Shown piece after piece: positions 1 to 32,000 of a stretch of DNA of 32,000 bases. The DNA comes from Pseudoalteromonas tetraodonis (GTDB lineage: Bacteria; Pseudomonadota; Gammaproteobacteria; Enterobacterales; Alteromonadaceae), in the NCBI RefSeq assembly GCF_002310835.1, contig NZ_CP011041.1, forward strand, positions 1,590,001 through 1,622,000, given 5' to 3'. Positions within the stretch are counted from its first letter, which is position 1. Each line of letters starts with the position of its first letter. The notes below the pieces were generated by a model. It was not told the DNA's origin, made no database searches, and worked only from the letters and a program-made list of their open reading frames with translations. A program made the translations under genes and the position numbers.

Positions 1-85
1 AGCGTGAACTTATAAGATTTGCTTGAGTCTGATAATCATTAACGGATAAGCAGTTAAATAAAGGACATAAATTTAAGGGAATATT

Positions 86-427
86 ATGGAGATAGGGATT
101 TTTACCGTCACAATTACGGGTGTTTTACTCACGGCTTTATTTATAAAGTACTTAACTTTTAGGCCTGAGCGTGTTTTTTCTGATATTGGAGAAAACGTTC
201 TACTTTGCAAAAAACCTCACTGGTTCAATAATAATAAAAGTAGAATGCAGCTTATTCCTAAAGGGGCGATAATTAAAATACAGCTAGCGTCAAATACCGT
301 TACTTTATTTTGTAAAAGTGGCAATGTTATTGATATACCAGTTCCAAACTCAAAGTTTACTGCCGATGTTTTGCAAAGCGCAAAAACACACTTTCACAAA
401 GCAGAAGTAGTAATACTAGACAACTAA
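86..427 (+). CDS. hypothetical small protein with one N-terminal transmembrane helix
   Basis: 113-codon ORF. AAGGGA lies 5 nt upstream of the ATG. The N-terminus is hydrophobic (GIFTVTITGVLLTALFI). No family recognised. Confidence 0.4.
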   Translation: MEIGIFTVTITGVLLTALFIKYLTFRPERVFSDIGENVLLCKKPHWFNNNKSRMQLIPKGAIIKIQLASNTVTLFCKSGNVIDIPVPNSKFTADVLQSAKTHFHKAEVVILDN

Positions 428-576
428 CACACCACTATGAGAACTGAATATAGATTTTAAAATTTTTTAAAAGGCGCTGAAAATCGATTAGTTAAAGTGG
501 ATGTCAGTTTGTTAATGTAATAAAGCGCCAAGATTACGCAGGTTATTGCTGTATTTAATTGTTTATCTCAATGGGT

Positions 577-912
577 TTAGGCTTTTTTAACAAATTTAGC
601 CGTCACCATCATTTCACCTATGCCATCTACTTTACAGTCAAGCTCATGATCTTTTTTATCAAGTACACGTCTTACTAAGGCTTTGGTGCCAATTTTAATA
701 ACTTGTGAGCTACCTTTAATTTTTAAATCTTTAGCTACGGTTACTTTGTCGCCATCAGCAAGTAAAGTGCCGTTTGCGTCTTTCACTAAAATAGCGTCTT
801 CGTCATTAGTAACATTCGGGTTCCACTCATAGGCACATTCTGGACAAATAAGCAGCTGTTGGTCTTCGTAAACGTATTCACATTGGCATTTAGGACAAGC
901 GGGAAGAGACAT
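577..912 (-). CDS. yjdM: zinc-ribbon protein, YjdM/PhnA family
   Basis: Two CxxC pairs (CPKC...CPEC) are followed by VKDANGTLLADGDKVTVAKDLKIKGSS..IKIGTK, closely resembling E. coli YjdM (PhnA). The track ORF begins at a GTG (921). The ATG at 912 (MSLPACPKC) gives the canonical ~111 aa. Confidence 0.9.
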   Translation of the reverse strand: MSLPACPKCQCEYVYEDQQLLICPECAYEWNPNVTNDEDAILVKDANGTLLADGDKVTVAKDLKIKGSSQVIKIGTKALVRRVLDKKDHELDCKVDGIGEMMVTAKFVKKA

Positions 913-1012
913 GATGATCACTTTTAGTATTAAATTTTGGCTATTTTAAAACACAAATTAGCAATAAAAAAGTTCATCAAAAATTTTTATCTTTACGCTA
1001 AAAATATCTCGT

Positions 1013-1041
1013 TTGTGTGCATCTAAAAAAGGGCATATAAA
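1013..1041 (+). promoter_or_regulatory. putative sigma70 promoter for the ATP-grasp operon
   Basis: TTGTGT (1013-1018), 17-nt spacer, TATAAA (1036-1041). The predicted start is near 1048, just before the first leader hairpin. The context is AT-rich, so a chance match is possible. Confidence 0.3.
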
Positions 1042-1049
1042 TCACCTGT

Positions 1050-1168
1050 CGCTTAAGCAATTTAAGCGCTAACGTTTATAGTAGATATTCGTTAAAGCAC
1101 CTATCGTATTAAGTGATTTGCTAAATGCTGCACTTAGTGCGATAGGTGTTTCTATTTGCTGTTTTATT
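1050..1168 (+). promoter_or_regulatory. structured 5' leader with three consecutive hairpins, the last terminator-like
   Basis: H1: CGCTTAA (1050-1056) pairs with TTAAGCG (1062-1068). H2: TAACG/CGTTA around 1072-1096. H3: 1095-1106 pairs with 1140-1151 (12 bp including one G-U), then a 3x3 internal loop, then TAAGTG (1110-1115) pairs with CACTTA (1131-1136). H3 is followed by the T-rich tail TTTCTATTTGCTGTTTTATT. Confidence 0.35.
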
Positions 1169-1227
1169 CGCTGAGCTAACTGATTAGCAAGGCTGCTTTG
1201 TATATTTTGACTTAACTAGGAAAAGTC

Positions 1228-2622
1228 GTGTTTAAAACCTTAATTGTGGTTGATAACAATGAGCAAACGCTTGCTCTTTCATTTGAAAATGTCATTACAT
1301 TTGACACCTATTTGCGTGACTACCCAAAACGCAACGAACCAAAAACCCGCATAATAAACCTATGTGATGCTAGCCAGTATTTAAGTAAAGGCTATTACTG
1401 TTCGTTACTTGCTGAGGCGCGCAAGCATCAAGTATTACCGAGTGTAAAAACAATTAACGCGCTTCGAAGCAATCAAGCGTCATTACAAAATATTGGCCAT
1501 ATTGATGGTGCTGTTTATTTTGGTCATGCGGGAAATGATCAACAAGCTAAAGCCGCTAAATCGGTATTTAAACAATATCCGGCACCTATTTTATTTGTTG
1601 ATGAGCAAGGCCTATTACAACAAGGATCATTAGCGTCACTAAGCGAGCAGCAGTATGCTGCGTTTATTGAAAAGCTAAATGAGTTTACCCAAACGCAATG
1701 GCGTATTGGTAAAGTAGAGCGCCGTTTTCGTTGGGATATGGCGATATTGGTTGATCATAACGAAAAAGTACCGCCAAGTGATAAAGATGCAATAGCCCGT
1801 TTTATAAAAGCAGCAGCGAAACATGGTATTAACGCAAAAGCACTCAGCTTTGAGGAAATAGACAATATTGCCCAATTTGATGCGTTGTTTATTCGCCAAA
1901 CAACAGCGATTGATCACCCAACGTACCGCCTTGCAAGTAAAGCGCAAAGCCTAGGTTTAGTGGTGATTGATGATGCGGAGTCTATTTTACGATGCTGTAA
2001 TAAAGTGTACTTACATGATGCATTCAATTATCAAAAAGTACCGAGCTTAAAAACCGTGGTGGTCGCAGATCAATCAAAAGACACAATTGAGCAACTAGAA
2101 GCGTCGTTTACTTATCCGCTGGTATTAAAAATGCCAGAAGGGTCGTTTTCTAAAGGCGTGTATAAAGTTGCTAATCGTGATGAATTAGAAGCTAAGCTTA
2201 GTGAGTTATTTGCTTTAAGTGCGCTAGTTCTGGCGCAAGAGTACATGTACACAGAATACGATTGGCGTGTAGGGGTACTTAATGGCCGTGCTATTTATGC
2301 GTGTCGTTATTTAATGGCGCGTAACCATTGGCAAATATATAACCATGACGCAAAACGCTTTTTCTCGGGTGGCTTTGAAACATTGCCTACGTTTGAATTA
2401 CCTAAAGCTGTACTGGATGCTGCTTTAAAAGCATGTAAAACCGTGGGTAAGGGTTTATACGGTGTGGATGTAAAAGAGCATCAAGGCCGTGCGTATGTGT
2501 TGGAAGTAAACGATAACCCAAGTATTGATCACAAAGTAGAAGATGGTTACTTAGGTGATGAGTTATACATGATCATTATGGATGAGTTTAAACAGCGCCT
2601 TGAAGCACGAGGTCGCGGCTAA
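1228..2622 (+). CDS. RimK-like ATP-grasp amidoligase with extra N-terminal (RLAN-type) domain
   Basis: GTG start with AGGA 6 nt upstream. The first ~150 aa lie outside the ATP-grasp fold (GYYCSLLAEARKHQVLPSVKTINAL). These are followed by a RimK-type pre-ATP-grasp and ATP-grasp region (YPLVLKMPEGSFSKGVYKV, DWRVGVLNGRAIY, AYVLEVNDNPS). Confidence 0.85.
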   Translation: MFKTLIVVDNNEQTLALSFENVITFDTYLRDYPKRNEPKTRIINLCDASQYLSKGYYCSLLAEARKHQVLPSVKTINALRSNQASLQNIGHIDGAVYFGHAGNDQQAKAAKSVFKQYPAPILFVDEQGLLQQGSLASLSEQQYAAFIEKLNEFTQTQWRIGKVERRFRWDMAILVDHNEKVPPSDKDAIARFIKAAAKHGINAKALSFEEIDNIAQFDALFIRQTTAIDHPTYRLASKAQSLGLVVIDDAESILRCCNKVYLHDAFNYQKVPSLKTVVVADQSKDTIEQLEASFTYPLVLKMPEGSFSKGVYKVANRDELEAKLSELFALSALVLAQEYMYTEYDWRVGVLNGRAIYACRYLMARNHWQIYNHDAKRFFSGGFETLPTFELPKAVLDAALKACKTVGKGLYGVDVKEHQGRAYVLEVNDNPSIDHKVEDGYLGDELYMIIMDEFKQRLEARGRG

Positions 2623-3767
2623 TGCTTAACGCATTGTCTGATATGACGATTTTGGCAGGAGCGGGTATTAGTATTCGCCCTGCAAGCGCGAGTGATTTAA
2701 ACGCCTTAGTGGCGCTTGAAAATGCCTGCTTTAGTAACGATAAGCTTAGTGCGCGAAGTTTAAAGCGTTGGCTTAGTGCTAAACATGGGATTTTATTAGT
2801 CGCCGAGCATAATTCGCAATTATGTGGTTACGGTTTGGTGTGGTGCCACAAAGGCACGCGGTTAGCGCGTTTGTATTCGTTAGCCGTATTACCGACGATG
2901 CAGGGCAAAGGAATCGCTAAAACGCTGCTTAAAGCCCTTGAAAAAGCCACTAGTGAGCGTGGGCGTATTTATTTGCGTTTAGAAGTGGCAGTAAATAACG
3001 ACAGCGCCATAGGGCTTTATAAAAGTGTAGGGTATCGAGTTTTTGGTCAATACAGTGATTATTACGATGATCACAGTGATGCCTTGCGCATGCAAAAAAA
3101 CATTCGCCAAACCAGCGAGTTGCAAGTTGAGCGTTTAACGCCATGGTATCAGCAAACTACCGAGTTTACCTGTGGGCCTGCGGCATTATTAATGGCAATG
3201 GGCTCGCTTGATAACAGCACAGAGCTGAGTCAGTCACATGAATTAGCTTTATGGCGTGAAGGCACCACCATTTTTATGACCTCGGGACATGGCGGTTGTC
3301 ATCCGTTTGGATTGGCATTGGCTGCAAATAAACGGGGATTTAAAAGTGAGGTCATTGTTAATACCTCAGAGCCATTATTTTTAGATGGGGTACGCAGTGA
3401 TAATAAAAAAACGGTGCTGGCGACAGTACATCAGCAATTTGTTGAAGGCATAGCCTCGGCTAATATTCCTGTTACCTATAAAGATGTTGAACTAACTGAT
3501 ATAGAAACGTGGTTAAACCAAGGTTTTAGTGTGTTACTGTTAATAAGCACTTATCGGTTTGATGGAAAAAAATCACCGCATTGGGTATGTGTTACTCATT
3601 TAGATGCGCACTGTGTGTACGTACATGACCCGTTTTGCGAACCAGGTAACGACAATCAATTAGCGATTGACTGTCAATATGTGCCAATTGCACGCAGCGA
3701 TTTTAGTAAAATGTCGGCTTTTGGTAGTCAAAGGCTTAGAACGGCAGTTGCTATTGGTAAAAAATAA
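2622..3767 (+). CDS. GNAT N-acetyltransferase fused to a C39/papain-like cysteine peptidase domain
   Basis: The ATG overlaps the upstream stop (TAATG, 2620-2624). The N-terminal ~160 aa are RimI-like GNAT (RLYSLAVLPTMQGKGIAKTLL, LRLEVAVNNDSAIGLYKSVGY). The C-terminal ~200 aa carry Q178-x5-C184 (QTTEFTCGPAAL; Cys codon 3171-3173), H320 (SPHWVCV; 3579-3581) and D336 (VYVHDP; 3627-3629). Confidence 0.85.
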   Translation: MLNALSDMTILAGAGISIRPASASDLNALVALENACFSNDKLSARSLKRWLSAKHGILLVAEHNSQLCGYGLVWCHKGTRLARLYSLAVLPTMQGKGIAKTLLKALEKATSERGRIYLRLEVAVNNDSAIGLYKSVGYRVFGQYSDYYDDHSDALRMQKNIRQTSELQVERLTPWYQQTTEFTCGPAALLMAMGSLDNSTELSQSHELALWREGTTIFMTSGHGGCHPFGLALAANKRGFKSEVIVNTSEPLFLDGVRSDNKKTVLATVHQQFVEGIASANIPVTYKDVELTDIETWLNQGFSVLLLISTYRFDGKKSPHWVCVTHLDAHCVYVHDPFCEPGNDNQLAIDCQYVPIARSDFSKMSAFGSQRLRTAVAIGKK

Positions 3768-3783
3768 TAGATTAGGATTTTAA

Positions 3784-4296
3784 GTGACATTTTTAGATTT
3801 TATCGATGTAGCCCCATACTCGTGGGCAGCTATTGGTACGGCGGCTTTTTGTGGGGCTATTATTGGTATAGAACGGCAATTGCGTGGCAAACCTGTAGGG
3901 ATCCGTACTTCTGCACTGATCACCTTAGGTACTTACTTGTTTTTATCGACTGCGTTTAATTTACAAGGGGATGTGATTGATCATTCTCGCGTAGTCGGGC
4001 AAATAATTACCGGCATCGGCTTTTTAGGCGCAGGCGTAATGCTCGCAAAAGACGGTGCGGTAGTCGGGGTTACCTCTGCTGCCACCATTTGGGTACTGGC
4101 CTCCATTGGCGTGATGATAGCAACCGAAAACCTCGGGGCTGCTATTAAGCTCTCGGTGCTTGTGGTGGGTATTTTATACGGCGTTGACGTGCTAGAAGCT
4201 AAGTTTAAAAGCTTAAGTAAAGGCGTGCATGCTAAAGTGAAAAGTTATCATAAACGCTATTATCGAAAAGACAGTATTGATACCGAGCGCCACTAA
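3784..4296 (+). CDS. MgtC/SapB-family membrane protein (short form)
   Basis: GTG start 16 nt after the upstream stop, with an AGGA SD. Motifs RQLRGKPVGIRTSALITLG and ITGIGFLGAGVML. About 4-5 hydrophobic helices. 170 aa. Confidence 0.85.
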   Translation: MTFLDFIDVAPYSWAAIGTAAFCGAIIGIERQLRGKPVGIRTSALITLGTYLFLSTAFNLQGDVIDHSRVVGQIITGIGFLGAGVMLAKDGAVVGVTSAATIWVLASIGVMIATENLGAAIKLSVLVVGILYGVDVLEAKFKSLSKGVHAKVKSYHKRYYRKDSIDTERH

Positions 4297-4310
4297 TTAG
4301 TGGCGTTTTT
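4288..4310 (+). terminator. intrinsic terminator of the ATP-grasp/GNAT/MgtC operon
   Basis: Perfect 18-nt palindrome CGCCACTAATTAGTGGCG (4288-4305) overlapping the TAA stop, followed by T5 (4306-4310). Confidence 0.7.
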
Positions 4311-5538
4311 ATGCGGGTAGTGCTTTGTTTTGGAAGCTAAGCGCATCTTCAATTGGTGCGGGGCGGCCAATAAAATAACCTTGTACACTGTCTACATTGA
4401 GTATTCTTAACGAGTTTAGTTCTTCTGCGGTTTCGATCCCTTCGGCAACAATGGTGCAGTCGATTGCTTTTGCAAATCCACACAGTGCTTTTGCCAGTAA
4501 AAATTTACGATCGTCTGTGTTTATATTTTGAGTCAGGCTAATATCTAATTTTATAATATCGGCCTCAAGCTCTAGTATGTGCTGAAATGAGGAAAAGCCA
4601 GCGCCTACATCGTCAATGGCCAAGCGCAGACCTTTGTTTCTGAGAGGCCTAAGTGCAGCTCGCATTTTTTCGTAATTAGAAATTGGCGAATGTTCAGTAA
4701 TTTCTAATACCACCCTAGTGCAGTCAATCTGTTGTAATGTTCGTTCAAGTGCGCCGCTAAGAATGTGCGAAGGCGAGCAATTAATGGCAATGTAAGTTGT
4801 ATTATTAAACTTTGCCATATTGGCTACTGCATTTTTAATGGCCAGCATTTCTAATGATTCACTTAAACCCACCTTACTCGCTTCTTTAAACCAGATATCA
4901 GGGGTTTTATAAGGGGTGGTAAAAAAACGTGCAAGCGATTCAAAACCTACAACTTTATTATTTAGTTGACTATACATAGGCTGAAAATAGATACTAATAT
5001 CATTATCGCTAATAATTTGCTCAATAGTTGATTTTGTGTGGTTGTACGATACGCTTTTATCTAAACTCTTTTCAATTAATCCGGTCGCTATTTCTGAAAT
5101 AATATTTAAAAAAGATAAATCGCGCTCATTTAAGCTCTCATCATGGTGTGATTTATAACAACAAAACGTACCATATAATTTCCCGTTCGACAGGTTGATA
5201 GGTACACCTATATATGCCCCTATACCTAATTTTTTTGTAACCGGCATCGCTTTGGTTATTGGGTTTGCTTTGGTATTAGTAATAATAGGGCTAAGCTTGT
5301 TGTCGGTGATTTGTTGGCAATACGTTTCATTAATCGGATCGGCATTACCCACTTTAACAATTTGGTTTTCAGAGGGGTTATCGACCACTTTAAAAACACG
5401 CTCATCGTTAATAAATTCAGATATAAAAGCAACATCCATATCTAAATGTTTACGAACCAAAGTGAGTAAGTTAGCTAGTTTAGCCTTAATGGATGCATTG
5501 TTGTGTTGTTCGACAAGCAAATTGGTTAATTCATCCAT
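4309..5538 (-). CDS. GAF-domain / EAL-domain c-di-GMP phosphodiesterase
   Basis: EAL-domain motifs are ESLARF, LEITEH, AIDDVGAGFSS, IKLD, AEGIET and QGYFIGRP. The N-terminal ~160 aa are GAF-like. GGGAGA SD lies 6 nt upstream of the ATG at 5538. Confidence 0.85.
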   Translation of the reverse strand: MDELTNLLVEQHNNASIKAKLANLLTLVRKHLDMDVAFISEFINDERVFKVVDNPSENQIVKVGNADPINETYCQQITDNKLSPIITNTKANPITKAMPVTKKLGIGAYIGVPINLSNGKLYGTFCCYKSHHDESLNERDLSFLNIISEIATGLIEKSLDKSVSYNHTKSTIEQIISDNDISIYFQPMYSQLNNKVVGFESLARFFTTPYKTPDIWFKEASKVGLSESLEMLAIKNAVANMAKFNNTTYIAINCSPSHILSGALERTLQQIDCTRVVLEITEHSPISNYEKMRAALRPLRNKGLRLAIDDVGAGFSSFQHILELEADIIKLDISLTQNINTDDRKFLLAKALCGFAKAIDCTIVAEGIETAEELNSLRILNVDSVQGYFIGRPAPIEDALSFQNKALPA

Positions 5539-5770
5539 CGGCTATCTCCCTATGTTAATACCACTACACCTAATGAGTAATACTATAATTTATATATATA
5601 AAAAGATCTAATCAAGGCCTATCAATCTTTGTTCACGCATATTTAAATTTAGGCTAATTTTAGCTGTTATAGTAAGTAGGCTTACATATATGTTGTAGTT
5701 ATTATCTATTTTTTAATCCTAGGCTGATATGCTTGAAGTTTATGGGAGGTAATTATTTAAAGGGATATTA

Positions 5771-6816
5771 ATGCATCAGCATTCATTTGATAAAACAGAA
5801 TCAGTCAGATTAACCGTATTCAAAAATATAAGCTTAATAATTACATTAGTTGCTTTAGTTGTCACTTACGTTAATGTGTTTATGAGTAAAAATTATGTTT
5901 TGGGCTTTATTGAACTTGCATTAGCTTTTTTTTGTATTTATACGTATCACCAAACGAGAACAAATCGCTCTAAATTATGGCATCGCTATGCTGTTATTTA
6001 TACTTACTTTGCAGTTGTGTTGCTTGCTATCACCGCAATTAACTTAGAGACTGGCATATCGCATTGGGTGTGTACTCTTCCTGTATTGGTTTACTTATTG
6101 TTTGGAAAAAGCATGGCTTTATAAGCAGCTTTAGCTTTTTGATTACGTTGTTACTGCTGTTTTATGTGATCGACAAACGGTTAGTTGAAATAAATTTTAA
6201 GCTCATCATTAATCTTTCTCTGACGTATATTATCGTGTGGGGTGTTTCACATGTTTTTGAATCGATGAGAGCCTCTAATCAAGAGGAAATTATTAATTTA
6301 GCATTACGCGACAGCTTAACGCAGGCTTATAACCGGCGTGCTTTTAAAAGCCATTTTCATAACCATATCGACTTTTCTAACCCCTATTGTTTTGCCTTAG
6401 CTGATCTGGATTTTTTTAAAAAAGTAAACGATAAATATGGGCACGATGCCGGTGATGCAGTGCTGGTACAATTAACACAGTTATTTAAAAAACATTTAGG
6501 CGATGAACATGTTTATCGTTTTGGCGGTGAAGAATTTACATTGGTGGTAAATGACGACATAGAGGTCGCTATAATCACAATGGATAAGCTAAGAACTGAC
6601 ATACAAAATCATCAATTTACTTATATGCAGAGCACGTTAAACATCACTATTAGTATTGGCTTGGTCGGTATTGATGCACATGAGCATACTCACCTGAGTG
6701 AAATTTTAAGATTAGCCGATAATTATTTATATTTAGCTAAAAACAACGGTCGAAACTGCGTTGTCAACGGCCTGACTAAAATATCAAACAAGGGCAAAGA
6801 AACATTAACCAAATAA
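5771..6816 (+). pseudogene. membrane-anchored GGDEF diguanylate cyclase interrupted by a 1-nt frame change
   Basis: The 5771-6124 ORF contains only TM helices. The 6064-6816 ORF continues with TM helices plus a GGDEF domain (DLDFFKKVNDKYGHDAGD, RFGGEEF, LYLAKNNGRN), but its only start is a TTG. The two frames join cleanly if the A5 run at 6106-6110 is read as A6 (..LLFGKKHGFISSF..). Confidence 0.6.
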
Positions 6817-7815
6817 CTTTCGTCTGACTACTTTTCTGTATTCGCTCGGGGTTTGGCTCAATACCTTTTTAAACACACGGGTTAAATGGCCTTGATCGTT
6901 ATAACCAACTTCTAACGCGACTTCCTGAATTGATAAGTTCGATGAGGCCAGTAATTCTTTTGCACCTTCAACACGTAGCTGCTGCCAGTACTCTATAGGG
7001 CTTTGATTTGTAGCAAGTCGAAACCTGCGTGTAAACGTGCGGTAGCTTAAGCTAAATTGTGCCGCGACTTCTTGTAAATCTAACTCACTAGATAAATTAG
7101 TTTTTAACCAAAATTGTATTTGTGCAATAAGTTCATCAGCATGTCGGTTAACGGCGCCTTCTAAATAGCGTTGATCTTCGTAGGGTTTACGTATTTCATG
7201 TGAAAAGTTCCGCTCAACATGCTGCGCCGCTTCTTTGCCATAGTATTGGCTAATAATATGAACAATAACGTCAGCTAAGGCATTTAAACTGGCTACCGTA
7301 TACATGCGCTCTGATTGGGTAATAAAAAAATCAGGTTTTAAGCTAACGTTTGGATAATCTTGAGAAAATTGCTTGGCATAATGCCAGTGAGTGGTTGCAG
7401 GGTGACCATCAAGTAAACCGGCTTCTGCGAGCAAACAATTGCCGGTACCAACACCAATAATATGGCTTCCCATGGTAAAACTCTCATTGAGCCAATTAAC
7501 TATTGGTTGATTCGTTTTAACAACAGGGCGTGGATTACGCCAAATACCCGGAACAATGATTAAATCGCAATAGGGGGCGTTATCACTGCTGCAATCAGGC
7601 ACGATGGCTAAACCTGTTCTGGTTGCAATAGGAGCCATATTTTTTGCAATTAAATGAATATTCAGTGCTCTGAAGTTTTTTTTACTAGTGTGTCCCTTGG
7701 CAAACGCTTCACCTGCTCTGAGCATTTCAATTGGCAAGGTTAAACTAGTTACCAGTAGGTGCGAGTAAACAGCAATGGCTATATTTAATGGTGGATTTGT
7801 TGGATTATTGCTCAT
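6805..7815 (-). CDS. GlxA-type transcriptional regulator (DJ-1/PfpI-like N-domain + AraC HTH)
   Basis: N-terminal motifs CDLIIVPGIW and GVGTGNCLLAEAGLLDGHPATTHW. C-terminal AraC HTH (SYRTFTRRFRLATNQSPIEYWQQLRVE, IQEVALEVGYNDQGHLTRVFKK). Its 3' end overlaps the convergent GGDEF ORF by 12 nt. Confidence 0.85.
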   Translation of the reverse strand: MSNNPTNPPLNIAIAVYSHLLVTSLTLPIEMLRAGEAFAKGHTSKKNFRALNIHLIAKNMAPIATRTGLAIVPDCSSDNAPYCDLIIVPGIWRNPRPVVKTNQPIVNWLNESFTMGSHIIGVGTGNCLLAEAGLLDGHPATTHWHYAKQFSQDYPNVSLKPDFFITQSERMYTVASLNALADVIVHIISQYYGKEAAQHVERNFSHEIRKPYEDQRYLEGAVNRHADELIAQIQFWLKTNLSSELDLQEVAAQFSLSYRTFTRRFRLATNQSPIEYWQQLRVEGAKELLASSNLSIQEVALEVGYNDQGHLTRVFKKVLSQTPSEYRKVVRRKLFG

Positions 7816-7847
7816 TTAAATGCTCCGACCAGTTGTTTTTGGCCTTT

Positions 7848-7876
7848 TGTGCTTAATATTTGGCTATTAAAGCACA
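7848..7876. promoter_or_regulatory. imperfect inverted repeat in the divergent regulator/KAS intergenic (candidate operator)
   Basis: TGTGCTTAAT (7848-7857) and ATTAAAGCACA (7866-7876) are reverse complements apart from one extra A. Confidence 0.25.
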
Positions 7877-7942
7877 AAGATGTGTGCGTAATCCATTTAA
7901 ACTAACTTCATATTCTTATAACACGTTTTTTAAAGGTAAATT

Positions 7943-9850
7943 ATGACCGCATTACCCGTCATTGTCGGCATGGGAGGCATTAATGCCGCTGGCCGTACTT
8001 CTTTTCATCAAGGTTATCGTCGTATCGTGTTAGATAGCTTAGAGTCTCAAGCTCGCCAAGAAACATTTTTAGGCCTCGTCACATTAATGAATTTAGTGAG
8101 TGTTGTGAATGGACAACTACAAGACATGCAGGGCAATAATGTTGAGCAAAGCGACATAGAAGCACGTTTTGGTGAGCAAATTATTGCAGGTACATTAATT
8201 CGCAAAATTGAAAAACAACACTTTGATGTAGATGCCACGCCGTGGCAGCAAAAAATGACGTTAACCGCATCGGATGAAAACGCGATTGTGTTTGAAACAC
8301 GCCGTCGTGATTTACCTTCGCCAGTACCTGAAAGTTGGCACGTTGAAGAGCTTGAAAATAAAAAAGTGAAAGTAACTATTGCGGCTCAATTTGATATTAA
8401 ACATGATTCTACTCGCGATAATCCAATTAAATCTGCTGGGCAACTACCCACAGGGTTTGATCCGTCAATTATGTACAATAGCCGCTACCAACCTCGTGGT
8501 TTACAAGCTACTATTTTTGCTGCCACCGATGCAATAAAATCAACCGGACTTGATTGGCAATACATTATGAATAGTGTTGAGCCTGATAAAATTGGTACCT
8601 ATTCAGCATCGGTTATTGGCCAAATGGACGATAAAGGTTTAGGTGGGTTAGTCAAAGCGCGCCAGCAGGGTGATCGCGTCAGCACTAAGCAGCTAGCACT
8701 GGGTTTAAATACAATGTCGACCGATTTTATCAATGCCTATGTTACGGGCAATGTAGGGACTACTTTTTCTACATCGGGTGCGTGTGCTACTTTTTTATAT
8801 AACTTGCGCGCAGCAGTAAATGATATACAAGCAGGGCGCACACGTGTTGCAATTGTGGCAAGTGTAGAATGTGCGATTACCCCTGAAGTGGTTGAAGGCT
8901 TTGGCAATATGAGTGCGCTGGCTAATATTGAAGGTTTGCGCCGCTTAGATGATTTAAGTAATGACGATGAACCTGATTATCGTAGAAGCAGCCGCCCATT
9001 TGGCGAAAACTGTGGCTTTACTTTAGGTGAAGGCGCACAAGTGGCTATATTAATGGATGATGCGCTGGCACTTGAACTAGGTGCAGACATTATGGGCTGT
9101 GTGCCTGATGTATTTGTTAACGCCGATGGAGTAAAAAAATCAATTACTTCACCTGGGCCTGGTAACTACATTACCATGGCAAAATCGGCTGCACTTGCCA
9201 GTAGCTTACTAGGTAAAGAGGCATTACAGCAACGTAGCTTTATTTTAGCCCATGGTTCAAGCACACCACAAAACCGCGTAACTGAGTCGTTAATTTATCA
9301 TAAAGTAGCGCAAACATTTGCAATAGATAATTGGAAAGTAACCGCCCCTAAAGCGTATGTTGGCCATACTATAGCACCTGCCAGTGGCGATCAGCTTGCC
9401 ATTGCCTTAGGTGTATTTAGTCATAATATTATGCCGGGTATTACCACTATAGATAAAGTGGCTGATGATGTTTATGCAGATCATTTAGATATTCGTAACA
9501 GTCACTATGATTGTGGTGATATGGATATTGCATTTATAAATTCTAAAGGGTTTGGTGGTAATAATGCAACAGCCACAGTGCTTTCAGCAAAAGTAACGAT
9601 GCAAATGCTTGCTAAGCGTCATGGCGATGAAATGATGGGGCTCTATACCAGCAAACATGCAGCGGTAAAAGAAGCACAACAGCACTATCAACAACAAGCA
9701 GATTTAGGTCAATACACGCTAGTTTATCGTTTTGGTGATGGGCTGATTGATGAAAATGACATTGTTATTGATGAGCACAGCATTCAGCTGCCAGGCTTTG
9801 AAAAAGCAATTATATTCAATACAACACATTCCTATCAAGATATGTTCTAA
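7943..9850 (+). CDS. fabY: long-form beta-ketoacyl-ACP synthase, FabY-like
   Basis: 635 aa, about 200 aa longer than FabB/FabF. KAS I/II-type Cys-His-His residues sit in TSGACATFLYN, ILAHGSSTPQN and YVGHTIAPASGDQ. The N-terminus LPVIVGMGGINAAGRTSFHQGYRR and the length match my recollection of P. aeruginosa FabY (PA5174). Not verified by search. Confidence 0.8.
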   Translation: MTALPVIVGMGGINAAGRTSFHQGYRRIVLDSLESQARQETFLGLVTLMNLVSVVNGQLQDMQGNNVEQSDIEARFGEQIIAGTLIRKIEKQHFDVDATPWQQKMTLTASDENAIVFETRRRDLPSPVPESWHVEELENKKVKVTIAAQFDIKHDSTRDNPIKSAGQLPTGFDPSIMYNSRYQPRGLQATIFAATDAIKSTGLDWQYIMNSVEPDKIGTYSASVIGQMDDKGLGGLVKARQQGDRVSTKQLALGLNTMSTDFINAYVTGNVGTTFSTSGACATFLYNLRAAVNDIQAGRTRVAIVASVECAITPEVVEGFGNMSALANIEGLRRLDDLSNDDEPDYRRSSRPFGENCGFTLGEGAQVAILMDDALALELGADIMGCVPDVFVNADGVKKSITSPGPGNYITMAKSAALASSLLGKEALQQRSFILAHGSSTPQNRVTESLIYHKVAQTFAIDNWKVTAPKAYVGHTIAPASGDQLAIALGVFSHNIMPGITTIDKVADDVYADHLDIRNSHYDCGDMDIAFINSKGFGGNNATATVLSAKVTMQMLAKRHGDEMMGLYTSKHAAVKEAQQHYQQQADLGQYTLVYRFGDGLIDENDIVIDEHSIQLPGFEKAIIFNTTHSYQDMF

Positions 9851-9868
9851 GCACACATACTTGTTAGC

Positions 9869-9893
9869 AAGGCGCTTTTTAAGCGCCTTTTTT
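9869..9893 (+). terminator. intrinsic terminator after the KAS gene
   Basis: AAGGCGCTT (9869-9877) pairs with AAGCGCCTT (9881-9889), giving a 9-bp stem and 3-nt loop. The stem runs into a T6 tract (9888-9893). Confidence 0.8.
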
Positions 9894-10203
9894 AATGTAT
9901 GAACCCATATTGTAGTTTAACTAATGCGCTAATTAGTTCCTTAACAAAAATATTAAAACTTCACCTCTTTGCAAATACTTCAAATTACTAATCTCTTCTT
10001 CCGCATTAAAAATAAAGCACCTTGATAAATTGAAAATATTAGGTTTGTTGCATACAATATAATAATTAATTAGTAGTATGTTATTTATTTTATTAAGTTA
10101 AAAAGTATTATTTATTATGCATCAAGAACTTTATAAATAGTTACTATAATTTTTGCTCAGATAGGTTAAATACTCAATTTTATTAATTACTTTAGGAGTA
10201 GTG

Positions 10204-12018
10204 ATGAAATTAATACCATTAAAACGCTGGCTTATAGGGCAAAAAAGTCTCACTTTATGTACTTTACTCTTTCTGTCTAAACTTAGTTTTGCGTCTATTA
10301 TTTTATTTGATGACAAACCACGTAATGGTACTTCATTGTGGTCAACCTCATCAAGTGAATCGACTTTAACTAAAATTGGTGAGCCTGTAGCTGATGGCGA
10401 AAGAGCTATATTAATGCAGGTACACTACTGGACTCAATCAGGATTACGTATTGCTCAAGTACCTCCTTTTAAAAATTCAATACTTGAGGCAAAAATATAC
10501 AGAAAATCAGGAAATAAGGGCACTTTAATGTTTCGTCGCGGTAACGATTCATTAAAAATAAATCTTGATGAAACCAATAACGAATTTTGGACATTGGATG
10601 GTTTGCCTGGCCATAATAATTTTTCAGACGATACATGGCACACGATTAGAATCAATCTCAATGGCTTTAATCTTGATGAAAATGAGAAAGTCCTGGCTAT
10701 TGGTATTCAAGGCCCTCTTGGAACAGGTAGATTTTACATGGACTCGGTTTCCTTTGTTGAGGGAGAGCCAGATAATAACATTTCTCCGCCGTTAGCTGGT
10801 AATTGGGAGCTGACTTTTGAAGATACTTTTAATTCAACTTTATTAAACCCTAATAATTGGCATGTTGGAAAGCAATATCTAGGAATGAGTGGTATCGCAG
10901 GTAATGCTGGGCGAGAAACTATTCGCATTGAAAATGAAATGTTACGGTTTGAAGCAGAAAAAAACACATTAAATCAAGGAACCAATCGTTACTTTTATAA
11001 AGCCGCTGAGGTAAGTACTTTTCGTAAATTTAGACAAAAATATGGTTACTTTGAAGCCAAAATTAAGTATGACTCAGTACATGGTGCTTGGCCTGCATTT
11101 TGGTTACTACCTGACAAAGGCATTTATGGTAACGATACTTATAGGAGGCAGTCATTATTAAAATTTAATCTTGATGATGTATCTACTACTATTTCTTCTG
11201 CATTATTAAGATTTAAGATCTCTGAAGCAAACACTCAAAGCAGCATAGCTGTGCATAAAACACTTTCCGCAGATTGGTCCCAAGATACTGTAACTTGGAA
11301 TACTAAACCGCAGGTCGATCCCTTATGGTTTAGTCATAGCTATGGAGAGGTTACGGGAAACATAATTGAAGTGGATGTTACCAGTTATATAAGAGAGCAA
11401 AAAAGTTCTGGTAAAGAGGCGAGCTTTGCATTGATTGACAATTATATGCGTAGCCAGCTTATAAAAATTTTTAGCAGTGAAGCGAATAATATTTCTGATA
11501 GGCCCGCTTTAATTGTAAATGAAGAAAGTTTATTCCCGACTGAAGATGCTTTTGTGCGTGGAGGTAATTATGCAGATACTAATTATGGTCAAGAACCATT
11601 TCTTTTAATTAAAGACACTTGGGGAGATACCTCACCTACATTCGATCAGGGAATGGAGTTTGATATTATGGAGAGTTTAGGTATCTGGGGGGAAGACATC
11701 AGTATCTCAGCTCTGCATTGGGATGGTTACGGTAGCCAACATAAGTCAGTAAATTCCGGCGAGCTTTATCATAATTATTCCTCAGATGGTTTCCATATAT
11801 ATGGCATGCATTGGCAGCCTGGTTATGTCGGTATGTATATAGATGGTGAAAAAGTCTGGGAGCACTATGACGACCGAGTTGGAAGTTTACCTTCTTATAT
11901 TATTTTATCGTTACAAGTAGGTGGTTGGGATGGTAATGAAAAGAATATCAGTGATGATTTTGAGGCTAACATGCTAGTAGATTTCGTTAGGGTCTGGAGT
12001 AATTCAGAGTTCAATTAA
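10204..12018 (+). CDS. secreted glycoside hydrolase family 16 protein with N-terminal CBM-like domain and a large internal insertion
   Basis: AGGAG (10194-10198) lies 5 nt before the ATG at 10204; the track starts at the GTG at 10201. A signal-peptide-like N-terminus is present. GH16 hallmarks are GAWPAFWLLP and the catalytic E-x-D-x-x-E motif MEFDIME (11656-11673), plus a C-terminal FHIYGMHWQP...MLVDFVRVW. About 175 aa separate WPAFW from EFDIME. Confidence 0.8.
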   Translation: MKLIPLKRWLIGQKSLTLCTLLFLSKLSFASIILFDDKPRNGTSLWSTSSSESTLTKIGEPVADGERAILMQVHYWTQSGLRIAQVPPFKNSILEAKIYRKSGNKGTLMFRRGNDSLKINLDETNNEFWTLDGLPGHNNFSDDTWHTIRINLNGFNLDENEKVLAIGIQGPLGTGRFYMDSVSFVEGEPDNNISPPLAGNWELTFEDTFNSTLLNPNNWHVGKQYLGMSGIAGNAGRETIRIENEMLRFEAEKNTLNQGTNRYFYKAAEVSTFRKFRQKYGYFEAKIKYDSVHGAWPAFWLLPDKGIYGNDTYRRQSLLKFNLDDVSTTISSALLRFKISEANTQSSIAVHKTLSADWSQDTVTWNTKPQVDPLWFSHSYGEVTGNIIEVDVTSYIREQKSSGKEASFALIDNYMRSQLIKIFSSEANNISDRPALIVNEESLFPTEDAFVRGGNYADTNYGQEPFLLIKDTWGDTSPTFDQGMEFDIMESLGIWGEDISISALHWDGYGSQHKSVNSGELYHNYSSDGFHIYGMHWQPGYVGMYIDGEKVWEHYDDRVGSLPSYIILSLQVGGWDGNEKNISDDFEANMLVDFVRVWSNSEFN

Positions 12019-12138
12019 CAACAAGAGCGAACCAAAGCGTTATCATTTATAAATGTCGATTATGATGCATTAAAAAAAGCACTCAAAAAATTAAATTAAT
12101 CTATCTGATAAAGTGACGAAACATTTTATCGAGTATTT

Positions 12139-12160
12139 CCCCCACAATATATTGTGGGGG
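12139..12160. terminator. perfect 22-nt palindromic hairpin between convergent genes (no U-tract)
   Basis: CCCCCACAATATATTGTGGGGG. It lies 6 nt beyond the stop of the minus-strand gene and 120 nt beyond the GH16 stop. Confidence 0.45.
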
Positions 12161-12166
12161 CGATTA

Positions 12167-13351
12167 CTAAATATATTTAGCAATCAGGCTGTTTTTATTA
12201 CGATATTTCCAGTTTAAGTAGCGCTTAGAGAGTAAGGCGGTAAGCACAACCACTACAGCTATCATCGCCATGGTCGCAATATAACTCATACCATACCCAG
12301 ATGGTAAGCCAACAAGGGTTTCACCATAGGTCATATCACTAAAGTTAAAACCAAGAGCAGGTATTAAAAGCCAACTGATAGCATGTAGCAAATACAAGTG
12401 AGTGAGGTAGGAAAACATGCTGGTTTTACCTAGTACTTGCAGAAAATTTTGCGAAAAACTAGCCTTTAAGTGGCTCAACAGTTTTAACGCAATTAAACCA
12501 AGCCCTACAGTAAGTAACATAAATTGTAACGACAACGGATATTTAGTCGGATTTAAAAACGACATAATAGTCAGCAGTGGATCTGTATGTGTAGAAAACT
12601 GTGACATATCACCGTATAAATTAAAGCCGCGTAGTATTGAATATAGTGCTAGGCAGCTCATACCCATAATAAACGCGTAATTCATCACTTTTTTACTATA
12701 ATGCTGAGATTTATAATATACACCTGCACAATAAGCCAAACACATGAGTCCAACAATAGGCGCAACGGGGTAGGTCGTTCTAATAGAAAAACCAAACGGC
12801 AGTGCTAATACATTTTTTTGATGAACGATAGACCACAGTGTATGCGCTATTGTATTAGTTTCAAAGGTAATGCCATCAAGTAAGTTATGACCAAATACCA
12901 GTAATAAGCCAGCTATAAATACAGGGTATATACCTGTTAAGCGAAGCAAGCCAAGCACCACAAAGCCCCAGCCAATCGCCCAAATTACTTGAGCATATAA
13001 CATCGGGAAAAGAGGATTAAAACTCCATGACCATGACACAATTGTAAACTCAAATAAAATAAGCACTAAGCCTCGAACTATTAAAGCGTTAGCAAACTGA
13101 CGAGTACACGCGTATTTATGCTCTGTAATAGCGGCAGAGAGGCCTGCTAAAAATACAAATAATGGCGCACAGAAATGCGATATAAAGCGTGTGAAAAAAG
13201 TAAGCGCATCTGTTCCGGGTATGGTCATGGGATCAGTTACTGAATAATTTAGACAATAATACATGCCGTGATCTATCACCATAAATATGATGATAATGCC
13301 GCGTAATAGATCAATATGATGCAAGCGACTTTGCGATAAAGATAATGACAT
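12167..13351 (-). CDS. polytopic membrane protein, DUF1624 / heparan-alpha-glucosaminide N-acetyltransferase-like
   Basis: The N-terminal motif RLHHIDLLRGIIIIFMVIDH is typical of this acyltransferase-like family. About 10 hydrophobic helices. The ATG at 13351 (MSLSLSQ) is preferred over the TTG at 13366. Confidence 0.7.
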   Translation of the reverse strand: MSLSLSQSRLHHIDLLRGIIIIFMVIDHGMYYCLNYSVTDPMTIPGTDALTFFTRFISHFCAPLFVFLAGLSAAITEHKYACTRQFANALIVRGLVLILFEFTIVSWSWSFNPLFPMLYAQVIWAIGWGFVVLGLLRLTGIYPVFIAGLLLVFGHNLLDGITFETNTIAHTLWSIVHQKNVLALPFGFSIRTTYPVAPIVGLMCLAYCAGVYYKSQHYSKKVMNYAFIMGMSCLALYSILRGFNLYGDMSQFSTHTDPLLTIMSFLNPTKYPLSLQFMLLTVGLGLIALKLLSHLKASFSQNFLQVLGKTSMFSYLTHLYLLHAISWLLIPALGFNFSDMTYGETLVGLPSGYGMSYIATMAMIAVVVVLTALLSKRYLNWKYRNKNSLIAKYI

Positions 13352-13477
13352 AAATATAATTAACAAGAATGAAAAAAATGAACTTGATTATATGTTATAT
13401 TATATCAAAAGGCGAGTTTGAAGATTGAATTTAACAGGGTGATCGCATCAGCGCTAAGCAATTAATTATAATTTTCA

Positions 13478-13906
13478 TTATTTAAATTTTTTAACATACC
13501 TAAGCGTTATGAAGTTTATTACTGCCAACAAAATAGCTATTTCATAGCGGCTGTACGCAATAGCGATACCAATTAAACCCATATTCCAAATACTCGCAGC
13601 TGTTGCTGTTCCAGATGTAGACTGGTTATTTTTTAAAATAGCGCCGCCACCAATAAAACCAATACCTGTAATAATACCTTGTAACATTTTAGATTGCGCC
13701 TCTGCGCCCTCCAAAACTGACATAGCAATCAGTGCATAACCACATGATGCGACGGCAACTAAAGGAAACGTTCTTAGACCTGCACCATTATGGCTATGCT
13801 CTCTATCATATGCCATTGGCAGGGCAAGTAAATACGCCATGCCAAGATGAATCAAGTTATCAATAATGTCTCTCCACTGTAGATCAATTTCCATTGCTAT
13901 TTCCAC
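13478..13906 (-). CDS. MgtC/SapB-family membrane protein (short form), second copy
   Basis: Motifs GLRTFPLVAVASCGY and ITGIGFIGGGAILKN. 142 aa (138 aa if the second ATG is used). Confidence 0.8.
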   Translation of the reverse strand: MEIAMEIDLQWRDIIDNLIHLGMAYLLALPMAYDREHSHNGAGLRTFPLVAVASCGYALIAMSVLEGAEAQSKMLQGIITGIGFIGGGAILKNNQSTSGTATAASIWNMGLIGIAIAYSRYEIAILLAVINFITLRYVKKFK

Positions 13907-13933
13907 GGATAAATTTTAAATAAGTAGCAAAAA

Positions 13934-13962
13934 TTGAACCAAGGTATTAATTTAAATAAAAT
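13934..13962 (+). promoter_or_regulatory. putative sigma70 promoter
   Basis: TTGAAC (13934-13939), 17-nt spacer, TAAAAT (13957-13962). AT-rich context, so a chance match is possible. Confidence 0.3.
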
Positions 13963-14079
13963 CATTGTGTTACCTTTGTTTTATCGAGGGGGATGAGTGG
14001 CGTTAGCAATATTTACACAATAAAGTGCGTTTTTACCCAGCAATGAATTTCAGCTGCGTACCACACAAGCAAACTCTAT

Positions 14080-14109
14080 TATGTAAAATTGTGGGGCTTA
14101 CATATTTTT
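14080..14109 (+). terminator. intrinsic-terminator-like hairpin with no upstream plus-strand gene
   Basis: TATGTAA (14080-14086) pairs with TTACATA (14098-14104) around an 11-nt loop, followed by T5 (14105-14109). It lies 57 nt upstream of the 14166 ORF. Confidence 0.45.
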
Positions 14110-14165
14110 ACAACACTCCCTTTTTAAGTCGTATATAATTTGGCTTATTTGCAACGAGAGTTTAC

Positions 14166-14498
14166 ATGCGCATTTTATTAATTATTATCTTTTCAAATGT
14201 ATTAAGTGGTTGCACAGTAATGGGTATATTTTTGGATGAAACGGCGAGATCCAAGTTAAACATCAATAGCACTAATAGTTTTGTAAAGGATAAAGATAGT
14301 TTTAGTTTTAGCAAACTTGGTTACGAAACTGATAAAGCCATAATTGAATTTATAAAAGAAGATAACGGTGTGATTAAAAAGTGTAGGCAGGTTACTAAGG
14401 TCTTAAAAGAATGTGTAGAAGTAGATAAATCTACTCTACACAGTAATGAATCTAAGCCGATAAAAACTGATGATGAAATAATAAGTGTTGGTCTATAA
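14166..14498 (+). CDS. putative small lipoprotein
   Basis: Signal peptide with lipobox VLSGC (MRILLIIIFSNVLSGC). GAGAG lies 5 nt upstream of the ATG. Very AT-rich. The last 47 nt overlap the convergent fghA 3' end. No family recognised. Confidence 0.45.
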   Translation: MRILLIIIFSNVLSGCTVMGIFLDETARSKLNINSTNSFVKDKDSFSFSKLGYETDKAIIEFIKEDNGVIKKCRQVTKVLKECVEVDKSTLHSNESKPIKTDDEIISVGL

Positions 14499-15294
14499 AG
14501 CTATTAATAAAAAAGTAACTATGATCGTAGCCAGCGTGCATTTCGAGCTGCAGCGGATACGCTTTTTTATTAGCGATATCGACCAAATTTTGCGGCTTAA
14601 GCTGCTCTTCTAAAAAGTTATCAGCATCACCTTGGCTTACCAGCATAGGTAAATAGTTAGCTTGCTCGGCTTGTTGCATTAATTCGCAAGTATCGTAGTG
14701 TGCCCACGTTGTTTTGTCGTCGCCTAAGTAGCCTGTAAATGCTTTTACACCCCACGGACACGCCATAGGATTAACAATAGGACTAAATGCCGAAGAGCTG
14801 GTGTACGATTGTGGGTTTTTAAGTGCAATCATCAATGCGCCGTGCCCGCCCATTGAATGACCACTAATTGCTTTTTTATCTGTAACAGGAAAGTGTTGCT
14901 CAATTAGTGCCGGTAACTCATTAACAACGTAATCATACATATTAAAATGGGTGTTGTAGGGCGCTTTTGTGGCATTAAGGTAAAACCCAGCACCTTGTGC
15001 AAAATCATAGCTGTCTTCGTTTGGCACGTTATCACCACGTGGGCTCGTATCTGGCGCTACAATGGCGATACCCAGCTCCGCTGCTTTTTTAAATGCGCCT
15101 GCTTTTTGCATAAAGTTTTCATCGGTACAGGTTAAACCTGATAACCAGTACAGTACCGGCACCTTATTGGTTTCACTGGCGCCTGGCGGTAAAAAAACTG
15201 CAAAACGCATAGTACAACGAGTGCTTGAGGCGCTATGGCTGTATTGCTTATGCCATCCGCCAGCTACTTTAGCGGTTGAAATATTTTCTAACAT
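14452..15294 (-). CDS. fghA: S-formylglutathione hydrolase (esterase D family)
   Basis: 280 aa. Motifs PVLYWLSGLTCTDENF, nucleophile elbow GHSMGGHGAL, and HAGYDHSYFFI. Located directly downstream of frmA. Confidence 0.92.
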   Translation of the reverse strand: MLENISTAKVAGGWHKQYSHSASSTRCTMRFAVFLPPGASETNKVPVLYWLSGLTCTDENFMQKAGAFKKAAELGIAIVAPDTSPRGDNVPNEDSYDFAQGAGFYLNATKAPYNTHFNMYDYVVNELPALIEQHFPVTDKKAISGHSMGGHGALMIALKNPQSYTSSSAFSPIVNPMACPWGVKAFTGYLGDDKTTWAHYDTCELMQQAEQANYLPMLVSQGDADNFLEEQLKPQNLVDIANKKAYPLQLEMHAGYDHSYFFINSFIDQHLLFHHQFLSA

Positions 15295-15306
15295 AACAAT
15301 CCTTAA

Positions 15307-15332
15307 AAGCCGTTACTTAATAGCAACGGCTT
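15307..15332 (-). other. intercistronic hairpin between frmA and fghA
   Basis: AAGCCGTT (15307-15314) pairs with AACGGCTT (15325-15332) around a 10-nt loop. On the minus strand it sits just upstream of the fghA AAGGA SD. Confidence 0.4.
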
Positions 15333-15360
15333 GTGATGGTAATTAAGTGAAATGGGCGTA

Positions 15361-16560
<1,200 letters not shown>

Positions 16561-16615
16561 TCAGATAATGATAATCTTCAATTTAATAAAACACTTTTAC
16601 AGTATGGTAATAATT

Positions 16616-17485
16616 ATGCGTTGGGAAGGTATTGATGAGTTTATTGCTGTTGGCGAAGAGGGGAGTTTTACCCAAGCTGCACAGACGTTAGGTTTATCGG
16701 TTGCTCATATTAGCCGCCATGTTACAAAGCTAGAACAACGGTTAAATACGCAATTATTAACACGTACCACTCGAAAGGTTGTGTTAACCAAAGAGGGCGA
16801 GCAGTTTTTACACCAAGTTAAACATTTACAGCACGCAATGGACGAGGCCACTCAAGGCTTAGCATCGGTACAAACCTCACCTAAAGGTAAAATTAAATTA
16901 ACAGCACCGGTTATGTATGGTGAAAGTTTTATTATGCCCATTGTGCATTCATTTATGCATGATCACCCAGAGGTAGAAGTAATCGCAACGCTCTCTAACG
17001 AGCAAGAAAACTTATTAGAGGGGGGCTTTGATTTAGCCATTCGACTAGGCCATTTAAAAGATTCAAGCTTAAAAGCGCGGCGCTTGAGCTCGCGACGATT
17101 TATTATGTGTGCTTCACCTGCATATTTAGCGCGTTTTGGTGAGCCTCACACTTTGGGGGAGCTTAACAATCATCAATGTTTAATTGGCAATAGTAGTTAT
17201 TGGCGAGTAAATGAAAATAATCGTGATAAACATATTAAGGTCGCAGGGCGATTGCATTGTAATAGCGGCTGGGCACTGGTTGACGGCGCTATAAAGGGTT
17301 TGGGTATTGTTCAGTTGCCTGATTACTATATTGAAAATGAAATTAAATCCGGTCAGTTAGTACCTATATTAACTGCATACCAACCACAACAAGAGGGCGT
17401 GTGGGGTCTATATCCGCCACGGCAATTTGTGGCTACTAATGTGCGGGTATTACTTGATTACTTAGTAACAGGGCTGAAAGTTTAG
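16616..17485 (+). CDS. LysR-family transcriptional regulator
   Basis: N-terminal wHTH (FIAVGEEGSFTQAAQTLGLSVAHISRHVTKLEQRL) plus a substrate-binding domain. The start at ATG 16616 (MRWEG..., 289 aa) is preferred to the track's upstream extension. No clear SD, so the start is uncertain. Confidence 0.85.
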   Translation: MRWEGIDEFIAVGEEGSFTQAAQTLGLSVAHISRHVTKLEQRLNTQLLTRTTRKVVLTKEGEQFLHQVKHLQHAMDEATQGLASVQTSPKGKIKLTAPVMYGESFIMPIVHSFMHDHPEVEVIATLSNEQENLLEGGFDLAIRLGHLKDSSLKARRLSSRRFIMCASPAYLARFGEPHTLGELNNHQCLIGNSSYWRVNENNRDKHIKVAGRLHCNSGWALVDGAIKGLGIVQLPDYYIENEIKSGQLVPILTAYQPQQEGVWGLYPPRQFVATNVRVLLDYLVTGLKV

Positions 17486-17621
17486 CAGGGTTTACTGGCT
17501 TGTTTAAAATATAGCCAAGTGTCAGATTTATAAATTATTTCTTACATTTATGGTGATATTCAATTGCGCTGAGTTCGTGCTACTATAACGCCACACTTTT
17601 GGCATTAATGTTTTAATTAAT

Positions 17622-18839
17622 ATGTTTCAACCTGTTAGCCTATTTATCGGACTCAGATATAGCCGCTCCTCTAAAGGCAATGCGTTTATTTCGTTCATTT
17701 CGTTTTTTTCTATTGCAGGTATAGCGATTGGTTTAATGGCGCTTTTTACGGTCAGTAGTGTAATGAACGGCTTTGAGAGTAGTTTAAAATCAAATATGTT
17801 GGGGCTTATTCCTCACGTTGAAATACAAGCCAAAGATCACTCCAAAGCGCAAATGAATTCGCTAAAACCTGCGCTTGAGCAATCACCGTATGTTGATCAT
17901 GTTAGTTTATATCGCCACGGTGAAGCCATATTGCAAACCAATAAAGATCTTCACGGGGTGTTATTACAAGGCCTTTACGACAACAACGGCTCGCTATATA
18001 AAATCACCGACAAAATAGTGCAAGGCAATTGGCAAAATGTACTAAACAATAATTATAATATTGCAATAAGTCGTTATTTAAGCCGCAAACTTGGCGTTGG
18101 TTTAGGTGATAAGTTACGTGTAATTATGCCTAACGCATCTACGTACACCCCACTTGGGCGCATGCCAAGCCAACGTTTATTTAAAATTGCTGCTATCTAT
18201 GAAACTGGCTCTGAAATAGACATGGGACTGGCATTTACCAGTGGCGTATCACTACAACGGGTTTTAAAACTTAGCAACAATACGGTACCTAATTTAAGCG
18301 TGTCACTGCATGAGCCGTTTGCACTTGACCAATTTATGCAAGACAGCCAACACATACTCAATGACTTTAAACTCACCGACTGGCGAAGCAGTCAAGGCAC
18401 TTTATTTGCCGCCGTTGCGATGGAAAAACGCATCATGTCTATGCTCCTTGGCTTAATTGTGCTGGTGGCGGTATTTAATATTGTATCGGCACTGACCATG
18501 ATGGTCAGTGAAAAACAAAGCGAAGTAGCAATTTTGCAAACATTAGGACTCACACCAAGCCAAGTGCAAACCGTATTTATGGTACAAGGGCTCTATAACG
18601 GAGTAATTGGCACGGCCGTGGGTGCTTTTTTAGGTCTTTTATTAAGTTTATATATAAATGAACTGCTGGCTTTGGTTGGTTTAAATTTACTATCGGGAAT
18701 TTCACTCCCCGTCAAATTTGATGTGGTTAGTTTAAGTGTTATTGCCGTTTTAAGCTTAGCAATGAGCTTTTTAGCGACTTTATATCCAGCACGCCAAGCC
18801 GCTAAAGTAAACCCAGCAGAGGTATTACGTTATGAATGA
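17622..18839 (+). CDS. lolC: lipoprotein-releasing ABC transporter permease LolC
   Basis: 405 aa, MacB/FtsX-type permease (LFIGLRYSRS..., C-terminal YPARQAAKVNPAEVLRYE). First gene of a lolCDE arrangement. Confidence 0.9.
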   Translation: MFQPVSLFIGLRYSRSSKGNAFISFISFFSIAGIAIGLMALFTVSSVMNGFESSLKSNMLGLIPHVEIQAKDHSKAQMNSLKPALEQSPYVDHVSLYRHGEAILQTNKDLHGVLLQGLYDNNGSLYKITDKIVQGNWQNVLNNNYNIAISRYLSRKLGVGLGDKLRVIMPNASTYTPLGRMPSQRLFKIAAIYETGSEIDMGLAFTSGVSLQRVLKLSNNTVPNLSVSLHEPFALDQFMQDSQHILNDFKLTDWRSSQGTLFAAVAMEKRIMSMLLGLIVLVAVFNIVSALTMMVSEKQSEVAILQTLGLTPSQVQTVFMVQGLYNGVIGTAVGAFLGLLLSLYINELLALVGLNLLSGISLPVKFDVVSLSVIAVLSLAMSFLATLYPARQAAKVNPAEVLRYE

Positions 18840-19530
18840 TTTAGTAATTAGTTGTGAAAAAATAAGTAAAGTGTACCAAGACGGGCAAAATCAGGTTGAG
18901 GTATTAAAAGGCGTTGATTTAGCCCTAACGCAAGGTGAAATGCTGGCAATTGTAGGCAGCTCAGGTTCAGGTAAAAGCACCTTGTTACATATTTTAGGCA
19001 CCTTAGACACGGCCAGTGCGGGTAGTGCAAAAATAAAAAACCAAGACGTTGCTAAGTTATCTCGCTCGCAGCAAGCGGCTTTCAGAAATAAAAACTTAGG
19101 GTTTATTTATCAGTTCCACCATTTATTAATGGAATTTAGTGCGGTTGAAAACGTTGCCATGCCATTACTCATAAAAGGGTTGAGCGCGAAAGAAGCCAAA
19201 AAGAAAGCACTTAACATGCTAGATAAGGTAGGCCTTGCACATAGAAGTAGCCATAAGCCTTCGGCTCTTTCTGGTGGTGAACGTCAGCGTGTTGCCATTG
19301 CACGCGCTTTAGTGACAGAGCCTGCGCTGGTGCTTGCTGATGAGCCAACGGGTAATTTAGATAAGCAAAATGCGATTAAAATTTACGATTTAATTAATGA
19401 GTTAAATAAAAGTTTAAACACCAGCTTTGTGGTAGTGACTCATGATTTAGAACTGGCAGATAAGCTGGGTAAAATAGCGTACTTAGATGATGGTAAACTA
19501 TCAATAAAAGAGTCTAGCCATGTTGCTTAG
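18832..19530 (+). CDS. lolD: lipoprotein-releasing ABC transporter ATPase LolD
   Basis: Walker A GSSGSGKST, signature LSGGERQR, Walker B LVLADEPT. Overlaps lolC by 8 nt. Confidence 0.92.
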   Translation: MNDLVISCEKISKVYQDGQNQVEVLKGVDLALTQGEMLAIVGSSGSGKSTLLHILGTLDTASAGSAKIKNQDVAKLSRSQQAAFRNKNLGFIYQFHHLLMEFSAVENVAMPLLIKGLSAKEAKKKALNMLDKVGLAHRSSHKPSALSGGERQRVAIARALVTEPALVLADEPTGNLDKQNAIKIYDLINELNKSLNTSFVVVTHDLELADKLGKIAYLDDGKLSIKESSHVA

Positions 19531-20764
19531 TGCCTTTATTAGTAAACGCTTTAGAGCCTATTCAGGCCATAAAGATGAAAAAAATGCCTTCGTAAGTTTT
19601 ATAGCCAAAGCATCCACTATTGGTATTTTACTTGGTGTTGCCGTGTTAATTGTGGCGTTATCGGTGATCAATGGTTTTGAGCAGCAATTAGTGCATCGCT
19701 TATTGAGTGTAGTGCCGCAAGTTGAATATGTTGCCCCAAGTAGGCCGATTGCCGATTGGCCCACTAAAGTCGAAAAGTTAAAACAGCAACCACACGTAAC
19801 GGGCGCAGCCCCATTTATTGCTGTTAATGGGATGGCGCAATTTAAAAGCCAATTAAAAGCGGTTGAGATCCGAGGTGTTGAGCCTTCGTTGGAAGGTGAT
19901 GTGTCAGCCATAAACCAATTTACACAAGGTAAATTAGTCAGCCAGTTAACAGGTGATGATGTTATTTTAGGCAAGCAAATTGTTAAGCAACTTAATATCG
20001 CATTAGGTGATAATGTGACCTTGTTAATCCCGCAAATTAGTGAAAAAGGCCAGTCATTACTCGCCCCAAAACGCGTTACCCTCACGCTTGCCGGCATTAT
20101 AGAAATGGGCGGACCAATCGACAGCAGCGCTGCTTTTATTCATCTTAACAAAGCACAACAAACCTTAGGCTATGATCAAAGCCAAGTAACAGGGTTACGC
20201 TTGCGTGTTGATGATGTGTTTTCGGCGCATCAAATAGCGCTTCGTGTTGGCCAGACCATTACCGATTATGTGTATATTTCGAGTTGGCTCAGAACGCAAG
20301 GTAGCTTGTATCAAGATATTCAAATGGTGCGCACGATTGTTTATATTGTGGTGTTTTTAATTATCGCGGTGGCGAGTTTCAATATTGTGTCTTCACTGGT
20401 AATGGAAGTGCGTGAAAAAGAAGGCAATATTGCTATTTTAAAAACCATGGGTGCCAAAGACAGTACCATATTGGCTACTTTTGTCATGCAAGGCTTAACC
20501 CAAGCATTTGTGGGTGTACTTTTAGGCTCAATTGTTGGCGTGATTTTAGCAATTAATATTAGTGAGCTATTTACTTGGCTGAGCTTATTACTGGGTGAAA
20601 ACCCGCTAGAAGGTGTGTACTTTATCGAATTTTTGCCCAGTAAATTAGTTTGGCAAGATATTGTGTTGACCGTTATAGCCACCTTTGTGCTTGCGATATT
20701 TGCTACGCTATATCCAGCATGGCAAGCAACACGCGTAGATCCGGCAAAGGTATTGGGTAATTAA
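19520..20764 (+). CDS. lolE: lipoprotein-releasing ABC transporter permease LolE
   Basis: 414 aa. Collinear similarity to E. coli LolE (IGILLGVAVLIV..SVINGFE, FNIVSSLVMEVREK, YPAWQATRVDPAKVL). Overlaps lolD by 11 nt. Confidence 0.9.
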   Translation: MLLSAFISKRFRAYSGHKDEKNAFVSFIAKASTIGILLGVAVLIVALSVINGFEQQLVHRLLSVVPQVEYVAPSRPIADWPTKVEKLKQQPHVTGAAPFIAVNGMAQFKSQLKAVEIRGVEPSLEGDVSAINQFTQGKLVSQLTGDDVILGKQIVKQLNIALGDNVTLLIPQISEKGQSLLAPKRVTLTLAGIIEMGGPIDSSAAFIHLNKAQQTLGYDQSQVTGLRLRVDDVFSAHQIALRVGQTITDYVYISSWLRTQGSLYQDIQMVRTIVYIVVFLIIAVASFNIVSSLVMEVREKEGNIAILKTMGAKDSTILATFVMQGLTQAFVGVLLGSIVGVILAINISELFTWLSLLLGENPLEGVYFIEFLPSKLVWQDIVLTVIATFVLAIFATLYPAWQATRVDPAKVLGN

Positions 20765-20862
20765 ACACAGTATTTAATAGGGTGCTTAGTGTAACTCTGA
20801 TAAACTGCGCCGCTACTAAACAGCTTTTGTTTGCTGAGCGCTTATTTACCTTGGGATTTACT

Positions 20863-21336
20863 TTGACAAATAACGATATTTTACGCCGTATTCGCTACAC
20901 CTTTGATTTAACTGATTCAGCTATGGTTGATGTTTTCGCCGCAGCAGCGCAGAGCGTAAGCACTGAGCAGGTGATTGCATGGTTAACTAAAGAGGGCGAG
21001 CCTGGGTATACCCCAATAAGTGACACTGAATTTGCGGTATTTTTAAATGGTTTTATAAATACCAAGCGCGGCAAGCGTGAAGGTGAGCAGCCAGAGCCTG
21101 AAAGTAAATTGAACAACAATATTATTTTTATGAAGCTACGTATTGCTTTAAATATGAAAGCAGAAGACGTGATCGCGACCTTGGCGTTGGTTGATTTTGA
21201 TTTAAGTAAACATGAGCTAAGCGCATTTTCACGTAAAGTTGAAAACAAGCATTACCGTGTGTGTAACGATCAAATATTGCGTTTATTTTTAACCGGTGTA
21301 CAGCGTACTTTTCGCCCAGATGGCGAAAAAGCTTAA
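20863..21336 (+). CDS. DUF1456-family protein (YehS-like)
   Basis: Two repeats of the DUF1456-type motif (TNNDILRRIRYTFDL and NNIIFMKLRIAL). The in-frame TTG at 20863, with GGGA 6 nt upstream, gives 157 aa, similar to E. coli YehS. The track's GTG at 20782 adds 27 poorly conserved-looking residues. Start is uncertain. Confidence 0.7.
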   Translation: MTNNDILRRIRYTFDLTDSAMVDVFAAAAQSVSTEQVIAWLTKEGEPGYTPISDTEFAVFLNGFINTKRGKREGEQPEPESKLNNNIIFMKLRIALNMKAEDVIATLALVDFDLSKHELSAFSRKVENKHYRVCNDQILRLFLTGVQRTFRPDGEKA

Positions 21337-21344
21337 TGCATTTT

Positions 21345-21371
21345 ATGGAGGTTGAATACAACCTCCATTTT
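21345..21371 (+). terminator. hairpin terminator after the DUF1456 gene
   Basis: ATGGAGGTTG (21345-21354) pairs with CAACCTCCAT (21359-21368) around a 4-nt loop. It is followed by TTT and preceded by TTTT. Confidence 0.6.
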
Positions 21372-21675
21372 GACCTCTCCACATTTACTCAATTATCAGT
21401 CTATCCTTCTACAACTTCAGTCTCATAAAGCAGTTTATTTTGTCGCTCTCGTAAAAATGTAGAGTCGTATTTTGTTTTACTATTTTTTTAATACTTTTAA
21501 CGTGTTATTCATTCAAATGGGTGTTTTTAGCATATAAATTCTTTTTTAATGAGTTTTTATACAAAAGAAACAACAATTTAATTCAACATCAAACACGTGC
21601 ATCCAGTTTATCTATGATGTTAAAGTGTGAAAATAATGATCGGATAATTAATTTCTTCACTAACAATAGCATTGA

Positions 21676-23076
<1,401 letters not shown>

Positions 23077-23117
23077 TAGCGCCTCGGCTATTTAATTAAC
23101 TCTCTACTTTTATTCGT

Positions 23118-23148
23118 TATATCCTGAATAAGAATTGTTCAGGATATA
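23118..23148 (+). terminator. 11-bp hairpin downstream of gdhA (no clear U-tract)
   Basis: TATATCCTGAA (23118-23128) pairs with TTCAGGATATA (23138-23148) around a 9-nt loop. It lies 42 nt after the gdhA stop. Confidence 0.4.
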
Positions 23149-23232
23149 GCAAAAATAATGTATAATATTATTTAATAAGGTAAATTTAACTCGCTAATTA
23201 ATAACAATAAACTATACTTTGGATAAGGATCA

Positions 23233-24363
23233 GTGAGCTTATTAAGGAGAGTGCAGGTGCGACTTATTCCCGCAATTTTTTATTTTTCAAGTGCGACAGA
23301 GCACGACTTCCAAAATCAACTTAATAAAAGCTCAATGCGCCTTGCTGATGCATCACTCTACCTTGTAACACTTTTTTTATTGTCTTTTATTTTTATGGCT
23401 TGGTTTAATCAACAAGAGCCTGCTAATTCAACAATAACAATTTTACGTGTAGTTATGGTATTGCTATCGATAGTTCTGATTATTATAAATAAAACACTAA
23501 GTTCAGAGTACTTACATTCGCGCTTTTTTATTTATGCGGTTTTATTTTGTTTTTTATTTAGTTATTTCTTCTGGGTATATGTTCAGCGTTACGGTGAGTT
23601 GAAAGAGGGAGGGCCTATGCTTGTAGCGGCTGCATTTATAGCCATACCGATGCTGCACTTAGGACATAAACTGGTTTTATGGTCAATAATCGGCATTGCC
23701 TTGATATTTATTGAGCTTTTTTCTTCTACTTCGATTGTATGGACACTTTATTTTTATTTTAGCATGGTGATTGTATTGGCTATTGTGCAATATCAACTAG
23801 ATACCTTATTAAGAAAGCAATATAAAGCGGAGTTATTTGAAACGGAAAAAGCTAACACCGATCAGTTAACAGGTATGCATAATCGGCATAGTTTTGATCG
23901 GCGCTGTAAAGCATTAATTAACAAGTTAGCGCCATCACAATATTTAGGGTTAGCCATGATTGATATCGACTATTTTAAAAAATATAACGATAACTACGGC
24001 CACTTAGAGGGAGATAACGTACTAATAGCAGTAGCAAACCGATTAAAACATTGTGACGCTGATATTGTGGTGCGCTTTGGTGGTGAAGAATTCATATTAG
24101 TAAAAACATTGCTAGCGAATGAGCTAGATTGGTTAAGTGACTTACCTAAGTGCTTCGCAGACGACCCCATTGCACACCAATATTCACCTTTTAACCGTAT
24201 TACTGTCTCTGCCGGTATTGCAATTGATCAATACACGACATACAGACCTTCAATAAAATCATTGTTAGCAACAGCTGATGTAGGGGTTTATAAAGCTAAA
24301 AATGCAGGACGAAATATCAGTATTACCGATTTTGTTGACCCTAAACAACCTGAAATTGAGTAA
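23233..24363 (+). CDS. membrane-anchored GGDEF diguanylate cyclase
   Basis: About 6 N-terminal TM helices, then a GGDEF domain (DQLTGMHNRHSFD, MIDIDYFKKYNDNYGHLEGD, RFGGEEF, VYKAKNAGRN). The start is uncertain: the GTG at 23233 or the GTG at 23257, which lies 7 nt after AAGGAG. Confidence 0.8.
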   Translation: MSLLRRVQVRLIPAIFYFSSATEHDFQNQLNKSSMRLADASLYLVTLFLLSFIFMAWFNQQEPANSTITILRVVMVLLSIVLIIINKTLSSEYLHSRFFIYAVLFCFLFSYFFWVYVQRYGELKEGGPMLVAAAFIAIPMLHLGHKLVLWSIIGIALIFIELFSSTSIVWTLYFYFSMVIVLAIVQYQLDTLLRKQYKAELFETEKANTDQLTGMHNRHSFDRRCKALINKLAPSQYLGLAMIDIDYFKKYNDNYGHLEGDNVLIAVANRLKHCDADIVVRFGGEEFILVKTLLANELDWLSDLPKCFADDPIAHQYSPFNRITVSAGIAIDQYTTYRPSIKSLLATADVGVYKAKNAGRNISITDFVDPKQPEIE

Positions 24364-24366
24364 GAC

Positions 24367-24400
24367 AATGCAAAGCACTAAGCCGATAGTGCTTCGCATT
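24367..24400. terminator. shared hairpin between convergent GGDEF and acyl-CoA synthetase genes
   Basis: AATGCAAAGCACTA (24367-24380) pairs with TAGTGCTTCGCATT (24387-24400): a 14-bp stem with one mismatch and a 6-nt loop. No U-tract on either side. Confidence 0.5.
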
Positions 24401-24408
24401 GAATCGGA

Positions 24409-26142
24409 TTACGAAAATGCAGACTCGGCGAGCTCTTCTTGCATTTGTTCACGCATTTTAAATTTTTGCAATTTGCCGGTTACCGTCATCGGGTAATTTT
24501 CAACAAAGCGAATGTATTTAGGTTGTTTAAAGTAGGCGAGTTTGTCCTTTAAAAACAGACGAATTGCCTGCTCATCAAGCACTTCACCTTCTTTAGGCTG
24601 GATCCAAGCACAGACTTCTTCACCGAATTTTTCATCACTAATGCCAAAAATAGCGGCGTCTTGTATACCCGGATAGGTGTAAAGCACTTCTTCAATTTCA
24701 CGCGGATAAATGTTTTCACCACCACGAATAATCATGTCTTTAATTCTGCCAACAATGCTGACAAAGCCCTCACTGTCCATTACCCCTAAATCGCCCGAGT
24801 GCAGCCAGCCGTCATTGTCGATAGTAGCTTTGGTTTTCTCTTCATCATTCCAGTAGCAACGCATAATGCCGGCCCCACGGCTACATACTTCACCAGGCTG
24901 CCCGATTTTTTGAATGTCACCAACCTCATCAATAATTTTTACTTCGGTGTGTGCAAGTGCTCGGCCAACCGTAGTGACTTGACGCTCAATAGAAGAGTCG
25001 GTTTCGGTAATGTTATTAATTGGGCTGCATTCTGTTTGCCCATAGGCAATTACCACCTGATTCATATTCATGAGTGTTTGTACTTTACGCATCACCTGTT
25101 CAGGACAAGTTGAGCCTGCCATAACACCCGTTCGCAGTGTACTTAAGTCATACTCGTTAAAGTTATTAAGCTCTAACTCGCTTATAAACATAGTGGGTAC
25201 ACCATGAAGGCCGGTGCATTTTTCTTGTTGTACCACCTCTAATGTAGTTTTTGGATCAAAAGAATCACTTGGATAAATTGCAGCGGCCCCTTTACTGACA
25301 CACAATAAACTGCCTAATACCATGCCAAAGCAGTGATATAGCGGAACAGGAATACAGAGCTTATCGCGCTCAGTAAAGTGCATAGCTTGTGCGACTAAAA
25401 GCGCATTATTCAATATATTTTTATGCGTCAACGTAGCCCCTTTAGGGTTTCCTGTTGTGCCAGAGGTAAATTGAATATTGATATCTTGATTGCAATCGAG
25501 GGTTTTGGCCACCGCTTGCAGTTCTAATTTATGTGCATCGGTGGGCATGCTCATAACCTCATTAAAGGAAAACATCCCATCGACGGGTTCATCACCAATA
25601 CAAATTACATTTTTTAAAGTGGGTAATTTGACTGCGGTTAACTCACCTTTGTTACAACCGCTAAGCTCAGGAGCTAAACTTTGCAGCATATTAATATAGT
25701 GGCTGCCTTTAAATTCAGTGGCGGTAATAAGCGTAGAACACTCCACACTGTTTAGTGCATATTGCAGTTCACTGGGACGATACGCTGGGTTAATGCATAC
25801 CATAATGGCACCTATTTTAGCGGTGGCAAATTGTGTTAAGCACCACTGTATATTGTTCGGTGACCAAATACCGACCCGTTCACCAGGTTTTACCCCTAAA
25901 GCCAGTAACCCCATAGCAAGTTGATTAATCTGCTGTTGAAATTGCTTATAGCTCAAACGTATATTTTGATGGGCAACGACTACGGCCAGAGCGTCTGGGT
26001 TATTGTCGACAATGCCGTCAAAGTAATCGCCTATGGTTTGTTCTACTAGTGGTGTGCTCTGAATTCCTTTAAAATAGCTGTTTGATAGCGGTATAGTGTT
26101 TATTTGCTCTACTTCTTTTATCACTTTTTGTGTCGCTTTCAT
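24409..26142 (-). CDS. AMP-binding acyl-CoA synthetase (medium/long-chain fatty-acid-CoA ligase-like)
   Basis: AMP-binding signature FTSGTTGNPKGATLTH, plus YGQTE, GWLHSGDLG and IIRGGENIYPREIE. The ATG at 26142 (MKATQ) has GGAG 6 nt upstream and is preferred to the track start at 26205. Confidence 0.88.
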   Translation of the reverse strand: MKATQKVIKEVEQINTIPLSNSYFKGIQSTPLVEQTIGDYFDGIVDNNPDALAVVVAHQNIRLSYKQFQQQINQLAMGLLALGVKPGERVGIWSPNNIQWCLTQFATAKIGAIMVCINPAYRPSELQYALNSVECSTLITATEFKGSHYINMLQSLAPELSGCNKGELTAVKLPTLKNVICIGDEPVDGMFSFNEVMSMPTDAHKLELQAVAKTLDCNQDINIQFTSGTTGNPKGATLTHKNILNNALLVAQAMHFTERDKLCIPVPLYHCFGMVLGSLLCVSKGAAAIYPSDSFDPKTTLEVVQQEKCTGLHGVPTMFISELELNNFNEYDLSTLRTGVMAGSTCPEQVMRKVQTLMNMNQVVIAYGQTECSPINNITETDSSIERQVTTVGRALAHTEVKIIDEVGDIQKIGQPGEVCSRGAGIMRCYWNDEEKTKATIDNDGWLHSGDLGVMDSEGFVSIVGRIKDMIIRGGENIYPREIEEVLYTYPGIQDAAIFGISDEKFGEEVCAWIQPKEGEVLDEQAIRLFLKDKLAYFKQPKYIRFVENYPMTVTGKLQKFKMREQMQEELAESAFS

Positions 26143-26231
26143 GACATACTCCATGTTTTTATTTTTGAGAGGCCTGCTGTTTAAATAAACACGAATTGTC
26201 GACAAAAGGAAGAGGGTTAGACTAATGTATT

Positions 26232-26394
26232 ATACCAATCGGCAATAATACTAAATCATTTTGAGGGGGCAAATCAGACGCTAGCTGTGTAAAAAATTTC
26301 TCATTTAGAACAACTACCTAACGAAATTTTTGCTTTGATATCGACACGATTTTCCTCCCTCAAAATTAGATCACTTAGTTAAGCGAATTGGTAT
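26232..26394. repeat. long imperfect inverted repeat with nested hairpins
   Basis: ATACCAAT (26232-26239) pairs with ATTGGTAT (26387-26394). ATTTTGAGGGGG (26258-26269) pairs with CCTCCCTCAAAAT (26354-26366): 12 bp with one G-U. The inner AAAAATTTC (26292-26300) pairs with GAAATTTTT (26323-26331). Confidence 0.5.
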
Positions 26395-26421
26395 TGCTGT
26401 TTTTATGTAGAATTTAAAGAC

Positions 26422-26457
26422 AAAAAAACGCGTACTCTCTAGCGAATACGCGTTTTT
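26422..26457. terminator. bidirectional intrinsic terminator (serves the minus-strand 148-aa gene)
   Basis: A7 (26422-26428), then stem ACGCGTA (26428-26434) pairing with TACGCGT (26447-26453), then T5 (26453-57). On the minus strand the hairpin is followed by T7, 17 nt after the stop at 26475. Confidence 0.75.
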
Positions 26458-26474
26458 ATAAGGATGTAATTAAT

Positions 26475-26921
26475 TTACATTTCGTCGCTGCGATACGTTT
26501 TTTTCATGATGTAAACGTAAGCATTAACAAATGCATTTTCTTGATACTTTTTAAGACCGGTGTCTTCAAACGCGATAGGTATCGGATTACGTTTTACTTG
26601 TTCTTTTATTTCGGTGGTTGAAAACACGCGTACATCGAGATTATCGATTAACTGAATAGCGGTTTCCATTTTGAATCCTTTAGCGCTGCCAGCAAACTTA
26701 CCTTTAGGTTGGCGTTCGCGAATGGCAACCGAATCAATTTGATAATCTTGCATTAACTTGGCAAAATCAAATTGAAATTTACGCATTATTTCAGTGTCGT
26801 TACCGTTACCTAAGGTAAAGCGTGTTTGGCGCACGTCACGAATATCAAAAACGTCGTTATCTTTACTTAAAATACAAAGTAGTACATCGCTACCGGTAAT
26901 TTCTACACCACATGTTCTCAT
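26475..26921 (-). CDS. conserved hypothetical protein (DUF3010-like by recollection)
   Basis: 148-aa ORF with normal composition and its own terminator. The N-terminus MRTCGVEITGSDVLLCIL resembles the family I recall as DUF3010. Unverified. Confidence 0.6.
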   Translation of the reverse strand: MRTCGVEITGSDVLLCILSKDNDVFDIRDVRQTRFTLGNGNDTEIMRKFQFDFAKLMQDYQIDSVAIRERQPKGKFAGSAKGFKMETAIQLIDNLDVRVFSTTEIKEQVKRNPIPIAFEDTGLKKYQENAFVNAYVYIMKKTYRSDEM

Positions 26922-27193
26922 TGTTAATCTCTACTATAACTTAATTACCGGTTATTATACGCAACACGCATTAAAATGCGAGTTTAAGCACTTTGTGTGC
27001 TGCTTTAATATAGTGCTTTACGTTAATTTGATGCGGCGTGACTGAAGAAAAATTATTAATTGCACATTTATGTTAAAAATGCGTGGTTTTTAGTAGCTTA
27101 AAACTTGTAATTAACGCTGCAGCACGCGACAATATCTTTTTTGTAGTTGAGCAGACTCAGCATCTACATTAGCCTTTGAGGGCGAAAAATAGT

Positions 27194-27274
27194 CAATGCT
27201 TATTCGTAAAAGCGTTGTCGAGTCATTCTCATTTAATTAATTAAAAAATACACGTGATACATTGTAGGTGTCAC
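27194..27274 (+). promoter_or_regulatory. thrS translational operator with two tRNA-Thr anticodon-arm mimics
   Basis: The distal hairpin pairs 27194-27201 with 27210-27217 (8 bp, one G-U); its loop ATTCGTAA contains U-CGU-A. The proximal hairpin pairs GTGATAC (27254-27260) with GTGTCAC (27268-27274) (7 bp, one G-U); its 7-nt loop ATTGTAG reads U-UGU-A. A 36-nt AU-rich linker joins them. The AAGGA SD is at 27285-27289 and the ATG at 27296. Confidence 0.6.
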
Positions 27275-27295
27275 CACTGTATGTAAGGATTTATA

Positions 27296-29206
27296 ATGCC
27301 AGTTATTACTCTCCCTGACGGTAGTCAGCGTAGTTTTGAAAACCCTGTAAGCACGCTTGATGTTGCAAACGATATTGGCCCTGGTCTTGCTAAAGCAACC
27401 ATCGCCGGCCGTGTTAATGGCGAACGTGTGGATGCATGTGATTTAATTTCAGCCGACTCTCGTCTTGAAATTATTACAGCAAAAGATGACGATGGTTTAG
27501 AAATTATTCGCCACTCGTGTGCGCACTTAATTGGTCATGCTGTTAAACAACTTTTTCCTGATGCAAAAATGGCGATTGGTCCAACAATTGATAACGGTTT
27601 TTACTACGATATTGATATGGAACATTCGTTATCTCAAGATGATCTTGATGCTATTGAAAAGCGTATGTTACAGCTTGCAAAAACAAACTACGATGTAGTG
27701 AAAAAAACCGTTAGCTGGCAAGAAGCACGCGATACGTTTGCGGCGCGTGGCGAAACATACAAAATAGAAATTCTTGACGAAAATATTGCTCAAGATGATC
27801 GCCCAGGTTTATACCACCACGAAGAATACGTAGATATGTGTCGTGGACCACATGTTCCTAACATGAAATTCTGTCAAAACTTCAAAATTATGAAGGTAGC
27901 AGGTGCATACTGGCGTGGTGATTCTGAAAATAAAATGCTGCAGCGTATTTACGGCACAGCGTGGGGCGATAAAAAGCAACTTAAAGCGTACTTAAAGCGT
28001 TTAGAAGAAGCTGAGAAGCGCGATCACCGTCGTATCGGTAAAGCACTTGATTTATGGCACTGGCAAGAAGAAGCGCCAGGCATGGTATTTTGGCACAACG
28101 ATGGTTGGAGCATTTACCGTGAATTAGAAGAATTTGTGCGTGAAAAATTACGTGAGTACCAATACGAAGAAGTAAAAGGTCCAATGATGATGGATCGTTC
28201 GTTATGGGAAAAATCAGGTCACTGGGAAAAATATTCAGAAGCCATGTTTACCACGGAGTCTGAAAAGCGTGAATACGCAATCAAGCCAATGAACTGTCCA
28301 GGTCACGTACAAATATTTAACCAAGGTTTAAAATCATACCGTGATTTACCACTGCGTATGGCTGAGTTTGGTTGTTGTCACCGTAACGAGCCATCAGGCG
28401 CACTTCACGGTTTAATGCGTGTGCGTGGCTTTACCCAAGATGATGCGCATGTATTCTGTACTGAAGAGCAAATCATGGATGAAGTATCGGCCTGTATTAA
28501 AATGGTTTACGATACGTATGAAACATTCGGCTTTGAAAAAATTGTAGTTAAACTTTCAACTCGCCCAGAGCAACGTATTGGCGAAGATGAAATGTGGGAC
28601 AAAGCAGAGCTTGCACTTGCTGACGCACTTAAAGCAAATGACATTGAATTTGATTATTTACCAGGTGAAGGGGCGTTTTATGGCCCTAAAATTGAATTTA
28701 CTTTGTACGATTGCTTAGACAGAGCGTGGCAGTGTGGTACAGTGCAACTAGATTTTGCATTACCGGGTCGTTTGGGCGCTACTTATGTAGCTGAAAATAA
28801 CGAACGTCGCACACCTGTTATGATACACCGCGCTATTTTAGGGTCTATTGAGCGCTTTATCGGTATCTTAACAGAAGAGTACGCTGGTTTATTCCCAACG
28901 TGGCTTGCGCCTAAGCAAGTGGTGATTATGAATATCACCGATAAACAAGCACCTTATGTGCAGGAAATTGTACAAAAATTAAATAAACTTGGAATTAGAG
29001 CCGCTGCTGACTTGAGAAATGAGAAGATTGGCTTTAAAATCCGAGAACATACACTTAAGCGTATTCCTTACTTACTGGTTGTTGGCGATAAAGAAGTTGA
29101 ACAACAAGAAGTAGCAGTACGAACTCGCACAGGTGAAGACCTAGGCAAATTTAATGTCGATGATTTTATCGCTAAAATCAGTGAAGAAATCAAAAATCGA
29201 CAGTAA
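27296..29206 (+). CDS. thrS: threonine-tRNA ligase
   Basis: 636 aa. N-terminal TGS domain ([10 protein letters not shown]), editing-domain HSCAHL, class II core ([27 protein letters not shown]), and an anticodon-binding C-terminus. Confidence 0.97.
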
Positions 29207-29280
29207 AAATCGAGCGTGTAGGGCAATCACAAACGGCCAACTACACGCTTATATTATTGATATTCTTGGAGGAACGTACC

Positions 29281-29826
29281 ATTAGAGGCGGCAAGAAAGG
29301 GCAACAAACAGCTCAAAAAAATCGTATTAACGAAGAAATTACAGCGCTAGAAGTTCGTTTAATCGACATCGACGGCGAACAAGCTGGAATTCAGTCATTA
29401 AAAGACGCGCAAGCTATGGCTGATGCAGCGGGTGTTGATCTTGTAGAGATCAGTCCAAACGCTGAGCCGCCTGTTTGTAAGGTTATGGACTACGGTAAGT
29501 TCATCTTTGAAAAAAGCAAAGAACTAAAAGAGCAGAAGAAGAAGCAAAAGCAAATCCAGATTAAAGAAATCAAATTCCGTCCGGGAACGGATGAAGGCGA
29601 TTATCAGGTTAAGCTGCGCAACTTACGTAAGTTCTTAGAAGCTGGCGATAAAGCTAAGATAACTATCCGCTTCCGTGGTCGTGAAATGGCTCACCAAGAA
29701 ATTGGTATCGAATTATTAAACCGTATTAAAACCGATTTAGAAGAGTTAGCAGTTGTTGAGTCTTTCCCAAATCGTGTTGAAGGTCGTCAAATGGTTATGA
29801 TGATGGCACCGGTTGCTAAAAAGTAA
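29281..29826 (+). CDS. infC: translation initiation factor IF-3, AUU start
   Basis: GGAGG (29268-29272) lies 8 nt before the in-frame ATT at 29281. The resulting 181-aa product ([21 protein letters not shown]...) aligns with the E. coli IF3 N-terminus (MKGGKR..NRINGEI). The track's TTG at 29257 has no SD. Confidence 0.93.
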
Positions 29827-29854
29827 TAATTAGGCGATAATACGCACCGAATTT

Positions 29855-30037
29855 AGCTCAGGTTTGCAAGTGATGTGAAAATGTCCACCTGAGTTAACCG
29901 GTTTTAAAGTAAAATTGCGGTATTTATATCGGGTTTTCACCGGAACATAGCAGTAAGTTAGGCCTTTAAAGTGGAGCTATAGCAATATATCTCACGCCTT
30001 CTTACTAAATTTAAAGCAATACAATTGGAGTTATTGC
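29855..30037 (+). promoter_or_regulatory. structured infC-rpmI spacer (possible L20 operator)
   Basis: A 9-bp hairpin pairs 29855-29863 with 29887-29895. A second hairpin pairs GCAATA (30016-30021) with TATTGC (30032-30037) and presents the rpmI SD GGAG (30027-30030) in its loop, directly before the ATG at 30039. Confidence 0.25.
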
Positions 30038-30038
30038 A

Positions 30039-30239
30039 ATGGCTTACAAGCTAAAAAGTCACAGAGGCGCAGCTAAGCGTTTCAAAAAGACTGCTTCTGG
30101 CGGTTTCAAGCGTAAACAAGCGCATCTTCGTCACATTCTGACTAAGAAAACTTCTAAGCGTAAGTTACACCTACGTCCTAAGATGATGGTTCATAAAAAT
30201 GACCATGGTCTAGTTTCACGTATGTTACCATTCGCTTAA
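30039..30239 (+). CDS. rpmI: 50S ribosomal protein L35
   Basis: 66 aa. [38 protein letters not shown] is collinear with E. coli L35. Confidence 0.95.
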
Positions 30240-30254
30240 TAGGGGTTTTTAGAA

Positions 30255-30617
30255 ATGGCAAGAGTTAAACGCGGCGTTGTCGCACGTGCACGTCACAAAA
30301 AAGTTTTAAAACAAGCGAAAGGTTACTACGGAGCACGTTCACGTGTTTACCGCGTAGCTTTCCAGGCTGTTACTAAAGCGGGTCAATACGCTTACCGTGA
30401 CCGCCGTGCTAAGAAACGTACTTTCCGTCAACTATGGATTGCACGTATCAATGCTGCTTCACGTCAAAATGGTCTGTCTTACAGCCGTTTTATCAATGGT
30501 CTTAAAAAGACATCTGTAGAAATCGATCGTAAGATCCTTGCAGATATCGCTGTTTACGACCAAGTTGCATTCGCAGCGCTTGTAGCAAAAGCAAAAGAAG
30601 GCCTAGCGGCAGCTTAA
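30255..30617 (+). CDS. rplT: 50S ribosomal protein L20
   Basis: 120 aa. [39 protein letters not shown] is nearly identical to E. coli L20 over this stretch. Confidence 0.97.
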
Positions 30618-30639
30618 GTTTTTGTATAAGTAATGAAAA

Positions 30640-30661
30640 GGAGCCCATGGCTCCTTTTTTT
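30640..30661 (+). terminator. intrinsic terminator of the thrS-infC-rpmI-rplT cluster
   Basis: GGAGCC (30640-30645) pairs with GGCTCC (30649-30654) around a CAT loop, followed by T7 (30655-30661) and preceded by AAAA. Confidence 0.85.
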
Positions 30662-30839
30662 GTGCCTGTAATTTATTATCTTTTTTATGCGCTTGTAGGC
30701 TTTTTCCTTTATTTATTACCGTTGTGTGTTCGTTTTTTAGGTACTTATTAGCCCTTTTTATTCAGTAGATGTTGATAGCGTGGCTGGGCTGCAACTAAAA
30801 ATGCCGTTGGCTGTATTTTTTTGTTGAACCACCGCAGTT

Positions 30840-30870
30840 TTGGCAACTAGAAAAGTTTAATTGCTATAAT
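30840..30870 (+). promoter_or_regulatory. putative extended -10 promoter for the M14 peptidase gene
   Basis: TGcTATAAT (30862-30870) is an extended -10 element. TTGGCA (30840-30845) lies 19 nt upstream, which is longer than the optimal spacing. Confidence 0.3.
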
Positions 30871-30903
30871 TTTTCTTAATTAATGGGTTTGTTAGAGAAG
30901 TAT

Positions 30904-32000
30904 ATGTTTATAAGTTTATTGGTTTTATCTGCAAGTATGGCAAATAGCAATCATTTACCGCCATTATTACCATGGGAAGGTAGTAGTACCTCACTATTGC
31001 AACAACAGGGACCCTTAACCACAGACTTTGAAATTTCTGCTGGAGTCTCGTCTCCCAATTATGCTAATACCATGGCATTTGTTGATAGATTAGTGGCTGC
31101 GAATCCCACTCAATTTAAATCAAAAACGATTGGCTATAGTAATAGTAAACGAGCAATAAAAATGTTGATTGCCAGCGAACAAGGTTTTTTTAATGCGGGG
31201 CAAATGGCCAATAGCACCAAACCAACCGTGCTTATTCAGGCTGGTATTCACGCTGGTGAGATTGATGGTAAAGATGCGATGTTTATGCTGCTTAGAGACA
31301 TTGCTACGGGTAAACGACGCGATATATTAAAAAAGGTAAACATTTTATTTATCCCAATATTAAACGTTGATGGTCACGAGCGTAGTAGTGCGTTTAATCG
31401 TATTAATCAGCGTGGCCCTGTCAAAATGGGTTTTAGAACAAACGCAAATAATCTTAATTTAAATCGTGATTACACTAAGCTTGATACGCCAGAGGTTAAA
31501 AGCGTCCTTCAAGTAATTAATGATTATAATCCGAATTTGTATATTGACGTACACGTGACTGATGGGGCTGATTACCAATACGATGTAACCTATGGCTATA
31601 ACCCAGTATTTGCTAGCGAGTCGCCTGCCATTTCAGATGCGCTTAACCGTTATTTTAAACCAATGATTGATCAAACCCTCACTGAGCAAGGCCATGTTCC
31701 GGGCCCTTTAGTGTTTGTTATGGATAAGCAAGAATTTAAATCAGGTTTAGCAGGTTGGGTTGCCACACCGCGGTTTTCAAACGGGTGGGGTGATTTAAAG
31801 TCATTGCCTACCATTTTAGTTGAAAACCATTCTTTAAAGCCATACAAACAACGCGTGTTAGGGACTTATGTGTTTATAGATGGTGCTATTGAAGCATTAT
31901 CAGCGCATAAAGATAAACTCGCTAATGCAGTAAAAAAAGAACAAGAATTTGTTCCTAAGCAATTAATTGTTAAGCGTGGTTATTCTGAGCAGCCTGATCA
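30904..32000 (+). CDS. M14-family zinc carboxypeptidase, 3'-truncated by the window edge
   Basis: I read this frame by hand from the ATG at 30904 to the window end and found no stop; it is not in the supplied track. The N-terminus is signal-like (MFISLLVLSASMA). The Zn-binding H-x-x-E is in IQAGIHAGEIDGKD. Other motifs are NVDGHER, NLNRDY and the second His region YIDVHVTDG. Confidence 0.75.
   Translation, partial: MFISLLVLSASMANSNHLPPLLPWEGSSTSLLQQQGPLTTDFEISAGVSSPNYANTMAFVDRLVAANPTQFKSKTIGYSNSKRAIKMLIASEQGFFNAGQMANSTKPTVLIQAGIHAGEIDGKDAMFMLLRDIATGKRRDILKKVNILFIPILNVDGHERSSAFNRINQRGPVKMGFRTNANNLNLNRDYTKLDTPEVKSVLQVINDYNPNLYIDVHVTDGADYQYDVTYGYNPVFASESPAISDALNRYFKPMIDQTLTEQGHVPGPLVFVMDKQEFKSGLAGWVATPRFSNGWGDLKSLPTILVENHSLKPYKQRVLGTYVFIDGAIEALSAHKDKLANAVKKEQEFVPKQLIVKRGYSEQPD

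Follow-up and report, generated by a model that had tools for sequence, protein, structure and literature searches.

Within the 32,000-nt stretch of Pseudoalteromonas tetraodonis DNA analysed here (the window), ORF1 and ORF2 form a widely conserved gene pair, in which an RLAN–ATP-grasp ligase is coupled to a GNAT–DUF3335 (C39-like) fusion protein; the MgtC-family gene that follows them is not part of this core. The pair, a genuine uncharacterised system, is conserved in many bacteria and catalogued in silico only. In agreement with the earlier note on this DNA, our literature search found only comparative-genomic mentions of the ligase/GNAT–peptidase pair and no experimental work. We tentatively propose, with a probability of roughly 40%, that the module makes and turns over a short N-acetylated acidic peptide, that MgtC is a facultative component and that a leader hairpin gates expression.

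Organization and control signals of the operon

Three co-directional genes lie on the forward strand: ORF1 (1228–2622, GTG start, 464 aa), ORF2 (2622–3767, ATG start, 381 aa) and ORF3 (3784–4296, GTG start, 170 aa). The ORF2 start overlaps the ORF1 stop in a TAATG at 2620–2624, only 16 nt (3768–3783) separate ORF2 from ORF3, and an AGGA (3774–3777) stands 6 nt upstream of the ORF3 GTG. The earlier note had described these features, and all are in place. It had also set a perfect 18-nt palindrome plus T5 immediately downstream of ORF3; both elements are present, but the palindrome (CGCCACTAATTAGTGGCG, 4288–4305, with T5 at 4306–4310) contains the ORF3 stop codon (4294–4296) rather than lying 3' of the gene. 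RNA folding gives this terminal hairpin 10 bp and −14.7 kcal/mol (z = −3.68). The hairpin (4285–4308), which contains the palindrome, together with the T5 forms the predicted intrinsic terminator of the operon (4285–4310, forward strand). The stop codon of a convergent GAF-EAL gene (4309–4311) falls in the T-tract, and the predicted terminator is common to the operon and this neighbour. Genes of c-di-GMP metabolism (GAF-EAL, GGDEF) adjoin the operon in the window; the position of the GAF-EAL gene is not kept across loci.

An alignment of 12 Pseudoalteromonas upstream regions reveals a putative sigma-70 promoter at 1013–1041 on the forward strand (−35 TTGTGT, 1013–1018; 17-nt spacer; −10 TATAAA, 1036–1041), in which both the −10 and the first three bases of the −35 (TTG) persist even where the upstream gene is different. 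This promoter was not among the predictions of a consensus promoter scanner. The conserved block 5' of it (about 985–1012, TTATCTTnACGCTAAAAATAtCTCGTT) may be an operator. Between the promoter and the ORF1 ribosome-binding site lies a conserved leader hairpin (1095–1165, forward strand), whose arms (1095–1115 and 1131–1151) pair over 21 bp and which runs on into a U-rich tract, UUUCUAUUUGCUGUUUUAUU; the hairpin proper (1095–1151) lies outside the region that the earlier note had covered. The leader (1044–1230) folds at −56.9 kcal/mol (z = −3.75), and RNAalifold supports 20 pairs in the hairpin, 5 of them with compensatory changes, around a loop of variable length. A covariance model of the leader finds one match per locus, just 5' of ORF1, in 19/19 genome and 18/18 metagenome loci with the Pseudoalteromonas-type trio, the hairpin being kept in all 37. 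In the other locus types searched the model gave no match except a marginal one elsewhere in locus L004 (21.7 bits, E 0.19), and comparison with Rfam returned no match at E ≤ 1. The hairpin looks like a terminator or attenuator. The gene overlap, tight spacing, single strong terminator, conserved promoter and leader, and gene order in 37 loci together fit the proposal, made previously, that ORF1–ORF2–ORF3 is one transcription unit.

Domain composition of the three proteins

ORF1 consists of an RLAN domain (about residues 1–165; nt 1228–1722, forward strand) followed by pre-ATP-grasp and ATP-grasp regions of the RimK/LysX clade (about residues 166–464), as delimited with Pfam and NCBIfam. The RLAN match (PF14401, 97.9 bits) covers residues 26–87 only, corresponding to model positions 2–63 of 150, and Pfam assigns residues 271–434 to RimK/Dala_Dala_lig_C ATP-grasp. 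The earlier description of a RimK-type ATP-grasp behind a separate N-terminal domain thus agrees with Pfam, and the motifs quoted for it are present. Across 25 homologues, K301, Q337, D345-W346-R347, D414, E426 and N428 are invariant; from RimK-type ATP-grasp motifs, we take these to be the ATP/Mg2+-binding set. The best NCBIfam matches are the RimK family (78.2 bits, cut-off 143.4), LysX (74.6 bits, equivalog cut-off 275.6) and MptN, with CofF matching more weakly; all of these enzymes ligate at a terminal Glu or carboxylate. Profile comparison with the PDB gives LysX (9.5e-8) and RimK (1e-6), and the AF2 model (pLDDT 72.2) has LysX, ArgX, RimK and Ddl as its nearest structures. ORF1 is probably an ATP-dependent carboxylate–amine ligase, with alpha-L-glutamate as the predicted amino acid. 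It is unlikely to be an S6-modifying RimK orthologue because it fails both curated RimK cut-offs, that of the family model and that of the S6-Glu ligase equivalog (32.1 bits, cut-off 331).

ORF2 joins a RimI-like GNAT (about residues 15–165; Pfam match 31–140) to DUF3335, or 'Peptidase_C39 like' (PF11814, 305.6 bits, residues 173–378; nt 3138–3755, forward strand). The GNAT is structurally nearest to the N-alpha-acetyltransferases RimI and Ard1, above all to E. coli RimI (5isv, TM 0.86), and its acetyl-CoA motif, Q94-x-x-G97-x-A99, is invariant in the homologue alignment. The Gln-Cys-His-Asp pattern that had been noticed in the C-terminal domain corresponds to Q178, C184, H320 and D336, invariant in 20 homologues, and Pfam likewise upholds the reading of ORF2 as a GNAT fused to a C39/papain-type domain. 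In the AF2 model (pLDDT 85.6), C184 lies at the N-terminus of helix 184–196, H320 in strand 317–327 and D336 just past strand 331–335. As to the papain/C39 fold, this topology and the weak matches of the DUF3335 profile in the PDB (BtrH-like and double-glycine protease domains, the best being BtrH-like at E about 1e-3) speak for it, whereas the 3D matches listed for ORF2 are GNAT structures only. The domain is predicted to be a papain/C39-like cysteine peptidase or transacylase. We count the invariance of the ATP-grasp residues, the acetyl-CoA motif and the Gln/Cys/His/Asp set as pointing to catalytic competence of both proteins.

ORF3 is a short MgtC-family protein, as the earlier note had it: a MgtC/SapB-family membrane domain alone (PF02308, 101.3 bits), without the C-terminal soluble domain. 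It scores 71–78 bits against the MgtC equivalogs of NCBIfam (cut-offs 214–255) and belongs to a distinct subfamily with a conserved LYGVDxLE...GVH extension. The domain scores of ORF1 and ORF2, and likewise of ORF3, are far beyond chance.

Gene neighbourhoods and the proposed function

Of 80 loci, each representing one species and carrying an ORF2 relative, 70 have an ORF1 relative within 8 kb, which bears out the co-conservation expected for these two genes. In 51/80 the ORF1 relative immediately precedes the ORF2 relative in the same orientation (median gap 0 nt, mostly overlapping stop and start), in 8/80 DUF2817 alone parts the two, and in 10/80 they are convergent or divergent; Azospirillum (Alphaproteobacteria) has the two genes the other way round, still overlapping. 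DUF2817, which weakly matches AstE_AspA_cat and MpaA, occurs in 14/80 loci. A further 369-aa protein, found in 13/80, is a divergent M42 peptidase (PF05343, 29.8 bits for the copy in locus L043) with H-x-D and EE motifs read from the alignment. The M42-like and M14-like families are exopeptidases typically acting on small peptides; both genes are absent from the Pseudoalteromonas window. One variant (L123/L124) carries a GNAT without the peptidase domain.

The trio as a whole, also supposed to be co-conserved, is not: MgtC occurs in only 21/80 loci, and a single Pseudoalteromonas clade accounts for 18 of these. Relatives of ORF3 at 54–73% identity occur in many unrelated contexts, with a ligase nearby in only 3/54 metagenome loci, and in Pseudomonas aeruginosa (PA1345) and Aeromonas the ligase stands alone. 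Not every RLAN ligase, then, depends on MgtC or on ORF2. These counts, and a second MgtC paralogue 9 kb away in the window (only 29% identical to ORF3), favour the view that ORF3 is a syntenic passenger whose adjacency in Pseudoalteromonas is functionally meaningless, the real unit being ORF1–ORF2. We regard this as quite unlikely. MgtC is tightly coupled, by start/stop overlap or very short gaps, in four independent arrangements (ORF1-ORF2-MgtC; ORF1-DUF2817-ORF2-MgtC; M42-ORF1-MgtC; ORF1-GNAT-MgtC-2OG oxygenase). A DUF155 membrane protein occupies the MgtC position in 13/80 loci, and the two alternate strictly, occurring together in 0/80. The ligase-linked MgtC copies of Neptunomonas, Oleiphilaceae and other Pseudoalteromonas are also more alike (68–85% identity to ORF3) than the linked ligases (about 58–68%). 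ORF3 would serve the ligase as a facultative membrane partner.

In the scheme we infer, the functional core would be a two-gene, translationally coupled amidoligase module. ORF1, of the RimK/LysX/MptN/CofF clade, would activate a terminal carboxylate as acyl-phosphate and add one or possibly several alpha-amino acids, L-glutamate being the likeliest, with the family-specific RLAN domain selecting the acceptor. The ORF2 GNAT would N-alpha-acetylate the free amino end of acceptor or product, a cap that would also block aminopeptidase attack. The papain/C39-like domain would either hydrolyse the product, to turn it over or set its length, or serve as a Cys-thioester transacylase like BtrH and CtaG; peptide assembly by paired ATP-grasp and papain-like enzymes is known from the butirosin and closthioamide pathways (PMC7183216). 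The most likely product would be a short cytoplasmic N-acetyl-(Asp/Glu)n oligopeptide, made by a bacterial counterpart of the NAT8L/RIMKLA-B/aspartoacylase/GCPII route to N-acetyl-aspartyl-glutamate. Fuller systems in other lineages also possess an M42-like aminopeptidase together with a carboxypeptidase or deacylase of the M14/AstE-AspA-like type. A specialised MgtC protein would be co-translated as facultative third component in the Pseudoalteromonas lineage, with DUF155 elsewhere, presumably coupling the module to the membrane for export, sensing or ion/energy homeostasis, and the promoter-proximal terminator-like hairpin probably gates expression. The compatible solute suggested earlier by comparison with NAGGN receives no direct support, ORF2 scoring 25.6 bits against the Ngg (NAGGN synthetase) model (cut-off 569).

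Counting against an N-acetyl-peptide product, the nearest relatives of the ATP-grasp (LysX, ArgX, RimK) and of the GNAT (RimI, Ard1) all act on protein termini: RimK acts on S6, LysX on LysW and RimI on S18. This fits a protein-tailing role equally well. ORF1 would then attach an amino-acid (poly-Glu-like) tail to one particular protein, at its C-terminus or on a side chain, the GNAT would acetylate a protein N-terminus and the peptidase (with M14 and M42 enzymes elsewhere) would erase or trim the tag. Such a writer/eraser pair would resemble TTLL/CCP or RimK/RimB, with MgtC or DUF155 as possible target or anchor. The GNAT scores 81.7 bits against a RimI cut-off of 86.4 (NCBIfam), and the RLAN domain, about 40 residues of which are near-invariant in the homologue alignment, could be a protein-docking module. 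Eukaryotic DUF155 proteins support mitochondrial translation; RMND1, one of these, resides in the inner mitochondrial membrane, and mutations in it lead to respiratory-chain disease. For peptidases linked to ATP-grasp ligases, comparative genomics has predicted a role in undoing peptide tags (PMC3495828; PMC4431377). We nevertheless consider protein modification somewhat unlikely, given that ORF1 is far under the S6-ligase cut-off (32 versus 331 bits), that no LysW-like carrier or small acidic-tailed protein gene is conserved in the neighbourhoods examined, that MgtC and ORF2 have basic rather than acidic C-termini, and that the usual substrates of M42-type aminopeptidases and of MpaA-like M14 enzymes are short free peptides. 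Far less probable is recycling or remodelling of cell-wall-derived or imported peptides, such as gamma-Glu muropeptides, by re-ligation, acetylation and cleavage instead of dedicated metabolite synthesis, with the membrane partner serving uptake. Papain-like domains commonly act on peptidoglycan peptides, and the sole named relative of DUF2817 is the murein tripeptide amidase MpaA. The Ddl-type models and structures among the ATP-grasp matches, however, reflect generic likeness, with RimK/LysX models scoring higher; the conserved genes beside the pair in the neighbourhoods examined include no mur, mpl, amp or transporter gene, and the proteins of the pair are without signal peptides, the GNAT needing cytoplasmic acetyl-CoA. 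We favour an N-acetylated acidic peptide over a ribosomal-protein role because of the M42-like and M14/aspartoacylase-like metallopeptidases found elsewhere, accessory genes that also lend support to a ligate–acetylate–cleave sequence acting on a short peptide or N-acetyl-oligopeptide.

Comparison with known systems

The module shares with RimK, RimI and Pseudomonas RimABK the ATP-grasp clade, the conserved ATP/Mg residues and a RimI-like GNAT partner, and it resembles RimK with the retropepsin RimB in its ligase-plus-protease logic and in the c-di-GMP genes next door in the window. It differs in the 165-aa RLAN domain, absent from RimK (about 20% identity), in a protease that is papain-like and fused to the GNAT, and in an EAL neighbour that is not positionally conserved. 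LysX/ArgX–LysW systems provide the top structural and profile matches of the ORF1 ATP-grasp part, and there the ligase has a metallo-hydrolase partner for product release; here, in contrast, there is no LysW-like carrier gene and there are no lysine or arginine biosynthetic neighbours, and LysX systems are without RLAN and the GNAT–peptidase fusion. BtrJ/BtrH (butirosin) and CtaD/CtaG (closthioamide) likewise pair an ATP-grasp ligase with a clan-CA Cys-His-Asp enzyme, and the best HHpred families of CtaG are PF11814 (DUF3335) and BtrH (PMC7183216). Those pathways are thiotemplated on ACP/PCP carriers in secondary-metabolite clusters, whereas no carrier protein or further biosynthetic gene is found here, and the likeness is weak (E about 1e-3).

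NAGGN synthesis (Ngg, AsnO, peptidase) also combines GNAT, ATP-grasp and peptidase for an N-acetylated dipeptide; the GNAT is fused to the ligase in Ngg and to the peptidase here, where asnO is missing. ORF3 has the N-terminal membrane domain (PF02308) of Salmonella MgtC; at 170 aa it is without the C-terminal soluble domain and under the equivalog cut-offs, and its genetic setting is a ligase operon, not mgtCBR. The mammalian NAAG pathway (NAT8L, RIMKLA/RIMKLB, aspartoacylase, GCPII) has no counterpart of the RLAN domain, papain-like domain or membrane partner, and both metallopeptidases are absent from the window. Its enzyme classes match the GNAT, RimK-like ligase, AstE/AspA-like M14 protein DUF2817 and clan-MH M42-like protein by analogy rather than orthology, and such a set would suit the making and degrading of an N-acetylated acidic di- or oligopeptide.

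Operon layout and the leader of ORF1

The earlier note read three genes as a single ligate–acetylate–cleave operon, and its description of the DNA is borne out by the sequence in coordinates, junctions and ribosome-binding signal. ORF1 (1228–2622, GTG start, 464 aa; an RLAN–ATP-grasp ligase), ORF2 (2622–3767, ATG start, 381 aa; a GNAT–DUF3335 fusion) and ORF3 (3784–4296, GTG start, 170 aa; an MgtC-family protein) all lie on the plus strand. The ORF1 stop overlaps the ORF2 start in the TAATG at 2620–2624, a gap of 16 nt separates ORF2 from ORF3, and an AGGA lies 6 nt 5' of the ORF3 GTG. Pfam supports every one of the domain calls made from the sequence, and at 98% identity ORF1 and ORF2 match P. 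tetraodonis entries named 'RimK family protein' and 'peptidase C39 family protein'. The 18-nt palindrome (4288–4305) and T5 tract (4306–4310) are present as described, but the palindrome does not come after the gene: the ORF3 stop codon lies within it. The initial observation is therefore confirmed, and the interpretation placed on it is partly supported.

Folding of the operon end gives a 10-bp RNA hairpin (−14.7 kcal/mol, z = −3.7). A convergent gene for a GAF–EAL c-di-GMP phosphodiesterase (4309–5538, minus strand) shares this terminator hairpin with the operon, and its stop sits inside the T-tract. The promoter/terminator scanner overlooked both this terminator and a hairpin in the ORF1 leader, and both were set by folding instead.

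The 300 nt 5' of ORF1 are strongly conserved in Pseudoalteromonas, even where the upstream gene is a different one. Alignment of this region gives a conserved block at about 985–1012 and a putative sigma-70 promoter (−35 TTGTGT at 1013–1018, 17-nt spacer, −10 TATAAA at 1036–1041), both on the plus strand; folding and alignment together place a 21-bp hairpin on the same strand (1095–1115 paired with 1131–1151), followed by a U-rich tract. The leader fold has an energy of −56.9 kcal/mol (z = −3.75), and 5 of the 20 consensus pairs in the hairpin carry compensatory changes. The variable loop length speaks for an RNA element and against a DNA operator of fixed spacing. In a covariance-model search, all loci of the Pseudoalteromonas type with MgtC (19/19 from genomes and 18/18 from metagenomes; 37/37) carry the hairpin a single time, immediately 5' of ORF1; it is absent from the other locus types searched with the model, apart from a marginal match elsewhere in one of them (L004; 21.7 bits, E 0.19). 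Rfam returned no match at E ≤ 1 for positions 1–8000 of the window, and a known riboswitch or other RNA was discarded on this result. From the putative transcription start, predicted near 1047, up to the hairpin there is no ATG and no obvious ORF for a leader peptide. The hairpin resembles a transcription attenuator and is possibly a new cis-regulatory RNA; it would provide a handle on the inducing condition.

Farther along the window, a MASE6–GGDEF diguanylate cyclase gene (5771–6816, plus) is split over two overlapping frames, with MASE6 positions 1–111 in the ORF at 5771–6124 and MASE6 positions 104–168 plus GGDEF in the ORF at 6064–6816. The split indicates a frameshift, and with it either a pseudogene or a sequencing error. 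An AraC/DJ-1-type regulator (6805–7815, minus) is divergent from a 635-aa beta-ketoacyl-synthase-like protein (7943–9850, plus), and the two are syntenic 3' of the three genes in 17 Pseudoalteromonas loci. The CBM96 + GH16 glycoside hydrolase (10201–12018, plus) and DUF1456 (20782–21336, plus) genes are ordinary neighbours unrelated to the operon.

A two-gene core with variable partners

One genome per species was scanned, and at least 394 species encode an ORF2 relative; we analysed the best 80 of these (52–86% identical), nearly all of them marine Gammaproteobacteria, plus one Pontiella. An ORF1 relative lies within 8 kb of the ORF2 relative, in any arrangement, in 70/80 loci: directly upstream on the same strand and mostly with overlapping stop and start (51), with a DUF2817 gene alone between the two (8), convergent (8), divergent (2) or as a partial copy at a contig end (1). 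Nine loci have no ORF1 relative in the available flank, including three with about 8 kb on both sides and one (L032) with 7.9 kb upstream and 2 kb downstream; the last (L050) has a weak, non-orthologous ATP-grasp match alone (22% identity over 226 aa). Azospirillum has the two genes side by side and overlapping, in the reverse order. The conserved core is two genes, ORF1 and ORF2. The co-conservation of all three genes implied by the operon claim does not extend to ORF3, since MgtC is found in just 21/80 loci, 18 of which form one Pseudoalteromonas clade.

The ligase also occurs without an ORF2 partner, in Aeromonas and in the PA1345 region of P. aeruginosa, and tblastn finds relatives of the ligase alone in Legionella, Tistrella, Aeromonas and P. 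aeruginosa plasmid records. In P. aeruginosa NZ_CP133752.1, the RLAN–ATP-grasp homologue of the PA1345-like region (locus L164, 5908–7497; 529 aa, 42% identical) adjoins pagP, an SDR gene, a Glu/Asp ABC transporter and ggt, with no GNAT–peptidase partner. PA1345 appears with a putative CpxR-binding site in PMC12802237.

ORF3 carries an MgtC domain (PF02308, 101.3 bits versus 31.4, residues 18–138) but falls under both MgtC equivalog cut-offs (77.7 versus 214 and 71.3 versus 255 bits). Whereas the Salmonella-type MgtC has a C-terminal soluble domain, the 170 residues of ORF3 comprise the membrane domain only, with a short basic tail in place of the soluble domain. The ligase-linked MgtC copies are 68–85% identical to ORF3 and are probably not mere passengers of the ligase; tight coupling is seen in four gene orders: ORF1–ORF2–MgtC; ORF1–DUF2817–ORF2–MgtC in an Oleiphilaceae genome; M42-like–ORF1–MgtC with ORF2 convergent in Neptunomonas; and ORF1–GNAT–MgtC–2OG oxygenase in a metagenome. 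The converse link is weak, with a ligase near MgtC relatives (54–73% identity) in 3/54 metagenome loci. In 13 loci a DUF155 membrane protein stands downstream where MgtC stands in others, and no locus has both.

The metagenome arrangement (contig Ga0255753_1000560, locus L123, 4073–7177) encodes the RLAN-ligase, a 158-aa GNAT alone without the peptidase domain, MgtC and a 2OG-Fe(II) oxygenase. The GNAT start follows the ligase stop with no gap, and overlaps of 4 and 8 nt join GNAT to MgtC and MgtC to the oxygenase. This variant indicates that some lineages can do without the peptidase domain. The window also contains a second MgtC paralogue (13478–13906, minus; 142 aa, PF02308 92.5 bits), 9 kb from ORF3 and 29% identical, which is found in the related Pseudoalteromonas loci L006, L007 and L016 as well.

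Other lineages carry additional peptidase genes. The DUF2817 gene, placed between ORF1 and ORF2 in 14 loci, encodes a zinc hydrolase of M14 type that weakly matches AstE/AspA and the murein tripeptide amidase MpaA. Just 5' of ORF1 in 13 loci is a gene for a 369-aa protein with no Pfam match at default thresholds; it is a divergent M42 (glutamyl-aminopeptidase/TET) member with H-x-D and EE motifs read by eye from the alignment. The fullest locus (L021) runs M42-like / RLAN-ligase / DUF2817 / GNAT–DUF3335 / DUF155, and the extended system therefore joins a ligase and an acetyltransferase with as many as three peptide hydrolases.

Domains of the ligase and the GNAT–peptidase fusion

ORF1 consists of RLAN (approximately residues 1–165) followed by a pre-ATP-grasp domain and an ATP-grasp domain. 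RLAN scores 97.9 bits (PF14401, gathering score 25), and the match covers only positions 2–63 of the 150-position model because the second half of the domain, which is variable, has been shortened by deletions in the Pseudoalteromonas copies; distant homologues align to model positions 1–150. The first 80 residues are almost invariant among 25 homologues, down to 61% identity. A search of solved structures in the PDB gave no RLAN relative, returning spurious matches to designed helical repeats alone. The idea that RLAN is a duplicated pre-ATP-grasp domain was rejected at the sequence level, with hhalign probabilities of 0.4–1.1% against the pre-ATP-grasp or whole ATP-grasp profile.

The ATP-grasp part of ORF1 matches RimK and Dala_Dala_lig_C in Pfam, and residues K301, Q337, D345-W346-R347, D414, E426 and N428, which we take from their motifs to be the ATP/Mg2+-binding set, are invariant in the 25 homologues. 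For the AlphaFold model (pLDDT 72) the nearest structures are LysX, ArgX, RimK and Ddl, with LysX, RimK and Ddl matched by Foldseek at E of about 1e-13, and a profile search of the PDB agrees. ORF1 scores below the cut-offs of both the RimK family model (TIGR00768, 78.2 versus 143.4 bits) and the S6-Glu ligase equivalog (NF007764, 32.1 versus 331 bits). Its sequence places ORF1 in the RimK/LysX/MptN/CofF clade, but not as a RimK orthologue.

The GNAT half of ORF2 (Acetyltransf_1, 58.6 bits in Pfam) retains the acetyl-CoA motif Q94-x-x-G97-x-A99, with G95, G97 and A99 invariant, and is structurally closest to the N-alpha-acetyltransferases RimI and Ard1 (TM 0.86 and rmsd 2.1 between RimI 5isv and the ORF2 model, which has a pLDDT of 85.6). 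Against the RimI equivalog (TIGR01575) ORF2 scores 81.7 bits, just under the cut-off of 86.4, and it is a fusion in a different context.

The C-terminal half matches DUF3335 ('Peptidase_C39 like', PF11814) with 305.6 bits. Q178, C184, H320 and D336 are invariant among ORF2 homologues, and an SGHGGCHP motif is also conserved. In the model C184 opens a helix (184–196), H320 lies in a strand (317–327) and D336 follows a strand (331–335), with local pLDDT of about 85–94; the predicted arrangement of Cys, His and Asp, with Gln as the oxyanion residue, is papain-like. ORF2 falls below the thresholds for C39 itself (PF03412, 16.5 versus 22 bits; PF13529, 23.3 versus 24), and neither the operon nor the conserved neighbours include an ABC exporter or precursor-peptide gene. 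The domain belongs to PF11814, a sister family of C39 proper. The DUF3335 profile gave weak matches in the PDB to a BtrH-like protein (E 1.3e-3) and a double-glycine protease (2.1e-3); with the whole ORF2 model, GNAT structures fill the 50 Foldseek matches listed, so that search gives no readout for this half. DUF3335 is a small family, with 595 clusters at 50% identity among 1.84 billion representatives. Most members are about 370 aa long with the domain at residues 160–370, and the GNAT fusion is therefore its dominant form. A classification of papain-like peptidases mentions DUF3335 once, as 'often fused to GNAT' (PMC10318531).

Possible products and comparison with known systems

Our full-text literature search found no experimental study of any member and comparative-genomic mentions alone, in agreement with the earlier note; searches for VC2332, PA1345, DUF3335, DUF2817, PF14401 and RimK+MgtC returned incidental mentions alone. 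The general scheme of a ligase, a capping GNAT and a reversing peptidase is stated in related comparative-genomic papers, and the system was probably first described by Iyer et al. in 2009. Among ATP-grasp amidoligase systems it is a real, already catalogued variant that would repay biochemical work and would not surprise specialists. As far as we could find, what is added here is that the core has two genes, that its MgtC and DUF155 partners are facultative and interchangeable, that accessory enzymes of M42-like and M14-like type go with it, and that the leader hairpin is clade-specific.

ATP-grasp amidoligases make glutathione, D-Ala-D-Ala, poly-Glu on S6 and tubulin, NAAG (N-acetyl-aspartyl-glutamate) and cofactor tails. 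The ORF1–ORF2 pair is a compact module that, judged by its sequence, appears clearly active, and it is carried by at least about 400 species representatives, mainly marine Gammaproteobacteria and also Azospirillum. Identifying its product would annotate PF14401 and PF11814 and might account for the MgtC and DUF155 membrane proteins that consist of the domain alone. Deletion or expression should take ORF1 and ORF2 together, and the informative comparators are the lineages with M42-like and M14-like peptidases.

The reading we prefer, with a probability of roughly 0.4, is that ORF1 and ORF2 make and turn over a short acidic peptide carrying an N-acetyl group, and that MgtC joins them as a membrane partner in particular lineages. 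ORF1 would ligate the peptide, the GNAT would cap it and the hydrolases would degrade it. The combination of one ligase, one acetyltransferase and up to three hydrolases points in this direction, and two of the three hydrolase types (M14- and M42-like) are exopeptidases acting on short peptides. The main rival, a RimK/RimI-like writer/eraser system that tags proteins, is nearly as plausible, since for both the ligase and the GNAT the closest solved relatives act on protein termini. The peptidase domain may also transfer rather than hydrolyse, by analogy with the closthioamide and butirosin pathways, in which ATP-grasp ligases are partnered by papain-like transacylases and the best HHpred families of CtaG include PF11814 (PMC7183216). 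Quite improbable, in our estimate, is a more elaborate scheme in which the RLAN ligase, the GNAT and a swappable membrane protein (MgtC or DUF155) would form a membrane-coupled maker of N-acetylated oligo-Glu/Asp (a NAAG-like polyanion) or a protein tailer, controlling Mg2+/energy homeostasis or translation and switched in Pseudoalteromonas by a new attenuator RNA of the leader; if true, this would be the first biochemical role for RLAN/DUF3335 and for the widespread domain-only MgtC and DUF155 proteins. A role in anti-phage defence was rejected, as PADLOC gave no match at E ≤ 1e-3 for the three proteins.

Among known systems, CfmP of Klebsiella, an ATP-grasp protein of fimbrial modification, belongs to the TupA-like family and is unrelated. 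The GAF–EAL neighbour recalls RimA of the Pseudomonas RimABK system, but the EAL position is not conserved across loci; EAL/GGDEF genes, which are abundant, occur near the pair in several loci in varying positions and orientations, and a RimABK-like link to c-di-GMP was set aside. The synthetase of the osmolyte N-acetylglutaminylglutamine amide (NAGGN) is Ngg, a bifunctional GNAT/ATP-grasp enzyme whose model (TIGR03103) gives ORF2 only 25.6 bits versus 569, over residues 82–141 alone. The preferred reading of a short N-acetylated acidic peptide has its counterpart in the mammalian NAAG pathway, where NAT8L, RIMKLA/B, aspartoacylase and GCPII represent enzyme classes matched by the extended system, a likeness of analogy and not of orthology.
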